NCBI RefSeq assembly: GCF_003334335.1 | Contig: NZ_QOWQ01000004.1 | Source of the DNA: Escherichia coli | GTDB taxonomy: Bacteria; Pseudomonadota; Gammaproteobacteria; Enterobacterales; Enterobacteriaceae | Direction: 5' to 3' (one strand) | DNA: 64,000 nucleotides | Shown here: positions 1 through 64,000 of the stretch, piece after piece | How the letters are laid out: each line of letters starts with the position of its first letter | Numbering within the stretch: the stretch's first letter is position 1 | Program-made: the position numbers and the translations under genes | The notes under the pieces: model-generated | What the model was told of the DNA's origin: nothing | Databases searched by the model: none | Seen by the model: only the letters and a program-made list of their open reading frames with translations

Positions 1-705
<705 letters not shown>

Positions 706-778
706 GTGAGGCACTCGGTTATGAATTACCGCGATGCTACAATGTGGCGCGAAGAATGTTAACCCTCTGGAGCGTTTT

Positions 779-3208
779 GTGTCGTCGTTGCCCGTTGCTG
801 CCGTCTTACCTGAATTACTTACCGCTCTCGATTGTGCGCCGCAGGTATTATTAAGTGCGCCGACCGGGGCCGGGAAATCAACCTGGCTGCCGCTGCAACT
901 GCTGGCGCATCCCGGCATTAACGGGAAAATTATCCTGCTGGAGCCGCGTCGTCTGGCGGCGCGTAACGTCGCGCAACGGCTGGCGGAGCTGCTTAACGAA
1001 AAGCCAGGCGATACCGTTGGCTACCGGATGCGTGCGCAAAACTGCGTCGGGCCGAATACCCGCCTGGAAGTGGTTACCGAAGGCGTGCTGACGCGCATGA
1101 TCCAGCGTGACCCGGAACTGAGCGGTGTTGGACTGGTGATCCTTGATGAATTTCATGAGCGCAGCTTGCAGGCGGATTTGGCGTTGGCGCTGTTACTCGA
1201 TGTGCAACAAGGTCTGCGTGATGACCTTAAACTGCTGATTATGTCGGCTACCCTGGACAACGACCGCTTGCAGCAAATGCTGCCAGAAGCGCCTGTCGTC
1301 ATCTCAGAAGGGCGCTCGTTTCCGGTTGAACGCCGTTATTTACCGCTGCCCGCGCATCAGCGTTTTGACGATGCCGTTGCGGTAGCCACCGCTGAAATGC
1401 TGCGTCAGGAAAGCGGATCATTACTGTTATTTTTACCTGGCGTCGGAGAAATTCAGCGTGTGCAGGAACAACTGGCTTCGCGCATCGGCAGTGATGTATT
1501 GCTCTGCCCGCTGTATGGCGCGTTGTCGCTGAACGATCAGCGAAAAGCGATCCTCCCGGCACCGCAAGGGATGCGCAAAGTGGTGCTGGCGACCAATATT
1601 GCTGAAACCAGTTTAACCATTGAAGGTATTCGTCTGGTGGTGGATTGTGCCCAGGAGCGTGTGGCGCGTTTTGATCCGCGCACGGGGCTTACGCGACTGA
1701 TTACTCAACGCGTTAGCCAGGCATCCATGACGCAGCGTGCCGGGCGCGCCGGGCGTCTGGAGCCGGGTATCAGCCTGCATTTAATCGCCAAAGAACAAGC
1801 AGAACGCGCCGCGGCGCAAAGTGAACCGGAGATCTTACAAAGCGATCTTTCTGGTTTGCTGATGGAATTACTGCAATGGGGATGCAGCGATCCGGCGCAG
1901 ATGAGCTGGCTGGATCAACCGCCAGTAGTGAATCTACTGGCCGCGAAACGTCTGTTACAAATGCTGGGGGCACTGGAGGGTGAACGGCTTAGTGCGCAAG
2001 GGCAAAAAATGGCAGCGCTGGGTAACGATCCGCGTTTAGCGGCAATGCTGGTTAGCGCGAAGAACGACGACGAAGCTGCTACCGCGGCAAAAATTGCCGC
2101 CATTCTCGAAGAGCCGCCACGGATGGGCAATAGTGACCTGGGCGTGGCGTTTTCGCGCAATCAACCAGCCTGGCAGCAACGTAGTCAGCAACTGTTAAAA
2201 CGCTTAAACGTACGTGGCGGTGAGGCAGACAGTTCGCTTATCGCGCCGCTACTTGCCGGGGCGTTTGCCGATCGCATTGCTCGTCGCCGTGGGCAAGATG
2301 GACGCTATCAACTGGCAAACGGCATGGGAGCGATGCTCGATGCCAACGACGCGCTAAGCCGCCACGAATGGTTGATCGCACCGTTATTATTGCAGGGCAG
2401 CGCCTCGCCGGATGCGCGGATTTTACTGGCGCTGCTGGTCGATATTGATGAGTTAGTACAACGCTGCCCGCAGCTGGTACAGCAGTCTGACACTGTGGAG
2501 TGGGATGACGCGCAAGGTACGCTGAAAGCCTGGCGTCGGCTACAAATCGGTCAGTTGACGGTGAAAGTGCAGCCGCTGGCGAAACCGTCAGAAGACGAGT
2601 TGCATCAGGCGATGCTTAATGGCATCCGTGATAAAGGTTTAAGCGTGCTCAACTGGACGGCGGAAGCGGAACAGCTACGCTTGCGTTTGTTATGCGCCGC
2701 AAAGTGGTTGCCGGAATATGACTGGCCAGCGGTTGATGATGAAAGTTTATTGGCAGCGCTGGAAACGTGGCTGCTGCCACATATGACTGGCGTACATTCA
2801 CTACGCGGCCTGAAATCACTCGACATTTATCAGGCACTACGCGGATTACTTGATTGGGGAATGCAGCAACGTCTGGATAGTGAATTGCCTGCGCATTACA
2901 CTGTGCCGACGGGAAGCCGGATCGCCATTCGTTATCATGAAGATAACCCGCCCGCGCTGGCGGTGAGAATGCAAGAGATGTTTGGCGAGGCCACCAATCC
3001 GACGATCGCCCAGGGGCGCGTGCCGCTGGTGCTGGAGTTGCTTTCACCTGCCCAAAGGCCATTACAAATCACACGAGATTTGAGCGCCTTCTGGAAAGGA
3101 GCGTACCGTGAGGTGCAAAAAGAGATGAAAGGGCGTTATCCCAAACATGTCTGGCCGGACGACCCGGCAAATACTGCACCGACGCGACGGACGAAAAAGT
3201 ATTCGTAA
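779..3208 (+). CDS. hrpB: ATP-dependent RNA helicase HrpB (DEAH-box)
   Basis: ORF 734..3208; Walker A GAGKST, DEFH box, SAT motif; start set at in-frame GTG 779 to give the expected 809 aa. Confidence 0.9.
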   Translation: MSSLPVAAVLPELLTALDCAPQVLLSAPTGAGKSTWLPLQLLAHPGINGKIILLEPRRLAARNVAQRLAELLNEKPGDTVGYRMRAQNCVGPNTRLEVVTEGVLTRMIQRDPELSGVGLVILDEFHERSLQADLALALLLDVQQGLRDDLKLLIMSATLDNDRLQQMLPEAPVVISEGRSFPVERRYLPLPAHQRFDDAVAVATAEMLRQESGSLLLFLPGVGEIQRVQEQLASRIGSDVLLCPLYGALSLNDQRKAILPAPQGMRKVVLATNIAETSLTIEGIRLVVDCAQERVARFDPRTGLTRLITQRVSQASMTQRAGRAGRLEPGISLHLIAKEQAERAAAQSEPEILQSDLSGLLMELLQWGCSDPAQMSWLDQPPVVNLLAAKRLLQMLGALEGERLSAQGQKMAALGNDPRLAAMLVSAKNDDEAATAAKIAAILEEPPRMGNSDLGVAFSRNQPAWQQRSQQLLKRLNVRGGEADSSLIAPLLAGAFADRIARRRGQDGRYQLANGMGAMLDANDALSRHEWLIAPLLLQGSASPDARILLALLVDIDELVQRCPQLVQQSDTVEWDDAQGTLKAWRRLQIGQLTVKVQPLAKPSEDELHQAMLNGIRDKGLSVLNWTAEAEQLRLRLLCAAKWLPEYDWPAVDDESLLAALETWLLPHMTGVHSLRGLKSLDIYQALRGLLDWGMQQRLDSELPAHYTVPTGSRIAIRYHEDNPPALAVRMQEMFGEATNPTIAQGRVPLVLELLSPAQRPLQITRDLSAFWKGAYREVQKEMKGRYPKHVWPDDPANTAPTRRTKKYS

Positions 3209-3216
3209 GGTTGGTT

Positions 3217-3310
3217 TTCTCCCTCTCCCTGTGGGAGAGGGCCGGGGTGAGGGCATCAGCGCGCACGTTCACCCTCACCCTAACCCTCTCCCTCAAGGGA
3301 GAGGGGACCG
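3217..3310. repeat. GC-rich imperfect-palindromic intergenic repeat (BoxC-like) between hrpB and mrcB
   Basis: Two inverted copies of ctccctctccctgtgggagaggg..gggtgaggg; family name is from memory and uncertain. Confidence 0.55.
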
Positions 3311-3403
3311 ATCGAGCACAAATTTTGAGAGATATCTTCTTCTGTCTTGTAACAGAAGAACAGAAAATCGGGCTTTTGCGCCTGAATATTGCGGAGAAAA
3401 AGC

Positions 3404-5938
3404 ATGGCCGGGAATGACCGCGAGCCAATTGGACGCAAAGGGAAACCGACGCGTCCGGTCAAACAAAAGGTAAGCCGTCGTCGTTACGAAGATGACGATG
3501 ATTACGACGATTATGATGACTATGAGGATGAAGAACCGATGCCGCGCAAAGGTAAGGGCAAAGGCAAAGGGCGTAAGCCTCGTGGCAAACGCGGCTGGCT
3601 ATGGCTACTGCTAAAACTGGCTATCGTTTTTGCCGTGCTGATCGCCATTTACGGCGTTTATCTCGATCAAAAAATTCGTAGCCGTATTGATGGCAAGGTC
3701 TGGCAACTGCCTGCGGCAGTTTATGGCCGAATGGTCAATCTTGAGCCAGACATGACCATCAGCAAGAACGAGATGGTGAAGCTGCTGGAGGCGACCCAGT
3801 ATCGTCAGGTGTCGAAAATGACCCGTCCTGGCGAATTTACCGTGCAGGCCAACAGCATTGAGATGATTCGCCGTCCGTTTGATTTCCCGGACAGTAAAGA
3901 AGGACAGGTGCGCGCGCGTCTGACCTTTGATGGCGATCATCTGGCGACGATCGTCAATATGGAGAACAACCGTCAGTTCGGTTTCTTCCGTCTTGATCCG
4001 CGTCTGATCACCATGATCTCTTCGCCAAACGGTGAGCAGCGTCTGTTTGTGCCGCGCAGTGGTTTCCCGGATTTGCTGGTGGATACTTTGCTGGCGACAG
4101 AAGACCGTCATTTTTACGAGCATGATGGAATCAGTCTCTACTCAATCGGACGTGCGGTGCTGGCAAACCTGACCGCCGGACGCACGGTACAGGGTGCGAG
4201 TACGCTGACGCAACAGCTGGTGAAAAACCTGTTCCTCTCCAGCGAGCGTTCTTACTGGCGTAAAGCGAACGAAGCTTACATGGCGCTGATCATGGACGCG
4301 CGTTACAGCAAAGACCGTATTCTTGAGCTGTATATGAACGAGGTGTATCTCGGTCAGAGCGGCGACAACGAAATCCGCGGCTTCCCGCTGGCAAGCTTGT
4401 ATTACTTTGGTCGCCCGGTAGAAGAGCTAAGCCTCGACCAGCAGGCGCTGTTAGTCGGTATGGTGAAAGGGGCGTCCATCTACAACCCGTGGCGTAACCC
4501 AAAACTGGCGCTGGAGCGACGTAATCTGGTGCTGCGTCTGCTGCAACAGCAACAGATTATTGATCAAGAACTCTATGACATGTTGAGTGCCCGTCCGCTG
4601 GGGGTTCAGCCGCGCGGTGGGGTGATCTCTCCTCAGCCAGCCTTTATGCAACTGGTGCGTCAGGAGCTGCAGGCAAAACTGGGCGATAAGGTAAAAGATC
4701 TCTCCGGCGTGAAGATCTTCACTACCTTTGACTCGGTGGCCCAGGACGCGGCAGAAAAAGCCGCCGTGGAAGGCATTCCGGCACTGAAGAAACAGCGTAA
4801 GTTGAGCGATCTTGAAACTGCGATTGTGGTCGTCGACCGCTTTAGTGGTGAAGTTCGTGCGATGGTCGGAGGTTCTGAGCCGCAGTTTGCGGGCTACAAC
4901 CGTGCGATGCAGGCGCGTCGTTCGATTGGTTCCCTTGCAAAACCAGCGACTTATCTGACGGCCTTAAGCCAGCCGAAAATCTATCGTCTGAATACGTGGA
5001 TTGCGGATGCGCCAATTGCGCTGCGTCAGCCGAATGGCCAGGTCTGGTCACCGCAGAATGATGACCGTCGTTATAGCGAAAGCGGCAGAGTGATGCTGGT
5101 GGATGCGTTGACCCGTTCGATGAACGTGCCGACGGTAAATCTGGGGATGGCGCTGGGGCTGCCTGCGGTTACGGAGACCTGGATTAAACTGGGCGTACCG
5201 AAAGATCAGTTGCATCCGGTTCCGGCAATGCTGCTGGGGGCGTTGAACTTAACGCCAATCGAAGTGGCGCAGGCATTCCAGACCATCGCCAGCGGTGGTA
5301 ACCGTGCACCGCTTTCTGCGCTGCGTTCGGTAATCGCGGAAGATGGCAAAGTGCTGTATCAGAGCTTCCCGCAGGCGGAACGCGCTGTTCCGGCGCAGGC
5401 GGCGTATCTGACACTATGGACCATGCAGCAGGTGGTACAACGCGGTACGGGTCGTCAGCTTGGGGCGAAATACCCGAACCTGCATCTGGCAGGGAAAACA
5501 GGGACTACCAACAATAACGTAGATACCTGGTTTGCGGGCATTGACGGCAGCACGGTGACCATCACCTGGGTCGGCCGTGATAACAACCAGCCGACCAAAC
5601 TGTATGGTGCCAGCGGGGCAATGTCGATTTATCAGCGTTATCTGGCTAACCAGACGCCAACGCCGCTGAATCTTGTTCCGCCAGAAGATATTGCAGATAT
5701 GGGCGTGGACTACGACGGCAACTTTGTTTGCAGCGGTGGCATGCGTATCTTGCCGGTCTGGACCAGCGATCCGCAATCGCTGTGCCAGCAGAGCGAGATG
5801 CAGCAGCAGCCGTCAGGCAATCCGTTTGATCAGTCTTCTCAGCCGCAGCAACAGCCGCAACAGCAACCTGCTCAGCAAGAGCAGAAAGACAGCGACGGTG
5901 TAGCCGGTTGGATCAAGGATATGTTTGGTAGTAATTAA
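3404..5938 (+). CDS. mrcB: Penicillin-binding protein 1B (bifunctional glycosyltransferase/transpeptidase)
   Basis: ORF 3389..5938; start at ATG 3404 ([14 protein letters not shown]...) gives 844 aa; acidic D/Y-rich N-terminus, TM helix, transpeptidase motifs, Q-rich C-terminus. Confidence 0.95.
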
Positions 5939-6091
5939 CATCTAAGCGTGAAATACCGGATGGCGAGTTGCCATCCGGTAAAATAACATCCCATCTAAGA
6001 TATTAACCCTTTCTTTTCATCTGGTTGTTTATTAACCCTTCAGGAACGCTCAGATTGCGTACCGCTTGCGAACCCGCCAGCGTTTCGAATA

Positions 6092-6134
6092 TTATCTTAT
6101 CTTTATAATAATCATTCTCGTTTACGTTATCATT
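6092..6134. promoter_or_regulatory. Fur box(es) in the fhuA promoter
   Basis: attatcttatctttataataatcattctc and gttatcattc resemble the GATAATGATAATCATTATC consensus, 25-65 nt upstream of fhuA. Confidence 0.7.
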
Positions 6135-6157
6135 CACTTTACATCAGAGATATACCA

Positions 6158-8401
6158 ATGGCGCGTTCCAAAACTGCTCAGCCAAAACACTCACTGCGTA
6201 AAATCGCAGTTGTAGTAGCCACAGCGGTTAGCGGCATGTCTGTTTATGCACAGGCAGCGGTTGAACCGAAAGAAGACACTATCACCGTTACCGCTGCACC
6301 TGCGCCGCAAGAAAGCGCATGGGGGCCTGCTGCAACTATTGCGGCGCGACAGTCTGCTACCGGCACTAAAACCGATACGCCGATTCAAAAAGTGCCACAG
6401 TCTATTTCTGTTGTGACCGCCGAAGAGATGGCGCTGCATCAGCCGAAGTCGGTAAAAGAAGCGCTTAGCTACACGCCGGGTGTCTCTGTTGGTACGCGTG
6501 GCGCATCCAACACCTATGACCACCTGATCATTCGCGGCTTTGCGGCAGAAGGCCAAAGCCAGAATAACTATCTGAATGGCCTGAAGTTGCAGGGCAACTT
6601 CTATAACGATGCGGTCATTGACCCGTATATGCTGGAACGCGCTGAAATTATGCGTGGCCCGGTTTCCGTGCTTTACGGTAAAAGCAGTCCTGGCGGCCTG
6701 TTGAATATGGTCAGCAAGCGTCCGACCACCGAACCGCTGAAAGAAGTTCAGTTTAAAGCCGGTACTGACAGCCTGTTCCAGACTGGTTTTGACTTTAGCG
6801 ATTCGTTGGATGATGACGGTGTTTACTCTTATCGCCTGACCGGTCTTGCGCGTTCTGCCAATGCCCAGCAGAAAGGGTCAGAAGAGCAGCGTTATGCTAT
6901 TGCACCGGCGTTCACCTGGCGTCCGGATGATAAAACCAATTTTACCTTCCTTTCTTACTTCCAGAACGAGCCGGAAACCGGTTATTACGGCTGGTTGCCG
7001 AAAGAGGGAACCGTTGAGCCGCTGCCGAACGGTAAGCGTCTGCCGACAGACTTTAATGAAGGGGCGAAGAACAACACCTATTCTCGTAATGAGAAGATGG
7101 TCGGCTACAGCTTCGATCACGAATTTAACGACACCTTTACTGTGCGTCAGAACCTGCGCTTTGCTGAAAACAAAACCTCGCAAAACAGCGTTTATGGTTA
7201 CGGCGTCTGCTCCGATCCGGCGAATGCTTACAGCAAACAGTGTGCGGCATTAGCGCCAGCGGATAAAGGCCATTATCTGGCACGTAAATACGTCGTTGAT
7301 GATGAGAAGCTGCAAAACTTCTCCGTTGATACCCAGTTGCAGAGCAAGTTTGCCACTGGCGATATCGACCACACCCTGCTGACCGGTGTCGACTTTATGC
7401 GTATGCGTAATGACATCAACGCCTGGTTTGGTTACGACGACTCTGTGCCACTGCTCAATCTGTACAATCCGGTGAATACCGATTTCGACTTCAATGCCAA
7501 AGATCCGGCAAACTCCGGCCCTTACCGCATTCTGAATAAACAGAAACAAACGGGCGTTTATGTTCAGGATCAGGCGCAGTGGGATAAAGTGCTGGTCACC
7601 CTAGGCGGTCGTTATGACTGGGCAGATCAAGAATCTCTTAACCGCGTTGCCGGGACGACCGATAAACGTGATGACAAACAGTTTACCTGGCGTGGTGGTG
7701 TTAACTACCTGTTTGATAATGGTGTAACACCTTACTTCAGCTATAGCGAATCGTTTGAACCTTCTTCGCAAGTTGGGAAGGATGGTAATATTTTCGCACC
7801 GTCTAAAGGTAAGCAGTATGAAGTCGGCGTGAAATATGTACCGGAAGATCGTCCGATTGTAGTTACTGGTGCCGTGTATAATCTCACTAAAACCAACAAC
7901 CTGATGGCGGACCCTGAGGGTTCCTTCTTCTCGGTTGAAGGTGGCGAGATCCGCGCACGTGGCGTAGAAATCGAAGCGAAAGCGGCGCTGTCGGCGAGTG
8001 TTAACGTAGTCGGTTCTTATACTTACACCGATGCGGAATACACCACCGATACTACCTATAAAGGCAATACGCCTGCACAGGTGCCAAAACACATGGCTTC
8101 GTTGTGGGCTGACTACACCTTCTTTGACGGTCCGCTTTCAGGTCTGACGCTGGGCACCGGTGGTCGTTATACTGGCTCCAGTTATGGTGATCCGGCTAAC
8201 TCCTTTAAAGTGGGAAGTTATACGGTCGTGGATGCGTTAGTACGTTATGATCTGGCGCGAGTCGGCATGGCTGGCTCCAACGTGGCGCTGCATGTTAACA
8301 ACCTGTTCGATCGTGAATACGTCGCCAGCTGCTTTAACACTTATGGCTGCTTCTGGGGCGCAGAACGTCAGGTCGTTGCAACCGCAACCTTCCGTTTCTA
8401 A
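6158..8401 (+). CDS. fhuA: TonB-dependent outer-membrane ferrichrome receptor FhuA
   Basis: 747-aa ORF with signal peptide, TonB-box region and C-terminal aromatic beta-barrel terminus (..TFRF). Confidence 0.95.
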   Translation: MARSKTAQPKHSLRKIAVVVATAVSGMSVYAQAAVEPKEDTITVTAAPAPQESAWGPAATIAARQSATGTKTDTPIQKVPQSISVVTAEEMALHQPKSVKEALSYTPGVSVGTRGASNTYDHLIIRGFAAEGQSQNNYLNGLKLQGNFYNDAVIDPYMLERAEIMRGPVSVLYGKSSPGGLLNMVSKRPTTEPLKEVQFKAGTDSLFQTGFDFSDSLDDDGVYSYRLTGLARSANAQQKGSEEQRYAIAPAFTWRPDDKTNFTFLSYFQNEPETGYYGWLPKEGTVEPLPNGKRLPTDFNEGAKNNTYSRNEKMVGYSFDHEFNDTFTVRQNLRFAENKTSQNSVYGYGVCSDPANAYSKQCAALAPADKGHYLARKYVVDDEKLQNFSVDTQLQSKFATGDIDHTLLTGVDFMRMRNDINAWFGYDDSVPLLNLYNPVNTDFDFNAKDPANSGPYRILNKQKQTGVYVQDQAQWDKVLVTLGGRYDWADQESLNRVAGTTDKRDDKQFTWRGGVNYLFDNGVTPYFSYSESFEPSSQVGKDGNIFAPSKGKQYEVGVKYVPEDRPIVVTGAVYNLTKTNNLMADPEGSFFSVEGGEIRARGVEIEAKAALSASVNVVGSYTYTDAEYTTDTTYKGNTPAQVPKHMASLWADYTFFDGPLSGLTLGTGGRYTGSSYGDPANSFKVGSYTVVDALVRYDLARVGMAGSNVALHVNNLFDREYVASCFNTYGCFWGAERQVVATATFRF

Positions 8402-8451
8402 TTTCTCTTTTGGGGCACGGATTTCCGTGCCCATTTCACAAGTTAGCTGTT

Positions 8452-9249
8452 ATGCAGGAATACACGAATCATTCCGATACCACTTTTGCACTGCGTAATA
8501 TCTCCTTTCGTGTGCCCGGGCGCACGCTTTTGCATCCGCTGTCGTTAACCTTTCCTGCCGGGAAAGTGACCGGTCTGATTGGTCACAACGGTTCTGGTAA
8601 ATCCACTCTGCTCAAAATGCTTGGCCGTCATCAGCCGCCGTCGGAAGGGGAGATTCTTCTTGATGCCCAACCGCTGGAAAGCTGGAGCAGCAAAGCGTTT
8701 GCCCGCAAAGTGGCTTATTTGCTGCAGCAGCTTCCTCCGGCAGAAGGGATGACCGTGCGTGAACTGGTGGCGATTGGTCGTTACCCGTGGCATGGCGCGC
8801 TGGGGCGCTTTGGGGCGGCAGATCGCGAAAAAGTCGAGGAAGCTATCTCGCTGGTTGGCTTAAAACCGCTGGCGCATCGGCTGGTCGATAGTCTCTCTGG
8901 CGGCGAACGTCAGCGGGCGTGGATCGCCATGCTGGTGGCGCAGGATAGCCGTTGTCTGTTGCTCGACGAACCGACCTCGGCGCTGGATATCGCCCACCAG
9001 GTTGATGTGCTGTCGCTGGTGCACCGTTTAAGTCAGGAGCGTGGCCTGACGGTCATTGCCGTGTTGCACGATATCAATATGGCGGTACGCTACTGTGATT
9101 ATCTGGTCGCCCTGCGCGGCGGTGAAATGATTGCTCAGGGAACGCCTGCGGAAATTATGCGCGGCGAAACCCTCGAAATGATTTATGGCATCCCGATGGG
9201 TATTTTGCCGCATCCGGCGGGTGCTGCACCTGTGAGTTTTGTTTATTGA
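8452..9249 (+). CDS. fhuC: Ferric hydroxamate ABC transporter ATP-binding protein FhuC
   Basis: ORF 8410..9249 trimmed to ATG 8452 (MQEYTNHSDTTF...), 265 aa; Walker A GHNGSGKST, ABC signature LSGGERQR. Confidence 0.93.
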   Translation: MQEYTNHSDTTFALRNISFRVPGRTLLHPLSLTFPAGKVTGLIGHNGSGKSTLLKMLGRHQPPSEGEILLDAQPLESWSSKAFARKVAYLLQQLPPAEGMTVRELVAIGRYPWHGALGRFGAADREKVEEAISLVGLKPLAHRLVDSLSGGERQRAWIAMLVAQDSRCLLLDEPTSALDIAHQVDVLSLVHRLSQERGLTVIAVLHDINMAVRYCDYLVALRGGEMIAQGTPAEIMRGETLEMIYGIPMGILPHPAGAAPVSFVY

Positions 9250-10139
9250 TGAGCGGCTTACCTCTTATTTCGCGCCGTCGACTGTTAACGGCGATGGCGC
9301 TTTCTCCGTTGTTATGGCAGATGAATACCGCCCACGCGGCGGCTATTGATCCCAATCGTATTGTGGCGCTGGAGTGGTTGCCGGTGGAATTACTGCTGGC
9401 GCTCGGCATCGTGCCTTACGGCGTGGCGGATACCATCAACTATCGCCTGTGGGTCAGCGAACCACCATTGCCGGACTCAGTGATCGACGTCGGTTTGCGC
9501 ACAGAACCTAACCTTGAACTGCTGACCGAAATGAAACCATCGTTTATGGTCTGGTCGGCAGGATATGGCCCTTCACCAGAAATGCTGGCTCGTATTGCGC
9601 CGGGTCGCGGATTTAACTTCAGTGACGGCAAACAGCCGTTGGCGATGGCGCGTAAATCGCTGACGGAAATGGCAGATTTACTTAACCTGCAAAGCGCAGC
9701 GGAAACGCATTTAGCGCAATATGAAGACTTTATCCGCAGCATGAAACCCCGCTTTGTGAAGCGTGGTGCGCGTCCGTTATTGCTGACGACGCTTATCGAT
9801 CCGCGCCATATGCTGGTCTTCGGTCCAAACAGCTTGTTCCAGGAAATTCTTGATGAGTACGGCATCCCAAATGCCTGGCAAGGGGAAACCAACTTCTGGG
9901 GCAGTACCGCCGTCAGTATCGATCGTCTGGCGGCGTATAAAGACGTTGATGTGCTCTGTTTTGATCACGACAACAGCAAAGACATGGATGCGCTAATGGC
10001 AACGCCGCTGTGGCAGGCCATGCCGTTTGTCCGCGCCGGACGCTTTCAGCGCGTACCTGCAGTCTGGTTTTATGGTGCGACGCTCTCGGCAATGCACTTT
10101 GTGCGCGTTCTGGATAACGCCATCGGAGGTAAAGCGTGA
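9249..10139 (+). CDS. fhuD: Periplasmic ferric hydroxamate-binding protein FhuD
   Basis: ATG 9249 overlaps the fhuC stop (TGATG); 296 aa with RR-containing signal peptide. Confidence 0.93.
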   Translation: MSGLPLISRRRLLTAMALSPLLWQMNTAHAAAIDPNRIVALEWLPVELLLALGIVPYGVADTINYRLWVSEPPLPDSVIDVGLRTEPNLELLTEMKPSFMVWSAGYGPSPEMLARIAPGRGFNFSDGKQPLAMARKSLTEMADLLNLQSAAETHLAQYEDFIRSMKPRFVKRGARPLLLTTLIDPRHMLVFGPNSLFQEILDEYGIPNAWQGETNFWGSTAVSIDRLAAYKDVDVLCFDHDNSKDMDALMATPLWQAMPFVRAGRFQRVPAVWFYGATLSAMHFVRVLDNAIGGKA

Positions 10140-12118
10140 GTAAACGAATTGCGCTTTTCCCGGCGTTATTGCTGGCGCTGTTAGTGATTGTCGCTACGGC
10201 GCTCACCTGGATGAACTTCTCGCAGGCGCTGCCGCGTAGCCAGTGGGCGCAGGCTGCCTGGTCGCCGGATATTGACGTCATCGAGCAGATGATTTTTCAC
10301 TACAGCTTGTTGCCGCGTCTGGCGATTTCGCTGCTGGTGGGCGCGGGTCTGGGGCTGGTGGGCGTGCTGTTTCAGCAAGTGCTGCGTAACCCGCTGGCGG
10401 AGCCGACGACGCTTGGCGTTGCTACAGGCGCGCAACTGGGGATTACCGTCACTACGCTCTGGGCGATCCCTGGTGCGATGGCGAGCCAGTTTGCTGCGCT
10501 GGCAGGGGCTTGTGTTGTTGGCTTAATTGTCTTTGGCGTCGCGTGGGGGAAACGGCTGTCGCCGGTAACGCTGATTCTCGCGGGGTTGGTAGTGAGCCTT
10601 TATTGCGGCGCAATCAATCAGTTACTGGTTATCTTCCATCATGACCAACTGCAAAGCATGTTTCTGTGGAGCACTGGAACGCTGACGCAAACCGACTGGG
10701 GCGGCGTTGAGCGTTTATGGCCGCAGCTGCTGGGCGGTGTGATGCTGACGTTGCTGCTACTTCGTCCGTTAACCCTGATGGGGCTTGATGATGGCGTGGC
10801 GCGCAATCTCGGGCTGGCCTTGTCGCTTGCGCGTCTGGCGGCGCTGTCGCTGGCGATTGTCATCAGTGCGCTGCTGGTGAACGCTGTGGGGATTATCGGC
10901 TTTATCGGGTTGTTCGCGCCGCTGCTGGCAAAAATGCTGGGGGCGCGGCGTCTGCTGCCACGACTGATGCTGGCGTCGTTGATTGGTGCGCTGATCCTCT
11001 GGCTTTCCGATCAAATCATCCTCTGGCTGACTCGCGTGTGGATGGAAGTGTCCACCGGTTCGGTCACTGCGTTGATCGGTGCGCCGCTGCTACTGTGGCT
11101 GTTGCCGCGTTTACGCAGCATTAGCGCGCCGGATATGAAGGTCAACGATCGTGTCGCGGCTGAACGCCAACATGTGCTGGCGTTTGCCCTCGCGGGCGGC
11201 GTGCTGCTGTTGATGGCTGTGGTGGTGGCGCTGTCGTTTGGTCGTGATGCGCACGGCTGGACGTGGGCGAGCGGGGCGTTGCTCGAGGATTTAATGCCCT
11301 GGCGCTGGCCGCGAATTATGGCGGCGCTGTTTGCGGGCGTCATGCTGGCGGTGGCGGGCTGTATTATTCAGCGACTGACCGGAAACCCGATGGCAAGCCC
11401 GGAAGTGCTGGGGATTAGCTCCGGCGCGGCGTTTGGCGTGGTGTTGATGCTGTTTCTGGTGCCGGGTAATGCCTTTGGCTGGCTGTTACCTGCAGGCAGT
11501 CTCGGCGCGGCGGTGACGCTGTCGATCATTATGATCGCCGCCGGCCGCGGTGGATTTTCCCCACACCGTATGTTACTGGCGGGGATGGCGTTAAGCACCG
11601 CGTTCACCATGCTTTTGATGATGTTGCAGGCAAGTGGTGACCCGCGAATGGCGCAAGTGCTGACCTGGATTTCCGGTTCGACCTACAACGCGACCGATGC
11701 GCAGGTCTGGCGCACCGGAATTGTGATGGTGATTTTGCTGGCGATTACCCCGCTGTGCCGCCGCTGGCTGACCATTTTACCGCTGGGTGGTGATACCGCC
11801 CGAGCCGTAGGAATGGCGCTGACGCCGACGCGAATTGCGCTGCTGCTGTTAGCGGCTTGCCTGACGGCGACCGCGACGATGACTATTGGACCGTTGAGTT
11901 TTGTTGGTTTAATGGCACCGCATATTGCGCGGATGATGGGCTTTCGACGGACGATGCCACACATCGTAATTTCGGCGCTGGTGGGTGGTTTACTGCTGGT
12001 GTTCGCTGACTGGTGTGGGCGGATGGTGCTGTTTCCATTCCAGATCCCGGCGGGGCTGCTGTCAACCTTTATCGGCGCGCCATATTTTATCTATTTGTTG
12101 AGAAAGCAGAGCCGTTAA
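10136..12118 (+). CDS. fhuB: Ferric hydroxamate ABC transporter permease FhuB (fused double permease)
   Basis: 660-aa polytopic membrane protein; GTG start at 10136 overlaps the fhuD stop (GTGA). Confidence 0.93.
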   Translation: MSKRIALFPALLLALLVIVATALTWMNFSQALPRSQWAQAAWSPDIDVIEQMIFHYSLLPRLAISLLVGAGLGLVGVLFQQVLRNPLAEPTTLGVATGAQLGITVTTLWAIPGAMASQFAALAGACVVGLIVFGVAWGKRLSPVTLILAGLVVSLYCGAINQLLVIFHHDQLQSMFLWSTGTLTQTDWGGVERLWPQLLGGVMLTLLLLRPLTLMGLDDGVARNLGLALSLARLAALSLAIVISALLVNAVGIIGFIGLFAPLLAKMLGARRLLPRLMLASLIGALILWLSDQIILWLTRVWMEVSTGSVTALIGAPLLLWLLPRLRSISAPDMKVNDRVAAERQHVLAFALAGGVLLLMAVVVALSFGRDAHGWTWASGALLEDLMPWRWPRIMAALFAGVMLAVAGCIIQRLTGNPMASPEVLGISSGAAFGVVLMLFLVPGNAFGWLLPAGSLGAAVTLSIIMIAAGRGGFSPHRMLLAGMALSTAFTMLLMMLQASGDPRMAQVLTWISGSTYNATDAQVWRTGIVMVILLAITPLCRRWLTILPLGGDTARAVGMALTPTRIALLLLAACLTATATMTIGPLSFVGLMAPHIARMMGFRRTMPHIVISALVGGLLLVFADWCGRMVLFPFQIPAGLLSTFIGAPYFIYLLRKQSR

Positions 12119-12138
12119 TTTTTCCATATAACGGCCCT

Positions 12139-12266
<128 letters not shown>

Positions 12267-12275
12267 CATGCTGGA

Positions 12276-13556
12276 TCACAACTTCGCAAACACCCGACGT
12301 GCAGCATCGATGGTGTTATTGATATCTTCCATGCTGTGCGCCACGGACATAAAGCCCGCTTCAAACGCTGACGGTGCCAGGTAAACACCTTCGCCCAGCA
12401 TCATATGGAAGAAACGCTTAAAGCGTTCCACGTCACAGGCCATCACATCCTGATAGCACGTCACGGACTCGGCGTCGGTAAAGAAAATACCGAACATGCC
12501 GCCAACGTGGTTAACGACCAGCGGAATTCCGGCTTCTTCTGCCGCTTCCAGCAGACCTTCTGCCAGACGTGTTGTCAGCTCATCCAGCGTTTCGTGAACG
12601 CCCGGCTGCGCGACTTCATTCAGACAGGCGAAACCCGCTGCCATCGCAATCGGGTTACCGGAAAGCGTACCCGCCTGATAGACCGGACCCGTCGGGGCCA
12701 GCGCATCCATTACATCACGACGACCACCGAATGCGCCTACCGGCATTCCACCGCCGATGATTTTGCCGAGGCAGGTTAAATCTGGCACTACGCCGTAATA
12801 ATCCTGTGCGCCAGCTAGCGCTACGCGGAAACCGGTCATCACTTCATCGATGATCAGCAACGCGCCAAATTCGTCGCACAGCGCGCGCAGACCTGGCAGG
12901 AACTCTGGCAGCGGCGGAACACAGTTCATATTGCCTGCCACCGGCTCGACGATAATACAGGCAATCTCTTGCGGGTATTGCTCAAATGCGGCGCGTACAG
13001 AAGCCAGATCATTATAAGTACAGGTTAAGGTATGTTTGGCGAAATCTGCCGGAACGCCCGGCGAGTTTGGCTGGCCTAACGTGAGTGCGCCAGAACCGGC
13101 TTTCACCAGCAGGCAGTCAGCGTGACCATGGTAACACCCTTCAAATTTAATAATTTTGTCGCGACCGGTAAAACCACGGGCCAGGCGGATGGCGCTCATG
13201 GTCGCTTCAGTGCCGGAGTTCACCATGCGCACCATATCCATGGTCGGGACCAGTTCGGTCACCAGTTGCGCCATTTTCACTTCCATTTCGGTTGGTGCAC
13301 CAAAGCTTAAACCACGCTCGGCGGCTTCAATCACGGCATTGCGGATTGCCGGATGGTTATGGCCCAGCACCATCGGCCCCCAGGAACCGACATAATCGAT
13401 ATAGGCTTTGCCATCAACATCGTACAGATAAGCGCCGTCCGCTTTTTCGATAAACAGTGGAGTGCCGCCCACGCCAGTAAAGGCGCGAACAGGGGAGTTC
13501 ACACCGCCAGGGATCAGCTCGCGCGCTGCGCTGTAAAGATTTTCAGACTTACTCAT
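12276..13556 (-). CDS. hemL: Glutamate-1-semialdehyde 2,1-aminomutase
   Basis: 426-aa [29 protein letters not shown]..., PLP aminotransferase class III. Confidence 0.95.
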
Positions 13557-13762
13557 GGAGGGTTCCTGATTCGTAGAAAAAGTGAATGGCTGCTATTCTA
13601 TGTTATTCATAACAAGTTAAATACTCGTCAAACATCAGGCTGCTTGTACTGGTGCAATCCTGATTTCTTAGAGTATAAAAGTTTTGTGCATTTGAAACAT
13701 TACGCTTTGCAAAGGATTTTCATGGAACGTGCGAGTAAAATGCCGTCATCTTATTTGTATGA

Positions 13763-15202
<1,440 letters not shown>

Positions 15203-15283
15203 ACGAAATACCAGGGTATTAGATAATGGCGATTATTATTGGGTTAGAATTTGCCCAATTGCCGATGTCGTTTGGAGCAAAAT

Positions 15284-15628
15284 ATGAGTGATGACGTAGC
15301 ACTGCCGCTGGAGTTTACCGACGCAGCAGCCAACAAAGTTAAAAGCCTGATCGCTGACGAAGATAACCCGAATCTGAAATTACGCGTGTATATCACCGGT
15401 GGCGGTTGCAGCGGCTTCCAGTATGGTTTCACCTTTGATGATCAGGTGAACGAAGGCGATATGACCATCGAAAAACAGGGCGTTGGCCTGGTGGTTGATC
15501 CGATGAGCCTGCAATATCTGGTCGGCGGTTCCGTTGATTATACCGAAGGTCTGGAAGGTTCTCGTTTCATCGTGACCAACCCGAACGCGAAAAGCACCTG
15601 CGGTTGCGGTTCTTCCTTTAGTATCTAA
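15284..15628 (+). CDS. erpA: Iron-sulfur cluster insertion protein ErpA (A-type carrier)
   Basis: ORF 15251..15628 trimmed to ATG 15284 ([11 protein letters not shown]...), 114 aa; C-terminal CGCGSSF motif. Confidence 0.9.
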
Positions 15629-15638
15629 TCTGTTGTTC

Positions 15639-15665
15639 ATGTGCCGGATAAACTATCCGGCACAT
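15639..15665. terminator. Bidirectional stem-loop terminator between convergent erpA and yadS
   Basis: atgtgccggata-aac-tatccggcacat, a perfect 12-bp stem. Confidence 0.65.
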
Positions 15666-15674
15666 CTTCTCTCT

Positions 15675-16298
15675 TCAACGCCCATTCTCATCCAGCGCAA
15701 ACGTCGGTAGCTTAAGATGCCAACGAATAGCCGCCAGCCGAATCAATAGCGTCACGACCATGCCCATCATACTGGCTGTTTCCAGTGGTACGGAAAATGT
15801 GTAATAAGCCGTAGCGTGGACAATACCGCCGATAATACAGGCAGTTGCGTAGATTTCTGTACGTAAAATCATGGGGATTTCGCGGGCCAGAACATCACGA
15901 ATGATCCCGCCGCCAACGCCAGTAATGACGCCCATACAAACCGCGATTAACGGACCGGCTTCCGCATTAAAGGCTTTATTCACGCCAATGCCGACAAACA
16001 CCGCCAGACCAACGGCGTCCAGCACCGGCAACATCCATTTTGGTAAGCGTCTTGGCTGGCGCACCAGCACGATGGTCAGCATGCTGGTGACCATTGCAAC
16101 GACCAGATCGGTGGGATCTTTCACCCAAAATACCGGGCCGTGATCCAGCGCCATGTCGCGAATTGTCCCGCCGCCTACTGCGGTTACCACGCCCAGTACC
16201 AGAACACCAAAAGGGTCCATACGCAATTTTCCGGCTAACAAAACGCCGGAGATGGCAAATACCGCTGTGCCGACTATATCCAGCCAATAGACGAGCAT
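15675..16298 (-). CDS. yadS: UPF0126-family inner membrane protein YadS (function unknown)
   Basis: 207-aa hydrophobic ORF with two GGGxxRD repeats. Confidence 0.85.
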   Translation of the reverse strand: MLVYWLDIVGTAVFAISGVLLAGKLRMDPFGVLVLGVVTAVGGGTIRDMALDHGPVFWVKDPTDLVVAMVTSMLTIVLVRQPRRLPKWMLPVLDAVGLAVFVGIGVNKAFNAEAGPLIAVCMGVITGVGGGIIRDVLAREIPMILRTEIYATACIIGGIVHATAYYTFSVPLETASMMGMVVTLLIRLAAIRWHLKLPTFALDENGR

Positions 16299-16335
16299 TG
16301 TTCAATCCCCACTGAGCACCTGAAAAGGTCAGGCG

Positions 16336-17136
16336 CTAATCTACCTGTGAAAGCGCATTACAGAGCTGTTGTGCAGCGAGGATAATACGTGGGCTTGCAC
16401 GTTCAAACCAGTCACTCGTGAGAGGAATAACGGGAATTTTGAGCTGTTCACCCCAGTATTGTTTGATTTTAGGAATTTGGTCCGGTCCGCCTGTAATGAC
16501 AATCGCCTGTGGCGAGCGTGCTAACACCTGTTCGCGGCTAACTTGCGGCCAGGGAACCCGGCTGTCTTTAAAGATGTTTTCTCCGCCACAAACTTCGAGT
16601 ACCTGGTTCTGAATCGACTCTTTTCCACTGGTAAATGGCGGATTAATGCCGAATTGCAGAAAAACACGTTTTTTAGGTTTATCAGCATATTGCGCTTTCA
16701 ATTGCGCGTACTGATCCAGCAGGGATTGCGCGGCTTGTTCGGCCTTGTCTGGTTGCGGACTCCAGGGGGCCAGTTGACGTAACGCATTGGCAATTTGTTC
16801 AATGCTTGTCGCATCGACCCACATCACTTTTATTCCCAGCGAAGCCAGCTGGTCAACCTGCCGCTCGGCATTACCTCCACGCCAGGCAATCACCAGATCG
16901 GGTTTCAGCGCGACAATGCGTTCCAGATTCATCCCCTGCCAGGTGGAAACCTGCTCAATCTTTTGCGCTTGTGGAGGATAGTCGGAATAGCTGCTGACCC
17001 CAACCGGCGTGATCCCGGCGGCAAAGGCAAGTTCAGTGTTGGCGGGAGAAAGCGTGATGACGCGCGGCGCGGCGTTGAGCCACAGTGGCGCAAGAAAAGA
17101 CAGGGCGACCAGCGCCCTGAACAGTGACTTAGCCAT
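16336..17136 (-). CDS. btuF: Periplasmic vitamin B12-binding protein BtuF
   Basis: ORF 16336..17163 trimmed to ATG 17136 ([14 protein letters not shown]...), 266 aa with signal peptide. Confidence 0.9.
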
Positions 17137-17827
17137 GTGCAAGTTTCTGCACCAGTGACTCAACCATCAGGCTGGACTGTTTAGCGGCAACAGCCAGGAA
17201 CTCATCGAAGCTAAGATGAGACTGTTGATCGGCCACGTCGGAGATGGCGCGTACGACAACAAACGGGACGTTGAAATTGTGGCAGACATGGGCGATTGCC
17301 GTCGCTTCCATCTCTACAGCAATGGCCTGTGGGAAGTTGTGGCGGATTTTCGCCAGACCAACAGAACCGTTGATGAAAGCGTCGCCGCTAACAATCAGGC
17401 CACGTACAGCGTTAAGATTCAGTTCGGCAATGCAGGCCTCAGCGGCAGCGATCAGTTTATCGTCAGCTTTAAAGCCTGCCGGACAGCCTGGTAACTGACC
17501 GTATTCATAACCAAATGCCGTGACATCCGCGTCGTGATAACGTGCTTCGTCCGAGACAACGATATCGCCCACTTTCAACGTTGGTGCCAGGCCACCGGCA
17601 GAACCGGTGTTAATAATCACATCTGGCTTGCAGTGTTCCAACAGCAAAGTGGCACCCAGCGCCGCAGCGACTTTACCGATGCCCGATTTCAGAAGCGCAA
17701 CCTCGGTTCCATTCAGTTGGCCGGTATAGATTTCGCAACCGCCGAGACTGATAGTTTGACGGTTTTCGATTTTGTCACGCAGCAGCGTAACTTCTTCTTC
17801 CATTGCACCAATGATGCCGATTTTCAT
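17129..17827 (-). CDS. mtnN: 5'-methylthioadenosine/S-adenosylhomocysteine nucleosidase
   Basis: 232-aa [16 protein letters not shown]...; its stop overlaps the btuF start by 8 nt. Confidence 0.95.
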
Positions 17828-17910
17828 AGATTTACTCGCGATAAGCCCGATTTGAAGGCATAGTTTACCATGCGCTTACGGGGAAGCGTATTTCTCACGC
17901 GGGAGAGGAC

Positions 17911-19428
17911 ATGGCACAGATTGATTTCCGAAAAAAAATAAACTGGCATCGTCGTTACCGTTCACCGCAGGGCGTTAAAACCGAACATGAGATCCTGCGG
18001 ATCTTCGAGAGCGATCGCGGGCGTATCATCAACTCTCCGGCAATTCGTCGTCTGCAACAAAAGACCCAGGTTTTTCCACTGGAGCGCAATGCCGCCGTGC
18101 GCACGCGTCTTACCCACTCGATGGAAGTCCAGCAGGTGGGGCGCTACATCGCCAAAGAAATTTTAAGCCGTCTGAAAGAGCTTAAATTACTGGAAGCATA
18201 CGGCCTGGATGAACTGACCGGTCCCTTTGAAAGCATTGTTGAGATGTCATGCCTGATGCACGATATCGGCAATCCGCCGTTTGGTCATTTTGGCGAAGCG
18301 GCGATAAATGACTGGTTTCGCCAACGTTTGCACCCGGAAGATGCCGAAAGCCAGCCTCTGACTGACGATCGCTGCAGCGTGGCGGCACTACGTTTACGGG
18401 ACGGGGAAGAACCGCTTAACGAGCTGCGGCGCAAGATTCGTCAGGACTTATGTCATTTTGAGGGGAATGCACAAGGCATTCGCCTGGTGCATACATTGAT
18501 GCGGATGAATCTCACCTGGGCACAGGTTGGCGGTATTTTAAAATATACCCGTCCGGCGTGGTGGCGTGGCGAAACGCCTGAGACACATCACTATTTAATG
18601 AAAAAGCCGGGTTATTATCTTTCTGAAGAAGCCTATATTGCCCGGTTGCGTAAAGAACTTAATTTGGCGCTTTACAGTCGTTTTCCATTAACGTGGATTA
18701 TGGAAGCTGCCGACGACATCTCCTATTGTGTGGCAGACCTTGAAGATGCGGTAGAGAAAAGAATATTTACCGTTGAGCAGCTTTATCATCATTTGCACGA
18801 AGCGTGGGGCCAGCATGAGAAAGGTTCGCTCTTTTCGCTGGTGGTTGAAAATGCCTGGGAAAAATCACGCTCAAATAGTTTAAGCCGCAGTACGGAAGAT
18901 CAGTTTTTTATGTATTTACGGGTAAACACCCTAAATAAACTGGTACCCTACGCGGCACAACGATTTATTGATAATCTGCCTGCGATTTTCGCCGGAACGT
19001 TTAATCATGCATTATTGGAAGATGCCAGCGAATGCAGCGATCTTCTTAAGCTATATAAAAATGTCGCTGTAAAACATGTGTTTAGCCATCCAGATGTCGA
19101 GCAGCTTGAATTGCAGGGCTATCGGGTCATTAGCGGATTATTAGAGATTTATCGTCCTTTATTAAGCCTGTCGTTATCAGACTTTACTGAACTGGTAGAA
19201 AAAGAACGGGTGAAACGTTTCCCTATTGAATCGCGCTTATTCCACAAACTCTCGACGCGCCATCGGCTGGCCTATGTCGAGGCTGTCAGTAAATTACCGT
19301 CAGATTCTCCTGAGTTTCCGCTATGGGAATATTATTACCGTTGCCGCCTGCTGCAGGATTATATCAGCGGTATGACCGACCTCTATGCGTGGGATGAATA
19401 CCGACGTCTGATGGCCGTAGAACAATAA
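17911..19428 (+). CDS. dgt: dGTP triphosphohydrolase (HD domain)
   Basis: 505-aa ORF with HD-domain motif (..[10 protein letters not shown]..). Confidence 0.93.
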
Positions 19429-19483
19429 CCAGGCTTTTGTAAAGACGAACAATAAATTTTTACCTTTTGCAGAAACTTTAGTT

Positions 19484-19513
19484 CGGAACTTCAGGCTATA
19501 AAACGAATCTGAA
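19484..19513 (+). promoter_or_regulatory. Sigma-E (RpoE)-dependent degP promoter
   Basis: -35 cGGAACTT (19484-19491), 16-nt spacer, -10 TCTGAa (19508-19513), about 45 nt before the degP ATG. Confidence 0.8.
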
Positions 19514-19557
19514 GAACACAGCAATTTTGCGTTATCTGTTAATCGAGACTGAAATAC

Positions 19558-20982
19558 ATGAAAAAAACCACATTAGCACTGAGTGCACTGGCTCTGAGTT
19601 TAGGTTTGGCGTTATCTCCGCTCTCTGCAACGGCGGCTGAGACTTCTTCAGCAACGACAGCCCAGCAGATGCCAAGCCTTGCACCGATGCTCGAAAAGGT
19701 GATGCCTTCAGTGGTCAGCATTAACGTAGAAGGTAGCACAACCGTTAATACGCCGCGTATGCCGCGTAATTTCCAGCAGTTCTTCGGTGATGATTCTCCG
19801 TTCTGCCAGGAAGGTTCTCCGTTCCAGAGCTCTCCGTTCTGCCAGGGTGGCCAGGGCGGTAATGGTGGCGGCCAGCAACAGAAATTCATGGCGCTGGGTT
19901 CCGGCGTCATCATTGATGCCGATAAAGGCTATGTCGTCACCAACAACCACGTTGTTGATAACGCGACGGTCATTAAAGTTCAACTGAGCGATGGCCGTAA
20001 GTTCGACGCGAAGATGGTTGGCAAAGATCCGCGCTCTGATATCGCGCTGATCCAAATCCAGAACCCGAAAAACCTGACCGCAATTAAGATGGCGGATTCT
20101 GATGCACTGCGCGTGGGTGATTACACCGTAGCGATTGGTAACCCGTTTGGTCTGGGCGAGACGGTAACTTCCGGGATTGTCTCTGCGCTGGGGCGTAGCG
20201 GCCTGAATGCCGAAAACTACGAAAACTTCATCCAGACCGATGCAGCGATCAACCGTGGTAACTCCGGTGGTGCGCTGGTTAACCTGAACGGCGAACTGAT
20301 CGGTATCAACACCGCGATCCTCGCACCGGACGGCGGCAACATCGGTATCGGTTTTGCTATCCCGAGTAACATGGTGAAAAACCTGACCTCGCAGATGGTG
20401 GAATACGGCCAGGTGAAACGCGGTGAGCTGGGTATTATGGGGACTGAGCTGAACTCCGAACTGGCGAAAGCGATGAAAGTTGACGCCCAGCGCGGTGCTT
20501 TCGTAAGCCAGGTTCTGCCTAATTCCTCCGCTGCAAAAGCGGGCATTAAAGCGGGTGATGTGATCACCTCACTGAACGGTAAGCCGATCAGCAGCTTTGC
20601 CGCACTGCGTGCTCAGGTGGGTACTATGCCGGTAGGCAGCAAACTGACCCTGGGCTTACTGCGCGACGGTAAGCAGGTTAACGTGAACCTGGAACTGCAG
20701 CAGAGCAGCCAGAATCAGGTTGATTCCAGCTCCATCTTCAACGGCATTGAAGGCGCTGAGATGAGCAACAAAGGCAAAGATCAGGGCGTGGTAGTGAACA
20801 ACGTGAAAACGGGCACTCCGGCTGCGCAGATCGGCCTGAAGAAAGGTGATGTGATTATTGGCGCGAACCAGCAGGCAGTGAAAAACATCGCTGAACTGCG
20901 TAAAGTTCTCGACAGCAAACCGTCTGTGCTGGCACTCAACATTCAGCGCGGCGACAGCACCATCTACCTGTTAATGCAGTAA
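19558..20982 (+). CDS. degP: Periplasmic serine endoprotease/chaperone DegP (HtrA): trypsin-like domain plus two PDZ domains
   Basis: 474-aa ORF with signal peptide and catalytic GNSGGAL motif. Confidence 0.95.
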   Translation: MKKTTLALSALALSLGLALSPLSATAAETSSATTAQQMPSLAPMLEKVMPSVVSINVEGSTTVNTPRMPRNFQQFFGDDSPFCQEGSPFQSSPFCQGGQGGNGGGQQQKFMALGSGVIIDADKGYVVTNNHVVDNATVIKVQLSDGRKFDAKMVGKDPRSDIALIQIQNPKNLTAIKMADSDALRVGDYTVAIGNPFGLGETVTSGIVSALGRSGLNAENYENFIQTDAAINRGNSGGALVNLNGELIGINTAILAPDGGNIGIGFAIPSNMVKNLTSQMVEYGQVKRGELGIMGTELNSELAKAMKVDAQRGAFVSQVLPNSSAAKAGIKAGDVITSLNGKPISSFAALRAQVGTMPVGSKLTLGLLRDGKQVNVNLELQQSSQNQVDSSSIFNGIEGAEMSNKGKDQGVVVNNVKTGTPAAQIGLKKGDVIIGANQQAVKNIAELRKVLDSKPSVLALNIQRGDSTIYLLMQ

Positions 20983-20990
20983 TCTCCCTC

Positions 20991-21018
20991 AACCCCTTCC
21001 TGAAAACGGGAAGGGGTT
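20991..21018 (+). terminator. Rho-independent terminator after degP
   Basis: aaccccttcc-tgaaaacg-ggaaggggtt stem followed by ctcctt. Confidence 0.7.
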
Positions 21019-21136
21019 CTCCTTACAATCTGTGAACTTCACCACAACTCCATACATCTTCATCATCCTTTAGGCATTTGCACAATGCCGTACGTTACGT
21101 ACTTCCTTATGCTAAGCCGTGCATAACGGAGGACTT

Positions 21137-22294
21137 ATGGCTGGCTGGCATCTTGATACCAAAATGGCGCAGGATATCGTGGCACGTACCATGCGCATCA
21201 TCGATACCAATATCAACGTAATGGATGCCCGTGGGCGAATTATCGGCAGCGGCGATCGTGAGCGTATTGGTGAATTGCACGAAGGTGCATTGCTGGTACT
21301 TTCACAGGGACGAGTCGTCGATATCGATGACGCGGTAGCACGTCATCTGCACGGTGTGCGGCAGGGGATTAATCTACCGTTACGGCTGGAAGGTGAAATT
21401 GTCGGCGTAATTGGCCTGACAGGTGAACCAGAGAATCTGCGTAAATATGGCGAACTGGTCTGCATGACGGCTGAAATGATGCTGGAACAGTCGCGGTTGA
21501 TGCACTTGTTGGCGCAGGATAGCCGTTTGCGGGAAGAACTGGTGATGAACCTGATTCAGGCAGAGGAGAATACTCCCGCACTTACTGAATGGGCGCAACG
21601 GCTGGGGATCGATCTCAATCAACCGCGAGTGGTGGCTATTGTTGAGGTCGACAGCGGTCAGCTTGGCGTGGACAGCGCAATGGCGGAGTTACAACAACTG
21701 CAAAACGCGCTGACTACGCCCGAGCGTAATAATCTGGTGGCGATTGTCTCGCTAACCGAAATGGTGGTGTTGAAACCGGCGTTGAACTCTTTTGGGCGCT
21801 GGGATGCAGAAGATCATCGTAAGCGAGTTGAACAACTGATTACCCGCATGAAAGAGTACGGCCAGCTGCGTTTTCGCGTTTCACTGGGCAACTATTTTAC
21901 CGGTCCTGGCAGTATTGCCCGATCCTATCGTACGGCGAAAACGACGATGGTGGTGGGTAAACAGCGGATGCCAGAAAGTCGCTGCTATTTTTATCAGGAT
22001 CTGATGTTACCTGTGTTACTCGACAGTTTGCGTGGCGACTGGCAGGCCAACGAACTGGCGCGACCGCTGGCGCGGCTGAAAACGATGGACAATAACGGCT
22101 TGCTGCGACGAACGCTGGCGGCGTGGTTTCGCCACAATGTGCAACCGCTGGCAACGTCAAAGGCGTTGTTTATTCATCGTAATACCCTGGAGTATCGGCT
22201 TAATCGTATATCGGAACTGACCGGGCTTGATTTGGGCAATTTTGATGACAGGTTGCTGCTGTATGTGGCGTTACAACTGGATGAAGAGCGGTAG
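21137..22294 (+). CDS. cdaR: Carbohydrate diacid regulator CdaR (SdaR)
   Basis: ORF 21119..22294 trimmed to ATG 21137 (MAGWHLDTKMAQDIV...), 385 aa. Confidence 0.88.
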   Translation: MAGWHLDTKMAQDIVARTMRIIDTNINVMDARGRIIGSGDRERIGELHEGALLVLSQGRVVDIDDAVARHLHGVRQGINLPLRLEGEIVGVIGLTGEPENLRKYGELVCMTAEMMLEQSRLMHLLAQDSRLREELVMNLIQAEENTPALTEWAQRLGIDLNQPRVVAIVEVDSGQLGVDSAMAELQQLQNALTTPERNNLVAIVSLTEMVVLKPALNSFGRWDAEDHRKRVEQLITRMKEYGQLRFRVSLGNYFTGPGSIARSYRTAKTTMVVGKQRMPESRCYFYQDLMLPVLLDSLRGDWQANELARPLARLKTMDNNGLLRRTLAAWFRHNVQPLATSKALFIHRNTLEYRLNRISELTGLDLGNFDDRLLLYVALQLDEER

Positions 22295-22382
22295 GTTATG
22301 CGTTAAGGTTGAGGCGGCGCTGGCTCATTCCCCTCAGCCCGAAGGGTAGAGGGGAATGCCCGAATTAACCGTCAGTTCGGGA

Positions 22383-22769
22383 TTATTTACGCGTTAGTTT
22401 TTCCAGATCGGCTTCAATCTCGCTGATCTTATTGGTTACGACTGACTCCAGGTGACGTAAGTCGTCGAGGATCTTACGCTTAAGATCAACTTCGCTGCGG
22501 TCACGCTGGCAGATTTGATCAAGCTCATCAATGATATACCGTAGATTCGGGCTGATTTCCTGGACTTCTTTATAACCCTGACCCACACCATCAGCGACGA
22601 CCGTTTTACGCTGACGCGGATATTTAAACTTAACGCTCTTGGCGAAAAACTCGCCTTTGTCTTTCTGGAAATAGATTTTCAGAATATCGTTGTTGGCTTC
22701 CTGCCGGAGGCTGTAACGATCAATTTCTTCAGGATTGGTAATACCCAGACTTTTCAGATTGTCGTACAT
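22383..22769 (-). CDS. yaeH: UPF0325 protein YaeH (function unknown)
   Basis: 128-aa [24 protein letters not shown]... Confidence 0.85.
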
Positions 22770-22930
22770 AGCGTTACCTCAAAATGAGTCAGTAAATTGT
22801 GCTTATTTTAGCATTTGGCCTGGCCCGCCCGGCTCGACTGTGATCGCAGAAAGCCTTTTTCTTCCAGACTTCTATCATGGCGTAAAAATCAAAAAATTAC
22901 CTGCTTTATTCTGGTGATAAAATTCACGAT

Positions 22931-40774: not shown

Positions 40775-41230
40775 TTGACTACTAACACTCATACTCTGCA
40801 GATTGAAGAGATTTTAGAACTTCTGCCGCACCGTTTCCCGTTCTTACTGGTGGATCGCGTGCTGGATTTTGAAGAAGGTCGTTTTCTGCGCGCAGTAAAA
40901 AATGTCTCTGTCAATGAGCCATTCTTCCAGGGCCATTTCCCTGGAAAACCGATTTTCCCGGGTGTGCTGATTCTGGAAGCAATGGCACAGGCAACAGGTA
41001 TTCTGGCGTTTAAAAGCGTAGGAAAACTGGAACCGGGTGAGCTGTACTACTTCGCTGGTATTGACGAAGCGCGCTTCAAGCGCCCGGTCGTGCCTGGCGA
41101 TCAAATGATCATGGAAGTCACTTTCGAAAAAACGCGCCGCGGCCTGACCCGTTTTAAAGGGGTTGCTCTGGTCGATGGTAAAGTAGTTTGCGAAGCAACG
41201 ATGATGTGTGCTCGTAGCCGGGAGGCCTGA
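40775..41230 (+). CDS. fabZ: 3-hydroxyacyl-[ACP] dehydratase FabZ
   Basis: ORF 40682..41230 trimmed to TTG 40775 preceded by aggaagag RBS, giving 151 aa ([28 protein letters not shown]...). Confidence 0.9.
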
Positions 41231-41233
41231 TAC

Positions 41234-42022
41234 GTGATTGATAAATCCGCCTTTGTGCATCCAACCGCCATTGTGGAAGAGGGCGCGTCAATTGGCGCGA
41301 ACGCACACATTGGTCCTTTTTGTATCGTTGGACCCCATGTCGAAATTGGTGAGGGTACCGTACTGAAATCTCACGTTGTCGTGAATGGTCATACTAAAAT
41401 TGGCCGCGATAATGAGATTTATCAGTTCGCCTCCATCGGCGAAGTTAACCAGGATCTGAAATATGCTGGCGAACCGACCCGTGTGGAAATCGGCGATCGT
41501 AACCGCATTCGCGAAAGCGTCACCATTCATCGTGGCACAGTCCAGGGCGGTGGATTGACGAAGGTGGGCAGCGACAACTTACTGATGATCAACGCGCACA
41601 TTGCGCACGATTGTACGGTAGGTAACCGCTGTATTCTCGCCAACAACGCAACGCTGGCGGGTCACGTATCGGTTGACGACTTCGCGATCATCGGCGGCAT
41701 GACCGCAGTCCATCAGTTCTGCATCATTGGTGCGCACGTGATGGTTGGCGGCTGCTCCGGTGTGGCGCAGGACGTCCCTCCTTATGTCATTGCGCAGGGT
41801 AACCACGCAACGCCGTTCGGTGTCAATATCGAAGGGCTGAAGCGCCGCGGATTCAGCCGTGAGGCGATTACCGCTATCCGCAATGCGTATAAGCTGATTT
41901 ATCGTAGCGGTAAAACGCTCGATGAAGTGAAACCGGAAATTGCTGAACTGGCGGAAACATATCCGGAAGTGAAAGCCTTTACCGATTTCTTTGCACGCTC
42001 AACGCGCGGTCTGATTCGTTAA
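41234..42022 (+). CDS. lpxA: UDP-N-acetylglucosamine O-acyltransferase
   Basis: 262-aa ORF with GTG start at 41234 and hexapeptide repeats. Confidence 0.95.
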
Positions 42023-43170
42023 TGACTGAACAGCGTCCATTAACGATTGCCCTGGTCGCCGGAGAAACCTCCGGCGATATCCTGGGGGCCGGTTTAATCC
42101 GCGCTCTGAAAGAACATGTGCCCAACGCCCGCTTTGTTGGTGTTGCCGGGCCACGAATGCAGGCTGAAGGCTGCGAAGCCTGGTACGAAATGGAAGAACT
42201 GGCGGTGATGGGCATTGTTGAAGTACTCGGTCGTCTGCGTCGCTTACTGCATATTCGTGCCGATCTGACAAAGCGTTTTGGCGAACTGAAGCCAGATGTT
42301 TTTGTTGGTATTGATGCGCCTGACTTCAATATTACTCTTGAAGGTAACCTCAAAAAGCAGGGTATCAAAACCATTCATTACGTCAGTCCGTCAGTCTGGG
42401 CGTGGCGACAGAAACGTGTTTTCAAAATAGGCAGAGCCACCGATCTGGTGCTCGCATTTCTGCCTTTCGAAAAAGCGTTTTATGACAAATACAACGTACC
42501 GTGCCGCTTTATCGGTCATACCATGGCTGATGCCATGCCATTAGATCCAGATAAAAATGCCGCCCGTGATGTGCTGGGGATCCCTCACGATGCCCACTGC
42601 CTGGCGTTGCTACCGGGGAGCCGTGGTGCAGAAGTTGAAATGCTTAGTGCCGATTTCCTGAAAACGGCCCAGCTTTTGCGCCAGACATATCCGGATCTCG
42701 AAATCGTGGTGCCACTGGTGAATGCCAAACGCCGCGAGCAGTTTGAACGCATCAAAGCTGAAGTCGCGCCAGACCTTTCAGTTCATTTGCTGGATGGGAT
42801 GGGCCGTGAGGCGATGGTCGCCAGCGATGCGGCGCTACTGGCGTCGGGTACGGCAGCCCTGGAGTGTATGCTGGCGAAATGCCCGATGGTGGTGGGATAT
42901 CGCATGAAGCCTTTTACCTTCTGGTTGGCGAAGCGGCTGGTGAAAACTGATTATGTCTCGCTGCCAAATCTGCTGGCGGGCAGAGAGTTAGTCAAAGAAT
43001 TATTGCAGGAAGAGTGTGAGCCGCAAAAACTGGCTGCGGCGCTGTTACCGCTGTTGGCGAACGGGAAAACCAGCCACGCGATGCACGATACCTTCCGTGA
43101 ACTGCATCAGCAGATCCGCTGCAATGCCGATGAGCAGGCGGCACAAGCCGTTCTGGAGTTAGCACAATGA
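42022..43170 (+). CDS. lpxB: Lipid-A-disaccharide synthase
   Basis: 382-aa ORF; ATG overlaps the lpxA stop by 1 nt. Confidence 0.95.
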
Positions 43171-43763
43171 TCGAATTTGTTTATCCGCACACGCAGCTGG
43201 TTGCGGGTGTGGATGAAGTCGGACGCGGGCCGTTAGTTGGCGCGGTCGTCACCGCTGCGGTGATCCTTGACCCGGCGCGCCCGATTGCCGGGCTGAATGA
43301 TTCCAAAAAGCTGAGCGAAAAACGCCGTCTGGCGCTCTATGAAGAGATCAAAGAGAAAGCGTTGAGCTGGAGTCTGGGCCGCGCGGAACCCCACGAAATC
43401 GACGAGCTGAACATTCTTCATGCGACCATGCTGGCGATGCAGCGTGCCGTCGCTGGGCTGCATATTGCGCCGGAATATGTGTTGATTGATGGTAACCGCT
43501 GCCCGAAATTACCGATGCCTGCGATGGCTGTGGTGAAAGGCGATAGCCGCGTACCGGAAATCAGTGCCGCGTCTATCCTGGCGAAAGTGACGCGTGACGC
43601 CGAAATGGCGGCGCTGGATATTGTTTTCCCGCAATATGGTTTTGCCCAACACAAAGGGTACCCAACCGCTTTTCATCTGGAAAAACTGGCTGAACACGGC
43701 GCGACCGAACACCATCGGCGCAGCTTTGGGCCTGTCAAACGCGCACTGGGACTTGCGTCCTGA
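43167..43763 (+). CDS. rnhB: Ribonuclease HII
   Basis: 198-aa ORF; ATGA overlap with the lpxB stop. Confidence 0.95.
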
Positions 43764-43799
43764 TTCTTGTGTCGAGATTAAGTAAACCGGAATCTGAAG

Positions 43800-46700
43800 A
43801 TGTCTGAACCACGTTTCGTACACCTGCGGGTGCACAGCGACTACTCGATGATCGATGGCCTGGCCAAAACCGCACCGTTGGTAAAAAAGGCGGCGGCGTT
43901 GGGTATGCCAGCACTGGCGATCACCGATTTCACCAACCTTTGTGGTCTGGTGAAGTTCTACGGAGCGGGACATGGCGCAGGGATTAAGCCTATCGTCGGG
44001 GCAGATTTTAACGTCCAGTGCGACCTGCTGGGTGATGAGTTAACCCACCTGACGGTACTGGCGGCGAACAATACCGGCTATCAGAATCTGACGTTGCTGA
44101 TCTCAAAAGCGTATCAGCGCGGGTACGGTGCCGCCGGGCCGATCATCGATCGCGACTGGCTTATCGAATTAAACGAAGGGTTGATCCTTCTTTCCGGCGG
44201 ACGCATGGGCGACGTCGGACGCAGTCTTTTGCGTGGTAACAGCGCGCTGGTAGATGAGTGTGTCGCGTTTTATGAAGAACACTTCCCGGATCGCTATTTT
44301 CTCGAGCTGATCCGCACCGGCAGGCCGGATGAAGAAAGCTATCTGCACGCGGCGGTGGAACTGGCGGAAGCGCGCGGTTTGCCCGTCGTGGCGACCAACG
44401 ACGTGCGCTTTATCGACAGCAGCGACTTTGACGCACACGAAATCCGCGTCGCGATCCACGACGGCTTTACCCTCGACGATCCTAAACGCCCGCGTAACTA
44501 TTCGCCGCAGCAATATATGCGTAGCGAAGAGGAGATGTGTGAGCTGTTTGCCGACATCCCCGAAGCCCTTGCCAACACCGTTGAGATCGCCAAACGCTGT
44601 AACGTAACCGTGCGTCTTGGTGAATACTTCCTGCCGCAGTTCCCGACCGGGGACATGAGCACCGAAGATTATCTGGTCAAGCGTGCAAAAGAGGGCCTGG
44701 AAGAGCGTCTGGCCTTTTTATTCCCTGATGAGGAAGAACGTCTTAAGCGCCGCCCGGAATATGACGAACGTCTGGAGACTGAACTTCAGGTTATCAACCA
44801 GATGGGCTTCCCGGGCTACTTCCTCATCGTTATGGAATTTATCCAGTGGTCGAAAGATAACGGCGTACCGGTAGGGCCAGGCCGTGGCTCCGGTGCGGGT
44901 TCACTGGTGGCCTACGCGCTGAAAATCACCGACCTCGATCCGCTGGAATTTGACCTGCTGTTCGAACGTTTCCTTAACCCGGAACGTGTCTCCATGCCTG
45001 ACTTCGACGTTGACTTCTGTATGGAGAAACGCGATCAGGTTATCGAGCACGTAGCGGACATGTACGGTCGTGATGCGGTATCGCAGATCATCACCTTCGG
45101 TACAATGGCGGCGAAAGCGGTGATCCGCGACGTAGGCCGCGTGCTGGGGCATCCGTACGGCTTTGTCGATCGTATCTCGAAACTGATCCCGCCCGATCCG
45201 GGGATGACGCTGGCGAAAGCGTTTGAAGCCGAGCCGCAGCTGCCGGAAATCTACGAAGCGGATGAAGAAGTTAAGGCGCTGATCGACATGGCGCGCAAAC
45301 TGGAAGGGGTCACCCGTAACGCCGGTAAGCACGCCGGTGGGGTGGTTATCGCGCCGACCAAAATTACCGATTTTGCGCCGCTTTACTGCGATGAAGAGGG
45401 CAAACATCCGGTCACCCAGTTTGATAAAAGCGACGTTGAATACGCCGGACTGGTGAAGTTCGACTTCCTTGGTTTGCGTACGCTCACCATCATCAACTGG
45501 GCGCTGGAGATGATCAACAAGCGGCGGGCGAAGAATGGCGAGCCGCCGCTGGATATCGCTGCGATCCCGCTGGATGATAAGAAAAGCTTCGACATGCTGC
45601 AACGCTCGGAAACCACGGCGGTATTCCAGCTTGAATCGCGCGGCATGAAGGACCTGATCAAGCGTCTACAACCTGACTGCTTCGAAGATATGATCGCCCT
45701 AGTGGCACTGTTCCGCCCCGGTCCGTTGCAATCAGGGATGGTGGATAACTTTATCGACCGTAAACATGGTCGTGAAGAGATCTCCTATCCGGACGTACAG
45801 TGGCAGCATGAAAGCCTGAAACCGGTACTGGAGCCAACCTACGGCATTATCCTGTATCAGGAACAGGTCATGCAGATTGCGCAGGTGCTTTCTGGTTATA
45901 CCCTCGGTGGCGCGGATATGCTGCGTCGTGCGATGGGTAAGAAAAAGCCGGAAGAGATGGCTAAGCAACGTTCTGTATTTGCTGAAGGTGCAGAAAAGAA
46001 CGGAATCAACGCTGAACTGGCGATGAAAATCTTCGACCTGGTGGAGAAATTCGCTGGTTACGGATTTAACAAATCGCACTCTGCGGCCTATGCTTTGGTG
46101 TCATATCAAACGTTATGGCTGAAAGCGCACTATCCTGCGGAGTTTATGGCGGCGGTAATGACCGCCGATATGGACAACACCGAGAAGGTGGTGGGTCTGG
46201 TGGATGAGTGCTGGCGGATGGGGCTGAAAATCCTGCCACCAGATATAAACTCCGGTCTTTACCATTTCCACGTCAACGACGACGGCGAAATCGTGTATGG
46301 TATTGGCGCGATCAAAGGGGTCGGTGAAGGTCCGATTGAGGCCATCATCGAAGCCCGTAATAAAGGCGGCTACTTCCGCGAACTGTTTGATCTCTGCGCC
46401 CGTACCGACACCAAAAAGTTGAACCGTCGCGTGCTGGAAAAACTGATCATGTCCGGGGCGTTTGACCGTCTTGGGCCACATCGCGCAGCGCTGATGAACT
46501 CGCTGGGCGATGCGTTAAAAGCGGCAGATCAACACGCGAAAGCGGAAGCTATCGGTCAGGCCGATATGTTCGGCGTGCTGGCCGAAGAGCCGGAACAAAT
46601 TGAACAATCCTACGCCAGCTGCCAACCGTGGCCGGAGCAGGTGGTATTAGATGGGGAACGTGAAACGTTAGGCCTGTACCTGACCGGACACCCTATCAAC

Positions 46701-47282
46701 CAGTATTTAAAAGAGATTGAGCGTTATGTCGGAGGCGTAAGGCTGAAAGACATGCACCCGACAGAACGTGGTAAAGTCATCACGGCTGCGGGGCTCGTTG
46801 TTGCCGCGCGGGTTATGGTCACCAAGCGCGGCAATCGTATCGGTATCTGCACGCTGGATGACCGTTCCGGGCGGCTGGAAGTGATGTTGTTTACTGACGC
46901 CCTGGATAAATACCAGCAATTGCTGGAAAAAGACCGCATACTTATCGTCAGCGGACAGGTCAGCTTTGATGACTTCAGCGGTGGGCTTAAAATGACCGCT
47001 CGCGAAGTGATGGATATTGACGAAGCCCGGGAAAAATATGCTCGCGGGCTTGCTATCTCGCTGACGGACAGGCAAATTGATGACCAGCTTTTAAACCGAC
47101 TCCGTCAGTCTCTGGAACCCCACCGCTCTGGGACAATTCCAGTACATCTCTACTATCAGAGGGCGGATGCACGCGCGCGGTTGCGTTTTGGCGCGACGTG
47201 GCGTGTCTCTCCGAGCGATCGTTTATTAAACGATCTCCGTGGCCTCATTGGTTCGGAGCAGGTGGAACTGGAGTTTGACTAA
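43800..47282 (+). CDS. dnaE: DNA polymerase III alpha subunit
   Basis: 1160-aa ORF with N-terminal PHP domain ([21 protein letters not shown]...). Confidence 0.97.
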
Positions 47283-47294
47283 TACAGGAATACT

Positions 47295-48254
47295 ATGAGT
47301 CTGAATTTCCTTGATTTTGAACAGCCGATTGCAGAGCTGGAAGCGAAAATCGATTCTCTGACTGCGGTTAGCCGTCAGGATGAGAAACTGGATATTAACA
47401 TCGATGAAGAAGTGCATCGTCTGCGTGAAAAAAGCGTAGAACTGACACGTAAAATCTTCGCCGATCTCGGTGCATGGCAGATTGCGCAACTGGCACGCCA
47501 TCCACAGCGTCCTTATACCCTGGATTACGTTCGCCTGGCATTTGATGAATTTGACGAACTGGCTGGCGACCGCGCGTATGCAGACGATAAAGCTATCGTC
47601 GGTGGTATCGCCCGTCTCGATGGTCGTCCGGTGATGATCATTGGTCATCAAAAAGGTCGTGAAACCAAAGAAAAAATTCGCCGTAACTTTGGTATGCCAG
47701 CGCCAGAAGGTTACCGCAAAGCACTGCGTCTGATGCAAATGGCTGAACGCTTTAAGATGCCTATCATCACCTTTATCGACACCCCGGGGGCTTATCCTGG
47801 CGTGGGCGCAGAAGAGCGTGGTCAGTCTGAAGCCATTGCACGCAACCTGCGTGAAATGTCTCGCCTCGGCGTACCGGTAGTTTGTACGGTTATCGGTGAA
47901 GGTGGTTCTGGCGGTGCGCTGGCGATTGGCGTGGGCGATAAAGTGAATATGCTGCAATACAGCACCTATTCCGTTATCTCGCCGGAAGGTTGTGCGTCCA
48001 TTCTGTGGAAGAGCGCCGACAAAGCGCCGCTGGCGGCTGAAGCGATGGGTATCATTGCTCCGCGTCTGAAAGAACTGAAACTGATCGACTCCATCATCCC
48101 GGAACCACTGGGTGGTGCTCACCGTAACCCGGAAGCGATGGCGGCATCGTTGAAAGCGCAACTGCTGGCGGATCTGGCCGATCTCGACGTGTTAAGCACT
48201 GAAGATTTAAAAAATCGTCGTTATCAGCGCCTGATGAGCTACGGTTACGCGTAA
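47295..48254 (+). CDS. accA: Acetyl-CoA carboxylase carboxyltransferase alpha subunit
   Basis: 319-aa [25 protein letters not shown]... Confidence 0.96.
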
Positions 48255-48270
48255 TTCGCAAAAGTTCTGA

Positions 48271-48299
48271 AAAAGGGTCACTTCGGTGGCCCTTTTTTA
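48271..48299 (+). terminator. Rho-independent terminator after accA
   Basis: aaaagggtcac-ttcg-gtggccctttttt hairpin with T run. Confidence 0.65.
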
Positions 48300-48352
48300 T
48301 CGCCACGGTTTGAGCAGGCTATGATTAAGGAAGGATTTTCCAGGAGGAACAC

Positions 48353-50494
48353 ATGAACATCATTGCCATTATGGGACCGCATGGCGTCTTTTATAAAGAT
48401 GAGCCCATCAAAGAACTGGAGTCGGCGCTGGTGGCGCAAGGCTTTCAGATTATCTGGCCACAAAACAGCGTTGATTTGCTGAAATTTATCGAACATAACC
48501 CTCGAATTTGCGGCGTGATTTTTGACTGGGATGAGTACAGTCTCGATTTATGTAGCGATATCAATCAGCTTAATGAATATCTCCCGCTTTATGCCTTCAT
48601 CAACACCCACTCGACGATGGATGTCAGCGTGCAGGATATGCGGATGGCGCTCTGGTTTTTTGAATATGCGCTGGGGCAGGCGGAAGATATCGCCATTCGT
48701 ATGCGTCAGTACACCGACGAATATCTTGATAACATTACACCGCCGTTCACGAAAGCCTTGTTTACCTACGTCAAAGAGCGGAAGTACACCTTTTGTACGC
48801 CGGGGCATATGGGCGGCACCGCATATCAAAAAAGCCCGGTTGGCTGTCTGTTTTATGATTTTTTCGGCGGGAATACTCTTAAGGCTGATGTCTCTATTTC
48901 GGTCACCGAGCTTGGTTCGTTGCTCGACCACACCGGGCCACACCTGGAAGCGGAAGAGTACATCGCGCGGACTTTTGGCGCGGAACAGAGTTATATCGTT
49001 ACCAACGGAACATCGACGTCGAACAAAATTGTGGGTATGTACGCCGCGCCATCCGGCAGTACGCTGTTGATCGACCGCAATTGTCATAAATCGCTGGCGC
49101 ATCTGTTGATGATGAACGATGTAGTGCCAGTCTGGCTGAAACCGACGCGTAATGCGTTGGGGATTCTTGGTGGGATCCCGCGCCGTGAATTTACTCGCGA
49201 CAGCATCGAAGAGAAAGTCGCTGCTACCACGCAAGCACAATGGCCGGTTCATGCGGTGATCACCAACTCCACCTATGATGGCTTGCTCTACAACACCGAC
49301 TGGATCAAACAGACGCTGGATGTCCCGTCGATTCACTTCGATTCTGCCTGGGTGCCGTACACCCATTTTCATCCGATCTACCAGGGTAAAAGTGGTATGA
49401 GCGGCGAGCGTGTTGCGGGAAAAGTGATCTTCGAAACGCAATCGACCCACAAAATGCTGGCGGCGTTATCGCAGGCTTCGCTGATCCACATTAAAGGCGA
49501 GTATGACGAAGAGGCCTTTAACGAAGCCTTTATGATGCATACCACCACCTCGCCCAGTTATCCCATTGTTGCTTCGGTTGAGACGGCGGCGGCGATGCTG
49601 CGTGGTAATCCGGGCAAACGGCTGATTAACCGTTCAGTAGAACGAGCTCTGCATTTTCGCAAAGAGGTCCAGCGGCTGCGGGAAGAGTCTGACGGTTGGT
49701 TTTTCGATATCTGGCAACCGCCGCAGGTGGATGAAGCCGAATGCTGGCCCGTTGCGCCTGGCGAACAGTGGCACGGCTTTAACGATGCGGATGCCGATCA
49801 TATGTTTCTCGATCCGGTTAAAGTCACTATTTTGACACCGGGGATGGACGAGCAGGGCAATATGAGCGAGGAGGGGATCCCGGCGGCGCTGGTAGCAAAA
49901 TTCCTCGACGAACGTGGGATCGTAGTAGAGAAAACCGGCCCTTATAACCTGCTGTTTCTCTTTAGTATTGGCATCGATAAAACCAAAGCAATGGGATTAT
50001 TGCGTGGGTTGACGGAATTCAAACGCTCTTACGATCTCAACCTGCGGATCAAAAATATGCTACCCGATCTCTATGCAGAAGATCCCGATTTCTACCGCAA
50101 TATGCGTATTCAGGATCTGGCACAAGGGATCCATAAGCTGATTCGTAAACACGATCTTCCCGGTTTGATGTTGCGGGCATTCGATACTTTGCCGGAGATG
50201 ATCATGACGCCACATCAGGCATGGCAACGACAAATTAAAGGCGAAGTAGAAACCATTGCGCTGGAACAACTGGTCGGTAGAGTATCGGCAAATATGATCC
50301 TGCCTTATCCACCGGGCGTACCGCTGTTGATGCCTGGAGAAATGCTGACCAAAGAGAGCCGCACAGTACTCGATTTTCTACTGATGCTTTGTTCCGTCGG
50401 GCAACATTACCCCGGTTTTGAAACGGATATTCACGGCGCGAAACAGGACGAAGACGGCGTTTACCGCGTACGAGTCCTAAAAATGGCGGGATAA
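48353..50494 (+). CDS. ldcC: Constitutive lysine decarboxylase
   Basis: 713-aa ORF MNIIAIMGPHGVFYKDEPIKELE...; Orn/Lys/Arg decarboxylase family. Confidence 0.94.
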   Translation: MNIIAIMGPHGVFYKDEPIKELESALVAQGFQIIWPQNSVDLLKFIEHNPRICGVIFDWDEYSLDLCSDINQLNEYLPLYAFINTHSTMDVSVQDMRMALWFFEYALGQAEDIAIRMRQYTDEYLDNITPPFTKALFTYVKERKYTFCTPGHMGGTAYQKSPVGCLFYDFFGGNTLKADVSISVTELGSLLDHTGPHLEAEEYIARTFGAEQSYIVTNGTSTSNKIVGMYAAPSGSTLLIDRNCHKSLAHLLMMNDVVPVWLKPTRNALGILGGIPRREFTRDSIEEKVAATTQAQWPVHAVITNSTYDGLLYNTDWIKQTLDVPSIHFDSAWVPYTHFHPIYQGKSGMSGERVAGKVIFETQSTHKMLAALSQASLIHIKGEYDEEAFNEAFMMHTTTSPSYPIVASVETAAAMLRGNPGKRLINRSVERALHFRKEVQRLREESDGWFFDIWQPPQVDEAECWPVAPGEQWHGFNDADADHMFLDPVKVTILTPGMDEQGNMSEEGIPAALVAKFLDERGIVVEKTGPYNLLFLFSIGIDKTKAMGLLRGLTEFKRSYDLNLRIKNMLPDLYAEDPDFYRNMRIQDLAQGIHKLIRKHDLPGLMLRAFDTLPEMIMTPHQAWQRQIKGEVETIALEQLVGRVSANMILPYPPGVPLLMPGEMLTKESRTVLDFLLMLCSVGQHYPGFETDIHGAKQDEDGVYRVRVLKMAG

Positions 50495-50550
50495 CTTGCC
50501 AGAGCGGCTTCCGGGCGAGTAACGTGCTGTTAACAAATAAAGGAGACGTT

Positions 50551-50940
50551 ATGCTGGGTTTAAAACAGGTTCACCATATTGCGATTATTGCGACGGATTA
50601 TGCGGTGAGCACAGCTTTCTACTGCGATATTCTTGGTTTCACGCTGCAAAGCGAAGTCTATCGCGAAGCGCGCGACTCATGGAAAGGGGATTTGGCGCTT
50701 AATGGGCAATATGTGATTGAGCTTTTCTCATTTCCGTTCCCGCCGGAACGACCCAGCCGACCGGAAGCTTGCGGTCTGCGTCATCTGGCTTTTAGCGTTG
50801 ATGACATCGATGCGGCAGTGGCGCACCTTGAAAGCCATAACGTGAAGTGTGAAACCATCCGTGTCGATCCATACACGCAAAAACGCTTCACCTTCTTTAA
50901 CGATCCGGACGGGCTGCCGTTGGAACTGTATGAGCAGTAA
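50551..50940 (+). CDS. yaeR: VOC (glyoxalase/bleomycin-resistance) family protein YaeR
   Basis: ORF 50524..50940 trimmed to ATG 50551 (MLGLKQVHHIAIIATDY...), 129 aa. Confidence 0.85.
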   Translation: MLGLKQVHHIAIIATDYAVSTAFYCDILGFTLQSEVYREARDSWKGDLALNGQYVIELFSFPFPPERPSRPEACGLRHLAFSVDDIDAAVAHLESHNVKCETIRVDPYTQKRFTFFNDPDGLPLELYEQ

Positions 50941-51004
50941 GGCTTGTCATCGCCGCATTTGCCCGGTAACGTGCCGGGCATTGCTACTGTAAAATCGCAC
51001 CATC

Positions 51005-52303
51005 ATGACACTCACGCTCAATAGACAACTTCTCACCTCACGCCAGATTCTGGTGGCCTTTAGCGGCGGGCTTGACTCCACCGTTCTGCTGCATCAGTTG
51101 GTGCAGTGGCGGACGGAAAATCCGGGTGTCGCTCTGCGCGCTATTCATGTGCATCACGGTTTAAGTGCCAATGCCGATGCCTGGGTTACGCATTGCGAAA
51201 ACGTCTGCCAACAGTGGCAGGTGCCGCTGGTGGTCGAACGCGTACAACTTGCGCAAGAAGGACTGGGCATTGAGGCCCAGGCGCGGCAGGCACGTTATCA
51301 GGCATTTGCCCGCACCTTGTTGCCCGGTGAAGTGCTGGTCACCGCGCAACATCTCGACGATCAATGTGAAACCTTTCTGCTGGCGCTAAAACGCGGCAGT
51401 GGCCCTGCCGGGCTTTCGGCTATGGCGGAAGTCTCGGAGTTTGCCGGAACGCGGCTTATTCGCCCGTTGCTCGCCCGCACGCGGGGGGAACTGGTGCAGT
51501 GGGCGCGTCAGTATGATTTACGCTGGATTGAAGACGAAAGTAATCAGGACGACTCATACGATCGTAACTTTCTGCGCCTGCGCGTAGTGCCGTTATTGCA
51601 GCAGCGTTGGCCGCATTTTGCCGAAGCAACGGCCCGCAGCGCCGCACTTTGTGCTGAACAAGAGAGCCTGCTGGATGAACTGCTGGCAGATGATTTAGCA
51701 CACTGTCAATCGCCGCAGGGGACGCTGCAGATTGTGCCAATGCTGGCGATGAGTGATGCCCGCCGCGCGGCGATTATCCGCCGCTGGCTGGCAGGGCAGA
51801 ATGCACCGATGCCTTCCCGCGACGCGTTGGTGAGGATCTGGCAGGAAGTGGCGCTGGCGCGGGAAGATGCCTCACCCTGTTTACGTTTGGGCGCGTTTGA
51901 AATCCGACGCTATCAGTCGCAACTGTGGTGGATTAAATCCGTCACCGGGCAAAGCGAAAACATTGTGCCGTGGCAGACGTGGCTTCAACCGCTGGAATTA
52001 CCGGCGGGGCTGGGAAGTGTACAGCTTAATGCGGGAGGCGATATTCGCCCTCCGCGTGCAGACGAAGCGGTCAGCGTGCGTTTCAAAGCGCCAGGATTGC
52101 TGCATATTGTCGGGCGTAACGGCGGACGTAAGCTAAAGAAAATCTGGCAAGAGCTGGGCGTGCCGCCGTGGCTACGTGACACCACGCCACTGCTGTTTTA
52201 TGGCGAAACGCTGATTGCGGCGGCAGGGGTATTTGTGACGCAAGAAGGTGTGGCTGAAGGTGAGAATGGCGTAAGTTTTGTCTGGCAGAAAACGCTTAGT
52301 TAA
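51005..52303 (+). CDS. tilS: tRNA(Ile)-lysidine synthetase
   Basis: 432-aa ORF with PP-loop SGGLDS. Confidence 0.94.
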
Positions 52304-52308
52304 GTGAA

Positions 52309-52343
52309 AGCCGGATAAGACGCATCAAACGTCGCATCCGGCG
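52309..52343. repeat. REP (repetitive extragenic palindrome) element
   Basis: gccggataagacgc..gtcgcatccggc imperfect palindrome at the convergent tilS/rof junction. Confidence 0.6.
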
Positions 52344-52351
52344 AAAGTCAA

Positions 52352-52606
52352 TCAGGATTCGCTTACCACCACCGTACCGATTTCCGGGTGGCTAAAGCTG
52401 GTAATTTTATCCAGACGCAGCTCGCGGGTTTCGCCAGCGGCCTCGACGACCAGGTACTCCACATTTTTGCGGGAGACTAAATCACTGGCTTTTGCCTGCA
52501 ATTTTTCGCCATCTTTCAGCTCAAGTGTCAGCATTAAATGATGCTGGCAGGCGAGCTCAAGATTATCGTAATCATCACAATTGATTGGTTGATACGTATC
52601 ATTCAT
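52352..52606 (-). CDS. rof: Rho-binding antiterminator Rof
   Basis: ORF 52352..52612; start set at the second ATG ([21 protein letters not shown]...) for 84 aa; the upstream ATG at 52612 is an alternative. Confidence 0.85.
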
Positions 52607-52799
52607 TGACATAATCGCTCACCAGTAAGTTTGCCGCAGCGTATGCTGCTTTTTCCCTGACAGCCTCAGAAAGGGCGTCGTCGGCAGCCATTTCATTCAG
52701 CACTTTCAAAACGCAGCCCAGCGCGTCCGGAACGTATCCTAAGTCTCCGCTGGCGATTTCCGCGTACCGCTTGCGTATTAACTCACAATATTTTTCCAC
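52599..52799 (-). CDS. yaeP: UPF0253 small protein YaeP (function unknown)
   Basis: ORF 52599..52817 trimmed to GTG 52799 ([18 protein letters not shown]...), 66 aa; its stop overlaps the rof start. Confidence 0.8.
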
Positions 52800-52964
52800 A
52801 TGCCCTCCTGTCAGCACTCTGACTTAACCGTGGATGCAAGTCTAAGCCTACGAAGATAAACTCTGTTTCGCAAGGTGACTATACCACACTCATTTCTGCA
52901 ATATCAGCGCCGCAACTGCACGTATTCCGTTACAATGGCCTCCTGATTCGAAAGGAGTTTTCTT

Positions 52965-53510
52965 ATGGCGCTTAAAGCGACAATTTATAAAGCGACGGTT
53001 AATGTGGCCGATCTCGACCGCAACCAGTTTCTCGATGCCTCTCTGACGCTGGCGCGCCATCCTTCAGAAACCCAGGAGCGTATGATGCTGCGCTTGCTGG
53101 CGTGGCTGAAATATGCTGATGAACGTCTGCAATTTACCCGTGGTTTGTGTGCCGATGATGAGCCGGAAGCGTGGCTGCGTAACGATCACCTGGGCATTGA
53201 TTTGTGGATTGAGCTGGGGCTGCCGGATGAGCGGCGGATTAAGAAAGCCTGCACCCAGGCCGCAGAAGTGGCGCTGTTTACCTATAATAGTCGGGCGGCG
53301 CAAATCTGGTGGCAGCAAAATCAGAGCAAATGTGTGCAGTTTGCCAATCTTTCCGTCTGGTATCTGGACGATGAACAACTGGCGAAAGTAAGCGCCTTTG
53401 CCGATCGTACCATGACGCTGCAGGCAACGATTCAGGATGGCGTGATCTGGTTATCGGATGATAAGAATAATCTGGAAGTGAACTTAACCGCCTGGCAACA
53501 ACCTTCATGA
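52965..53510 (+). CDS. yaeQ: YaeQ-family protein (function unknown)
   Basis: 181-aa [24 protein letters not shown]... Confidence 0.88.
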
Positions 53511-53929
53511 TTGTGATTTCCCGACATGTTGCTATTCCCGATGGTGAGCTTGAGATCACCGCCATTCGTGCGCAGGGCGCGGGCGGGCAGCATGTTAATA
53601 AGACCTCAACGGCTATTCATCTGCGTTTTGACATTCGGGCGTCCAGCCTGCCAGAGTATTACAAAGAGCGTCTGCTCGCCGCCAGCCATCATTTGATCAG
53701 CAGTGATGGCGTGATTGTCATTAAGGCACAGGAATACCGCAGTCAGGAACTGAACCGCGAAGCAGCTCTGGCCCGGCTGGTGGCTATGATTAAAGAATTA
53801 ACAACAGAAAAAAAAGCCCGACGACCCACGCGGCCCACCCGTGCATCGAAAGAGCGCAGGCTGGCATCGAAAGCACAAAAATCAAGCGTGAAGGCGATGC
53901 GCGGCAAAGTGCGCAGCGGTCGGGAATAA
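53507..53929 (+). CDS. arfB: Peptidyl-tRNA hydrolase ArfB (alternative ribosome-rescue factor B, YaeJ)
   Basis: 140-aa ORF with release-factor GGQ motif ([12 protein letters not shown]) and basic C-terminal tail; ATGA overlap with the yaeQ stop. Confidence 0.92.
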
Positions 53930-53942
53930 AAAGAAGGAATGG

Positions 53943-54653
53943 ATGGTGAAAAAAGCGATAGTGACAGCGATGGCTGTAATCAGCCTCTTTACTCTGATGG
54001 GATGTAATAATCGGGCCGAAGTCGATACGCTTTCTCCGGCGCAGGCTGCCGAACTGAAACCGATGCCGCAAAGTTGGCGCGGCGTGCTGCCGTGTGCCGA
54101 TTGCGAAGGAATCGAAACCTCTCTGTTCCTCGAAAAAGACGGAACATGGGTGATGAATGAGCGTTATCTCGGTGCTCGTGAAGAACCTTCCTCCTTCGCT
54201 TCCTACGGTACATGGGCGCGAACCGCTGACAAGCTGGTATTAACCGACAGCAAAGGTGAAAAGTCATATTATCGGGCGAAAGGCGATGCGCTGGAGATGC
54301 TCGATCGTGAAGGCAATCCGATTGAATCGCAGTTCAACTATACGCTGGAAGCGGCACAATCCAGTTTACCTATGACGCCGATGACCCTGCGGGGCATGTA
54401 TTTTTATATGGCTGATGCGGCGACCTTCACTGATTGCGCGACCGGAAAACGTTTCATGGTAGCGAATAACGCAGAGCTGGAGCGTAGCTACCTGGCTGCG
54501 CGCGGTCACAGTGAAAAACCGGTGTTACTGTCAGTAGAAGGTCACTTTACGCTTGAGGGTAATCCGGATACCGGTGCGCCGACTAAAGTATTGGCACCCG
54601 ATACGGCAGGGAAATTTTACCCCAACCAGGATTGCAGTAGTTTGGGGCAGTAA
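53943..54653 (+). CDS. nlpE: Outer-membrane lipoprotein NlpE (CutF), Cpx-pathway surface sensor
   Basis: 236-aa ORF with lipobox LMGC and CxxC motif (PCADCEG). Confidence 0.92.
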   Translation: MVKKAIVTAMAVISLFTLMGCNNRAEVDTLSPAQAAELKPMPQSWRGVLPCADCEGIETSLFLEKDGTWVMNERYLGAREEPSSFASYGTWARTADKLVLTDSKGEKSYYRAKGDALEMLDREGNPIESQFNYTLEAAQSSLPMTPMTLRGMYFYMADAATFTDCATGKRFMVANNAELERSYLAARGHSEKPVLLSVEGHFTLEGNPDTGAPTKVLAPDTAGKFYPNQDCSSLGQ

Positions 54654-54728
54654 CCCGTCTTGAGACAGAAACAAACGCAAAACAGGCCAGAAGGATATAT
54701 TTCAACATTTTGAATTTGCACGTTTTTT

Positions 54729-54848
<120 letters not shown>

Positions 54849-54852
54849 TTTA

Positions 54853-55677
54853 TCACCGGGTCAAACCAACAAAGCGACCCGCCTTGATATAAATCCCAGG
54901 CTTCAGGTGCCCAACATACTGTAACTGCGTTTCTGGCTTAAACGCAGAGACATCACCAATACGCATATGCATCAGATCGGCAGGGCTAATCCAGCCCGAT
55001 TGCGCCAGTGTAAGTGGATGCCCGGCTTTGGCAAAGGCATCCGTGACAAATTCCGAACAAAACCACGACTTTTTGTCTCCTTCGCCCACACTGCTTAACT
55101 GCGCTTTCGCCAGGCCGCTGACGCACTGTTGGCGAAAATCCTCGGAGAACGGATTCAGTGAGCACATCTGGCGAGTCACCATAAAGGGAATAAATTCGAC
55201 AATGCCGCGATAGTTATAACCGCTATCTTTGATTTTATTGGCAAACGCGGTGATATCTGTGGCTTGTTGCGGGGTAAGATCCGGGACTCGTAAGACGAAA
55301 AGCTTATCACTATGCTTCATCGCTTTTTTAAGGGAAACGATCTGGACGCCAGCGCCTGTCGCTTCTGCAACGTTATTATCACCCAGAAAGATTGCAACGT
55401 GACTCACAGAGGAAGTGCTGAAGACGCGGATTCCAAATGAGGTTACCCCAAGGCTTGAGGAGAACAGCAAATCGCCGGGTTTGAGATCAGGTGCCGTTAT
55501 TTCTTTTATTGATTGTTCGGTGAAAGAGCTTTGATGCTGGAATTTGACAGCCCATGTTTTTGCCTCGGCATCTACTGCTGTGGCTGATGGGTCTGGCTGG
55601 CTGATATCAACGGTACAAGCCGAAAGTAAAAGAAAGCTGGGGAGAAACAGGCGGCAGTACGCCTTTGGTTTATCCAT
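54853..55677 (-). CDS. yaeF: Putative NlpC/P60-family lipoprotein YaeF
   Basis: ORF 54853..55731 trimmed to ATG 55677 (MDKPKAYCRLFLPSFLLLSACTVD...), 274 aa; lipobox LLSAC; family assignment from memory. Confidence 0.82.
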   Translation of the reverse strand: MDKPKAYCRLFLPSFLLLSACTVDISQPDPSATAVDAEAKTWAVKFQHQSSFTEQSIKEITAPDLKPGDLLFSSSLGVTSFGIRVFSTSSVSHVAIFLGDNNVAEATGAGVQIVSLKKAMKHSDKLFVLRVPDLTPQQATDITAFANKIKDSGYNYRGIVEFIPFMVTRQMCSLNPFSEDFRQQCVSGLAKAQLSSVGEGDKKSWFCSEFVTDAFAKAGHPLTLAQSGWISPADLMHMRIGDVSAFKPETQLQYVGHLKPGIYIKAGRFVGLTR

Positions 55678-55730
55678 TTTATACAATCCATGTAAAAAAA
55701 GGGCCCTGAAATTCAGGACCCTTTCTGGCA

Positions 55731-57449
55731 TCAGCCTTTAATCTGTTTCACCAGATATTCGACGATGTCACCAGTCTTAATTAACTGTTTCTCGCCGTTG
55801 CGACGATATTTATATTCGATATCGTCGTTGTCGAGGTTACGGTCGCCCAGCACAATAGTGTGCGGAATACCGATCAGTTCCATATCAGCAAACATCACGC
55901 CCGGACGCTCTTTGCGGTCATCCAGCAGCACTTCGATACCTTGTGCACGCAGTTCGCTGTACAGTTTCTCAGCAAGCTCTTGTACGCGGAAGGATTTGTG
56001 CATGTTCATCGGCAGAATCGCCACCTGGAACGGCGCGATAGCGTCAGGCCATACGATGCCTCGTTCGTCGTAGTTCTGCTCAATCGCCGCAGCTACCACA
56101 CGCGTTACCCCGATACCGTAGCAACCCATCGTCAGGATTTGGTTACGGCCATCTTCACCCTGTACGGAGGCTTTCAGTGCTTCGGAGTACTTGGTACCCA
56201 GCTGGAAGATGTGACCAACTTCGATACCACGTTTGATCAGCAGCGTACCCTGGCCATCCGGGCTTGGATCGCCAGCCACCACGTTACGGATATCTGCAAC
56301 TTCCGGGGTAGCGACATCGCGATCCCAGTTGATGCCGAAGTAGTGTTTACCATCGATGTTAGCACCAGCAGCGAAATCACTCATCGCCGCAACGGTACGG
56401 TCAATCACCACCGGAATCGGCATGTTTACCGGACCCAGTGAACCCGGACCGGCTTTAACCACGGCACGAATTTCTTCTTCGGTCGCGAAAGTCAGCGGGC
56501 TTGCAACCTGCGGCAGTTTTTCTGCTTTAACTTCGTTCAGCTCGTGATCACCGCGCACCAGCAGCGCAACCAGCGGGAAGCTGCTGCCTTCAACCGCTTT
56601 AACCAGCAGAGTCTTAACCGTTTTCTCAATCGGCAGATTGAACTGTTCAACCAGTTCCGCGATGGTTTTCGCGTTCGGCGTATCAACCAGCGTCATTTCC
56701 TGGGTAGCAGCAGCGCGCGGTTCTTTCGGCGCGATAGCTTCTGCCAGTTCAATGTTCGCTGCATAGTCAGAGGTGTCGGAGAAGACCACATCGTCTTCAC
56801 CGCTCTGCGCCAGCACCTGGAATTCGTGAGAGGCGCTGCCGCCGATAGAACCGGTGTCGGCTTGTACGGCGCGGAAATCCAGCCCCATGCGGCTGAAGAT
56901 TTTGCTGTAGGCCGCATACATTGCATCGTAGGTTTCCTGCAGGGATTCCTGAGAAGTATGGAAAGAGTAAGCATCTTTCATCAGGAATTCGCGGGAACGC
57001 ATGACGCCGAAACGCGGACGCACTTCGTCGCGGAACTTGGTCTGGATCTGATAGAAGTTCAGCGGCAGCTGTTTGTAAGAGCTAAGCTCGTTACGAATCA
57101 GGTCAGTGATAACTTCTTCATGAGTTGGGCCGAGTACGAACGGACGCTCGCCACGGTCAACAAAACGCAGCAGTTCCGGACCGTACTGTTCCCAACGACC
57201 ACTCTCTTGCCACAAATCGGCTGGCTGAACCACCGGCATCGACACCTCGATCGCACCGGCGTTGTTCATCTCTTCACGCACGATGTTTTCGACTTTTTTC
57301 AGAACGCGCACGCCGGTCGGCAGCCAGGTATATAACCCGGAGGCCAGCTTGCGGATCATCCCGGCGCGCAGCATCAGCTGATGGCTGATCACCTCGGCGT
57401 CGGCAGGTGTCTCCTTGAGAGTGGAGAGCAGGTATTGGCTAGTACGCAT
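55731..57449 (-). CDS. proS: Proline--tRNA ligase
   Basis: ORF 55731..57503 trimmed to ATG 57449 ([20 protein letters not shown]...), 572 aa. Confidence 0.95.
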
Positions 57450-57560
57450 GTTGTTACGGTTCCAGTTGGAAGGTAGAACAGGCTCAAGGCGAGCCTGGGA
57501 CAAAAAAAAGTGATTTAGTTTACCAGTGCAAAAGAAATGTCAAAAGAGAAGGGCGTGAAT

Positions 57561-58268
57561 TTAACGCGGTTCCAGCGCAAAGACTTCAAAACCTGCGTCG
57601 GTGACGCGCCAGCGAACGTTAAAATCATGTAGCCAGACGGCATAGGTTTTGCCCGTTTCCTCACCTTTACGATAGGCCGGGCGCGGGTCCTGCGCCAGTA
57701 CTTCGCGGATAAACAGCGTTAACTGCGGATAACGCTTCTCCAGCGTCAAAAGCTGCTTTTCGACCTCTGCGGTAAAACTCACCGCCATCTCTGCAGCTGG
57801 CGCACTTTGCGCATAGCTGGCACTGGCATCGGGAAGCGATTCGGCAAAGGGGAGATACGGTTTGATATCCACTACCGGCGTACCATCGACCAGATCCAGA
57901 CTGCCGAGCTTCAGAATCACGCTGTCTTTATGGCAAACAACCTCTTTCAGCTCTACCAGCGACATGCCAATTGGGTTAGGGCGGAAAGTAGAGCGTGTTG
58001 CGAAAACCCCCATTCTGGCGTTACCGCCGAGGCGCGGTGGACGCACAGTCGGACGCCAGCCGCCTTCCATCGTTTGATGAAAGACGAAAAGGATCCATAA
58101 ATGGCTGAACGCTTCCAGGCCGCGAACGGCGTCGGCCTGGTTGTAGGGAGCAATGAGATGCAGTTCGCCGTTGGCGCTTTTTACCAGACCTGGCTGGCGC
58201 GGAACGGCGAACTTTTCTTTATAGGGCGAGCGAATAACGCCTATTTGCTCGAACTGGAAACTGCTCAT
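57561..58268 (-). CDS. tsaA: tRNA (adenine37-N6)-methyltransferase TsaA (YaeB)
   Basis: 235-aa ORF MSSFQFEQIGVIRSPYKEKFAVPRQPG... Confidence 0.9.
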   Translation of the reverse strand: MSSFQFEQIGVIRSPYKEKFAVPRQPGLVKSANGELHLIAPYNQADAVRGLEAFSHLWILFVFHQTMEGGWRPTVRPPRLGGNARMGVFATRSTFRPNPIGMSLVELKEVVCHKDSVILKLGSLDLVDGTPVVDIKPYLPFAESLPDASASYAQSAPAAEMAVSFTAEVEKQLLTLEKRYPQLTLFIREVLAQDPRPAYRKGEETGKTYAVWLHDFNVRWRVTDAGFEVFALEPR

Positions 58269-58669
58269 TTCGCCGTAATGTTAAGCGCAGAACCGATACA
58301 TACAGCCTGACGATAGCAGCCTGGCGTACCGCTGGTGACTTCGCAGCTATGCAGTAATACAGCATTGGCTTTCATTTTAGAGGCGTTGATTTGCATCCGC
58401 TTACGTGCGGTTGGAATGCTCGGCGGAGAGTCCTGATTAGAGGCCTGGCAAGAGTCGCCACTGACTTCACCGAGATCGCGGAACGGTTTGCCGACTAATT
58501 CTTCTGCATTGGTATAAATTCGGACCGGCGTGGCGCGCGGCGCTTTCGGTTTTGCAGGCTCCGCTTTCGGCTGGGGTGCAGTGCTTTGAACGGGTTCGAC
58601 AGGGGATCTGCTTAACATGGAACAGCCGCTTAGCATGAGTGCTACTAAACAGATCGGTAAAGCACGCAT
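58265..58669 (-). CDS. rcsF: Outer-membrane lipoprotein RcsF (Rcs phosphorelay sensor)
   Basis: 134-aa ORF with lipobox LSGC; its stop overlaps the tsaA start (ATGA). Confidence 0.93.
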   Translation of the reverse strand: MRALPICLVALMLSGCSMLSRSPVEPVQSTAPQPKAEPAKPKAPRATPVRIYTNAEELVGKPFRDLGEVSGDSCQASNQDSPPSIPTARKRMQINASKMKANAVLLHSCEVTSGTPGCYRQAVCIGSALNITAK

Positions 58670-58719
58670 AGTATTTCCTCAATGTATGATCAAAACGTCA
58701 ATATTGAATCAGGAGCTTG

Positions 58720-58749
58720 TAAAAATGACAAGACGGGCAAGCGCCCGTC
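58720..58749 (-). terminator. Rho-independent terminator of the metNIQ operon
   Basis: Stem gacgggc/gcccgtc; on the minus strand it is followed by ttgtcattttta. Confidence 0.6.
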
Positions 58750-58786
58750 CTGAATGATATTACAAATTGTGGAAACAGCCTAAAAA

Positions 58787-59602
58787 TTACCAGCCTTTAA
58801 CAGCTCCGCCGTTAAACACTTTGTTTGCTGCTTCGTAAACTTCGTCAGACTGATAAGCCTGGACGAATTTCTTCACGTTCTCGGCGTCTTTGTTATCTTC
58901 ACGCGTCACGATCAGGTTTACGTACGGGGACTCTTTATCTTCAACAAAGATACCGTCTTTCGCCGGAGTCAGGCCAATCTGGCTGGCATAGGTGGTATTG
59001 ATAACTGCCAGAGCGATTTGCGCGTCGTCCAGAGAACGCGGCAGTTGCGGTGCTTCCAGTTCAACAATTTTCAGATTTTTGGGGTTCTCAACAACATCAA
59101 GAACGGTCGGCAGCAGGCCAACGCCATCTTTCAGTTTGATCAAGCCCACTTTTTGCAGCAGCAGCAGTGAACGACCAAGGTTAGTTGGGTCGTTTGGCAC
59201 GGCAACCTGCGAACCATCCTGCAGTTCATCCAGTGATTTGATTTTCTTGGAGTAACCAGCAATCGGATAAACAAAAGTGTTGCCTACTGCGACCAGTTTG
59301 TAGCCACGATCTTTCAGTTGCTGATCAAGGTACGGTTTATGCTGGAAGGCGTTGGCGTCGATATCGCCTTTGCTCAATGCTTCGTTTGGCAGAACATAGT
59401 CGTTGAAGGTTACCAGCTCAACGTCCAGGCCATATTTGTCTTTCGCAACTTTCTGCGCGACTTCTGCAACCTGCTGTTCGGCACCAACAATCACGCCGAC
59501 TTTAATGTGGTTTGGATCTTTTTCATCCTGACCGCAGCCTACCAGTGCCAGTGATCCGATCAGGGCTCCCACTGCCGCAAAGGTTTTGAATTTGAACGCC
59601 AT
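58787..59602 (-). CDS. metQ: D-methionine-binding lipoprotein MetQ
   Basis: 271-aa ORF with lipobox LVGC. Confidence 0.94.
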   Translation of the reverse strand: MAFKFKTFAAVGALIGSLALVGCGQDEKDPNHIKVGVIVGAEQQVAEVAQKVAKDKYGLDVELVTFNDYVLPNEALSKGDIDANAFQHKPYLDQQLKDRGYKLVAVGNTFVYPIAGYSKKIKSLDELQDGSQVAVPNDPTNLGRSLLLLQKVGLIKLKDGVGLLPTVLDVVENPKNLKIVELEAPQLPRSLDDAQIALAVINTTYASQIGLTPAKDGIFVEDKESPYVNLIVTREDNKDAENVKKFVQAYQSDEVYEAANKVFNGGAVKGW

Positions 59603-59641
59603 ACCTTATTCCTTCTTCAATTATTTATGTTGTGTTGAACG

Positions 59642-60295
59642 TTACTTGCGAGTGACAGCCCGGACGATGCGGTCGCCTGCGAACTGAATTAAATAAACCA
59701 GAATGACCAGCAATACCAGTACCGTATTCATCACCGTCGCGTTATAGCCGATGTAGCCATACTGATAGCCAATCTGACCTAAACCACCGGCACCGACTGC
59801 ACCACCCATCGCGGAATAACCGACCAGGGTAATCAGGGTGATAGTTGCCGCATTCACCAGACCCGGCAGCGCTTCCGGTAACAGCACCTTACGGACGATC
59901 TGCATCGGCGTGGCACCCATTGCGCGGGAAGCTTCAATTAACCCGGTTGGGATCTCCAGCAGAGCGTTCTCGACCATACGGGCAATAAACGGTGCTGCAC
60001 CAACGGTTAACGGAACAATCGCTGCCTGCAAACCAATCGATGTACCGACAATAACGCGGGTAAACGGAATCATCCATACAAGCAAGATAATGAACGGGAT
60101 GGAACGGAAAATGTTCACAATCGCAGAAACGGTACGATACAGCTTCGCGTTAGCAATAATTTGCCCCGGACGCGTGACATAAAGCAGAACGCCAACCGGC
60201 AGACCAATCACAAAGCCAAAAAAACCGGATACGAAGGTCATTGCCAGCGTTTCCCATACGCCACGAACCAGCAGCCACATCATCGGCTCAGACAT
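59642..60295 (-). CDS. metI: D-methionine ABC transporter permease MetI
   Basis: 217-aa hydrophobic ORF. Confidence 0.94.
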
Positions 60296-61319
60296 AACCC
60301 AGTACCTCTACTTTTACATGGTGTTCCTGCAGCCAGGCAATGGCGGCTTGCGTATCTTGTTGTGTGCCGTGCATTTCAGTCAGCATGATGCCGAACTTAA
60401 CGCCACCGGCGTAATCCATCTGCGCGCTAATAATGTTGTTGTTGACGTTGAAACGACGCGCGGTTTCAGAAAGCAGTGGGGCATCGACCGATTGACCGGT
60501 AAACTCCAGACGCAGCATCGGCACGCAGTCAGTAAATGGCTCCGCTTGCAGACGTTCCTGGTAATCTTCCGGGATATCCAGATGCAGGGTCGACTGAATA
60601 AACTTCTGCGCCAGCGGCGTTTTCGGATGCGAGAACACTTCACTTACCGTGTCCTGCTCGATCAGTTCTCCATTGCTGATGACCGCCACGCAATCACAAA
60701 TGCGCTTCACAACGTCCATTTCGTGGGTGATCAACAGAATCGTCAACCCCAGACGGCGGTTGATGTCTTTCAGCAGTTCGAGAATAGAACGTGTCGTTGC
60801 CGGGTCCAGCGCGCTGGTGGCTTCATCACACAGCAATACTTTGGGATTGCTGGCTAACGCACGGGCAATTGCCACACGTTGTTTCTGCCCACCGGAAAGA
60901 TTCGACGGGTAGCTATCATGCTTATCGCCAAGACCAACCAATGACAGCAATTCCGTCACGCGACGTTTGACCTCGTCTTTCGGTGTGTTGTCCAGCTCCA
61001 GCGGCAGAGCCACGTTGCCAAAAACAGTACGCGAAGAGAGCAGGTTAAAATGCTGGAAAATCATACCAATCTGGCGGCGAGCTTTGGTCAACTCGGATTC
61101 TGACAGCGTGGTCAGTTCCTGGCCATCGACCAGCACGCTACCCTCGGTTGGGCGCTCCAGCAGGTTTACACAACGTATAAGCGTACTCTTACCCGCGCCT
61201 GAGGCACCGATAACGCCATAAATTTGTCCAGCTGGCACATGCAGGCTGACGTTGTTCAACGCCTGGATGGTGCGGGTGCCCTGGTGGAACACTTTGGTGA
61301 TATTCGAAAGTTTTATCAT
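60288..61319 (-). CDS. metN: Methionine import ATP-binding protein MetN
   Basis: 343-aa ORF with Walker [10 protein letters not shown] and signature LSGGQKQR; its stop overlaps the metI start by 8 nt. Confidence 0.95.
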
Positions 61320-61401
61320 TGATTATTTATTATCGTCATTAAGTTAGTCGTGGCATCTCGAATGCCTGAAACGGGCAACGCCGTCAATGAAATGGATGTT
61401 A

Positions 61402-61425
61402 AGGCATCCAGACGTCTAAATCAAT
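61402..61425. promoter_or_regulatory. MetJ operator (met box) in the metN promoter region
   Basis: Perfect AGACGTCT at 61410-61417 flanked by degenerate 8-mers, about 90 nt upstream of the metN start. Confidence 0.6.
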
Positions 61426-61506
61426 CAGGTTTATGCGAAGAGCACTTTCTTGCAGGTCGAAACATGCGATACTAGCGTCACATGCCTTATTAAGGAGCTA
61501 TAAAAG

Positions 61507-62082
61507 GTGGCGAAGAGCGTACCCGCAATTTTTCTTGACCGTGATGGCACCATTAATGTCGATCACGGCTATGTCCATGAGATCGACAACTTTGAATTTA
61601 TCGACGGTGTTATTGACGCCATGCGCGAGCTAAAAAAAATGGGCTTTGCGCTGGTGGTAGTAACCAACCAGTCTGGCATTGCTCGCGGTAAATTTACCGA
61701 AGCACAGTTTGAAACGCTGACCGAGTGGATGGACTGGTCGCTGGCGGACCGAGATGTCGATCTGGATGGTATCTATTATTGCCCGCATCATCCGCAGGGT
61801 AGTGTTGAAGAGTTTCGCCAGGTCTGCGATTGCCGCAAACCACATCCGGGGATGCTTTTGTCAGCACGCGATTATTTGCATATTGATATGGCCGCTTCTT
61901 ATATGGTGGGCGATAAATTAGAAGATATGCAGGCAGCGGTTGCGGCGAACGTGGGAACAAAAGTGCTGGTGCGTACGGGTAAACCTATTACGCCTGAAGC
62001 AGAAAACGCGGCGGATTGGGTGTTAAATAGCCTGGCAGACCTGCCGCAAGCGATAAAAAAGCAGCAAAAACCGGCACAATGA
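61507..62082 (+). CDS. gmhB: D-glycero-beta-D-manno-heptose-1,7-bisphosphate 7-phosphatase
   Basis: 191-aa ORF with GTG start and HAD motif FLDRDGT. Confidence 0.93.
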
Positions 62083-62100
62083 TTAAAAGATGAGCGGTTG

Positions 62101-62160
62101 AAATAAAAATGCATTTTTCCGCTTGTCTTCCTGAGCCGACTCCCTATAATGCGCCTCCAT
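62101..62160 (+). promoter_or_regulatory. rrnH P1 promoter with AT-rich UP element
   Basis: UP element aaataaaaatgcattttt; -35 ttgtct (62123-62128), 16-bp spacer, -10 tataat (62145-62150), GC-rich discriminator gcgcctcc. Confidence 0.8.
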
Positions 62161-62232
62161 CGACACGGCGGATGTGAATCACTTCACACAAACAGCCGGT
62201 TCGGTTGAAGAGAAAAATCCTGAAATTCAGGG

Positions 62233-62260
62233 TTGACTCTGAAAGAGGAAAGCGTAATAT
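62233..62260 (+). promoter_or_regulatory. rrnH P2 promoter
   Basis: -35 ttgact (62233-62238), 16-bp spacer, -10 taatat (62255-62260). Confidence 0.75.
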
Positions 62261-62300
62261 ACGCCACCTCGCGACAGTGAGCTGAAAGCCGCGTCGCAAC

Positions 62301-62313
62301 TGCTCTTTAACAA
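62301..62313 (+). promoter_or_regulatory. rrn leader boxA antitermination element
   Basis: tgctctttaacaa matches the boxA consensus. Confidence 0.8.
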
Positions 62314-62444
62314 TTTATCAGACAATCTGTGTGGGCACTCGAAGATACGGATTCTTAACGTCGCAAGACGAAAAATGAATACCAAGTCTCAAGAGTGAAC
62401 ACGTAATTCATTACGAAGTTTAATTCTTTGAGCATCAAACTTTT

Positions 62445-63986
<1,542 letters not shown>

Positions 63987-64000
63987 CCTTAAAGAAGCGT

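Follow-up and report, generated by a model that had tools for sequence, protein, structure and literature searches.

The short, GC-rich repeat BoxC is non-coding and is dispersed through the intergenic regions of enterobacterial genomes. The RNA of REP, another multi-copy intergenic repeat, forms 3' stem-loops that can block exonucleases and so set the 3' ends of mRNAs.

BoxC has accumulated several names. The 23 TMECO triplex motifs that Holder et al. 2015 (PMC4666352) catalogue in MG1655 lie at 18 sites, and these authors note that the TMECO motif was originally known as BoxC and subsequently as PIT (potential intrastrand triplex). The family is defined by blocks of 9 nt: CCCTCTCCC, a loop of 3-4 nt, GGGAGAGGG, a 3-nt loop (TTA in type A, CCG in type B) and GGGTGAGGG. 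A type A and a type B unit form an inverted pair at five MG1655 sites, motifs no. 1 and no. 2 among them (Holder et al. 2015, PMC4666352); Table 1 of the same paper gives no. 1 as CCCTCTCCCTGTGGGAGAGGGCCGGGGTGAGGGC (164547-164580, sense, type B) and no. 2 as CCCTCTCCCTTGAGGGAGAGGGTTAGGGTGAGGGT (164631-164597, antisense, type A). Kaplan et al. 2016 list both units, between hrpB and mrcB, as the putative G-quadruplex-hairpin elements HPGQ no. 5 and no. 6, with midpoints at 164569 and 164608. Holder et al. 2015 (PMC4666352) also describe the 'genomic instability' and 'palindrome effect' of these repeats.

Here we analyse the spacer between hrpB and mrcB in a 64-kb stretch of E. coli DNA (the window). 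We consider it very probable that this spacer houses two unrelated, adjoining elements: a dispensable BoxC pair and a conserved RNA stem-loop in the mrcB leader.

Results

A published BoxC pair between hrpB and mrcB

The upstream gene, hrpB, occupies positions 734-3208 of the window on the + strand, with its TAA stop codon at 3206-3208 (ORF list, RefSeq annotation; K-12 b0148, 162105-164534). Downstream, also on the + strand, mrcB, which encodes PBP1B, runs from its ATG at 3404 to 5938 (K-12 b0149, 164730-167264). This leaves a spacer of 195 bp at 3209-3403, equivalent to 164535-164729 in K-12 MG1655, whose coordinates are obtained from those of the window by adding 161326. With 801 nt from around the site as query, a match was obtained in each of the 5,426 complete E. 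coli genomes, in many cases at 100% identity, and the genes annotated beneath it were hrpB and mrcB. The part next to mrcB (3313-3404) is found in 5,425 of the 5,426 genomes, as a strictly single-copy sequence.

The GC-rich part of the spacer is repetitive. A repeat search recovered two perfect 9-bp hairpins of CCCTCTCCC and GGGAGAGGG, at 3221-3229/3233-3241 and 3284-3293/3296-3305, confirming an earlier reading made from the sequence alone, which had noticed two inverted copies of a motif across 3217-3310. The block GGGTGAGGG is found at 3245-3253 on the + strand and at 3272-3280 on the - strand and nowhere else in the 64-kb window, while the arms 3227-3253 and 3272-3298, each of 27 nt, are 81% complementary. 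Taken together, the two CCCTCTCCC/GGGAGAGGG hairpins and the inverted GGGTGAGGG blocks amount to one long imperfect palindrome, and the full hairpin pattern was matched in none of 100 shuffles.

Both units follow the three-block definition of the family. Unit 1 lies on the + strand at 3221-3254 (34 nt) and reads CCCTCTCCC-TGT-GGGAGAGGG-CCG-GGGTGAGGGC, with the loops TGT and CCG; a regular expression recovers it, and it is TMECO no. 1, type B, in the sense orientation at K-12 164547-164580. Unit 2 lies on the - strand at 3271-3305 (35 nt) and reads CCCTCTCCC-TTGA-GGGAGAGGG-TTA-GGGTGAGGGT, with the loops TTGA and TTA; it is TMECO no. 2, type A, antisense at K-12 164631-164597, and also HPGQ no. 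6. Between the inverted units sits a central spacer, ATCAGCGCGCACGTTC, which was read from the sequence at 3255-3270 and has no strand of its own. Sequence and K-12 coordinates of both units coincide exactly with the published TMECO table.

By all sequence criteria and by the published listing, then, we regard the identification of the GC-rich palindrome as BoxC/PIT/TMECO/HPGQ as settled. Its identity at hrpB-mrcB is already published, and we claim no novelty for it; the locus is a textbook case of a repeat that is known but enigmatic. The suggestion that the element is a BoxC-like dispersed repeat is thus borne out twice over, by the exact match to published coordinates and by its abundance across genomes, where BLAST finds a median of 9-17 places. 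The lower of these medians was obtained with the K-12-type pair as a 101-nt query (maximum 24 places per E. coli genome), the higher with an inverted pair of the type found in strain E69 (maximum 29), and with either query the places are almost all chromosomal. Among the ten records listed, the match at hrpB-mrcB overlaps no annotated feature.

Alleles of the BoxC pair

The mrcB upstream region was retrieved from 80 Enterobacteriaceae species. In E. albertii, E. whittamii and one further Escherichia species the spacer measures 93 bp and the BoxC block is missing. Variation is also found within E. coli, where a 361-nt query spanning the locus reached a coverage of at least 80% in only 3,536 of the 5,426 genomes. 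Forty records were sampled across the ranking, and of those among them that fell below 80% coverage all but one gave two pieces spanning 257-259 bp, corresponding to a spacer about 102 bp shorter. BoxC is missing at this site in about a third of E. coli, ST131 being an example.

Several alleles can be told apart. The K-12-type allele, carried by this window, has a B(+)/A(-) pair in a spacer of 195 bp, and the empty allele of ST131 has a spacer of 93 bp and no BoxC. In O111 a deletion of 64 bp between the two GGGAGAGGG blocks leaves a single hairpin (the collapsed allele), and in O145 12 bp have been deleted within the second unit. The inverted allele of E69 and 504239 has the opposite orientation (A+/B-) and different flanks; ATCAGCGCGCACGTTC is present in the E69-type allele as its reverse complement. 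The missing, mutated and collapsed alleles at hrpB-mrcB match the strain variability that has been published as a trait of the family.

Of the 80 species, 32 carry BoxC blocks in this same spacer; the unit is complete in 20 of them, and nine have at least two units. In many species the distance from the end of BoxC to the conserved TTGAGAGA is 8-12 nt. Either the spacer is a recurrent target of BoxC, or an old insertion has been lost many times. At this locus BoxC represents an insertion into an ancestral spacer of 93 bp and is both dispensable and unstable; in the collapsed allele a deletion between its own repeats has reduced the pair to one hairpin. What the present analysis adds to the published record is local: the catalogue of alleles in 5,426 genomes, the finding that BoxC recurs at this position in 32 of 80 species, and an RNA 3' end at the foot of the hairpin (see below). 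The series of empty, paired, inverted and collapsed alleles amounts to a compact natural experiment on how a repeat originates and decays.

A covarying stem-loop upstream of mrcB

Between the BoxC pair and mrcB lies a second inverted repeat, here called hairpin 1 (TTCTTCTGT / CTTGTA / ACAGAAGAA; + strand), which the repeat search places with its arms at 3337-3345 and 3352-3360. The repeat is perfect over 9 bp, has a loop of six nucleotides, is single-copy and folds as RNA with -10.1 kcal/mol. The sequence-only reading had noted a perfect 9-bp repeat about 40 nt before mrcB and put it at 3338-3361; the repeat is real and ends 43 nt 5' of the ATG, and its coordinates, 3337-3360, lie one base further upstream.

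How much weight should be given to such a repeat? Dinucleotide-shuffled windows contain 1.7 +/- 1.2 perfect 9-bp repeats with a loop of 3-10 nt, and the real window contains 14 matches, corresponding to 8 hairpins. As some 1.7 such repeats are expected per shuffled window, a lone 9-bp repeat proves nothing by itself. We accept hairpin 1 as real because it is conserved and covaries across species, and not on account of repeat counts.

The comparison rests on an alignment (A1) of the region from -88 to +12 of mrcB in the window and 80 Enterobacteriaceae species, 81 sequences in total. RNAalifold predicts hairpin 1 from this alignment, along with a second hairpin at 3368-3385. Across the 81 sequences, 94% of the cells in the 9-pair stem of hairpin 1 are paired, and five of the nine pairs have changed on both sides. 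Double changes of this kind number 87 cells, compared with 29 +/- 6 in shuffles, and none of 500 shuffles reaches 87. When the 3' partner is slid by one to three columns, pairing falls to 52-64% of cells. The changes are concentrated away from the base of the stem: each of the four distal pairs has changed on both sides in 11-31 sequences with pairing kept, and the species between them show six or more Watson-Crick forms of the distal stem, among them CTGT/ACAG, CTGC/GCAG, CCTC/GAGG, TCAC/GTGA, TCTC/GAGA-type and CGGC/GCCG. The loop varies freely (CTTGTA, CGCCTG, TGAACA, AGGCCT and others), whereas the proximal half, TTCTTC/GAAGAA, is conserved in sequence as well as in pairing. Read on the + strand, the wobble pairs of hairpin 1 comprise 67 G·U against 8 A·C.

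Keeping in mind that the 80 species are related, so that the shuffle controls overstate significance, we regard the slid-partner control and the strand bias as the sounder evidence. Compensatory changes and a bias towards G·U on the + strand point to selection on RNA and not on protein-binding DNA. We therefore read the small repeat as a stem-loop that is conserved in the RNA of the mrcB 5' leader. On this reading, selection would keep base pairing in the + strand RNA of the leader, and hairpin 1 may act post-transcriptionally, through mRNA stability, processing or the binding of a factor.

Hairpin 1 is one part of a longer conserved block, which in A1 starts sharply at TTGAGAGAT and continues to the mrcB ATG. 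This 5' boundary (3325-3333, + strand) is invariant in the 81 sequences, save that its last T is conserved in at least 90%. Hairpin 1 is followed by a single-stranded linker, GAAAATC (3363-3369, + strand), found as GA(R)AATC in all species of A1, and then by hairpin 2 (TCGGGC / TTTTGC / GCCTGA; 3368-3385, + strand), which is conserved and displays little covariation. At its pair 57-77, 43 sequences have A-U and 29 have G·U, and its wobble pairs on the + strand comprise 31 G·U against 0 A·C. The Shine-Dalgarno sequence of mrcB, GGAG at 3393-3396 on the + strand, was identified from the sequence and falls in a conserved GCGGAGA block. RNA structure alone does not explain why TTGAGAGAT is invariant or why TTCTTC/GAAGAA is conserved in sequence.

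To which of the two genes does the block belong? In K. pneumoniae MGH 78578, hrpB (172018-174447) and mrcB (191543-194107) are 17 kb apart, and at the K. pneumoniae ATCC 13883 locus the conserved block is still found directly upstream of mrcB. Since the block has stayed next to mrcB with hrpB 17 kb away, the hairpin belongs to mrcB and not to the end of hrpB. The published transcription start of mrcB in K-12, at 164235 on the + strand (window 2909), lies inside hrpB, 495 nt before the ATG (Kim et al. 2012); the 51-nt promoter sequence listed in that study is identical to window 2859-2909. For K. pneumoniae the same low-depth study places the mrcB start 296 nt before the ATG. With starts at -495 in E. 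coli and -296 in K. pneumoniae, both from one low-depth study, the block would fall inside the mrcB 5' leader. The sequence-only reading had proposed mapping transcript starts around 3300-3400; among the starts listed by Kim et al. 2012 at low depth, the one for mrcB is at 2909 and none falls in the spacer, that interval included.

It is conceivable, and we put it forward tentatively as something we would not yet bet on, that the 80-nt block at 3325-3403 is a cis-regulatory RNA leader that controls the production of PBP1B, the major peptidoglycan synthase, in Enterobacteriaceae. Such a leader would comprise the invariant UUGAGAGAU, the covarying hairpin 1, GA(R)AAUC, hairpin 2 and the Shine-Dalgarno sequence. 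If the proposal is true, the invariant single-stranded blocks could dock a protein, a small RNA or an RNase, and BoxC, by inserting repeatedly at the 5' edge of the block, would change the synthesis or processing of the leader in some lineages. The literature searched describes no mrcB leader element, no regulator of the site and no small-RNA control of mrcB. An Rfam scan of 2800-3800 at E <= 10 returned nothing on 3316-3404; its only matches were sub-threshold chance microRNA matches on the BoxC palindrome.

Two more specific arrangements were considered and set aside. A long-range partner for the invariant UUGAGAGAU was sought within 3337-3800; the best duplex (-9.7 kcal/mol) comes without conservation support, and RNAalifold pairs none. 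Alternate sequestration of the Shine-Dalgarno sequence GGAGAA by the left arm UUCUUC would involve only six pairs, is weaker than hairpin 1 and, as the columns are invariant, amounts to speculation.

The covarying mrcB leader is the one mildly new point of this analysis, a modest lead and not a discovery. PBP1B is an important cell-wall synthase and an antibiotic target, and the leader offers a testable handle on its post-transcriptional control.

Promoter and operator readings of the leader

Could the same block be read as DNA? The small repeat might be the mrcB core promoter or operator, with TTGAGA (3325-3330) as the -35 element, TGTAAC (3348-3353) as the -10 element and a regulator dimer sitting on TTCTTC...GAAGAA. 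There is some published support for this: the constitutive RpoD promoters of Shimada et al. 2014 include TTGAGA-17-TGTAAC, assigned to the hrpB>mrcB spacer, and a gSELEX peak at 164658 (window 3332) marks the binding of RNA polymerase holoenzyme in vitro. In addition, TTGAGA and the proximal half-arms TTCTTC/GAAGAA are invariant or nearly so.

However, the proposed -10 element falls in the loop of the hairpin, its least conserved part, and lacks the final T. RpoH, RpoF and RpoE holoenzymes also give the gSELEX peak at 164658, and a single peak common to four sigma factors implies binding that is not sigma-specific. A sigma-70 scan of 2700-3600 found no promoter, and no start inside the spacer figures among those listed, at low depth, by Kim et al. 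2012. With its -10 in a variable loop and its gSELEX peak common to four sigma factors, TTGAGA-17-TGTAAC was rejected as a conserved promoter.

The operator half of the idea, which the sequence-only reading had also raised, fares no better. Were a dyad kept as a protein-binding site, its sequence should be conserved and any changes uncompensated. Here the distal pairs covary, the arms changing with pairing kept, and the wobble pairs are biased 67:8 towards G·U on the + strand; a DNA-binding model leaves both the compensatory changes and the strand bias unexplained. The proximal TTCTTC/GAAGAA, being conserved in sequence, may still act as a half-site. Overall, we judge a core promoter or operator at the repeat unlikely and prefer the RNA stem-loop. 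A LexA box built from CTGT...ACAG was likewise rejected: its spacing is CTG-N8-CAG, and the established LexA consensus spacing is CTG-N10-CAG.

The BoxC hairpin in RNA

The whole palindromic BoxC pair, together with short flanking pairing (3210-3312, + strand), makes one long RNA hairpin. The ~100-nt RNA of 3209-3312 folds with -70.9 kcal/mol (z -7.1) on the + strand and -67.4 kcal/mol (z -6.7) on the - strand; the fold as DNA is predicted at -33.7 kcal/mol. The stem is not followed by a U-tract, and a terminator scan of 2700-3600 on the + strand returned no match there. A published Term-seq RNA 3' end at K-12 164636 (window 3310, + strand) falls at the foot of this hairpin (Adams et al. 2021, supplementary files 1 and 3). 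The end was seen in M63-glucose only, one of three growth conditions, with a mean read count of 987; it is classed as 'orphan' and lies at -94 from mrcB (Adams et al. 2021). The Rho-termination table of the same study has no coordinate within 164620-164679.

One scenario that might account for this end is that BoxC, in K-12-type strains, would be transcribed together with hrpB or the mrcB leader, and that the ~100-nt RNA hairpin would then form a barrier at which some transcripts end or to which they are trimmed back. Such a barrier, REP-like in its action, would supply hrpB with a defined 3' end. We infer this role and hold it conditionally, because the 3' end is weak, was detected in one condition and is classed as 'orphan', and because PIT elements had neither promoter nor terminator activity in earlier tests, as related by Holder et al. 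2015 (PMC4666352). A third of E. coli lack BoxC and yet have an unaltered mrcB leader, so that mrcB expression cannot depend on the element.

A more ambitious possibility is that the BoxC pair is a structural switch which, by adopting triplex, G-quadruplex, hairpin or cruciform folds, regulates the expression of mrcB or hrpB, or replication. Isolated oligonucleotides of the family do form triplex and G-quadruplex in vitro (published work including Holder et al. 2015 and Kaplan et al. 2016). BoxC would also lie in the mrcB leader, a 3' end maps to its foot, and RNA polymerase holoenzymes bind nearby in vitro. Several observations argue against a switch. First, sister species and roughly one in three E. 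coli lack BoxC, with no change in mrcB or its leader. Second, in vivo DMS footprinting showed no triplex, and the family is unlinked to gene class or gene distance (Holder et al. 2015, PMC4666352). The inactivity of PIT elements as promoters or terminators, cited above, points the same way. We therefore regard a regulatory switch as quite improbable.

Termination and coding potential

The small repeat follows hrpB on the same strand, and in BoxC-less spacers it starts only ~25 nt past the hrpB stop, so that one might take it for a transcription terminator of hrpB or a hairpin protecting the hrpB 3' end. The terminator had been one of two functions suggested from the sequence alone, and the evidence speaks against it. 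The stem is A/U-rich, with G-C in three of its nine pairs, and is followed by CAGAAAATC and not by a U-tract. The + strand scan of 2700-3600 gives no match. The Term-seq data of Adams et al. 2021, from three conditions, list no end near 164686, the sole end in the spacer being 164636; the earlier proposal that transcript ends be mapped around both structures thus finds one at the foot of BoxC (3310) and none listed at the 9-bp repeat. Finally, the conserved block adjoins mrcB in K. pneumoniae even though hrpB is 17 kb distant. A role in ending hrpB transcripts is, in our view, very improbable for hairpin 1, and the mrcB leader stem-loop remains the preferred reading.

Coding potential is still less credible. 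Two frames come into question: an ORF of 68 codons at 3211-3417, which crosses BoxC, the hairpins and the first mrcB codons and is annotated as D8B36_18480 in one MG1655 assembly, and a 30-codon uORF that starts at TTG 3325 and ends in a TGA overlapping the mrcB start. Although a published report treats D8B36_18480 as conserved and found that a plasmid copy lowered curli expression, and although 57 of 81 sequences keep the 30-codon frame open, we reject both as small proteins: the first 38 codons of the longer frame are BoxC and its flank and are missing from ST131 and E. albertii, neither TTG has a Shine-Dalgarno sequence 5' of it, the 30-codon frame has in-frame stops at codons 7-12 in nine species, length changes are not multiples of three in 15 species, and substitutions track base pairing and not codon position. 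For any multi-copy effect of the D8B36_18480 plasmid, the leader or the repeat, as DNA or RNA, is the likelier source, and the locus would be better annotated as BoxC than as a 68-codon 'hypothetical protein'.

Comparison with known systems

How does the spacer compare with systems that are already understood? Like both of its hairpins, an intrinsic (Rho-independent) terminator is a coding-strand stem-loop that follows a gene. In contrast to such a terminator, the BoxC hairpin and hairpin 1 both lack a U-tract, and both fail the terminator scan.

Stem-loops of the ompA type in 5'-UTRs, which stabilise enterobacterial mRNAs, are the nearest counterpart of the mrcB leader. In either case there is a simple leader stem-loop upstream of the ribosome-binding site that is kept by compensatory changes. 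The mrcB hairpin differs in having no sequence relation to ompA and no Rfam family, and because the mapped mrcB start is 495 nt upstream, it is not known to stand at the 5' end of the mRNA.

REP/BIME elements, for their part, share with BoxC that they are short, GC-rich, palindromic, intergenic and multi-copy. Their sequence is unrelated, BoxC having no REP core of the GCCGGATG type, and the three-block architecture of BoxC, unlike REP/BIME, also permits triplex or G-quadruplex folds. We know of no RAYT-type transposase for BoxC. The closest correspondence is with the published BoxC/PIT/TMECO/HPGQ family itself: with no difference in sequence, the block order, the loop types, the inverted pairing of an A and a B unit and the intergenic position of the hrpB-mrcB pair all match.

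Conserved elements of the mrcB leader

Upstream of mrcB, conservation has a sharp 5' boundary at TTGAGAGAT (3325-3333). This block and a second one, GA(R)AATC (3363-3369), are invariant or nearly so across 81 sequences (the window and the upstream regions of 80 Enterobacteriaceae species) and are predicted to be single-stranded; neither is explained by a partner sequence, a promoter fit or a known motif. The second leader hairpin (TCGGGC/GCCTGA, 3368-3385), which ends 7 nt before the Shine-Dalgarno sequence, is likewise conserved. At the third pair, 43 species have A-U and 29, E. coli among them, have G·U; 9, mostly Enterobacter, have a U·U mismatch.

BoxC elements in the hrpB-mrcB spacer

BoxC blocks are found in the same spacer in 32 of the 80 species, where they usually end 8-12 nt 5' of TTGAGAGA, and there may be as many as four complete units, as in Pseudocitrobacter faecalis and an Enterobacteriaceae isolate. 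Either the spacer is a hot spot for BoxC insertion, or an ancient insertion has been lost repeatedly.

The flanks of the element can be compared with an empty site. On its left, the K-12-type element is flanked (3209-3220) by GGTTGGTTTTC, whose reverse complement, GAAAACCAACC, is nearly identical to GAAAACCAAACC, with which the empty E. albertii spacer begins. Enterobacter BoxC units and those of E69-type E. coli also have GGGAGAGGGAGAAAAC as their right end. Either BoxC termini would extend beyond the 34-36 nt triplex motif, or a footprint would have been left at empty sites. The orientation of the element also flips among E. coli alleles.

A 68-codon ORF with a TTG start (3211-3417, + strand), named D8B36_18480 in one MG1655 assembly annotation, covers the BoxC pair, the two leader hairpins and the start of mrcB. 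A plasmid copy of this ORF is reported to inhibit curli expression and adhesion (PMC10869245). Because BoxC sequence, missing from ST131 and E. albertii, makes up the first half of the ORF, this gene call is very probably spurious, and the source of the plasmid effect may be the DNA or RNA of the region.

Transcription start and polymerase binding

The published TSS assigned to mrcB (K-12 164235, window 2909, + strand) lies within hrpB, so that the mrcB leader would be 495 nt long and take in the 3' end of hrpB together with the BoxC pair. The sequence upstream of this TSS (2859-2909, + strand) contains TGGATA-17-TACACT, which a consensus promoter scan did not flag. In Genomic SELEX, RNA polymerase holoenzymes with RpoH, RpoF and RpoE share one peak position at about 3332 (K-12 164658), and an RpoD site is likewise listed for the spacer. 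Since the same few sites come back in all three tables (RpoH, RpoF and RpoE), the data suggest that holoenzyme binding at about 3332 is sigma-independent; its target is perhaps unusual DNA adjoining BoxC.

Other inverted repeats in the window

Perfect inverted repeats of at least 9 bp also occur at 20991-21018, 42056-42077 and 55801-55827. Another, TACCGGATGGC...GCCATCCGGTA (5954-5980), starts 16 nt past the mrcB stop and is probably the mrcB terminator or a REP-like hairpin; the repeat at 15639-15665 has a REP-like core, GCCGGAT.

Follow-up and report, generated by a model that had tools for sequence, protein, structure and literature searches.

Two translation starts in the mrcB gene of Escherichia coli K-12 and the isoforms of penicillin-binding protein PBP1b

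Close to the 5' end of the coding region that opens at nucleotide 3404 a second ATG lies in the same frame, between a strongly acidic and a strongly basic run of codons. Does this reading frame specify one protein or two, and what might the two runs contribute? The window, by which the whole 64-kb stretch of analysed DNA is meant, is E. coli K-12 sequence with 100% identity to MG1655, and its gene order, hrpB–mrcB–fhuA, is that of the E. coli chromosome. The locus is almost certainly the 5' end of mrcB (ponB), where one mRNA read in one frame yields two proteins by way of two translation starts. This interpretation of PBP1b is established knowledge, being already published and annotated. The features are collected in Table 1.

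Table 1. Features of the mrcB locus, with window coordinates, strand and evidence
Feature	Coordinates	Strand	Evidence
SD core GGAG for the alpha start	3393..3396	+	7 nt before ATG 3404; anti-SD duplex -6.6 kcal/mol
mrcB (ponB) CDS, PBP1b alpha isoform, 844 aa	3404..5938	+	ORF/translation, RefSeq annotation, NCBIfam equivalog, Pfam, PDB-chain identity
Alpha-specific basic N-terminal peptide, residues 1-27, including the reported FtsA-contact residue R6	3404..3484	+	Conservation; recruitment role from PMC13423804
Acidic D/E/Y tract, residues 29-44, imperfect period-9 DNA repeats, length variable between strains and species	3488..3535	+	Sequence, TRF
SD-like GAGGA for the gamma start, Glu41-Asp42 codons	3524..3528	+	10-11 nt before ATG 3539; duplex -6.1 kcal/mol
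Gamma isoform CDS, Met46 to Asn844, in alpha's frame	3539..5938	+	NC_000913.3 annotation, literature Ribo-RET peaks, start codon conservation
Basic juxtamembrane stretch, residues 49-64, common to both isoforms; first part a period-6 DNA repeat	3548..3595	+	Sequence, TRF
Transmembrane helix, hydrophobic residues 65-87	3596..3664	+	Sequence, AlphaFold2, Pfam PBP1_TM 1-79
Disordered Q/P-rich periplasmic C-terminal linker, residues 801-831, length varies between species	5804..5896	+	pLDDT, composition
Conserved terminal peptide, residues 832-844, predicted short helix 833-841	5897..5935	+	Conservation, AlphaFold2/DSSP

The identity of the gene was examined in several ways. Its product matched the NCBIfam equivalog NF007061 over residues 1–843 (1734 bits, cutoff 1120) and TIGR02071, PBP_1b (1247 bits, cutoff 718), and it possesses the Pfam domains PBP1_TM (residues 1–79), UB2H (113–197), Transgly (209–379) and Transpeptidase (473–714), in that order. 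The protein is identical to the chains of PDB entries 3VMA, 3FWL and 5FGZ over the residues in common (53/55/58 to 804), and its AlphaFold2 model has a pTM of 0.81. The initial annotation had recognised the N-terminus of mrcB here, and with this K-12 identity, synteny, NCBIfam, Pfam and PDB all agree.

Translation of the 844-codon ORF makes ATG 3404 the codon of Met1 and ATG 3539, in the same frame, that of residue 46, as had been proposed. The accompanying claim that Met46 begins the known shorter isoform of PBP1b is borne out by the reference genome NC_000913.3, in which a second mrcB CDS with the product 'PBP-1Bgamma' (YP_010051172.1) starts at nucleotide 164865, which corresponds to 3539 in the window. 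Initiation at this internal start has been detected by Ribo-RET in E. coli (10.1101/520783) and also in Salmonella Typhimurium, where the extension of the long form is 42 amino acids and peptides specific to the long form of MrcB were found (PMC11005335); this length matches Met43 in the two Salmonella loci that were compared. The initiation signal at Met46, on which the initial annotation had staked its proposal, is on record for E. coli, as is that at the equivalent start of Salmonella. In the laboratory, the M46L mutation is the standard route to expression of PBP1b-alpha only (PMC13423804).

The sequences around the two start codons were then compared. GGAG upstream of Met1 is kept in 80 of the 80 sequences tabulated. 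Inspection of the region upstream of 3539, which the initial annotation had suggested, revealed GAGGA with a predicted duplex energy of -6.1 kcal/mol as against -6.6 kcal/mol at Met1; ATG 3539 is, in other words, a canonical in-frame start codon with an SD-like sequence at a workable spacing. This GAGGA sits within the codons of the acidic tract and could be a by-product of Glu and Asp codon usage: Glu codons are GAG in 59% of cases within the SD window, 55% in the remainder of the tract and 47% in other parts of the gene, a shift too weak to separate selection from by-product. Windows of 80 nucleotides gave fold energies of -12.4 kcal/mol around Met46 versus -22.3 kcal/mol around Met1, but neither fold stood out from those of dinucleotide-shuffled sequences (z = -0.6 and -0.3), so that no special RNA structure can be claimed; only by its absolute energy does the fold around Met46 count as weak. 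A scan of both strands for promoters and terminators between 3000 and 3800 returned zero sites and hence nothing to suggest that gamma has a transcript of its own. Rfam models run at permissive E-values over 3100–3700 found nothing in the coding region; the sub-threshold matches were microRNA-like hairpins on the intergenic palindrome and a chance match to MicF (E = 0.99).

Conservation of the internal start was assessed in 81 enterobacterial sequences, comprising the loci of 79 other species and two from E. coli. The codon at this position is ATG in 69, GTG in seven and no start codon in five, and each of the seven valine substitutions uses the start-competent GTG. A four-nucleotide SD core occurs no more than 20 nt upstream in 72 of the 74 loci that retain the start codon, and an SD-like core persists in three of the five that do not. 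The latter belong to Kluyvera (2), Pseudescherichia (2) and Kosakonia sp. S29; given their lack of the internal start, gamma would not be indispensable in every lineage.

The cytoplasmic tail that precedes the membrane anchor is of unusual composition. Residues 28–45 contain 13 Asp or Glu and no Lys or Arg, while residues 1–27 and 46–64 have 10 Lys or Arg each. When every stop-free stretch of at least 100 amino acids in any of the six reading frames of the window was scanned (32,255 sliding windows), the acidic tract was the only site with at least 13 Asp or Glu in 17 residues, and the basic stretch the only one with at least eight Lys or Arg and at least six Gly in 16 residues. An acidic tract followed by Lys-Gly repeats had been described in the initial annotation, and both are present, although the 15-letter string that it quoted corresponds to residues 30–44, its numbering being off by two. 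The hydrophobic membrane segment begins with W65 (nucleotide 3596), directly after the basic stretch. AlphaFold2 predicts a helix over residues 62–100, with high confidence from about residue 65, and gives pLDDT values below 50 for residues 1–60, the acidic tract included. The tract would be a flexible spacer that tolerates changes in length; the basic stretch would accord with the positive-inside rule and probably makes contact with anionic lipids.

Among the enterobacterial species the acidic tract ranges from 11 to 19 residues, and most species other than E. coli have three Lys-Gly units. Judged by the proteins compared, the tract is confined to the Enterobacteriaceae. In 150 representatives of PBP1b clusters formed at 50% identity, 19 have a predicted cytoplasmic tail of at least 40 residues, none of them with more than four Asp or Glu in any 15-residue window; the median tail of the 109 representatives with a detected transmembrane segment is 21 residues.

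Could the short form of PBP1b arise solely by proteolytic trimming of the full-length protein, ATG 3539 simply encoding a methionine within the chain? PBP1b-beta, a third species, counts as a breakdown product of alpha, and clipping of PBP1b by OmpT after lysis has been reported; a tail that is disordered and rich in Lys and Arg would moreover be accessible to proteases. Ribo-RET, however, traps initiating ribosomes only, and in two species it has revealed the internal start. NC_000913.3 carries the gamma CDS, M46L gives a stable alpha-only protein (PMC13423804), and the start codon (ATG or GTG in 76/81) and the upstream SD-like core (72/74) are conserved. Trimming as the only source of the short form is very improbable, and initiation profiling has already refuted it in practice.

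A different account would treat the D/Y and KG repeats as a hypervariable contingency locus, in which changes in repeat number switch or tune expression between strains. Tandem repeats do exist at the DNA level, Tandem Repeats Finder reporting imperfect repeats of period 9/18 at 3484–3531 and of period 6 at 3546–3570, and so do length alleles. The comparison of tract length across strains that the initial annotation had recommended uncovered a polymorphism: among 5,425 complete E. coli genomes, about 6% have lost, in frame, one Asp codon (about 179 genomes), one Lys-Gly unit (about 129) or both (about 11). The Asp deletion removes a GAT codon (3497–3499) and the Lys-Gly deletion six nucleotides (3557–3562). 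Against a contingency function, the repeats are short and imperfect (75–80% matches, about four copies), their units of 9 and 6 nt are multiples of three, there is one copy per genome, and about 93% of the genomes have the K-12 length. In every E. coli length variant examined the frame is preserved and Met46 and its SD are intact, and none of seven aligned E. coli sequences is a frameshifted allele. As no long, perfect, frame-shifting and highly polymorphic tract is present, a phase-variable locus was rejected; we consider it very improbable. The one- and two-codon variants presumably result from slippage within the imperfect repeats, and disorder of the region would allow them to be tolerated. 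They could shift the ratio of alpha to gamma, the coding sequence of the tract being the putative ribosome-binding region of gamma.

With two translation starts as the preferred reading, which none of the results contradicts, the scheme is as follows. Ribosomes that initiate at ATG 3404, with GGAG at a spacing of 7 nt, produce PBP1b-alpha of 844 amino acids, and those that initiate at ATG 3539 produce PBP1b-gamma, which of the cytoplasmic tail retains the basic stretch only. The purine-rich and weakly structured coding sequence of the acidic tract may double as the initiation region of gamma. The two isoforms do not differ in their membrane anchor or in their periplasmic catalytic domains.

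The alpha-specific peptide appears to be concerned with localisation. Isoform-specific septal localisation of PBP1b has been reported, the R6E substitution leads to loss of function in alpha, and an FtsA competition assay is described as well (PMC13423804). For the putative contact between alpha and FtsA, the same paper offers a model predicted with AlphaFold-Multimer, displacement of FtsZ in experiments on supported bilayers, and an assay of the POLAR type; its authors regard the contact as provisional pending biochemical and structural validation (PMC13423804). The N-terminal sequence in the window is the one used in those experiments. In the 79 species loci, residues 1–3, 5–9, 11 and 12 are invariant (consensus MAG(N/D)DREPIGRK), R6 being present in 79/79. 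Recruitment of alpha to the division site needs the N-terminal peptide, with R6 essential, and probably proceeds through binding to FtsA; septal alpha reinforces the wall there against osmotic rupture, and gamma stays dispersed around the cell envelope.

The C-terminus of PBP1b was also analysed. The Q/P-rich tail noted in the initial annotation was found, residues 798–827 (nucleotides 5795–5884) having 14 Gln and 5 Pro in 30 positions, and pLDDT is below 50 over residues 801–831. Protein length varies from 833 to 853 amino acids in the 79 species, with the variation concentrated in this linker and in the N-terminal tail. Beyond the linker stands a peptide whose core, DGVAGWIK(D/E)MFG, occurs in all but one of the 79 enterobacterial species loci (78/79) and can still be discerned in about 60% of the distant clusters of PBP1b (W836 kept in 56/91 or 62%, F841 in 48/91 or 53% of the distant 50%-cluster representatives). 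A terminal W-x-x-x-x-F motif occurs in 25 of 138 representatives, compared to 0.27 expected from shuffles. DSSP assigns a helix to residues 833–841 of the AlphaFold2 model, in which the block 831–840 has a mean pLDDT of 57. The hydrophobic moment of this very short peptide in E. coli is not clearly above that of shuffles (fraction 0.145), and a Pfam FtsA_C match at residues 800–843 is below significance (E = 0.011). Every crystal construct of PBP1b stops at residue 804, leaving the peptide outside all solved structures, and no mention of the C-terminal tail or the terminal peptide was found in the searchable PBP1b literature. Literature matches on amphipathic helices, judged by title, concerned PBP5. 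Tentatively, the tail might be a flexible tether of variable length that carries a conserved peptide (core W-hydrophobic-x-x-hydrophobic-F), possibly a short periplasmic helix that binds the membrane or a partner; we rate this as a possible but doubtful reading.

PBP1b, a target of beta-lactams, ranks among the major synthases of peptidoglycan, and with two starts a single gene can provide one pool for the division site (alpha) and another for the envelope in general (gamma). The two-start finding itself adds no new biology; it is useful as a positive control, in that a real alternative start was recovered from sequence alone. Studies of isoform balance could draw on the spread of the internal start, the lineages that have lost it, the in-frame length alleles of E. 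coli and the observation that only Enterobacteriaceae have the acidic tract. Only the conserved C-terminal peptide might open a new question.

Among known systems, the alpha/gamma pair of E. coli PBP1b (mrcB/ponB, b0149; NP_414691.1 and YP_010051172.1) is the same locus, with identical sequence and starts and zero differences. The E. coli genes infB and clpB, which were recovered alongside mrcB by Ribo-RET (10.1101/520783), likewise specify a long and a short protein from one ORF, each start having its own SD. In mrcB, by contrast, what sets alpha apart is not a folded domain but a short, disordered tail in the cytoplasm that carries a localisation peptide, and the long and short forms have identical catalytic parts. 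The MrcB pair of Salmonella Typhimurium comes from the orthologous two starts, and the extension of its long form is likewise basic first and acidic thereafter; in the Salmonella loci compared the ATG is at codon 43 behind the same GAGGA as in E. coli, but the acidic tract has 12 rather than 16 residues and there are three rather than four KG units. An analogy drawn by the authors of PMC13423804 is to the N-termini of Gram-positive class A PBPs that bind GpsB, where a disordered cytoplasmic tail also bears a short linear motif that brings the enzyme to the division site. The partner of these tails is GpsB and not FtsA, their sequences are unrelated to that of PBP1b, and isoforms from two starts are not in evidence among them. 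The terminal peptide of PBP1b, a predicted short helix after a disordered linker (GWIKDMFG in E. coli, NWFERLFGG and similar in distant homologues), would resemble the anchors of PBP5 and PBP6 and the membrane-targeting sequences of MinD and FtsA. The helices of MinD and FtsA are cytoplasmic, whereas the terminal peptide of PBP1b is periplasmic.

The 844 amino acid product of mrcB (ponB) is PBP1b by all tests run. Its score against the NCBIfam equivalog NF007061 is 1734 bits (cutoff 1120), Pfam places PBP1_TM, UB2H, Transgly and Transpeptidase along it in the order expected, and it is identical to the PBP1b chains in the crystal structures 3VMA, 3FWL and 5FGZ (coverage from residues 53, 55 and 58, respectively, to 804). 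Window positions 3300–3700 show 100% identity to E. coli K-12 MG1655 and were matched in 5,425 of 5,426 complete E. coli genomes, in single copy and annotated as mrcB in every case. Three of these matches are in plasmid-typed records; these records, and the one complete genome without any match, are likely replicon-labelling or assembly oddities. The mechanical mrcB reading frame is lengthened upstream to an in-frame TTG, which is not a plausible start; the GGAG SD sequence sits inside the extension and serves the annotated ATG.

Features of the mrcB locus (window positions)
Feature	Position	Remark
hrpB	ends 3208	5' neighbour of mrcB; longest ORF 734–3208 (ATG 734, 824 aa); RefSeq start 779 (809 aa)
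Palindromic G+C-rich repeat element	3210–3312	about 101 bp; hrpB–mrcB intergenic region
Palindrome arms, each with GGGAGAGGGnnnGGGTGAGGG	3227–3253, 3272–3298	
Upstream extension of mrcB ORF	3389–3403	TTG at 3389; five codons (MRRKS-MAGN...)
GGAG	3393–3396	7 nt upstream of Met1
mrcB	3404–5938	844-aa product
Imperfect DNA repeat, period 9/18	3484–3531	
GAT codon of Asp run	3497–3499	deleted in some genomes
GAGGA	3524–3528	10–11 nt upstream of Met46
Imperfect DNA repeat, period 6	3546–3570	
GGCAAA unit of Lys-Gly repeat	3557–3562	deleted in some genomes
Disordered Q/P linker and conserved terminal peptide	5804–5935	mrcB residues 801–844
fhuA	from 6158	3' neighbour of mrcB

The palindromic element between hrpB and mrcB is strain-dependent at this site, with full coverage in approximately 3,477 of 5,426 genomes and precise absence from strain AHM8C160RI. 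Other copies occur at one to five places per E. coli genome, flgG and ilvC being among the neighbouring genes. Rfam gave no above-threshold match on the element, only sub-threshold hairpin matches. By its appearance it is a candidate member of a dispersed intergenic repeat family already described in E. coli, possibly the 'box C' type.

The initial annotation proposed that an in-frame internal start at Met46 gives the known shorter PBP1b isoform. Its coordinates were exact, ATG 3404 being Met1 and ATG 3539 being codon 46 of the same frame. The two-start feature is not new and has been annotated before: in NC_000913.3 the gene b0149 has two CDS features, starting at 164730 (window 3404) and 164865 (window 3539), the latter named 'PBP-1Bgamma' (YP_010051172.1). 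Initiation at Met46 is also present in published profiling. Retapamulin-assisted ribosome profiling, which traps initiating ribosomes, recovered the previously characterised E. coli internal starts of three genes, mrcB, infB and clpB (bioRxiv 10.1101/520783). Both starts were likewise identified in Salmonella Typhimurium, where the long form carries 42 extra residues and yielded peptides not shared with the short one (PMC11005335); both Salmonella loci compared here have Met43, in agreement with that figure. The observation is confirmed and the two-start interpretation supported.

[quoted passage not shown] This preference of alpha for the division site was abolished by R6E, which also reproduced the septal lysis seen when ponB is deleted; alpha alone was expressed by means of M46L. 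Binding of the N-terminal peptide to FtsA is predicted at the site of the FtsZ C-terminal peptide, and the N-terminal peptide displaces FtsZ from FtsA-coated bilayers (PMC13423804). For the presence of two start codons and for the role of the first six residues as important ones, the paper refers to sequencing work of the 1980s and to Chalut et al. 2001.

Inspection of the ribosome-binding site upstream of 3539, as had been suggested, revealed a GAGGA with an anti-SD duplex energy of -6.1 kcal/mol, compared with -6.6 kcal/mol for the GGAG of Met1. This gamma SD is formed by the codons for Glu41 and Asp42, so that the coding sequence of the acidic tract contains the gamma ribosome-binding site. 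RNA folding in 80-nt windows is weak around Met46 (-12.4 kcal/mol) and reaches -22.3 kcal/mol around Met1, with no difference from shuffled controls at either start.

Conservation was examined in 81 sequences, namely the loci of 79 other species (contigs, one genome per species), K-12 and one other E. coli. The codon equivalent to Met46 is ATG in 69, GTG in seven and lost in five; Val at this position is encoded in all seven cases by GTG, which is still able to initiate. The start is lost in two Kluyvera loci (L039, L055), in the two Pseudescherichia-like genomes L041 and L057 (Pseudescherichia and an Enterobacteriaceae MAG) and in Kosakonia sp. S29 (L063). At the position equivalent to Met46 (codons 44–48) these five loci have CGT, GCG or ACG in place of ATG, GTG or TTG; they probably make the long isoform only. 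Of the 74 start-bearing loci scored, 72 have a 4-mer SD core no more than 20 nt upstream of the internal start. Such cores may reflect selection on the gamma SD or may be a by-product of Glu/Asp codons; the two are not separable in these data, the shift in Glu codon usage is mild, and an SD-like core is still present in three of the five loci lacking the start codon.

The tail itself is strongly basic over residues 1–27 (10 K/R), acidic over residues 28–45 (13 acidic, no basic) and basic again over residues 46–64 (10 basic, no acidic), with W65 the first residue of the hydrophobic membrane segment. The acidic tract noted initially is real; its numbering was off, the quoted 15-residue string being residues 30–44 and not 28–45. 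Among stop-free stretches of at least 100 aa in all six frames of the 64-kb window, these acidic and Lys/Gly densities are unique to the mrcB N-terminus, and the composition is no chance feature. AlphaFold2 predicts residues 1–60 to be disordered (pLDDT below 50), the model being confident elsewhere (mean pLDDT 85.6, pTM 0.81). Across species residues 1–12 are almost invariant, with R6 retained in 79/79, while the acidic tract spans 11–19 residues and the whole tail 58–69. At the sequence level this pattern matches the published model (PMC13423804). The acidic tract may serve as a length-tolerant flexible spacer between recruitment peptide and membrane, and the Lys-Gly/Arg stretch, which both isoforms share, would be the positive-inside segment that faces the lipid. 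One locus (L056, CACSKA010000010.1) labelled 'Chryseobacterium sp. 18061' has an enterobacterial-type mrcB, 84% identical and complete in its basic–acidic–basic tail; this assembly is probably mislabelled or contaminated.

Within E. coli, a 201-nt query (3440–3640) was run against the 5,425 genomes, 5,057 of which showed at least 99% identity, the lowest-ranked matches being shorter by 3, 6 or 9 nt. Alignment revealed two in-frame events, deletion of a GAT codon and of a GGCAAA unit, both leaving Met46 and its SD intact. Allele-specific queries found the Asp deletion in approximately 179 genomes, the Lys-Gly deletion in approximately 129 and both in approximately 11; 49 genomes were assigned to none of the four alleles. 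The repeat-length polymorphism for which a check was suggested initially is therefore present, yet minor (approximately 6%) and in frame, unlike that of a contingency locus.

The full PBP1b protein was also searched against 1.84 billion cluster representatives, and the best 150 were analysed. Of these, 109 showed a TM segment; the median length of their cytoplasmic tails is 21 residues. Among the 19 of the best 150 with predicted tails of at least 40 residues, most of them strongly basic, none exceeded four D/E per 15-residue window. The closest non-enterobacterial cluster among the best 150 (64% identity) keeps an 'EPIG.K' remnant and lacks the acidic tract. The basic–acidic–basic tail is therefore an Enterobacteriaceae feature, in agreement with the conservation analysis in PMC13423804.

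The Q/P-rich C-terminal tail, likewise noted initially, holds 14 Q and 5 P within residues 798–827. Its length varies across the 79 species, with a conserved GNPF(D/E)QS on one side and, at the terminus, a DGVAGWIK(D/E)MFG that hardly changes. When 91 distant cluster representatives were aligned, 56 (62%) had retained W836 and 48 (53%) F841, consensus endings including NWFERLFGG, SWFGRLFGG and GWFRDLFR. Of 138 full-length representatives, 25 carry a W-hydrophobic-x-x-hydrophobic-F motif within their final 25 residues (0.27 expected from shuffles). AlphaFold2 predicts disorder over residues 801–831 and then a short helix at 833–841 (mean pLDDT of block 831–840, 57), and a Pfam FtsA_C match to residues 800–843 is sub-significant (E = 0.011). 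The hydrophobic moment of the E. coli peptide does not clearly exceed that of shuffled peptides (fraction 0.145). The terminal peptide lies outside all solved structures, every crystal construct stopping at residue 804, and is not mentioned in the PBP1b literature searched. As a lead rather than a finding, it is a candidate amphipathic membrane-binding helix by analogy with those at the C-termini of PBP5, MinD and FtsA, which it resembles.

Follow-up and report, generated by a model that had tools for sequence, protein, structure and literature searches.

In the malEFG operon, the malE message is stabilised by REP sequences: the intercistronic stem-loop protects the upstream message and raises the expression of the upstream gene over that of the genes downstream. 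The hairpin that lies between fhuA and fhuC in Escherichia coli resembles the malE REPs in its placement but, while REPs are multi-copy elements with a consensus, it is single-copy and locus-specific. The closest described parallel is found in the fec system, where a stem-loop follows the gene of a TonB-dependent receptor and precedes the genes of an ABC transporter, all within one Fur-controlled operon. The fecA-fecB hairpin lowers the transcription of fecBCDE and leaves a stable fecA mRNA of 2.5 kb (Enz 1995, as cited in Braun 2022, PMC9249621). In both systems a discrete receptor-only mRNA is present (2.5 kb for fecA, 2.34 kb for fhuA) and the polycistronic RNA is scarce. The sequences of the two hairpins are unrelated and, while the effect of the fec hairpin and the trimming of the RNA rest on Northern and RT-PCR experiments, the evidence for fhuA comes from genome-wide read data. 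The fecA-type arrangement, with a stem-loop between receptor and transporter genes, was found here in 79 Enterobacteriaceae as well as in Erwinia, Ewingella and Serratia.

Two further classes of elements are relevant for comparison. The fhuA-fhuC hairpin is like the intrinsic terminators located within operons (Yan 2018) in having a G+C-rich stem with a short loop, a partial read-through and an RNA end located a few nucleotides past the stem. It differs from a canonical intrinsic terminator in its tail, AUUUC, with 3 U in 8 positions, which is below the usual definition of a U-rich tract of about 7-8 nt. In fact, among the features by which canonical intrinsic terminators are recognized, the stem-loop and the in vivo 3' end are both present and the U-rich tract is missing in E. 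coli; for this last reason the element is not classed as a canonical intrinsic terminator. The other class is that of the protective stem-loops described by Dar and Sorek (2018, PMC6061677), with which the hairpin shares a stable stem, the lack of a U-rich tail and a precise end and, perhaps, a downstream excess of C over G. These elements, however, are usually placed at the ends of transcription units, whereas the fhuA-fhuC hairpin is inside an operon.

The window analysed is a stretch of 64,000 nucleotides of E. coli DNA in which fhuA, fhuC, fhuD and fhuB (Table 1) are colinear with b0150-b0153 of K-12, in agreement with the RefSeq annotation of the matching E. coli genomes. Subtraction of 161326 from a K-12 coordinate gives the window coordinate, an offset obtained from the coordinates of the coding sequences. 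When a 701-nt query spanning the site was compared with 5,426 complete E. coli genomes, fhuA and fhuC were matched in 5,424 of them, at up to 99.7% identity. The published transcription start site (TSS) at K-12 position 167427 corresponds to window position 6101, 6 nt beyond the TATTAT element of the promoter-like site of fhuA, and a Fur-box-like sequence, ATAATAATCATTCTC, is located just downstream of this site and TSS.

The spacer between the fhuA stop codon (TAA, 8399-8401) and the fhuC ATG (8452) is 50 nt long (8402-8451) and reads TTTCTCTTTTG GGGCACGG ATTT CCGTGCCC ATTTCACAAGTTAGCTGTT. A previous sequence-only reading of this DNA had delimited a range that coincides exactly with the spacer, and had placed in it, at 8413-8432, a hairpin GGGCACGG-ATTT-CCGTGCCC with 8 perfect pairs; coordinates and pairing are both confirmed, with 7 of the 8 pairs being G-C and a loop of 4 nt. 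The same reading had remarked that no T run follows, and this also holds true: the tail after the stem, ATTTCACA (RNA AUUUCACA), starts with ATTTCAC and has 3 T in 8 positions, and a consensus terminator scan made no call at the hairpin. Owing to the 3 U in 8 and to the absence of a call in that scan, an efficient factor-independent termination is doubtful. The folding energy of the isolated hairpin is -15.9 kcal/mol; in a context of 91 nt it is -22.4 kcal/mol, with z = -2.6 versus shuffles, and the stem is the core of both the minimum-energy and the centroid folds. The stem begins 11 nt past the fhuA stop codon, just outside the reach of a ribosome terminating on fhuA, and its end is 19 nt from the fhuC ATG. 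In this interval the motif AAGTTAG, which ends 5 nt before the ATG, is the putative ribosome-binding site of fhuC; K-12 and most relatives have AAGTTGG, the window carrying an A in place of the G at 8445. A scan of positions 5500-13000 against Rfam, with E-values up to 10, found no family at the hairpin; the sole match there was a 22-bit hit to NmsRb, at chance level.

Table 1. Positions, in window coordinates, of the fhu genes and of the elements at and around the fhuA-fhuC junction.
Feature	Position	Strand	Basis
Promoter-like site of fhuA (TTGCGA, 18 nt, TATTAT) with published TSS	6066..6101	+	Promoter scan, sequence, Yan 2018
fhuA CDS, 747 aa, ferrichrome outer-membrane receptor	6158..8401	+	ORF list, NCBIfam NF007465 (1473 bits), RefSeq
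Two published TSSs within fhuA (K-12 169123 and 169214)	7797 and 7888 (span 7783..7888)	+	Yan 2018, sequence
Pyrimidine-rich 11-nt spacer from stop codon to stem, TTTCTCTTTTG	8402..8412	+	Sequence
Hairpin 5' arm, GGGCACGG	8413..8420	+	Sequence, fold, arms of relatives, covariance-model alignment
Hairpin loop, ATTT	8421..8424	+	Sequence; variable among relatives
Hairpin 3' arm, CCGTGCCC	8425..8432	+	Sequence, fold, arms of relatives, covariance-model alignment
C-over-G stretch directly past the hairpin	8430..8557	+	C/G 1.4-1.9, 90th-98th percentile of the + strand
Degenerate short U tract, AUUUC	8433..8437	+	Sequence; published RNA 3' end at 8437
Weak Shine-Dalgarno-like motif before fhuC, AAGTTAG	8440..8446	+	Position and conservation
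fhuC CDS, 265 aa, ABC transporter ATPase	8452..9249	+	ORF list, NCBIfam (570 bits)
fhuD CDS	9246-10139	+	ORF list, NCBIfam equivalog model match
fhuB CDS	10136-12118	+	ORF list, NCBIfam equivalog model match

The transcripts of E. coli K-12 have been characterized by SMRT-Cappable-seq, a method that sequences full-length RNAs carrying a 5'-triphosphate (Yan 2018, PMC6131387). In the Rich_TTS sheet of this dataset one row reads 167427 - 169763, forward, 506, 86, 15, 225, 826, novelTTS, b0150, and describes a transcript from rich medium that covers fhuA (b0150) only, with a length of 2,337 nt; 506 reads begin at TSS 167427 and 86 stop exactly at the transcript end (TTS) 169763. This 3' end corresponds to window position 8437, the C of AUUUC, 5 nt past the stem, although it might be 8438, since an A tail is added by the method and 8438 is an A. 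A 3' end at the hairpin was precisely the check that the sequence-only reading had named. The term "novelTTS" indicates an end unmatched to any known terminator or attenuator, and the main text of the paper makes no mention of fhu (Yan 2018, PMC6131387). The RNA end of the hairpin is catalogued, though neither a mutational test of it nor an experiment dedicated to it was found in the literature, and a full-text search for the fhuA-fhuC junction, for dyad symmetry at fhuA and for fhuA in Term-seq data found nothing relevant.

The fraction of transcripts ending at this site depends on how the sheet is read. Columns 7 and 8 of the Rich sheet are apparently swapped, since its rows with a median read-through of 0 are exactly those with 0 in column 8, whereas in the M9 sheet a median of 0 goes with a 0 in column 7. 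According to the swapped reading, 225 reads pass the site and 15 end at most 50 nt away from it, so that about 31% (101/326) stop, and the median read-through extension is 826 nt, reaching approximately the end of fhuC. With the header taken literally, about 95% of the reads stop at or near the hairpin. Under both column readings there is a called, partial transcript end at the hairpin, and it was called in rich medium only, being absent from the M9 sheet. The operon variants sharing TSS 167427 are fhuA (labelled 'BinomialEnd'), fhuA-fhuC and fhuA-fhuC-fhuD (Yan 2018, Supplementary Data 2, PMC6131387); among the rows listed around b0150 there is no four-gene variant from this TSS, in a dataset whose long reads are biased against RNAs of 6 kb. 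The rest of the operon, fhuD and fhuB (9246..12118), relies on read-through of the hairpin. Moreover, the two TSSs within fhuA are preceded by good -10 elements (TGGTAATAT at 7783-7791 and TATAAT at 7877-7882), and the RNAs starting from them cross the hairpin into fhuC and into fhuC-fhuD (Yan 2018, PMC6131387).

From a methodological perspective, SMRT-Cappable-seq reports steady-state ends, so that termination and trimming are indistinguishable. The main alternative, considered less likely, is that the stem is only a protective or processing element, at which no polymerase stops and to which RNA ends generated further downstream are trimmed back. These ends would originate from Rho-dependent termination in a poorly translated fhuC or from endonuclease cleavage, and PNPase or RNase II would do the trimming. 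This proposal fits the class defined by Dar and Sorek (2018, PMC6061677), in which precise ends, stable stem-loops, U-poor tails and a mild downstream excess of C over G occur together; at the fhu locus the tail is U-poor as well, and the next ~130 nt have a C/G ratio of 1.4-1.9, in the 90th-98th percentile. The C-over-G stretch, which lies within coding sequence, might possibly act as a Rho-loading region, and the weakness of the Shine-Dalgarno-like motif of fhuC would favour Rho entry. The reads that pass the hairpin extend by a median of only 826 nt and end near the end of fhuC, a further point in favour of this alternative. On the other hand, E. coli has UUU at positions 2-4 past the stem and the mapped end is right at the end of this short run; neither fhuA nor fhuC appears in the list of Rho regions based on bicyclomycin treatment (Adams 2021); and it has been argued that 5'-triphosphate transcripts resist RNase E processing (Yan et al., PMC6131387). 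Neither a Term-seq 3' end nor a Rho region from fhuA to fhuC is present in the curated lists of Adams 2021, which refer to cells grown in LB and M63 and were queried by gene name, by b-number and by coordinates. This absence is a weak negative because the Fur-repressed operon is weakly expressed in those iron-replete media.

Further information on the fate of these RNAs has been obtained with a mutant of poly(A) polymerase (pcnB), in which the expression of the operon is lowered, that of fhuC and fhuD more than that of fhuA, and in which an RNA of about 700 nt over the 3' part of fhuA accumulates, in the mutant only (Maes 2017, PMC5389530). Having been seen with a fhuA 3' probe, this RNA must end near the end of fhuA, and its dependence on poly(A) polymerase is compatible with its ending in a stable hairpin. 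The accumulation of the ~700-nt RNA is as expected for an RNA with a stable terminal hairpin. The fragment also matches the role of poly(A) in the degradation of short structured decay intermediates, a point in favour of the purely protective stem (PMC5389530). In the same study RNase E, RNase III and Hfq each failed to provide the explanation (Maes 2017, PMC5389530). The occurrence of a discrete 3' end and of shorter RNAs derived from the 3' portion of fhuA (the ~700-nt fragment and those from the internal TSSs) could also be read as the sign of a small RNA ending at the hairpin. This is regarded as extremely improbable: Rfam gives no match; a U run, as is normal for Hfq-binding small RNAs, is missing from the tail; Hfq inactivation has no effect on the transcript (Maes 2017, PMC5389530); the stem is preceded by a 3' UTR of just 11 nt, which is variable; and a literature search found no paper that connects fhuA with RIL-seq or with small RNAs derived from 3' UTRs.

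The conservation of the hairpin was analysed by a scan of one genome per species, which gave 80 Enterobacteriaceae loci with a FhuC identity of 89-98%; 79 spacers were compared, namely that of the window and those of 78 of the 80 loci. A perfect stem of 7-10 bp is found at the same place in all 79. In the relatives it starts 7-11 nt past the fhuA TAA (17 nt in two of them) and leaves 17-25 nt up to the fhuC ATG, with a loop of 3-6 nt and variable sequence. Twelve distinct 5' arms occur among the 79 spacers, each with a matching 3' arm. A plain MAFFT alignment mis-registers stems of unequal loop length, and a covariance-model alignment was used instead; such an alignment leans towards the given structure, hence the arms were also counted from the raw sequences. 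In the covariance-model alignment of 81 sequences, 99.1% of the cells are standard pairs and 3 of the 8 pairs (31 cells) show compensatory changes. None of 500 shuffles equalled the alignment in paired cells, in cells with a change on both sides or in covariation score, while the number of pairs with two-sided change (3) was matched in 74 of 500. Pairing drops to 34-63% when the partner is slid by 1-3 columns, and RNAalifold yields the same stem unaided. In the raw sequences, pair 5 is A-U in 54 and G-C in 27 of the 81 and nothing else; on a neighbour-joining tree of fhuC-fhuD DNA it has undergone at least five changes with no intermediates. These repeated switches between A-U and G-C show that there is selection on the pairing of the RNA.

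Outside the Enterobacteriaceae, the stem is GGGCGCGG/CTGCGCCC in Erwinia aphidicola and GGGCACG/CGTGCCC, followed by ATTTCC, in Ewingella; in Serratia marcescens a different G+C-rich stem, CCGGGGCG/CGCCCCGG, occupies the same place. Within E. coli the stem is unchanged in five aligned sequences, the variation being confined to the loop and to the positions just past the stem, and the hairpin sequence occurs at one place per genome in 4,327 matching genomes. This comparative evidence shows the RNA pairing to be under selection across the Enterobacterales.

The same data bear on the proposal that the hairpin is a chance palindrome, a repeated extragenic element or a protein-binding site at the DNA level, with no role in RNA. 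A few perfect 8-bp hairpins are indeed expected in 64 kb: dinucleotide shuffles of the window contain 6.5 +/- 3.1 perfect hairpins with a stem of 8 bp or more and a loop of 3-8 nt, as against 25 observed (nested calls counted), and palindromes can in principle bind a dimeric protein. When only stems with at least 7 G-C pairs are considered, 7 are observed and 0.9 are found in the shuffles, which gives a chance expectation of ~0.005 for one given 50-nt spacer. The stronger argument against a chance origin is the conservation with compensatory changes, which settles the question. Pairing is kept by these changes while the sequence varies, and a loop of 3-6 nt would shift the spacing of the half-sites; variable loop length and compensatory changes together point to an RNA stem rather than to a DNA-binding site. 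Furthermore, each E. coli genome having the sequence contains one copy of it, and an RNA end maps beside it. Hardly any probability is thus left to the chance, repeat and DNA-binding readings, which are refuted by the arms, the covariation, the RNA end and the copy number. A REP or BIME was considered separately and rejected: the element is single-copy and has no naRNA4/REP match in Rfam, while the REPs located after fhuB (12147-12267) were detected.

While the stem is constant, the tract that follows varies: counted over the first 8 nt past the stem, the 79 spacers comprise 20 with 7 T, one with 6 T, 24 with 4-5 T and 34 with 2-3 T. The 7-T tails belong to Enterobacter (where the tail is UUUUUAUUU), Leclercia, Pluralibacter and others; Citrobacter and Salmonella, with GTTTTAC, fall in the group with 4-5 T, and Escherichia, Klebsiella, Raoultella and Kluyvera in that with 2-3 T, while the tails of Erwinia and Serratia have almost no T. 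When two outgroups are added and the tail is counted slightly differently, at least 6 U are found in 21 of 81 sequences, and the state of "strong tract" has changed at least five times on the tree. The U-tract score that was calculated provides a relative ranking only, not a calibrated terminator score. With 7 U in 8 behind the stem, the 20 spacers of the first group are predicted to contain a textbook intrinsic terminator. This suggests that termination is at least a frequent state of the junction, which weighs against a stem that is only protective. Conversely, the stem is kept in genera with no U tract, in keeping with protection, and its equal conservation in Klebsiella, Raoultella, Serratia and Erwinia implies that termination of RNA polymerase is not its sole conserved role. 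A switching of terminator type through the U content behind a constant stem was predicted by Dar and Sorek (2018, PMC6061677), and the fhuA junction displays the predicted pattern across genera.

Another alternative assigns to the junction a role in translation: the hairpin, or a pairing around it between CUAAU (fhuA stop region) and GUUGG (fhuC motif), would control the translation of fhuC, for example by making it dependent on the ribosomes that finish fhuA. This is judged very unlikely. The minimum-energy fold does pair 8398-8404 with 8440-8446 around the hairpin, the outer columns are pairable in 81.5% of the cells (81 sequences), and the distance from stem to ATG is kept at 17-25 nt. The outer pairing, however, is almost devoid of covariation and absent from the RNAalifold prediction, and the stop codon and the ribosome-binding motif account by themselves for its conservation; the hairpin, for its part, leaves both the Shine-Dalgarno-like motif and the ATG uncovered. 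The longer helix between stop region and Shine-Dalgarno-like motif, although it can form in most species, was rejected because of this near lack of covariation and of RNAalifold support.

Lineages that have lost fhuA are informative in this respect. In two of them fhuCDB is found directly behind a Fur-box promoter, beside mrcB. In Enterobacter sp. BIGb0383 (L056) only a remnant is left of the stem, GGGCACGG CGTG CTGTTCCC, with a folding energy of just -6.6 kcal/mol, and the AAGTTGG motif before fhuC is kept; in Symbiopectobacterium (L088) no such stem is present before fhuC. The decay of the stem upon loss of fhuA, with fhuC and AAGTTGG remaining, weighs against a translational device for fhuC and, although there are two cases only, indicates that the function of the stem lies with fhuA, at its end, and not with the beginning of fhuC.

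The best-supported reading is that the hairpin is a leaky stem-loop that forms the 3' end of a fhuA-only mRNA and allows read-through into fhuCDB. As to how it does so, a mixed picture is held to be probable, with moderate confidence: the stem would act with UUU as a weak intrinsic terminator and would, in addition, shield the fhuA mRNA from 3' exonucleases. Starting from the Fur-controlled promoter of fhuA, the RNA polymerases would transcribe the stem-loop and AUUUC; part of them would then release the RNA, in the manner of weak intrinsic termination, while the remaining ones would continue into fhuC, fhuD and fhuB. The stem would then stop the exonucleases proceeding in the 3'-to-5' direction, so that the 2.34-kb fhuA mRNA would persist and the downstream RNA would decay, with the outcome of more message for the receptor, an abundant outer-membrane protein, than for the catalytic inner-membrane transporter. 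In this scheme RNA polymerase itself probably stops at the hairpin in E. coli, the stem probably prolongs the life of the fhuA mRNA, and end signal and protection together may set the protein ratio between FhuA and the transporter. The sequence-only reading had suggested either an element for mRNA stability or processing or a partial terminator, and as a disjunction this is supported by the end at 8437, the read-through variants and the compensatory changes.

A more speculative extension, considered unlikely, is that the U tract provides each lineage with a natural dial for the receptor:transporter ratio; in its bolder version, read-through would be conditional in E. coli itself. This last idea comes from the end being called in rich medium and not in M9, and from the loss of pcnB hitting fhuC and fhuD harder. 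If read-through were conditional, the supply of FhuA could be uncoupled from that of FhuCDB by growth state, and the TSSs within fhuA could provide the shared FhuCDB transporter separately, at a basal level. The junction could also be a natural example of the switch between an intrinsic 3' end and one defined by Rho or exonucleases.

The kind of element described here is textbook matter and its RNA end is already in a public dataset. Current understanding is unchanged by it, given that leaky ends within operons are common in E. coli, that fecA-fecB is a precedent and that the end is already public. What seems modestly new is the comparative side: the depth of conservation, the independent compensatory switches numbering at least five, the turnover of the U tract and the decay of the stem upon loss of fhuA. 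The result is relevant to the interpretation of RNA-seq data on the iron regulon, to the annotation of fhuA as a transcription unit of its own and to the engineering of fhu expression, and it offers a small illustration of the evolution of terminator strength, with a constant stem and a U tract turning over. FhuA is a major receptor for phages, colicins and antibiotics and is needed in far greater numbers than FhuCDB, a transporter that also serves further receptors of the hydroxamate type; a leaky end at the fhuA-fhuC junction would be a simple route to unequal output from a single Fur-controlled promoter.

In the SMRT-Cappable-seq data from E. coli K-12, primary transcription starts lie within fhuA at K-12 positions 169123 and 169214 (window 7797 and 7888), and transcripts of fhuC and of fhuC-fhuD arise from them (Yan 2018, PMC6131387). 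From the first of these starts to the RNA end at K-12 169763, 5 nt past the 8-bp stem between fhuA and fhuC (the fhuA-end hairpin, 8413-8432), the distance is 641 nt (window 7797-8437), near the size of an RNA of "about 700 nt" that comprises the 3' part of fhuA, is seen only in a pcnB (poly(A) polymerase) mutant and was ascribed to cleavage (Maes 2017, PMC5389530). This RNA could instead be a primary transcript, running from the internal promoter to the hairpin. In the Rich_TTS sheet of Yan 2018 Supplementary Data 1, the contents of the columns headed "passing-through" and "within 50 bp downstream" appear to have changed places: median read-through is 0 exactly where column 8 is 0, whereas in the M9 sheet it tracks column 7. 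Read-through percentages from the Rich sheet need caution.

In Serratia marcescens (L085 2454-2500) a different G+C-rich stem, CCGGGGCG...CGCCCCGG (-22 kcal/mol), occupies the same position after fhuA, without a U tract; the gene table of this locus has no called gene in the fhuA region, yet a 599-aa ORF ends there. fhuA is missing in Enterobacter sp. BIGb0383 (L056 1279-1500) and Symbiopectobacterium (L088 2287-2500), where mrcB is directly followed by fhuCDB behind a Fur-box-like promoter, and the fhuA-end hairpin is decayed in the former and absent in the latter.

Downstream of the stem, the conserved AAGTTGG (8440-8446), 5 nt upstream of the fhuC ATG, is probably a weak ribosome-binding site. 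Position 8445 within it is A in the window and G in five E. coli sequences, K-12 among them. A set of 5,426 complete E. coli genomes contains no exact copy of window 8402-8462: it yields 4,327 matches, each with at least one mismatch. The A would weaken the pairing of this motif with 16S rRNA and would change U-G to U-A in a possible stop-codon:SD pairing.

Other hairpins and repeats are found in the window (see table). The hairpin behind mrcB, followed on the plus strand by AAAATAA and not by a T run, is another gene-end stem-loop without U's. The near-identical pair, upstream of the long ORF 3389-5938 (mrcB), resembles two copies of an intergenic repeat element. The repeats behind fhuB likely provide the complete operon transcript with its 3' structure.

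Promoter-like elements, hairpins and repeats in the window
Feature	Window position	Location	Basis
TGGTAATAT	7783-7797 region	inside fhuA; 6 nt upstream of start 7797	sequence
Perfect TATAAT	7877-7888 region	inside fhuA; 6 nt upstream of start 7888	sequence
Second terminator-like hairpin CGTGTGCCCGGGCGCACG, then CTTTTG	8509-8526	inside fhuC, 57 nt in	
REP-type repeats	12147-12267	just 3' of fhuB	Rfam naRNA4, 46.6 and 37.7 bits (below gathering score)
11-bp perfect hairpin TACCGGATGGC-GAGTT-GCCATCCGGTA	5954-5980	just 3' of mrcB	
Two near-identical hairpins CCCTCTCCC...GGGAGAGGG	3221-3241 and 3284-3305	63 nt apart	

FhuCDB also serves other hydroxamate receptors. Given the starts inside fhuA and the elements 6 nt upstream of them, FhuCDB may have a supply independent of the fhuA promoter.

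Follow-up and report, generated by a model that had tools for sequence, protein, structure and literature searches.

Short overlaps between one gene's stop codon and the next gene's start codon have been textbook features of operons since the 1980s. At the classical coupled operon junctions, trpE–trpD, trpB–trpA (TGATG) and rplK–rplA, translation of the downstream gene depends on translation of the upstream gene. These junctions serve subunit balance in complexes; in the trp pairs both genes code for subunits of a single enzyme, which are made at about 1:1. A second group of E. coli pairs, hyfH–hyfI, astD–astB, ydbH–ynbE and menD–menH, which are co-directional and share a 4-nt ATGA overlap, has been described as coupled by termination-reinitiation (TeRe) (Huber et al. 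2019, 2023). When native E. coli pairs with a spacing of −4 were placed in reporter tests, four of five were strictly coupled and the fifth, bioBF, initiated de novo. Coupling drops steeply with distance (Huber et al. 2023). Ribosome profiling under RRF depletion (Saito et al. 2020, as cited by Huber et al. 2023) is reported to have led its authors to favour de novo initiation at overlaps. Across all bacteria and archaea three spacings are enriched, −4 and then −1 and −8 (Brown and Wade 2025), and the ranking is the same in E. coli (Huber et al. 2023).

Here we analyzed a 64,000-nt stretch of an E. coli chromosome (hereafter, the window) that carries ten such overlaps, in operons including those named fhuACDB and yaeP-rof in the literature. 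The overlaps are already known from a genome-wide catalogue published in 2023 and from locus-specific papers. In the supplement to Huber 2023, the list of gene pairs gives mtn→btuF, yadW→erpA and yaeP→rof at −8 and lpxB→rnhB, yaeQ→arfB and rcsF→trmO at −4, and annotates complex formation for each of these six pairs. Said et al. 2024 reported that arfB and rof are SD-less and overlap their upstream genes by 4 and 8 nt, the yaeP/rof overlap was mentioned in a 2022 mBio study (PMC9765468), and overlapping nucleotides in the fhuCDB operon were mentioned in the FhuCDB cryo-EM paper (Hu 2021). The genes and overlaps in these four sources are the same as those in the window, and the observation is identical. 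Searching the literature for rcsF in combination with yaeB returned nothing, and none of the window gene names occurred in the supplements of the SMRT-Cappable-seq paper, which thus provided no full-length operon evidence. What is added here is only the cross-genus junction statistics for mtn–btuF and rcsF–trmO and the link to a mapped RNA 3′ end.

Overlapping junctions in the window

The window is colinear with positions 161327–225326 of K-12 MG1655 (NC_000913.3), from which 32 substitutions and no indels set it apart, and a window coordinate equals the MG1655 record coordinate minus 161326. None of the 32 substitutions falls at a gene junction and the annotated CDS are all intact. Because the window is colinear with MG1655, free of indels and intact in its CDS, the RefSeq annotation could be transferred base for base. 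A 4-kb probe taken from the window was matched in 5,425 of 5,426 complete E. coli genomes.

We surveyed every adjacent pair among the 56 annotated protein genes of the window, 45 of which are same-strand pairs. Overlaps were present in 10 of the 45 and measured 1, 4 or 8 nt only, with the −8 spacing accounting for four pairs (Table 1). A sequence-only reading of this DNA had named nine of the ten, and all nine were verified at annotated stops and starts with exactly the geometry claimed; the 8-nt yadW→erpA overlap was absent from its list. The span to which that reading assigned the whole set, 9246–10139, is the fhuD ORF alone, counted from the in-frame TTG, and the pairs that it wrote as btuF/mtn and rof/yaeP were reversed, the upstream genes being mtn and yaeP. 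It had also called the overlaps pervasive, which overstates their frequency. Counting all spacings from −8 to +6 nt, 12 of the 45 same-strand pairs (27%) qualified, as against 707 of 2,987 unidirectional pairs (24%) genome-wide (Huber et al. 2023; binomial p = 0.60), so that the overlap frequency of the window is not unusual. Four further pairs were spaced by +9 to +12 nt, which fits the E. coli-specific peak at +10 (7%; Huber et al. 2023). The enrichment of the −4, −1 and −8 spacings is real and non-random, but it is a genome-wide, pan-prokaryotic norm and no specific feature of the window. All ten are ordinary junctions within operons of the E. coli chromosome.

Table 1. Junctions and associated features, in window coordinates.
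Feature	Position	Strand	Description
fhuC stop / fhuD start	9247..9251	+	TGATG, 1-nt overlap; fhuD without SD
fhuD CDS	9249..10139	+	annotated ATG at 9249; in-frame TTG 3 nt upstream at 9246
fhuD stop / fhuB start	10136..10139	+	GTGA, 4-nt overlap; strong SD (GGAGG) within fhuD
yadW (21-aa small ORF) stop / erpA start	15284..15291	+	ATGagTGA, 8-nt overlap
GC-rich hairpin and U-rich tail	17091..17119	-	10 nt after mtn stop, btuF codons 6-15 (terminator scan)
mtn stop / btuF start	17129..17136	-	ATGgcTAA, 8-nt overlap; mtn upstream; btuF without SD
lpxA stop / lpxB start	42020..42024	+	TAATG, 1-nt overlap; lpxB without SD
lpxB stop / rnhB start	43167..43170	+	ATGA, 4-nt overlap; weak SD (GGAG)
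yaeP stop / rof start	52599..52606	-	ATGaaTGA, 8-nt overlap; yaeP upstream; rof without SD
yaeQ stop / arfB start	53507..53510	+	ATGA, 4-nt overlap; arfB without SD
rcsF stop / trmO (= tsaA, yaeB) start	58265..58268	-	ATGA, 4-nt overlap; trmO without SD
metN stop / metI start	60288..60295	-	ATGtcTGA, 8-nt overlap; SD (GAGG) within metN

Start-site properties and synthesis output

All ten pairs lie within the range of spacings given in the literature as competent for coupling (−8 to about +6 nt), at −1, −4 or −8. We calculated SD strength as the duplex energy with the anti-SD for all 56 window genes. At the overlaps, six of the ten starts (btuF, rof, lpxB, fhuD, trmO and arfB) had an energy of −2.8 kcal/mol or weaker, versus 7 of the 46 other genes (Fisher p = 0.0066), indicating that these six are poorly equipped for independent initiation. 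The other four bear an SD that lies within the upstream gene (fhuB, −10.8; metI, −7.1; rnhB, −5.9; erpA, −5.6 kcal/mol) and, having an SD of their own, could also initiate independently. As a group, the overlapped starts have initiation regions that are predicted to be closed: the predicted energy for opening positions −18 to +12 averaged 7.8 kcal/mol, compared with 5.3 kcal/mol at the other starts (Mann-Whitney p = 4e-4), and did not differ from that of random coding-interior sites (9.0; p = 0.25). Since their opening energy is about that of the coding interior, the overlapped starts are without the "open" signature of independently initiated genes. These closed initiation regions may be a simple effect of the GC content of coding sequence. 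In a promoter consensus scan, neither mtn nor rcsF had a sigma-70-like site on its coding strand, which counts as weak negative evidence, since such scans do not establish function.

Synthesis rates were taken from the ribosome profiling of Li 2014 as given in Dataset EV6 of Mori 2021, each value being divided by the molecular mass. The available part of this dataset covers five of the ten overlaps in one growth condition, with rnhB, rcsF, trmO, rof, yaeP and yaeQ lying outside it. Within it, the values were 54, 27 and 11 for FhuC, FhuD and FhuB, 754 and 126 for LpxA and LpxB, 754 and 340 for MetN and MetI, and 1802 and 38 for Mtn and BtuF (mtn:btuF, 47:1). The corresponding downstream/upstream ratios are 0.50 for fhuC/fhuD, 0.41 for fhuD/fhuB, 0.17 for lpxA/lpxB, 0.45 for metN/metI and 0.021 for mtn/btuF, so that the downstream product exceeded the upstream one at none of the five overlaps with data. 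In the same dataset, SD-equipped neighbours that do not overlap showed a rise (lpxD→fabZ, 3.2; metI→metQ, 31; dnaE→accA, 23). Low downstream/upstream ratios can also stem from effects at the mRNA level, for example from the RNA 3′ end inside btuF.

A hairpin and an RNA 3′ end at the mtn→btuF junction

The overlap leaves no intergenic space between mtn and btuF, and yet Term-seq in two growth conditions mapped RNA 3′ ends at MG1655 positions 178423 and 178421 (window 17097 and 17095), which were classed as primary for mtn and internal to btuF, 39 nt into the gene (Adams et al. 2021). The terminator scan placed a GC-rich hairpin at this position (Table 1). Its stem-loop, at 17119–17101, reads CAGGGCG-CTGGT-CGCCCTG, with a 7-bp stem that includes six GC pairs, and is followed by the tail TCTTTTCTTG. 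The mapped ends lie 4–6 nt past the stem, and a GC-rich stem-loop, a U-tract and a 3′ end are thus found together. The same site has a Rho score of 1.37 and is not a Rho termination region, and its intrinsic-terminator score of 2.32 is below the authors' threshold of 3.0 (Adams et al. 2021). RNA coverage in the 800 nt downstream of the site was 75, versus 106 in the 800 nt upstream (a ratio of 0.71). The hairpin therefore neither reaches the terminator-score threshold nor coincides with a substantial drop in RNA, and it can at most be called a weak terminator or a processing-protected end.

In most of the 59 related mtn–btuF loci described below, a GC-rich hairpin is again present at this position, often with an altered sequence and in a shifted register, and Providencia carries a canonical terminator there. 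RNAalifold detected no consensus structure in 53 mtn–btuF junctions. When the E. coli register was held fixed, only one compensatory pair was present, and the covariation score was reached in 48 of 500 shuffles. In view of these results, we do not claim covariation for the hairpin. Exceptional stability was considered as well and was rejected, the median rank of the hairpin being 0.13 among windows of the same genes.

The presence of a terminator-like hairpin with a U-rich tail, the two Term-seq ends at a site not classed as a Rho region, the recurrence of the hairpin in most Enterobacteriaceae with a canonical terminator in Providencia, and the 47:1 synthesis ratio in the available data could all be read to mean that the output of btuF is determined chiefly at the RNA level, the hairpin ending or trimming most mtn transcripts and the codon overlap being incidental. 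We consider this doubtful. RNA coverage falls by far less than the 47-fold drop in synthesis, the terminator score of about 2.3 is below 3.0, neither RNAalifold nor the fixed-register count lends covariation support, and the stability of the hairpin is unexceptional. Because an RNA ratio of about 0.7 is far too small to account for it, most of the 47-fold drop from mtn to btuF must be translational. A drop that is mostly translational fits inefficient, SD-less reinitiation at −8 for btuF.

Conservation of mtn→btuF and rcsF→trmO

We scanned species-representative genomes for Mtn and collected 60 Enterobacterales and 20 Bacillales loci. btuF lay directly downstream of mtn at 59 of the 60 Enterobacterales loci and at none of the 20 Bacillales loci. 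The spacing was −8 at 48 Enterobacterales loci (33 with GTG and 15 with ATG) and −11 at three; elsewhere, Yersinia had about −1/+2, Serratia +1, one MAG +6 and Providencia +72, and in Thorsellia the spacing was loose. At the 48 loci with a spacing of −8, the T of the btuF RTG, which is the third base of the penultimate Mtn codon, was invariant (48/48), while the residue encoded by that codon was R, H or N and comparable third positions varied freely. Since the T is invariant although the Mtn residue varies, the overlapped btuF start is under selection.

RcsF relatives among the matches listed by a homologue search were at least 82% identical, and divergent rcsF loci were obtained from a search of representatives, which yielded Pectobacterium, the Sodalis/Acerihabitans group, Erwiniaceae, Xenorhabdus and two metagenomic contigs. 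In all six divergent loci sampled (RcsF identity, 57–36%), rcsF was followed by the TrmO gene, with spacings of −4, −4, 0, +33, −1 and −1, and the pair sat in a conserved metNIQ-rcsF-trmO-proS block. The −8 overlap of metN→metI was kept in all four of the divergent loci that covered metN–metI. The mtn→btuF and rcsF→trmO adjacencies are thus old, tight and conserved across Enterobacterales, while the exact overlap drifts. That both are old and tight and yet drift in their overlap speaks for selection on proximity and not on a particular motif.

The drift of both spacings by lineage, from −8 through −11, −1/+2, +1 and +6 to +72 for mtn→btuF and among −4, 0, −1 and +33 for rcsF→trmO, is what would be expected if the overlaps were neutral products of genome compaction and of easy start or stop drift to NTGA or TRATG, with the downstream genes translated mainly by de novo 30S binding and the overlap having no effect on regulation. 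The uncoupled bioBF pair and the SDs of four of the ten downstream genes are also in keeping with such a neutral origin. It is nevertheless unlikely, considering that six of the ten starts are SD-less and as closed as the coding interior, which is unfavourable for de novo initiation, that a spacing of +6 or less has been kept at about 55 of 59 mtn–btuF loci and at five of six rcsF–trmO loci, and that downstream output never exceeds upstream output at the five pairs covered by the available synthesis data. It is highly improbable that some overlaps are annotation artefacts with the true starts further down- or upstream. In favour of artefacts, fhuD has TTG 9246 besides ATG 9249, in-frame ATGs occur in rof at 52612 and 52606, TTG 17163 opens the longest ORF of btuF, and only about 13 of the 56 related genomes retain a full-length 21-aa yadW ORF. 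Against them, in eight of the ten pairs no start codon of the ORF precedes the annotated one, the alternative starts of fhuD, rof and btuF would leave an overlap with the gene upstream, the btuF RTG at −8 has an invariant T (48/48) next to variable third positions, and TrmO N-termini align from residue 1 at loci whose RcsF shares only 36–57% identity with that of E. coli.

Discussion

Termination-reinitiation coupling is, in our judgment, the probable and best account of the ten junctions, and the dependence of each downstream gene on its upstream neighbour is what we infer from SD strength, predicted accessibility and synthesis output taken together. Combined with the literature, these data agree with termination-reinitiation, with unfolding driven by ribosomes, or with both, the upstream gene acting as a ceiling. 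With the downstream start codon overlapping the last 1, 4 or 8 nt of the upstream gene, a share of the ribosomes that finish at the upstream stop would stay on the mRNA and begin again at the neighbouring start, and the passage of ribosomes may in addition open local structure by which the start is otherwise masked. By either route, downstream translation would depend on upstream translation and be capped by it. The dependence would be strongest for the SD-less starts of fhuD, lpxB, btuF, rof, arfB and trmO, and weaker for fhuB, metI, rnhB and erpA, whose SDs lie in the upstream gene. Coupling of this kind need not give equal output, and the ratios range from about 0.5, as for the Fhu and Met transporter subunits, down to 0.02 for mtn→btuF, where some transcripts may also be lost through the RNA 3′ end associated with the hairpin just beyond the junction. 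The sequence-only reading had taken the overlaps to indicate translational coupling. That proposal is reasonable and plausible for the window pairs, given the SD-less, closed starts and a downstream output that is never above the upstream one; the four SD-equipped downstream genes count against it.

The 1-nt TGATG and TAATG junctions of fhuC/fhuD and lpxA/lpxB resemble the classical trp junctions. The trp pairs, however, are made at about 1:1, whereas lpxA:lpxB is about 6:1 and mtn:btuF about 47:1. Given these two ratios, the junctions of the window would mostly set a ceiling and not equal output. The TeRe pairs of Huber et al. 2019 and 2023 are similar to the window pairs in that the upstream gene contains the start region and the role of the SD varies, and they are likewise mixed in function, hyfHI encoding complex partners and menDH not. 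They differ in spacing, all being at −4 whereas window pairs are also found at −1 and −8, and in the type of evidence: they were assayed by reporters with premature stops and with measured mRNA, whereas dependence at the window pairs is deduced from the properties described above.

The sequence-only reading had considered it notable that rcsF/tsaA and btuF/mtn couple functionally unrelated genes, a view that the evidence does not support. For the latter pair, B12 is the cofactor of MetH, and Mtn recycles SAH and MTA. Both mtn and btuF feed the methionine/SAM cycle and are not obviously unrelated; by comparative genomics, mtn, btuB and btuFCD are predicted to belong to MetJ (methionine) regulons in gamma-proteobacteria. 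Nor are non-partners exceptional at this distance. Three of the ten window pairs encode complex partners (fhuC/fhuD, fhuD/fhuB and metN/metI). MetN and MetI belong to the same complex. FhuC, FhuD and FhuB are seen in one complex in the FhuCDB structure (Hu 2021). This proportion matches that of E. coli pairs at −8 to +10 nt, of which 30.4% are complex partners and 69.6% are not (Huber et al. 2023). The same catalogue marks mtn/btuF, lpxB/rnhB, yaeP/rof, rcsF/trmO and yadW/erpA as "not" complex partners and enters the status of yaeQ/arfB as undetermined; in its available portion, the adjacent metI/metQ pair bears the mark "CMPLX yes". The widest documented conservation is that of lpxB/rnhB, a pair not flagged in the sequence-only reading, which is a COG pair (LpxB@RnhB) syntenic across 317 species, its median spacing being −4 (Huber 2023).

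The position of the hairpin, within the first 13 codons of btuF, raises the speculative and rather unlikely idea that mtn→btuF is a translation-sensitive attenuator, in which the 3′ end would form unless a ribosome at the mtn stop, or one re-initiating on btuF, covered the 5′ arm of the hairpin. If so, btuF-yadS transcription and periplasmic B12 capture would be tied to ribosome traffic on mtn, a gene of the SAM cycle, and the recurrence of the hairpin in Enterobacteriaceae and the full terminator of Providencia would reflect selection.

As a discovery the overlaps matter little; their practical value lies in caution for annotation and engineering. A deletion or insertion that takes out the last codons of fhuC, fhuD, lpxA, lpxB or yaeQ, or of yaeP, rcsF, mtn or metN, also damages the downstream start and probably its translation. 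Neither does an overlap predict equal expression, the downstream/upstream ratios in the window running from 0.5 to 0.02.

Reading frames overlapping annotated starts

The window contains yadW, a 21-aa ORF whose end overlaps erpA (see the table). Codons 2–3 of erpA (AGT GAT) dictate the yadW stop codon, which was found in 54 of the 56 related genomes (loci L003–L062). The complete reading frame (M..IGL.F......GAKNE) was kept in only about 13 of these 56, which makes it doubtful that yadW is a conserved coding uORF.

Two genes have alternative in-frame starts. For fhuD, two candidates lie within TTGATG (9246–9251), each giving a different type of overlap. In rof (52599–52612, minus strand), an in-frame ATG at 52612 lies upstream of the annotated ATG start at 52606; initiation there would extend the overlap with yaeP from 8 to 14 nt.

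Hairpins at gene junctions

A hairpin followed by a U-rich tail (17091–17119, minus strand) begins 10 nt after the mtn stop codon and is contained within btuF codons 6–15. A similar hairpin was present at the mtn–btuF junction in most Enterobacteriaceae, but covariation was not demonstrated for the hairpin of these loci. In Providencia vermicola (locus L058, about 4694–4765), a canonical intrinsic terminator, AAAAAAGCATAAATGC...GCATTTATGCTTTTTT, comes after mtn, and 72 nt separate mtn from the start of btuF; in Enterobacteriaceae, by contrast, the two genes overlap by 8 nt. Elsewhere in the window lie two strong terminator-like hairpins; for the region of the one between erpA and yadS, the Term-seq list of Adams et al. 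(2021) includes an RNA 3′ end.

Coordinates of closely spaced pairs, alternative starts and hairpins in the window
Feature	Position	Spacing or overlap	Remarks
skp→lpxD	39642–39647	+3 nt	
fabZ→lpxA	41231–41236	+3 nt	
yadX→clcA	13770–13780	+11/+12 nt class	
ispU→cdsA	34339–34350	+11/+12 nt class	
cdsA→rseP	35209–35219	+11/+12 nt class	
dnaE→accA	47283–47294	+11/+12 nt class	
fhuD candidate start TTG	9246	−4 type	TTGA
fhuD annotated start ATG	9249	−1 type	TGATG
yadW/erpA	15226–15291	8-nt overlap	21-aa ORF
Terminator-like hairpin	58729–58752		Minus strand; 3′ of metQ, between metNIQ and rcsF–trmO
Terminator-like hairpin	15639–15665		Between convergent erpA and yadS

Sequence variation and gene spacing

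Relative to MG1655, the window carries 32 differences, 10 of them clustered within 37 nt (63446–63482) of the 16S rRNA gene rrsH. Among the best matches to the probed 4-kb segment of the window, no identical genome was found. Two tandem rcsF paralogues precede trmO on each of two metagenomic Enterobacterales contigs (L084, 228–1243; L086, 249–1261), one of which belongs to an Erwiniaceae RcsF cluster.

Among the non-overlapping pairs in the window, two are spaced at +3 nt and four at +11/+12 nt. A spacing peak specific to E. coli has been described at +10 nt (Huber 2023), and the four +11/+12 nt pairs fit this peak.

Follow-up and report, generated by a model that had tools for sequence, protein, structure and literature searches.

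The dgt–degP intergenic region of Escherichia coli is very probably the textbook degP control region, which combines a sigma-E promoter with an upstream CpxR site and a thermometer-related leader

The 64,000-nucleotide stretch of Escherichia coli DNA analysed here, referred to below as the window (NCBI RefSeq assembly GCF_003334335.1, contig NZ_QOWQ01000004.1), carries dgt and degP in the same orientation, separated by 129 bp (dgt end 19428, degP first base 19558). RefSeq annotation of E. coli assigns the segment 19300-19700 to the end of dgt, encoding a dGTPase, and the beginning of degP, encoding the serine endoprotease DegP. Of 5426 complete E. coli genomes, 5409 contain this segment at an identity of at least 99%, and 5424 contain the dgt–degP intergenic region (window 19436-19557). 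A combined scan of 19200-19800 for sigma-70 promoters and terminators returned no matches, and the scanned segment thus contains neither a dgt terminator nor a canonical sigma-70 promoter. There is little doubt that the interval corresponds to the textbook region controlling E. coli degP, consisting of a sigma-E promoter, an upstream CpxR site and an mRNA leader of the heat-sensing type. The region is a known one and contains nothing new; what is added below, namely the leader matching RF02700, the conserved block beyond the CpxR box and the TATAAA within the spacer, is likewise known or modest. A search of the full-text literature for the sequences of the promoter and the CpxR box gave one match only, a knockout primer. 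The features of the region are listed in Table 1.

Table 1. Features of the dgt–degP region in window coordinates, with distances from the degP transcription start and conservation in the 79-species alignment.
Feature	Position	Strand	Relative to +1	Mean majority-base frequency	Basis and remarks
CpxR box degP2, GTAAATTACCGTCAG	19289-19303	+	-229 to -215		curated, Table S1 of PMC9600279; inside dgt
dgt stop codon, TAA	19426-19428	+			ORF 17911-19428 and RefSeq dgt annotation; upstream limit of the intergenic region
Segment just past dgt	19429-19436	+		0.51	
Phylogenetic footprint, TTGTAAAGACG..CAATAAATTTTTAC.TTTT	19437-19468	+	-81 to -50		79-species alignment
TTGTAAAGACG	19437-19447	+		0.96	part of the footprint
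CpxR box degP1, GTAAAGACGAACAAT	19439-19453	+	centred at -72		curated; GTAAA (19439-19443) and degenerate direct ACAAT (19449-19453)
CAATAAATTTTTAC	19450-19463	+		0.97	part of the footprint
Inverted TTTAC	19459-19463	+	-59 to -55		invariant in 79/79 species; candidate extended CpxR contact, UP-like A/T element or site of another factor
Stretch directly 5' of the -35 element	19470-19484	+		0.70	
Sigma-E -35 element, GGAACTT	19485-19491	+	-33 to -27	0.97	exact match
Sigma-E spacer, 16 nt	19492-19507	+			between GGAACTT and TCTGA
TATAAA, sigma-70-like -10	19497-19502	+			inside the sigma-E spacer; candidate htrAp2 equivalent with a putative start near 19511
Sigma-E -10 element, TCTGA	19508-19512	+	-10 to -6	0.94	3/5 match to TCAAA
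degP transcription start, A	19518	+	+1		Kim 2012 start-site table; base invariant across 79 species
degP 5' leader, HtrA fourU RNA thermometer homologue	19518-19563	+			Rfam RF02700, 77 bits
degP (htrA) coding sequence	19558-20982	+			ORF; annotated serine endoprotease DegP

The core promoter, GGAACTT-N16-TCTGA, spans 19485-19512. Searched on both strands, the 64 kb contain no other exact match to GGAACTT-N15-17-TCNNA, a pattern that occurs on average 0.43 times in mononucleotide shuffles; with up to one mismatch allowed, the full sigma-E pattern has one match in the window against 0.28 expected. Rhodius 2006 (PMC1312014) describes sigma-E promoters as a GGAACTT element followed by a strongly preferred 16-nt spacer (range 15-19) and a discriminator of 5 or 6 nt, with 26 or 27 nt between the -35 element and +1, a start at A or G and A/T-rich DNA upstream. 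It gives TCAAA, with a conserved C, as the regulon-wide -10 consensus and counts DegP as a member of the core sigma-E regulon. The E. coli sigma-E promoter of that study and the one observed here are the very same promoter, identical in sequence in E. coli genomes.

The genome-wide start-site map in the supplement of Kim 2012 gives a sole start for degP, at NC_000913:180844 on the plus strand, with a 40-nt leader and a flank ending in ...TCTGAAGAACA. NC_000913 position 180884 (degP) corresponds to window 19558, which places this start at 19518. Agreement between the transcription start and the proposed -10 element had been set beforehand as a test by which the promoter assignment could be refuted; the mapped start lies 5 nt past TCTGA and 26 nt from the -35 element, consistent with that assignment. 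The 16-nt spacer, the discriminator, the distance from the -35 element to +1 and the A start all fall within the spacings of Rhodius 2006, and the 30 bases 5' of the -35 element (19455-19484) are 73% A+T.

The initial annotation of this DNA, made from the sequence alone, had described an exact fit with the consensus for sigma-E. The description applies to the -35 element and to the 16-nt spacer but not to the -10 element, in which TCTGA shares the T, the conserved C and the final A with TCAAA. This departure at two of five positions is kept across genera: the -10 element reads TCTGA in 66 of the 79 species aligned, TCTTA in seven and TCTCA in three, and the -35 element reads GGAACTT in 61, GGAACTA in 12 and TGAACTT in six. 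TCTGA is a consensus only in the older sense, for which degP itself served as a founding example. On the evidence of its motifs and their spacing we read GGAACTT-N16-TCTGA as a sigma-E promoter starting at A19518; its dependence on sigma-E is taken from the literature.

Elsewhere in the window, a sigma-E-like GGAACTA-N16-TCGAA is present at 35666-35693 (+) inside rseP, about 0.9 kb upstream of bamA, and may be a known internal bamA promoter. A start at NC_000913:181772, which Kim 2012 assigned to cdaR with a 691-nt leader, corresponds to window position ~20446 (+) inside degP and would be a degP-internal start.

The conservation of the region was assessed by phylogenetic footprinting, in which the upstream regions of 79 Enterobacteriaceae species were aligned and the mean majority-base frequency was calculated for each segment (Table 1). 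Both core promoter elements are deeply conserved, and so is a 32-bp block further upstream, in which none of the 79 species departs from GTAAA, CAAT or TTTAC, in contrast to the drifting flanks. The three motifs are laid out as GTAAA-N5-ACAAT-N5-TTTAC (19439-19463), and GTAAA-N15-TTTAC has a single occurrence in the window. As TTTAC does not vary in any of the 79 species, the selection acting on it is real.

Two CpxR sites at degP, degP1 and degP2, both credited to De Wulf 2002, are given in Table S1 of a study of the CpxR regulon from 2022 (PMC9600279). The first of these lies within the conserved block. Its invariant GTAAA and CAAT show purifying selection on the box, a signal that by itself does not identify the protein responsible. 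In degP1, as in the CpxR box GTAAA-N5-GTAAA (De Wulf 2002), the first half-site is perfect and the gap has the canonical 5 bp; unlike in the canonical box, its second half-site, ACAAT, matches GTAAA at only two of five positions, and its score is near the bottom of those of curated sites. When a CpxR weight matrix was trained on the 39 curated sites that do not belong to degP, 37 of these scored higher than the degP1 box, which received a weak 6.4 bits, and 152 positions in the 64-kb window scored at least as high as the box. The pentamers GTAAA and TTTAC have 172 occurrences in the window between them (2.7 per kb), which alone is not above chance. These pentamers owe their significance to conservation and curation and not to the letters themselves.

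Two pentamers, GTAAA and an inverted TTTAC, had been put forward in the initial annotation as possible CpxR half-sites that do not form the canonical direct repeat. GTAAA was placed correctly at 19439-19443 and opens the curated degP1 box; its curated partner, however, is the direct, degenerate ACAAT and not TTTAC. The position given for TTTAC, 19460-19464, is one base off and reads TTACC (Table 1). The region indeed contains no GTAAA-N5-GTAAA. A weight-matrix scan, which had been proposed as a check, recovers degP1 as the weak match described above, but no box that includes TTTAC.

The annotation had also assumed dual control of degP by sigma-E and Cpx, and published data agree. In addition to belonging to the core sigma-E regulon, degP is induced 26.6-fold with cpxA24 and 32.4-fold by NlpE overproduction, the latter only 6.4-fold without cpxR, and its expression changes by log2 -2.2 and -2.5 in a cpxR deletion. 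CpxR ChIP-exo did not place degP among the direct targets, even though the cpxR deletion lowered its expression. As only about 12 direct-target genes were called in that experiment, its sensitivity was limited, and we take the missing degP call to reflect this rather than absent binding. For the Cpx dependence of degP, as for the curated box, we rely on the literature.

The second curated site, degP2, is a stronger match to the CpxR matrix than degP1 (12.3 bits, equalled or exceeded at 10 window positions) and is located within dgt. Conservation at its third codon positions is 0.53, compared with a mean of 0.57 for dgt, and the sequence of the box differs in nearly every species. We rejected degP2 as a conserved element because its synonymous-site conservation is no more than expected for coding sequence.

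The best match to the CpxR matrix in the window is GTAAATCTATGAAAA at 17821-17835 (-), with 16.6 bits, at the start of mtnN in the divergent mtnN–dgt region. It also appears in the 2022 genome-wide CpxR screen (score 15.7) and is not a curated site. The curated skp site, GTAAAACCTGGTAAG at 39021-39035 (+), scores 15.1 bits; as it was part of the training set, this only confirms that the window holds the skp locus.

Conservation at degP continues for about 15 bp past the curated CpxR box, up to the inverted TTTAC, so that the box accounts for only half of the deeply conserved upstream block. One explanation, which we consider unlikely, is that CpxR covers the entire block. GTAAA-N5-ACAAT-N5-TTTAC would then represent three pentamers in a 10-bp phase, of which the outer two are inverted, and TTTAC would be a true contact; CpxR could bind as two dimers, or as one dimer in either orientation that shares the central pentamer. 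The 32-bp block is about twice as long as one 15-bp box, TTTAC and the intervening CAATAAATTTT vary as little as GTAAA among the 79 species, and the GTAAA-N15-TTTAC arrangement has no second copy in the window. A box opening with the minus-strand GTAAA would have ACAAT, in its minus-strand reading, as second pentamer at N5. The corresponding minus-strand 15-mer, GTAAAAATTTATTGT, however, scores below 3 bits with the CpxR matrix, and TTTAC is absent from both curated CpxR site lists. CpxR is an OmpR/PhoB-type response regulator. Regulators of this family bind direct repeats in a head-to-tail arrangement, and an inverted half-site would be atypical for them.

The downstream half of the conserved block may have a different role, although we regard this, too, as doubtful. 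On this account, CAATAAATTTTTACCTTTT (-68 to -50) is no CpxR site but an UP-like A/T element contacted by the C-terminal domain of the polymerase alpha subunit, or a site for a nucleoid protein or another regulator, and would set the basal strength of the sigma-E promoter or the bending of the DNA between CpxR and polymerase. The tract is A/T-rich and invariant and holds the palindrome AAATTT. According to Rhodius 2006 (PMC1312014), the DNA upstream of sigma-E -35 elements is A/T-rich with peaks at -48/-49 and -57/-58, resembling the rrnB UP element. The invariant tract, however, has its centre near -60, upstream of where the proximal UP subsite lies, and the stretch directly 5' of the -35 element is poorly conserved and reported as the least conserved part of the region. 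No specific factor emerged for the tract.

A TyrR-like reading of TGTAAA...TTTAC was also considered. A TyrR box needs a gap of 6 bp and the gap here is 15 bp, and the reading was rejected. The preferred assignment within the block remains the curated degP1 box, with TTTAC and the A/T tract as conserved sequence that may extend the CpxR contact or serve a second factor.

The sigma-E spacer contains a further candidate element. TATAAA matches the sigma-70 -10 hexamer at five of six positions, and each of these positions has a majority-base frequency of 0.80-1.00 in the 79 species. The sigma-70 scan of 19200-19800 found no -35 match upstream of it. Salmonella htrA has a second transcription start with a 47-nt leader, 7 nt upstream of the sigma-E start (PMC5602114), and the Kim 2012 supplement gives a Klebsiella start at the G of TCTGA with 25 reads, compared with 11 at the sigma-E start. 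TATAAA as a sigma-70 -10 element would fit both of these second starts, the corresponding E. coli promoter being putative.

These observations raise the possibility, which we hold only tentatively, that part of the Cpx activation of degP proceeds through an overlapping, htrAp2-like promoter of the sigma-70 type, with TATAAA as its -10 element, no -35 element and a start near 19511. TATAAA is conserved within a spacer that is not strongly read by sigma-E, activator-dependent promoters typically lack a -35 element, and the second start is observed in Salmonella and outnumbers the sigma-E start in Klebsiella. Danese is said to have found in 1995 that Cpx-mediated degP transcription is only partly dependent on sigma-E, which would fit such a promoter. 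Against it, the scan described above recognizes no sigma-70 promoter, and 180844 (window 19518) is the only degP start given for E. coli in the Kim 2012 table, which has no such entry near 19511. In addition, Rhodius 2006 (PMC1312014) describes a weak spacer conservation tied to the sigma-E -10 motif, which could explain part of the signal. We keep the sigma-E promoter starting at A19518 as the E. coli degP promoter in what follows.

Salmonella htrA is transcribed from a set of promoters, p1, p2 and p3 (Lewis 2009, summarized in PMC5602114). The 40-nt leader of E. coli corresponds to that of Salmonella htrAp3, and the E. coli sequences TATAAA and TATTAT (19330-19335) are located where the -10 elements for the Salmonella 47-nt and 215-nt leaders would be. 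Unlike in Salmonella, the E. coli data of Kim 2012 contain only the p3-equivalent start, and the p1 and p2 equivalents are putative. TATTAT (+ strand) lies within dgt, where it encodes Tyr-Tyr; its synonymous positions are unusually conserved, with values of 0.87 and 0.95 compared with a mean of 0.57, and the 15-nt windows around it are among the highest-ranking in the final 370 bases of dgt. Its placement is that of the -10 element of an equivalent of htrAp1, the promoter of the Salmonella 215-nt leader, with a start near 19343. The centre of degP2 would be about 47 bp upstream of this putative p1 start.

The last 40 bases of the 19436-19557 interval are occupied by a homologue of the HtrA fourU RNA thermometer, which the initial annotation had missed. 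The Rfam model RF02700 matches over its full length (positions 1-46 of 46) with a score well above the gathering score of 52 (E 2.6e-17), and it opens at the same base as the mapped transcription start. In Salmonella, the 40-nt htrA leader folds into a hairpin in which the Shine-Dalgarno sequence is paired by four U and which melts between 30 and 42 °C, as established by SHAPE, mutagenesis and reporter assays (PMC5602114); for this behaviour we rely on the published work. The E. coli leader resembles the Salmonella enterica htrA thermometer (RF02700; Klinkert 2012; Choi 2017, PMC5602114) in its position between start site and start codon, its 40-nt length, a fourU opposite the Shine-Dalgarno sequence, a bulged C and a 5-nt loop. 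It is identical to the homologue of S. enterica subsp. arizonae at 43 of 46 bases. In the predicted E. coli stem, 19522-19529 and 19531-19534 would pair with 19540-19551, placing the fourU (19525-19528) opposite the Shine-Dalgarno GAGA (19545-19548) and leaving the C at 19530 bulged.

The two leaders differ in the lower part of this stem. E. coli has a C at 19549, where the family consensus is U, and this U-to-C change breaks a pair by opposing the C to A19524 in an A·C mismatch. The stability of the leader was judged by minimum-free-energy values and pairing probabilities. At 37 °C, the predicted fold of the E. coli leader has -3.0 kcal/mol (z 0.87), no better than shuffled sequence; the Salmonella homologue reaches -5.8 kcal/mol. 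For the Shine-Dalgarno sequence, the E. coli prediction gives an unpaired probability of about 0.5 between 25 and 42 °C, which would leave it half open even at 25 °C, whereas the value for Salmonella is at most 0.08. As judged from the RF02700 match, the homology of the E. coli leader to the HtrA thermometer is firm; the folding predictions suggest that its function as a thermometer is possibly attenuated.

An analysis of 52 distinct leaders gave no covariation (paired cells 75.4% compared with 75.3% in shuffles; two double-sided pair changes compared with 3.9 expected). As these leaders are too similar to one another, this result does not argue against the helix. RF02700 was found in the homologues of Escherichia, Salmonella, Citrobacter, Enterobacter, Intestinirhabdus and Kluyvera, and scored above threshold in none of the 13 other genera sampled. 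In many genera, among them Klebsiella, Kluyvera, Pluralibacter and Atlantibacter, 6-7 nt such as TAGTCAC are inserted after TCTGA and before the conserved ACAGCAA of the leader, which changes the distance from the start site to the thermometer sequence.

With high confidence in the model as a whole, we read the region as the known control of degP in three layers, formed by the sigma-E promoter, CpxR and the thermometer-homologous leader. RNA polymerase containing sigma-E, a sigma factor of the envelope-stress response, would recognize GGAACTT and TCTGA, 16 bp apart, and initiate at A19518. Under envelope stress sensed by Cpx, phosphorylated CpxR would bind the weak tandem GTAAA-N5-ACAAT inside the 32-bp block and boost degP transcription. 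The distance between the CpxR box and the core promoter suggests recruitment from upstream, and we infer that CpxR probably acts through the alpha subunit of the polymerase. In the leader, following the Salmonella model, UUUU would pair with the Shine-Dalgarno GAGA at low temperature and the hairpin would melt on heating; whether it still does so in E. coli is made less certain by the predicted fold.

A broader reading combines several of the alternatives above. The block at -81 to -50 may be a composite operator, bound by CpxR in two orientations or as two dimers, or by CpxR together with a second factor or an alpha contact, and it could act on the sigma-E promoter as well as on an overlapping promoter of the sigma-70 type with a start near 19511. 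Separately, the htrA thermometer of Escherichia may have been largely disabled by the single U-to-C change at 19549. Taken jointly, we consider these propositions quite unlikely.

As the classic reporter for both envelope-stress pathways, degP makes this promoter a reference case and not a discovery. The case shows that sigma-E promoters can be recognized from raw sequence, as they were in the initial annotation. What our analysis adds to the known control region is a small number of testable refinements: an upstream block that is half explained by the curated CpxR box, a conserved sigma-70-like -10 hexamer within the sigma-E spacer, and an RNA thermometer whose E. coli copy is predicted to be much weaker than that of Salmonella.

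Follow-up and report, generated by a model that had tools for sequence, protein, structure and literature searches.

The repeat segment DDSPFCQEGSPFQSSPFCQGGQGGNGGGQQQKF, encoded by degP (htrA) in a stretch of Escherichia coli DNA of 64,000 nucleotides (hereafter the window), represents with a probability of about 95% the distal part, or tip, of the LA loop of E. coli DegP, which is the 'Q-linker' of older papers. The segment combines three SPF(C)Q units, two cysteines and a tract rich in glycine and glutamine (G/Q tract), and nothing contradicts its reading as part of the LA loop. The features analyzed are listed below; mature numbering corresponds to precursor numbering minus the 26-residue signal peptide.

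19558..20982, + strand: degP (htrA) coding sequence, 474 codons plus stop, from the list of open reading frames
19741..19878, + strand: LA loop of the protease domain, mature residues 36-81 = precursor 62-107, boundaries according to PMC4434178
19789..19887, + strand: segment DDSPFCQEGSPFQSSPFCQGGQGGNGGGQQQKF, 33 residues, precursor 78-110, mature 52-84, exact translation
19795..19809, + strand: unit 1, SPFCQ, mature S54-Q58, with the Cys57 codon TGC at 19804-19806
19816..19827, + strand: unit 2, SPFQ, without cysteine, mature S61-Q64
19831..19845, + strand: unit 3, SPFCQ, mature S66-Q70, with the Cys69 codon TGC at 19840-19842
19846..19881, + strand: G/Q-rich flexible tract GGQGGNGGGQQQ, mature 71-82

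The degP gene and its repeat segment

The gene product is a periplasmic serine endoprotease and chaperone with a trypsin-like domain and two PDZ domains; on the protein, Pfam matches were obtained for Trypsin_2 (114-250), Trypsin (108-275) and PDZ (287-367 and 393-463). The assignment to DegP, already made in an earlier note drawn from the sequence, was confirmed by the NCBIfam equivalog NF008189, which covered residues 1-474 with 935.4 bits at a cut-off of 720. The DegQ equivalog reached 653 bits, which is under its own cut-off of 756, with its best stretch starting at residue 103, and the DegS models reached 276-283 bits, under cut-offs of 408-423. The PDB chains 1KY9, 3OU0, 3CS0, 3OTP and 6JJO matched the window protein at E values of ~1e-287, and the sole difference to the solved E. 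coli DegP chain shown in the alignment was the engineered exchange S210A. The columns of the catalytic triad (precursor H131, D161 and S236) were invariant in an alignment of 35 sequences (A2); these residues correspond to His105, Asp135 and Ser210 in mature numbering (PMC4339722).

Among 5,426 complete E. coli genomes, degP was annotated on the same DNA in 5,425, and in all 5,425 matching genomes at least 80% of the query was covered. The neighbour just upstream of degP in complete E. coli genomes is dgt. The one other genome was without a match to the degP segment. Also, the segment was found on three records classed as plasmids in this genome collection.

Upstream of the coding sequence, the Rfam family RF02700 ('HtrA 5' UTR thermometer') matched at 19518-19563 (+ strand), reaching into the degP start codon at 19558; the match scored 77 bits against a gathering score of 52 and covered the full model (1-46 of 46). 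A scan for sigma-70 promoters and terminators around degP yielded nothing over the shuffle expectation. For the promoters this is no surprise, as degP reportedly falls under the sigma-E-dependent stress response (PMC5359297), a promoter type outside the scan. Elsewhere in the window, further Rfam matches over the gathering score were obtained on the + strand for t44 RNA (28434-28520), the sRNA CssrA (29359-29468), naRNA4 (CssrE; 54732-54808) and a complete 16S rRNA gene at the window end (62445-63986).

The description of the segment in the earlier note, with three SPF(C)Q motifs, two cysteines and a G/Q-rich linker, proved accurate in the exact translation of 19789-19887 and in shuffle tests. 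The range of 19775-19890 given there encloses the segment with 14 extra nucleotides on the 5' side and 3 on the 3' side. SPF starts at precursor residues 80, 87 and 92, so that the units are 7 and 5 residues apart. The only two cysteines of the whole protein are located in units 1 and 3 at precursor positions 83 and 95 (mature 57 and 69), 12 positions apart, and the tract past the second cysteine reads QGGQGGNGGGQQQ. On the DNA level, an exact 16-nt direct repeat TCTCCGTTCTGCCAGG is present at 19795-19810 and 19831-19846, 36 nt apart, with the first arm corresponding to unit 1 and the second to unit 3; between these arms, at 19816-19827, there is a third copy TCTCCGTTCCAG from which the Cys codon is missing.

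Three copies of one tripeptide composed of three different residues within 15 amino acids occurred in only 129 of 100,000 shuffles of the protein, and an exact DNA repeat of at least 16 nt was obtained in 7 of 3,000 codon shuffles of the gene. The SPF motif is thus real and non-random. No repeat was reported on degP by Tandem Repeats Finder, for which the units are too short and too irregular in their spacing. Among the papers searched in full text, none that was relevant used the spelling 'SPFCQ'.

Position in the LA loop and published contacts

According to PMC4434178 the LA loop comprises mature residues 36-81, whereas it is given as 38-79 elsewhere (PMC4339722). The term 'characteristic Q-linker (residues 55-79)' was used for a stretch that sets DegP apart from DegQ (PMC4336711); in the window it corresponds to nt 19798-19872 and falls inside the segment. 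In the AlphaFold model, a loop of ~42 residues connects strand 1 (52-63) and strand 2 (106-120), and the segment lies in this loop, which on the basis of the model places it structurally within the protease domain. The location within the protease domain that the earlier note had assigned is thereby supported, though the Pfam trypsin matches begin only after most of the segment, at residues 108 and 114, and leave it just upstream. The model renders the PFC triplets at 81-83 and 93-95 alike, each as the same short helical turn. The pLDDT was 71-79 across the SPF/Cys module and fell short of 50 for residues 98-104, which belong to the G/Q tract.

The earlier note had proposed to map the segment onto published structures; in the version of 1KY9 that a modelling study worked with, Asp52-Gly78 is absent (PMC4434178). 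Much of the LA loop has never been visualised in crystal or cryo-EM maps (PMC11642142). Because this stretch is largely invisible in solved structures, the contact map for residues 52-78 rests on published modelling and biophysics.

The LA loops were described as pillars of the DegP hexamer that intrude into the active site (PMC3081313); in the resting state, those from opposite trimers are intertwined. Mature positions 46, 49, 50, 62, 63, 67 and 68, all Pro or Phe, form a hydrophobic cluster between LA and LA'; Phe56 contacts loop L2 of the opposing subunit, on which Phe68 and Cys69 pack as well, and loop L1 is contacted by Asn45, Gln47 and Gln70 (PMC4339722). On the repeat, these contacts correspond to Phe in unit 1, to Pro-Phe in units 2 and 3, and additionally to Cys-Gln in unit 3. 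Since the published contacts fall on the repeat residues, the repeated letters are the contact residues themselves. A mutation of Phe63 was reported in a preprint to raise the activity (bioRxiv 10.1101/2025.11.03.686187).

The two cysteines form the sole disulfide of DegP, Cys57-Cys69, which is made by DsbA (PMC4339722; bioRxiv 10.1101/2025.11.03.686187). Cys-less DegP showed a higher activity and formed 12-mers more readily, and reduction or removal of the disulfide exposed the loop, increased the activity and eased the conversion to 12-mers (PMC4339722). In the 2025 preprint the disulfide was proposed to serve as a redox sensor in vivo (bioRxiv 10.1101/2025.11.03.686187). The suggestion of a regulatory loop in the earlier note agrees with this published work, according to which the LA loop with its Cys57-Cys69 disulfide keeps the resting hexamer inactive (PMC4339722). 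Furthermore, the LA loop contains two sites where DegP cleaves itself (PMC5359297), after C69 or Q82 (PMC5911493). On the window, these sites are located after nt 19842 (Cys69) and after nt 19881 (Gln82), and they bracket the G/Q tract.

The published model of DegP regulation is as follows. In the resting hexamer, each LA loop would extend across to the opposite trimer. There, Phe56, Pro62, Phe63, Pro67 and Phe68 of the SPF units would join Phe46, Phe49 and Phe50 in a hydrophobic cluster shared with the LA loop of the partner, and they would pack on L2; Gln70 and its neighbours would touch loop L1. These contacts would distort and cover the active site. The DsbA-made disulfide would staple units 1 and 3 into a compact ring of 13 residues and thereby stabilise the inhibitory state. 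Heat, substrate bound to PDZ1 or reduction of the disulfide would free the loop, upon which the hexamer would be converted, by way of trimers, into active 12- and 24-mers. The exposed loop would also be the region of self-cutting after Cys69 and Gln82. We infer that the G/Q tract acts as a flexible tether in this arrangement. How the LA loop latch is released was still called unexplained in a 2024 review (PMC11642142).

Conservation, variation and origin of the segment

The window sequence and degP from 80 other species-level Enterobacteriaceae genomes were compared (81 sequences), and 120 close protein clusters were inspected in addition. The pattern SPFC-xx-SP(F/L)x-x-SP(F/L)C was present in 81/81 species, with three units and a spacing of 12 positions between the cysteines throughout. 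Small differences in the flanks occurred in 10 of the 80 fetched loci, where the three units were likewise found by direct translation. Variation in repeat number among orthologs, which the earlier note had proposed to look for, was therefore not found in these 81 species; it is only the length of the G/Q tract that varies. Conservation of the hydrophobic and Cys positions of the LA loop across Enterobacteriaceae had already been published (PMC4339722, Fig. 12).

At synonymous sites the units vary independently of each other, using all four TCN Ser codons, up to four Pro codons and both Cys codons. Unit 1 was identical to unit 3 in DNA in 8 of the 81 species, compared to 4.5 expected with random codons, which in this test for concerted evolution of units 1 and 3 was not significant (P ~0.07, without phylogenetic correction). 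The identity of the units is already broken in other Escherichia species (loci L004 and L006). Homogenisation or gene conversion was considered as the source of the 16-nt identity and rejected, as the excess over the expected number was not significant; the identity in E. coli is a coincidence of codon choice. Since the amino acids are fixed while synonymous sites differ, the repeat is old and held by selection on the protein rather than homogenised, and the SPF/Cys core is under strong purifying selection.

The G/Q tract, here taken from Cys69-Gln70 to Lys83, is the sole length-variable part, with 9-19 residues among the 81 species, and consists mainly of Gly and Gln, but also of Ala, Asp, Pro and Asn. 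Within E. coli, the length of the window allele was found in 29 of 30 genomes sampled across the ranking of matches, the sole length variant being the outlier at the bottom of this ranking. In this genome, strain 401651, 9 bp are duplicated in tandem (GCCAGGGTG), so that the tract gains one QGG; the change is unique among the 5,426 complete genomes. The duplication is located at 442-450 of locus L001, equivalent to an insertion in 19840-19857 of the window, and is a slippage duplication. A more frequent allele has CAG replaced by CTG at codon 99 (19852-19854), which leads to the exchange Gln99Leu in the precursor or Gln73Leu in the mature protein. An exact 41-mer match to it was present in 380 of the 5,426 genomes (~7%), including Nissle 1917 and the type strain ATCC 11775, and the window allele was matched exactly in 2,368 of the 5,426. 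At the position of codon 99, Glu is present in P0001, which represents the E. coli 90% cluster.

It is conceivable, though rather doubtful, that the G/Q tract serves as an evolutionary tuning knob beyond a passive tether, with its length, rare slippage variants and common replacements setting how far the disulfide-stapled SPF module reaches into the opposite trimer. If this were true, the temperature or redox threshold at which DegP becomes active, and likewise how fast it cleaves itself, would be set by the tract in each lineage. A large tuning effect of the natural variation on the activation threshold is unlikely.

Other readings of the segment were weighed against its identification as the tip of the LA loop. 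The exact 16-nt direct repeat with a third near-copy in between, its rarity in codon shuffles (7/3,000) and the 9-bp tandem duplication close by in one genome would fit a recent repeat of variable copy number, in which, as at a contingency locus, slipped-strand events add or remove SPF(C)Q units and create functional DegP variants among strains. Such a repeat is extremely unlikely and has already been largely refuted, since the unit count is three in all 81 species, all 5,425 matching genomes cover at least 80% of the query, 29 of the 30 sampled rows have the same length, and the only length variant sits in the G/Q tract, outside the SPF units. Moreover, units 1 and 3 agree in DNA about as often as independent codon choice predicts (8/81), L004 and L006 already differ, and Tandem Repeats Finder detected no array.

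Very unlikely, too, is functionless low-complexity filler, i.e. a neutral disordered spacer tolerated by a surface loop, with the motif repeated simply as a consequence of composition. This would account for the hypervariability of the G/Q tract in length and sequence (9-19 aa), for its very low prediction confidence and lack of visualisation in structures, and for common natural replacements such as Gln99Leu. However, the SPF/Cys core is invariant in its amino acids while its synonymous sites are scrambled, it is kept even in reduced endosymbiont genomes, and published mutagenesis and redox experiments revealed functional effects (PMC4339722; bioRxiv 10.1101/2025.11.03.686187), so that the filler reading is applicable at most to the exact sequence of the G/Q tract. 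An antisense open reading frame of 124 aa with WQNGE repeats exists at 19539-19913 on the - strand and overlaps the degP start, but it is hardly conceivable as a real or additional coding feature. The WQNGE repeats simply arise from reading the SPF(C)Q repeats on the complementary strand. Across species, the changes fall on synonymous third positions of the degP frame and leave the DegP peptide invariant, and E. coli genomes carry no annotation other than degP in this region. With mirrored repeats and a substitution pattern that fits the degP frame, it was rejected as a gene.

Distant homologues were collected from a search of representatives of 50%-identity clusters. The LA loops of Buchnera read SPFCQGDSPFRHSPFC and SPLCQKESPLKESPLC. 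In Buchnera and in beetle endosymbionts the Cys pair is kept, 12 residues apart in most cases, and the units are degenerate and follow xP(F/L). Degenerate Cys-bracketed modules, most with the same Cys spacing, were found in reed-beetle endosymbionts and in Candidatus Dasytiphilus. In the sampled DegQ-like and other HtrA loops, which are ~20 residues shorter, neither the Cys pair nor the SPF triplet was found.

One homologue labelled as a Neisseriaceae metagenome-assembled genome (P0136, MBP6117407.1; 396 aa, 53% identity) has an LA loop with APMCQSGAPFFNTPMC, i.e. a module with the same 12-residue Cys spacing and three xP(M/F) units. The disulfide of the LA loop is said to be limited to Enterobacteriaceae (PMC4339722), and the label of P0136 falls outside this family; horizontal transfer, a binning error or an independent origin may be behind it.

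The HtrA homologue P0141 (49% identity, alignment A2) has the LA loop QQFFGGQGGNSAPVQRQF. Its stretch QQFFG-GQGGNSAPVQRQF equals the E. coli DegP loop minus DDSPFCQEGSPFQSSPFCQG. From the comparison of the sequences, it seems that a DegQ-like loop with a short G/Q tract acquired the Cys/SPF module long ago as a discrete insertion of ~20 residues, and possibly the inserted module was built by repeating an SPF unit. With three units in 81/81 species and differing synonymous sites, any duplication would predate the family. The earlier note had called the segment internally duplicated. The shared motif and, in E. coli, the shared codons agree with this, while copy-number variation is lacking, which makes the case circumstantial. 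An ancient duplication is plausible, and it is inseparable by these sequences from convergent selection for Pro-Phe contacts.

Significance and comparison with known systems

DegP, a virulence factor, also serves as a model protease-chaperone, and the LA loop works as the latch holding it inactive. The identity as latch explains the odd composition of the segment, which comprises a conserved Pro/Phe contact module, a redox-sensitive disulfide staple and a floppy, self-cleaved tether. The LA loop as a feature, its disulfide, regulatory role and autocleavage sites and its conservation in Enterobacteriaceae were already known from publications, and the finding settles no open question. Added here are the explicit reading as three units, codon-level evidence for the age of the repeat and a quantified variability of the G/Q tract. 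The catalogue of tether variation could guide experiments on the release of the latch.

Compared with the LA loop or 'Q-linker' described for E. coli DegP, the segment is the same feature, as mature residues 52-84, the cysteines and the autocleavage sites all match and the window allele is without any difference. The LA loops of DegQ and other HtrA proteins sit at the same topological place, after the first and before the second strand of the protease domain, and share with DegP an aromatic-rich base (xPFFxxFF), and some of them have a short G/Q tract, e.g. P0141 and P0266. Unlike DegP, they are ~20 residues shorter and have neither the Cys pair nor the SPF triplet, and the profiles and PDB chains of DegQ and DegS align to DegP mostly from about residue 103-110 on.

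The DegP tract, to which the name Q-linker was applied (PMC4336711), resembles the Q-linkers of Wootton and Drummond in being flexible, rich in Gln, Gly, Ser and Pro, and tolerant of changes in length. Classical Q-linkers, however, join two domains, whereas the DegP tract is part of a loop inside a single domain, located in the AlphaFold model between strands 1 and 2 of the protease domain. In further contrast to classical Q-linkers, it is attached to a conserved contact module stapled by a disulfide.

Follow-up and report, generated by a model that had tools for sequence, protein, structure and literature searches.

Translation starts and proposed translational coupling at the overlapping yaeP-rof gene pair of Escherichia coli

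Few endogenous inhibitors of the essential terminator Rho exist, and Rof, one of them, contacts Rho directly through its N-terminus; because of this contact it is worth knowing which N-terminus is made and how it is tied to yaeP, the gene that overlaps the start of rof. On the Escherichia coli contig NZ_QOWQ01000004.1 (assembly GCF_003334335.1), both genes of the pair have more than one in-frame start codon. The locus thus raises the question of where translation of yaeP and of rof begins, and of how the two are linked.

A preliminary description of the window, the whole 64,000-nt stretch of DNA that was analysed, had placed rof and yaeP on the minus strand with overlapping ends, and named ATG at 52612 or 52606 as candidate starts of rof and GTG at 52817 or 52799 as those of yaeP. 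The gene identities, the strand and the overlap were confirmed by re-checking of the coordinates and by NCBIfam matches, and all four candidate codons lie exactly where they had been placed. Multiple in-frame start codons near a start are unremarkable by themselves; what exceeds chance here is the conservation of the junction between the genes. The comparison set comprised about 110 related bacteria, with a core of loci from 80 Enterobacteriaceae species whose start regions were aligned. The best explanation, which is likely as a whole, is a coupled operon in which yaeP would be translated from GUG 52799 and rof mainly from AUG 52612.

The locus and its genes

The locus is the well-known E. 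coli yaeP-rof pair, a bicistronic operon of Enterobacterales. Over approximately 52.3–53.0 kb the sequence matches E. coli K-12 MG1655 with 100% identity, and an 801-nt stretch with yaeP-rof was found in 5,425 of 5,426 complete E. coli genomes. In gene order, tilS (+) is followed by a REP element, rof (-), yaeP (-), a 165-nt intergenic region and yaeQ-arfB-nlpE (+), with the following features around the pair:

End at 52303, plus strand: tilS, convergent with rof
52309–52353, no strand: REP element between the convergent rof and tilS, with sub-threshold Rfam naRNA4 (REP-derived) matches on both strands
52612–52352, minus strand: rof, 86 aa from ATG 52612, 261 nt in RefSeq/PGAP, stop codon 52354–52352
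52799–52599, minus strand: yaeP, 66 aa, GTG start 52799–52797, TGA stop 52601–52599

An Rfam scan of the locus returned only sub-threshold REP-related matches, and REP elements have been reported to flank yaeP-rof on both sides (Said et al. 2024, PMC11018626).

Rof matches the NCBIfam model NF008636 (Rho-binding antiterminator) over its full length, residues 1–86 falling on profile positions 1–86 (181.5 bits, cut-off 117), and its sequence is identical to that of the E. coli protein in PDB 1SG5 and 8W8D. It is thus the same protein, at the same locus, as the known Sm-like Rof/YaeO (PF07073, NF008636; solved structures 1SG5, 8PTM and 8W8D), and only the annotated N-terminus differs between sources. 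The Rho-contacting residues of helix alpha-1, C10, Y13, D14 and E17 in 84-aa numbering, are present (motif NCDDYDNLE); these residues were named, and Rof inhibition of Rho described, by Said et al. 2024 (PMC11018626). For the identical protein, experiments by others have demonstrated Rho binding and inhibition of Rho-dependent termination. YaeP likewise gives a full-length match, to NF003436 (138.7 bits, cut-off 99), and is identical to the crystallised Shigella protein SF173 (5H1N). It does not differ from the YaeP/UPF0253 family (PF06786, NF003436; 5H1N), and PF06786 is precomputed on every YaeP homologue found.

The start of rof and the frozen junction

The junction of the two genes holds three ATG codons close to the yaeP stop codon, together with the following elements:

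52599–52628, minus strand: junction block TTACTGGTGAGCGATTATGTCAATGAATGA, 30 nt, frozen at synonymous sites and almost invariant in 80 species
52618–52623, minus strand: GGTGAG, a putative Shine-Dalgarno-like element for rof, inside yaeP codons 59–61 and 6 nt before ATG 52612
52604–52606, minus strand: second in-frame ATG, candidate start of an 84-aa Rof and Met3 of the 86-aa form
52600–52602, minus strand: third ATG, overlapping the yaeP TGA (ATGA) and out of frame with rof

The first ATG (52612–52610; open reading frame 52612–52352) lies 11 nt upstream of the yaeP stop codon and gives an overlap of 14 nt, and the second (52606–52604) lies 5 nt upstream and gives an overlap of 8 nt. The databases are in conflict over the resulting protein, with 86 aa in RefSeq/PGAP and in PDB 1SG5 (NMR) and 84 aa in PDB 8W8D (cryo-EM); Said et al. 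2024 (PMC11018626) number the residues on 84 aa.

Conservation separates the two codons. ATG 52612 is present in all 80 Enterobacteriaceae species and, more distantly, in Serratia (L083), L087 and L088/L089, and rof has 86 codons in every one of the 80. ATG 52606 is kept in 78 of the 80, being ACG in L011 and L020, and it has become ATA in L088/L089; rof is otherwise intact in all of these. A protein search seeded with Serratia Rof extended the survey of residue 3; the N-termini in it are gene-caller products, and the sequences themselves show directly no more than that position 3 is not Met. Residue 3 was Ile, Thr or Lys in Serratia sp. DD3, an unclassified Serratia, Photorhabdus, Edaphovirga, four Erwinia/Erwiniaceae entries and P0356, and all of these entries retained Met1 and a conserved 10-residue motif. 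ATG 52606 has thus been replaced in about ten lineages with intact rof, and ATG 52612 was never lost. In lineages lacking Met3, the first ATG is the sole in-frame ATG upstream of the 10-residue motif, and it follows by parsimony that this codon would be the start in E. coli too. The comparison therefore strongly favours ATG 52612, giving 86 aa, over ATG 52606 as the conserved rof start, in line with RefSeq and the NCBIfam model of 86 positions.

The overlap of 8 nt given in the preliminary description holds for an 84-aa Rof started at 52606; as a reference state it gives way to the conserved arrangement of 14 nt. Its statement that the N-termini are not settled by sequence alone stands for a single sequence and falls for a comparison, which settles yaeP at GTG 52799 (see below) and leaves 52612 strongly favoured for rof.

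The nucleotides around this start are constrained beyond their coding role. Synonymous diversity among the 80 species is 0–0.05 at yaeP codons 58–66, versus 0.15–0.7 over most of the remaining gene; seven consecutive yaeP codons are free of synonymous change (run-length permutation p = 0.0008), and the suppression extends through the first ten codons of rof. Within E. coli, 5,425 genomes carry the 101-nt junction at 99% identity or more. The codon of yaeP Tyr63, which supplies the 'AT' of ATG 52612, is TAT in 80/80 species, and those of Tyr12 and Tyr22 are TAC in 21/80 and 18/80.

The frozen block includes 16 nt upstream of ATG 52612, and with them GGTGAG (52623–52618), which is invariant in the 80 species and in Serratia (L083), L087 and L088. 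In L088/L089, these nucleotides are kept though the yaeP reading frame across them is shifted, which argues for a function at the nucleotide level, conceivably as part of a ribosome site. GGUGA could pair with UCACC at the 3' end of 16S rRNA, the known anti-Shine-Dalgarno sequence. The site would be a weak one, because its aligned spacing to ATG 52612 is about 17, longer than the optimum of 13–14 in the metric of the AUGUG start-site survey (PMC9841429). The published description of rof as being without a Shine-Dalgarno sequence (Said et al. 2024, PMC11018626) thus appears only approximately true, and a weak conserved Shine-Dalgarno-like element is probably the better description. A hairpin masking the rof start was considered and rejected, with a single-sequence fold at z = -1.1 and a 41-sequence consensus of -3.7 kcal/mol that carried no covariation.

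Published initiation data bear on the choice as well. INRI-seq, an in vitro assay whose templates are truncated synthetic mRNAs (-30/+150), gave weak and similar peaks at the two rof ATGs, 8–12 CPM at 52606 and 7.9 CPM at 52612. For this reason, AUG 52606, the Met3 codon, may serve as a minor secondary start. In vivo, the Ribo-RET signal at the yaeP-rof locus is zero; the TetRP supplement holds no rows for yaeP or rof, and the TRAINSPOTTER N-terminomics tables hold no entries for either, the string 'rof' occurring there only inside other words.

A stronger form of this idea is that both AUGs are used in E. coli, yielding an 86/85-aa and an 84-aa Rof that differ in activity on Rho. How much of each is made would depend on the route of the ribosome, with entry directed by the Shine-Dalgarno-like element favouring 52612 and reinitiation after yaeP favouring 52606. 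The comparable in vitro peaks and the conservation of both ATGs in most Enterobacteriaceae are consistent with such a pair of proteoforms. Moreover, the Rof N-terminus is published to enter a cavity of the N-terminal domain of Rho, and an N-terminal His-tag to abolish activity, so that a difference at this end could matter. However, the second AUG is missing in many lineages, and a two-form system is consequently not a conserved requirement; in addition, the cryo-EM construct with two extra N-terminal residues still bound Rho, and two residues may not matter. On balance, two functionally distinct forms are unlikely.

Use of ATG 52606 as the only start is very unlikely. By that account, ribosomes that have finished yaeP at its UGA resume initiation at the closest in-frame AUG, producing 84 aa and the 8-nt overlap, and ATG 52612 is merely part of the yaeP codons for Tyr63-Val64. 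Its proximity to the yaeP stop, its conservation in 78/80 Enterobacteriaceae, an in vitro INRI-seq peak in five replicates and the function, both in vivo and in vitro, of constructs with 84-aa numbering all speak for the downstream codon. Yet Rof and ATG 52612 are intact in each of the lineages where ATG 52606 has been lost (L011, L020, L088/L089, Serratia, Photorhabdus, Edaphovirga, the Erwinia lineages and P0356), the TAT invariance of Tyr63 exceeds what yaeP coding needs, and the conserved GGUGA, at an aligned spacing of about 23, is too distant from 52606. The conserved start at 52612 remains the preferred reading.

The third ATG, at 52602, was absent from the preliminary description. Its open reading frame is not a conserved protein, because the length varies from 14 to 124 codons between species.

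A ribosome that reinitiates after the yaeP UGA meets ATG 52606 and the out-of-frame ATG 52602 before it meets 52612, an observation that weighs against the 52612 start.

YaeP: its linkage to Rof and its own start

Regarding the upstream protein, the literature consists of the SF173 structure paper, in which it is a dimeric bundle of helices, and of an overexpression experiment with a negative outcome, YaeP alone having no phenotype. In keeping with the preliminary description, the literature search gave no functional paper on YaeP. The family is small, with 36 clusters at 50% identity among 1.84 billion representative proteins. An AlphaFold2 model of YaeP (pLDDT 91.8) shows three helices, a small three-helix fold as in SF173 (5H1N), for which no informative structural neighbours were found.

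The two genes are coupled at 80/80 Enterobacteriaceae loci and in three more distant lineages, one of which is Serratia. This co-conservation, which the preliminary description had proposed to check, was already published (PMC11018626) and is reproduced here. Said et al. 2024 (PMC11018626) reported an overlap in every case in Enterobacteriaceae and no linkage in Vibrionaceae, yaeP and rof lying on different chromosomes in V. cholerae. In our set, yaeP occurs without adjacent rof in Vibrio-like and other lineages (L084, L085, L086 and L090–L093), and outside Enterobacterales it stands alone or upstream of a DUF4250 gene, the product of which had no NCBIfam match.

A small upstream gene overlapping a toxic downstream gene could suggest that YaeP is a dedicated partner of Rof, its antagonist or chaperone, in a toxin-antitoxin-like layout. 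Gene order and overlap do resemble type II toxin-antitoxin modules, which share with yaeP-rof two small overlapping genes and a downstream product that inhibits growth when overproduced; in line with this, Rof alone from strong promoters blocks growth, and yaeP-rof, or rof with its own promoter, is tolerated (published). In contrast to such modules, however, yaeP and rof lack obligate co-occurrence, as seen in the several lineages with yaeP and no neighbouring rof and in the separate chromosomes of V. cholerae (PMC11018626), and Rof is a regulator and not a classical toxin. With yaeP-rof in multicopy, the antitermination phenotype of Rof is still seen, and YaeP alone is without effect (published). 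In AlphaFold2, a linker fusion of YaeP and Rof gave five inconsistent models (pTM 0.44), with lower confidence in YaeP than for YaeP alone, and lent no support to a complex; the test is a crude proxy, built on a shallow paired alignment and read by pTM and model agreement. PADLOC returned nothing for the three proteins scanned, and PHROGs nothing for YaeP. A dedicated partnership is thus highly improbable.

The start of yaeP itself involves the following features:

52804–52809, minus strand: yaeP Shine-Dalgarno AGGAGG, its GGAG core at -9 to -6 invariant in 80/80 species
52815–52817, minus strand: upstream in-frame GTG, candidate start of a 72-aa YaeP, not conserved as a start
52778–52801, minus strand: 7-codon mini-ORF beginning at the out-of-frame ATG 52801 in cATGTG

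At the position of 52799, the codon is GTG in 78/80 Enterobacteriaceae species and ATG in the other 2/80. At the position of 52817 (-18), it is GTG, ATG or TTG in 25/80 and a non-start codon in 55/80, among them E. albertii with GTA and three species of Kosakonia, where the codon is a TAG stop. ATG stands at position 0 in Phytobacter (L026), where neither -18 nor -15 is a start codon, and in Enterobacter sp. Bisph1 (L035), where -18 is TTG and -15 is CTG. Distant YaeP homologues (64–69 aa, 38–64% identity) begin 0–2 residues from the E. coli Met/Val1. Because GTG or ATG is kept in 80/80 species, the GGAG is invariant, the -18 codon is not conserved and the homologue N-termini coincide, yaeP is, on this comparative evidence, taken to start at GTG 52799 (66 aa), the length that RefSeq/PGAP gives as well, and its start needs no revision.

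The GTG is embedded in cATGTGg (52801–52797), and the out-of-frame ATG 52801 that this context creates had been absent from the preliminary description. It is kept in 72/80 species, opening a 7-codon frame in 57 of them and an ATG-TGA in 15, and is probably a by-product of the yaeP start context. In the AUGUG start-site survey (PMC9841429, Table 2), yaeP is listed as an atGTG gene with the Shine-Dalgarno sequence AGGAGG, an aligned spacing of 12 and 'no ambiguity'. It shares the ATGTG-embedded start with the ambiguous AUGUG/GUGUG sites of that survey; unlike these, it is predicted to be unambiguous, and its out-of-frame AUG leads only to a 7-codon frame or a start-stop.

A start of yaeP at GTG 52817 or CTG 52814, for 72 or 71 aa as in some RefSeq records of other genera, is extremely improbable, although a strong in vitro INRI-seq peak (71.8 CPM, 5/5 replicates) is assigned to the CTG 15 nt upstream of the GTG, YaeP entries of 71, 72 and 80 aa are present in databases, and CTG, TTG or GTG occurs at -15 in 76/80 species: the -18 codon is a non-start in most species and a stop in three, positions -15 to -1 are the Shine-Dalgarno sequence and spacer of the conserved GTG/ATG start, Phytobacter has no start codon at either position, distant homologues carry no extension, and the in vitro mRNA begins just 30 nt upstream, the Ribo-RET signal in vivo being zero. 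The 72-aa alternative is, judged by conservation, not viable.

A probable coupled operon and its meaning

Upstream of yaeP, a consensus scan and the alignment of leaders point to the following elements:

52902–52907, minus strand: predicted -35 hexamer CTGATA (consensus scan); GCTGATATTGC conserved in most of the 80 species
52878–52887, minus strand: predicted extended -10 gTGgTATAGT (consensus scan); TATAGT in 78/80 species loci
52843–52877, minus strand: 5' leader segment of 35 nt directly after the predicted -10, nearly invariant across genera (49 distinct leaders aligned)

The 35-nt leader is single-copy in each E. coli genome and unannotated, and it is retained in Kluyvera although the next 27 nt are deleted. 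It may be where a signal controlling the operon acts. A structured RNA in the yaeP leader was considered and rejected, with z = -2.0 for the single sequence and no consensus structure; the alignment of 49 leaders gave no conserved fold of the 35-nt segment (-0.96 kcal/mol).

The conserved predicted promoter, with its extended -10, would drive a bicistronic yaeP-rof mRNA divergent from yaeQ-arfB-nlpE. On this mRNA, yaeP would be translated efficiently from GUG 52799 behind the strong AGGAGG, giving the 66-aa three-helix protein, and rof mainly from AUG 52612, ahead of the yaeP UGA, giving the 86-aa form; removal of Met1 before Ser2 is likely and would leave an 85-residue Rof. The ribosome-binding region of rof would lie inside the last yaeP codons, as the weak conserved GGUGAG. 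The weakness of this element and the frozen junction suggest that rof translation depends on that of yaeP, so that Rof synthesis would rely largely on ribosomes translating or finishing yaeP, that is, on translational coupling. The layout, with the downstream ATG 11 nt before the upstream stop, is identical in 80/80 species, and the overlap is kept in L083, L087 and L088.

Through coupling of this kind, the level of Rof, a toxic inhibitor of Rho, would stay low and scale with yaeP expression, which fits the toxicity of Rof from strong promoters. Work by others has established how Rof acts: it docks on the N-terminal domains of the Rho hexamer, obstructs the primary RNA-binding site and holds the ring in an open state. 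The demonstrable contribution of YaeP here would be that of an upstream cistron carrying the rof initiation region.

Coupled overlapping pairs are familiar, an example being the neighbouring yaeQ-arfB with its 4-nt ATGA, and yaeP-rof resembles them in having both genes on the same strand, the downstream start within the upstream end and a weak downstream Shine-Dalgarno element. It differs from the common pairs, which overlap by 1 or 4 nt, in its overlap of 14 nt (or 8) and in three AUGs within 11 nt of the stop.

A more elaborate scheme, in which internal entry at GGUGA and reinitiation would yield two Rof forms of unequal Rho inhibition, with the 35-nt leader acting as a sensor that turns the operon on, is distinctly unlikely. 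If two Rof forms were made in this way, translation of yaeP would be a tuning knob for global Rho activity.

Much of this system was already known from publications, namely both genes, their overlap, the coupling in Enterobacteriaceae, the REP elements and the AUGUG context of yaeP. What is added is small: the 86-aa start of Rof appears to be the conserved one, a weak conserved Shine-Dalgarno-like element probably precedes it, and a 72-aa YaeP seems not viable. The 86-aa RefSeq model of Rof would accordingly be preferable to the 84-aa model by which the structural papers number their residues, a modest refinement of annotation, real but ordinary, that leaves the understanding of the yaeP-rof system unchanged.

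Leader of the yaeP-rof pair

A highly conserved non-coding segment lies in the 5' leader of the overlapping yaeP-rof pair.

52843-52877, minus strand: 35-nt leader segment CACCTTGCGAAACAGAGTTTATCTTCGTAGGCTTA, immediately 3' of the predicted -10 element of the yaeP-rof promoter

This segment, which is single-copy and carries no annotation, is near-invariant in 78 of the 80 Enterobacteriaceae species aligned, and in Kluyvera it is retained while the adjoining next 27 nt are deleted. A conserved RNA fold was sought within the 35 nt and none was found. Possible roles for the segment are those of operator, sRNA target or attenuator.

Out-of-frame starts and other features of the reading frames

Out-of-frame ATGs are present at both ends of yaeP, and a terminator-like structure lies within it on the opposite strand.

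52778-52801, minus strand: out-of-frame ATG within cATGTG and its 7-codon ORF, enclosing the yaeP GTG start
52600-52602, minus strand: third ATG, overlapping the yaeP TGA as ATGA, out of frame with rof
52636-52649, plus strand: terminator-like hairpin with T-run, located 3' of tilS and the REP element, antisense inside yaeP

At the yaeP start, the out-of-frame ATG opens the 7-codon ORF (MWKNIVS) in 57/80 species, and in 15/80 it is followed directly by TGA (ATG-TGA), giving a start-stop pair. This AUGUG site is already included in a published table of such sites (PMC9841429). The ATG at 52602 opens an ORF of 22 codons in the window and of 14 to 124 codons depending on species, and because its length varies so widely, it does not encode a conserved protein, yet this ATG could act as a competitor for reinitiating ribosomes. 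The stem of the antisense hairpin consists of yaeP Ala codons that vary synonymously among species (diversity 0.46-0.7), and the hairpin is therefore probably a chance match. YaeP and Rof Pfam domains were also detected in single polypeptides of 124-147 aa (proteins P0155, P0162, P0165, P0206 and P0257). These few two-domain ORFs, seen only in ENA metagenome assemblies, probably stem from frameshifts or misassembly where the two genes overlap, not from genuine gene fusion.

Neighbouring genes and distant lineages

A similarly compact, coupled layout occurs on the opposite side of the common intergenic region.

53507-53510: 4-nt yaeQ/arfB overlap (ATGA), genes divergent from yaeP-rof

In one distant lineage (locus L084, 2501-2898; gene context proS-DUF533-yaeP), a DUF4250 gene of 63 aa takes the place of rof after yaeP, the stop and start codons of the two genes overlapping as TAATG, and yaeP is once more the upstream member of a closely packed small-gene pair. 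In the lineage of loci L088 and L089, YaeP is degenerate (43% identity, altered C-terminus), and the stretch from yaeQ to proS contains no gene call for arfB or nlpE. For yaeQ, the gene call gives a short product in L088 (91 aa; 1226-1501) but a near full-length one in L089 (186 aa; 941-1501). Both loci keep rof intact. The locus in this lineage may be undergoing decay, with rof preserved.

Follow-up and report, generated by a model that had tools for sequence, protein, structure and literature searches.

A segment of the window (the whole 64,000-nucleotide stretch of Escherichia coli DNA that was analysed) is the known, already annotated E. coli K-12 yaeQ-arfB(yaeJ)-nlpE operon. In all likelihood its arfB gene is translationally coupled to yaeQ and the linkage of the two genes is a co-expression arrangement that points weakly to a shared role. 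Comparison across genomes showed that the linkage extends through the order Enterobacterales and recurs, with the gene order reversed, in two unrelated proteobacterial lineages.

Layout and translation signals of the yaeQ-arfB-nlpE locus

The locus is made up of the following features.

52931-52936, plus strand: TACAAT box, candidate -10 element of the yaeQ promoter, inferred from conservation
52952-52957, plus strand: yaeQ Shine-Dalgarno sequence, AAGGAG, read from the sequence (anti-SD duplex -8.2 kcal/mol)
52965-53510, plus strand: yaeQ coding sequence, 181 aa, YaeQ family (PF07152/COG4681), PD-(D/E)XK-like fold, from ORFs and Pfam
53507-53510, plus strand: ATGA stop/start overlap, the probable translational coupling junction, read from the sequence
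53507-53929, plus strand: arfB (yaeJ) coding sequence, 140 aa, GGQ peptidyl-tRNA hydrolase with a basic C-terminal tail, from ORFs and NCBIfam
53933-53938, plus strand: nlpE Shine-Dalgarno sequence, GAAGGA, read from the sequence (anti-SD duplex -5.7 kcal/mol)
53943-54653, plus strand: nlpE coding sequence, 236 aa, outer-membrane lipoprotein and activator of the Cpx response, from ORFs, NCBIfam and RefSeq
54732-54808, plus strand: REP element (Rfam naRNA4/RF02564; 92.8 bits, gathering score 59.5), downstream of nlpE, closing the locus

E. coli K-12 MG1655 is 100% identical to the window over the yaeQ-arfB-nlpE region, its RefSeq annotation places three coding sequences there with the same boundaries, and 5423 of 5426 complete E. 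coli genomes carry the region. The K-12 locus drawn by Said et al. 2024 (the Rof paper; PMC11018626, Fig. 1e), in which arfB overlaps the upstream ORF and lacks a Shine-Dalgarno (SD) sequence, shows no difference from the window in sequence, boundaries, four-nucleotide overlap, absent arfB SD or flanking REPs; the REP downstream of nlpE is called insulating in the same paper. The arfB stop codon (TAA, 53927-53929) is followed by a 13-nt gap and then the nlpE ATG at 53943, and on this spacing and on the identities given to the three genes by the initial annotation the sequence, the ORFs, the profile matches and RefSeq MG1655 all agree. ArfB matches the NCBIfam equivalog NF006718 at 201.5 bits (cut-off 100), has its GGQ motif at residues 26-28 (nt 53582-53590) and carries a charge of +12.4 on its basic C-terminal tail (residues 100-140), as befits the GGQ peptidyl-tRNA hydrolase it was taken to be. 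NlpE matches the equivalog NF007814 at 397.7 bits (cut-off 243) and has an LMGC lipobox at residues 18-21.

The proposed overlap of the yaeQ stop with the arfB start is indeed present, the TGA of yaeQ being overlapped by the ATG of arfB within ATGA at 53507-53510. No SD was found within 22 nt before the arfB ATG, where the anti-SD duplex energy of -1.5 kcal/mol is weaker than the background mean of -2.8 kcal/mol, and in Enterobacterales the mean energies are -6.95, -3.03 and -6.66 kcal/mol for yaeQ, arfB and nlpE, respectively. The pair has the two properties by which we define coupling, a stop/start overlap or near-abutment and a downstream gene that lacks an SD of its own. Because yaeQ and nlpE have an SD and arfB has none, the supply of ArfB most likely comes from ribosomes that have finished yaeQ and would re-initiate at arfB by termination-reinitiation coupling. 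Such coupling would keep ArfB low and in proportion to YaeQ, and nlpE would be translated from its own ribosome-binding site 13 nt beyond arfB. A low native output of ArfB would agree with the finding that losing trans-translation (ssrA/tmRNA) together with arfA is synthetically lethal in spite of the chromosomal arfB, a gene that rescues only in multicopy (PMC8012679). The arfB of Yersiniaceae and Hafniaceae lies 1-5 nt from yaeQ and is preceded by an SD of moderate strength (-5 to -7 kcal/mol), so that a strict need for yaeQ translation is not universal.

In almost every one of 34 aligned Enterobacterales loci, the yaeQ ATG is preceded at a distance of 29-34 nt by TACAAT or TACACT; a consensus promoter scan upstream of yaeQ did not call the TACAAT box, for want of a good -35 element. 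Transcription would run rightwards from the divergent yaeP/yaeQ intergenic region and end at the REP element. A terminator scan of the region found no terminator-like site between yaeQ, arfB and nlpE, and one weak hairpin inside nlpE (53972-53985). The three genes form one operon in a list that PMC4448311 uses, and one ethanol-induced expression signature includes both yaeQ and yaeJ (PMC1599756). From the sequence and this secondary literature, co-transcription of yaeQ, arfB and nlpE is plausible. An SD-sequestering hairpin or attenuator flagged by the scan upstream of yaeQ (52940-52957, CTCCT...AGGAG and then a T run) was rejected; its 5′ arm is conserved only in E. coli and E. albertii, and, with transcription probably starting just after the conserved TACAAT box, the hairpin would fall at that start or before it.

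Distribution of the yaeQ-arfB linkage

Within Enterobacterales, yaeQ and arfB are adjacent in 28 of 32 informative loci, with junctions of -4 to +7 nt: 20 are four-nucleotide overlaps, two are one-nucleotide overlaps and six are gaps of 1-7 nt. The adjacency covers Enterobacteriaceae, Erwiniaceae, Yersiniaceae and Hafniaceae and is lost in Pectobacteriaceae, where yaeQ and nlpE are kept with no arfB between them. The entire tilS-rof-yaeP-yaeQ-arfB-nlpE-proS block shows synteny throughout Enterobacterales, so that vertical inheritance would be enough to account for the 28 loci. Overlaps as such are ordinary, occurring at 4 of the 13 co-directional junctions in the surrounding 14.3 kb (rof/yaeP, yaeQ/arfB, rcsF/tsaA and metI/metN); the non-random part of the yaeQ/arfB junction is its conservation, not its four-nucleotide overlap type.

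Two apparent extensions of this picture were set aside. A locus labelled as a Neisseriaceae MAG (L035) was not counted as an independent lineage, its YaeQ being closest to those of Yersiniaceae and Hafniaceae (69%). YaeQ-ArfB fusions were sought as Rosetta-stone evidence, and only P0018 and the fragment P0242 were found; both look like deletion or assembly artefacts. P0018, from E. albertii, is a 231-aa protein in which YaeQ residues 1 to ~160 are joined to ArfB residues 65-140, without the GGQ motif.

Outside the order, arfB adjoins yaeQ in 3 of 46 genome loci (~6%) and is absent from the other 43; on informative metagenome contigs it lies near yaeQ in none of five, absence being scored in both sets as no arfB within ~5 kb of yaeQ. 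All three non-enterobacterial adjacencies have the reversed gene order, and they represent two independent lineages. In L050, arfB and yaeQ overlap by 11 nt, and L079, the mutual closest YaeQ relative of L050 (68%), has a 159-nt gap; in L070 the two genes are 1 nt apart and lie behind prfC. Unbiased neighbour clustering of the non-enterobacterial loci left yaeQ stand-alone, with no conserved neighbour, in most lineages, and identified ArfB as the only family directly adjacent to and co-directional with yaeQ in several unrelated lineages. The possibility that tblastn had missed divergent ArfB proteins was discarded, as jackhmmer with ArfB over all ORFs of 81 loci gave no further homologues; tblastn at E≤10 on extra metagenome loci likewise gave no ArfB. 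The genome scan used a 21-sequence ARHPSET subset (A2), which biases the sample to that subfamily, the 52-sequence YaeQ alignment (A1) having no sufficiently conserved stretch of 7-10 residues for a scan. The metagenome contigs came from 50%-identity representatives and were mostly too short, leaving the five usable ones.

We read the yaeQ-arfB linkage as an order-wide synteny of Enterobacterales that has arisen twice elsewhere. The adjacency is thus not confined to close relatives of E. coli. Sought across Proteobacteria, the adjacency is present in most Enterobacterales loci and, in reversed order, in the two unrelated proteobacterial lineages, and missing from the 43 remaining genome loci.

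The YaeQ fold and readings of the linkage

YaeQ matches Pfam PF07152 over its full length (E=3e-71; residues 1-173 aligned to positions 1-172 of the 173-position model), and the window protein is no different from the YaeQ family (PF07152, COG4681). The sequence is identical to that of PDB 3C0U, the solved structure of E. coli YaeQ, and this entry and the other family entries (2G3W, 2OT9 and 7TCB) are labelled uncharacterised in the PDB. There is no NCBIfam equivalog match and no demonstrated biochemical activity for the family in the literature we found, in line with the initial annotation, which knew of no established function. The nuclease-like fold for which it proposed a search is present: the YaeQ core, α-β-β-β-α-β, is similar to that of PD-(D/E)XK superfamily members and is the core fold of PD-(D/E)XK phosphodiesterases such as restriction endonucleases, Hef/XPF and Tox-REase-5. 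Publication of this fold in 2007 is recorded by a citation in PMC3424549 (Guzzo 2007). The conserved cluster of YaeQ comprises E35, E66, acidic residues 68 and 83, and K94, and the acidic residues occupy PD-(D/E)XK strand positions (E66-P67-(D/E)68 and (E/D)83). Among 81 sequences, conservation is 80/81 for E66, 77/81 for an acidic residue at 68, 78/81 for one at 83 and 80/81 for K94; the wider set of 52 sequences includes some without an acidic residue at position 83. At the position of the canonical Lys of (D/E)XK, YaeQ has an invariant Gly85; the role of that Lys may fall to K94 in the following helix. Based on the fold and on the conserved acidic/Lys cluster, YaeQ is probably a metal-dependent phosphodiesterase. 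A defence-system or phage origin of YaeQ was also considered and dropped, as neither PADLOC nor PHROG gave a match.

The tight coupling of YaeQ to a ribosome-rescue factor had been put forward as a functional lead. The lead gains from the recurrence of the adjacency beyond Enterobacterales and loses from its absence in 43 of 46 genome loci and all five contigs and from its loss in Pectobacteriaceae, and any shared role in translation quality control is weakly indicated by the linkage. There is about an even chance that the adjacency is a historical accident of the Enterobacterales layout with no shared function, arfB merely initiating at the yaeQ stop and YaeQ acting on DNA or another substrate, or serving as a non-catalytic binding protein. 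The stand-alone yaeQ of most lineages, the other yaeQ neighbours (glyoxalase and GNAT) described in PMC3424549, the DNA enzymes that are the PD-(D/E)XK relatives of YaeQ, the replacement of the canonical Lys by Gly85, the commonness of four-nucleotide overlaps nearby and the order-wide synteny of the block, by which the 28 loci need no more than vertical inheritance, all favour an accident, which leaves unexplained the independent, tight, reversed-order pairs of L050/L079 and L070 and the rank of ArfB as the top recurrent adjacent family in unbiased clustering. These same recurrences speak for a functional partnership, the adjacency having arisen at least three times, in both orders, tight and co-directional (in Enterobacterales, in the L050/L079 clade and, by prfC, in L070), where random order would give an estimated ~0.03 adjacent pairs in 46 loci (two neighbours of ~3000-4000 genes). 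In such a partnership, which we consider rather unlikely, YaeQ would be a nuclease, directed at the ribosome or at mRNA, that cleaves or shortens the mRNA of stalled ribosomes, hence the coupled genes; it would either produce short 3′ overhangs as required by ArfB or clear the RNA after its release. A trimming nuclease would make sense because ArfB is less active once the mRNA reaches more than ~9 nt beyond the P site (PMC8012679, PMC7427801), and the nuclease-like fold with its conserved acidic and Lys residues, DEAD-box RNA helicase genes within ~1.1 kb of yaeQ in three other loci, and the altered tolerance of a P. aeruginosa YaeQ-homologue mutant to the ribosome-targeting antibiotic tobramycin (PMC3197603) are consistent with it. 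The more specific proposal that YaeQ is an RNA-directed PD-(D/E)XK nuclease trimming the mRNA of stalled ribosomes for ArfB-type (tail-in-channel) rescue is quite unlikely; it would account for an arfB gene coupled to yaeQ at least three times and in both orders. Precedents for GGQ or rescue factors teamed with enzymes that cut or repair RNA, on ribosomes that are damaged or stalled, are the PrfH-RtcB operons and the SmrB endonuclease, whose action precedes that of tmRNA. YaeQ differs from these in belonging to another enzyme family and in having a far less pervasive linkage to arfB.

Translational coupling is typical where gene products form complexes, and YaeQ might instead bind ArfB as an acidic chaperone or inhibitor, masking the very basic C-terminal tail of ArfB until that tail is needed, which would account for stoichiometric, coupled synthesis. 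The charges are complementary, with a pI of 4.9 (-6.3) for YaeQ and 10.8 (+14) for ArfB, whose tail alone contributes +12.4. Set against these charges, AlphaFold2 prediction of a linked YaeQ-(GGGGS)6-ArfB chain from a 23-row paired alignment gave no confident docking: its pTM of 0.51 is what two domains placed independently of each other would give, and the tail of ArfB came out as a free helix. The test is crude, read from pTM without PAE or coordinates, and counts as a weak negative for a physical complex. In addition, an adjacent arfB is missing from most YaeQ-bearing lineages, and the conserved YaeQ residues resemble an active site, not an interface. We regard masking as highly improbable, and a co-expression arrangement with arfB coupled to yaeQ remains our overall reading of the locus.

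Relation to earlier work and consequences for YaeQ and ArfB

Earlier publications already contain the locus, its overlap, the YaeQ fold and the functional hypothesis. GeCoViz 2022 (PMC9252766) used yaeQ-yaeJ as a worked example and drew the same functional inference from its STM0239/yaeQ case study, in which 55 Enterobacteriaceae were examined; what is added here is the order-wide anatomy of the junction, the finding that Pectobacteriaceae have lost the adjacency, its frequency of ~6% beyond Enterobacterales and its recurrence there with the gene order reversed. These comparative data amount to a weakly supported, lineage-restricted association of yaeQ with arfB.

As arfB lacks an SD, yaeQ insertion or deletion mutants (e.g. 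yaeQ::kan, PMC5847654) will probably have polar effects on arfB, and perhaps on nlpE too, and reported yaeQ phenotypes need to be read with the likely polarity on arfB in view. YaeQ is a conserved E. coli protein with crystal structures, and a real connection to ArfB would help to explain both its function and what the chromosomally encoded ArfB of E. coli does in the cell (PMC8012679). If true, a nuclease step would join the ArfB pathway, whose mitochondrial counterpart is ICT1.

Anatomy of the yaeQ-arfB-nlpE operon

The locus at 52965-54653 is securely recognized as the known yaeQ-arfB-nlpE operon, in which arfB is predicted from its junction with yaeQ to be translationally coupled to that gene. 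The features to which we refer are the following.

Features of the yaeQ-arfB-nlpE locus
52309-52416, weak REP element (Rfam scan)
52931-52936, candidate -10 element of yaeQ (TACAAT/TACACT), 29-34 nt upstream of the ATG, from conservation
52952-52957, + strand, yaeQ Shine-Dalgarno (SD) sequence AAGGAG, -8.2 kcal/mol
52965-53510, + strand, yaeQ, 181-aa ORF
53507-53929, + strand, arfB (yaeJ), 140-aa ORF
53933-53938, + strand, nlpE SD sequence GAAGGA, -5.7 kcal/mol
53943-54653, + strand, nlpE, 236-aa ORF
54732-54808, downstream REP element (Rfam naRNA4, 92.8 bits)

The yaeQ TGA shares an ATGA at 53507-53510 with the arfB ATG, and 13 nt separate the arfB TAA from the nlpE ATG; the sequence and its ORFs bear out the initial annotation in its coordinates, overlap and gap alike. 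The segment is 100% identical to that of E. coli K-12 MG1655, at least 80% of it is present in 5423 of 5426 complete E. coli genomes, and its three genes appear in RefSeq with identical boundaries. ArfB (201.5 bits, cut-off 100) and NlpE (397.7 bits, cut-off 243) are named by NCBIfam equivalog models, as are the products of the flanking rof, yaeP and yaeF. YaeQ matched no NCBIfam model, only Pfam PF07152 (E=3e-71), and is still without a functional name.

An operon list used in one study places arfB, nlpE and yaeQ together (PMC4448311), a single ethanol-induced signature contains both yaeQ and yaeJ (PMC1599756), and our sequence scan found no terminator-like sites between the three genes. The five-gene yae locus has been described as bracketed by REP elements (PMC11018626). 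Upstream of yaeQ, the TACAAT/TACACT box is kept in nearly all Enterobacterales loci; it has no recognizable -35 partner and was missed by a consensus promoter scan. A hairpin that would sequester the yaeQ SD (52940-52957, CTCCT...AGGAG followed by a T run) is likely not functional, as its conservation stops at E. coli and E. albertii and the start of transcription probably falls inside it.

The yaeQ/arfB overlap is not unusual in itself. The K-12 annotation shows 13 co-directional junctions over the surrounding 14.3 kb, and 4 of these overlap (rof/yaeP, yaeQ/arfB, rcsF/tsaA and metI/metN). The informative part is the anatomy of the junction. When SD strength was taken as the pairing energy of the 16S anti-SD with the 22 nt before each start, arfB scored just -1.5 kcal/mol, short of the mean of -2.8 for the window background. 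It follows that arfB has no separate ribosome-binding site, and translation by termination-reinitiation coupled to yaeQ would be the most economical explanation. The Fig. 1e legend of Said et al. 2024 (PMC11018626) describes arfB as lacking an SD and overlapping the upstream ORF, and a low, coupled synthesis of ArfB would agree with published work.

Distribution of the yaeQ-arfB adjacency

A YaeQ alignment run against one genome per species (GTDB) yielded 80 loci with 5-kb flanks. These were queried with the E. coli proteins, and an iterated ArfB profile was run on all of their ORFs. We found arfB directly after yaeQ in 28 of 32 informative Enterobacterales loci, in genera that include Escherichia, Citrobacter, Enterobacter, Klebsiella, Kluyvera, Pantoea, Erwinia, Serratia, Rahnella, Yersinia, Hafnia and Rosenbergiella, the usual syntenic block being tilS / rof-yaeP (divergent) / yaeQ-arfB-nlpE / proS. 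The junction is tight in all 28 pairs: 20 overlap by 4 nt (ATGA or GTGA, one with a doubtful GTA start), 2 overlap by 1 nt, and 6, from Yersiniaceae, Hafniaceae and Mangrovibacter, have a gap of 1-7 nt and an arfB with a moderate SD. The remaining four loci belong to Pectobacteriaceae (Pectobacterium, Brenneria and two Dickeya; L027, L030, L031 and L032, ~5001-6300 in each); here arfB was not found at the locus and nlpE follows yaeQ after 55-165 nt. Because this family is nested inside Enterobacterales, the absence is most simply a secondary loss.

A yaeQ-arfB pair with a TAAATG junction lies in a MAG labelled Neisseriaceae (L035:5001-5966). Its YaeQ is closest to those of Yersiniaceae and Hafniaceae (69%) and its neighbours, an MFS efflux gene and modD, are unrelated to the enterobacterial block; the pair could stem from mis-binning, from an enterobacterial lineage not yet sampled or from horizontal transfer.

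The 46 loci outside Enterobacterales come from other Gamma- and Betaproteobacteria, one Geothermobacter and one Nitrospirae MAG. Among them, arfB lies within 5 kb of yaeQ in only three (~6% of lineages), each time upstream of it.

Loci outside Enterobacterales with arfB upstream of yaeQ
L050:388-2991, tubeworm endosymbiont, arfB/yaeQ overlap of 11 nt
L079:1560-4555, gammaproteobacterial MAG, arfB-yaeQ gap of 159 nt
L070:2719-5558, Gallionellaceae MAG, prfC-arfB-yaeQ on one strand, arfB-yaeQ gap of 1 nt

L050 and L079 have YaeQ proteins that are mutual closest relatives (68%), and the closest relatives of the L070 protein are all without arfB; the three loci thus stand for two independent events. 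By our own estimate, random gene order would give ~0.03 adjacent pairs in 46 genomes, so that this recurrence is unlikely to be due to chance. Clustering of all flanking ORFs at the non-enterobacterial loci revealed no generally conserved yaeQ neighbour, and ArfB is the sole family found immediately adjacent to and co-directional with yaeQ in several unrelated lineages there. An FKBP-type isomerase, at 4 loci, and DEAD-box RNA helicases, at 3 and within ~1.1 kb, come next in frequency. Five informative metagenome contigs that carry 50%-identity cluster representatives had no RF-1-domain neighbour.

As for the surroundings of these loci, prfC (RF3; 891 bits) lies directly upstream of arfB in L070, making a translation-termination and rescue cluster with yaeQ in it; L050 has greB ~1.2 kb upstream of its arfB; and in L079 the region just before arfB contains a divergent rhlE DEAD-box helicase gene and a small ppnP-like ORF. 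DeaD-like helicase genes occur within ~1.1 kb of yaeQ at two other loci (L036 and L056).

YaeQ and its relation to ArfB

The PD-(D/E)XK-like fold of YaeQ dates from 2007, as cited in PMC3424549. Across 81 genome-derived sequences, H32, P33, S34, E35, R39, R43, G85 and W115 are invariant, E66 and K94 are each present in 80, and positions 68 and 83 are acidic in 77 and 78, respectively, which gives the motif E-P-(D/E)...(E/D)-x-G. Gly85 stands where the canonical Lys is expected, and the conserved Lys sits on the next helix. These residues look like a preserved active site, as predicted from conservation; we found no report of a YaeQ activity in the literature and no match to PADLOC or PHROGs. 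An E. albertii protein of 231 aa annotated as 'YaeQ family protein' (P0018) combines PF07152 with PF00472, joining YaeQ residues 1 to ~160 to ArfB 65-140. It has no GGQ motif, and a deletion pseudogene in one strain is the likeliest explanation.

The initial annotation had proposed that coupling points to a role for YaeQ in ribosome rescue, with co-occurrence outside close relatives of E. coli set beforehand as a test. Such co-occurrence was found across the order and, rarely, elsewhere, which supports the proposal weakly. The proposal gains a little from an adjacency that extends far past E. coli relatives and arose independently in both gene orders; against it, most YaeQ-bearing bacteria are without the linkage, and one enterobacterial family retains yaeQ after losing arfB from the locus. 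We give about even chances to YaeQ and ArfB being functionally unrelated, their synteny merely inherited. That YaeQ makes or clears truncated mRNA for ArfB is unlikely, though attractive in view of the drop in ArfB activity once more than ~9 nt of mRNA reach past the P site (PMC8012679, PMC7427801). Direct binding draws on charge, the YaeQ family being acidic (median pI 5.3; E. coli YaeQ net charge -6.3) and ArfB the opposite, very basic (pI 10.8, charge +14), so that YaeQ might bind the basic ArfB tail. However, an AF2 prediction of a linked chain from a paired 23-sequence alignment, a crude test, gave a pTM of 0.51, as would be expected for two independent domains, and we regard such binding as highly improbable.

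Neighbouring operons and implications

No element of the yaeQ-arfB findings is new: the locus and the overlap, both annotated already, are drawn in PMC11018626, and the interpretation, partly supported here, is already published. What we add is the order-wide junction anatomy, the Pectobacteriaceae loss, the rarity of the linkage outside Enterobacterales and its recurrences in reversed order.

The divergent yaeP-rof pair (52352-52799, - strand) has the same architecture as yaeQ-arfB, with an overlap of 14 nt in RefSeq versus 8 nt in PMC11018626, where the second Met is used. At 57561-58669 (- strand) there is a 4-nt overlap between tsaA/trmO and rcsF, whose product is the second envelope-stress sensor lipoprotein; nlpE and rcsF thus lie on either side of proS, each in a tight operon with genes related to translation or tRNA.

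Since arfB has no SD and would rely on yaeQ translation, phenotypes of yaeQ::kan or transposon insertions may reflect polarity on arfB and nlpE. The reduced gut colonization of E. coli K1 yaeQ::kan (PMC5847654) may be such an effect, and a multicopy tilS'-rof-yaeP-yaeQ-arfB' fragment (PMC7648144) is another possible case. That YaeQ serves ArfB-mediated rescue as an RNA nuclease we consider quite improbable; if true, it would be of substantial interest.
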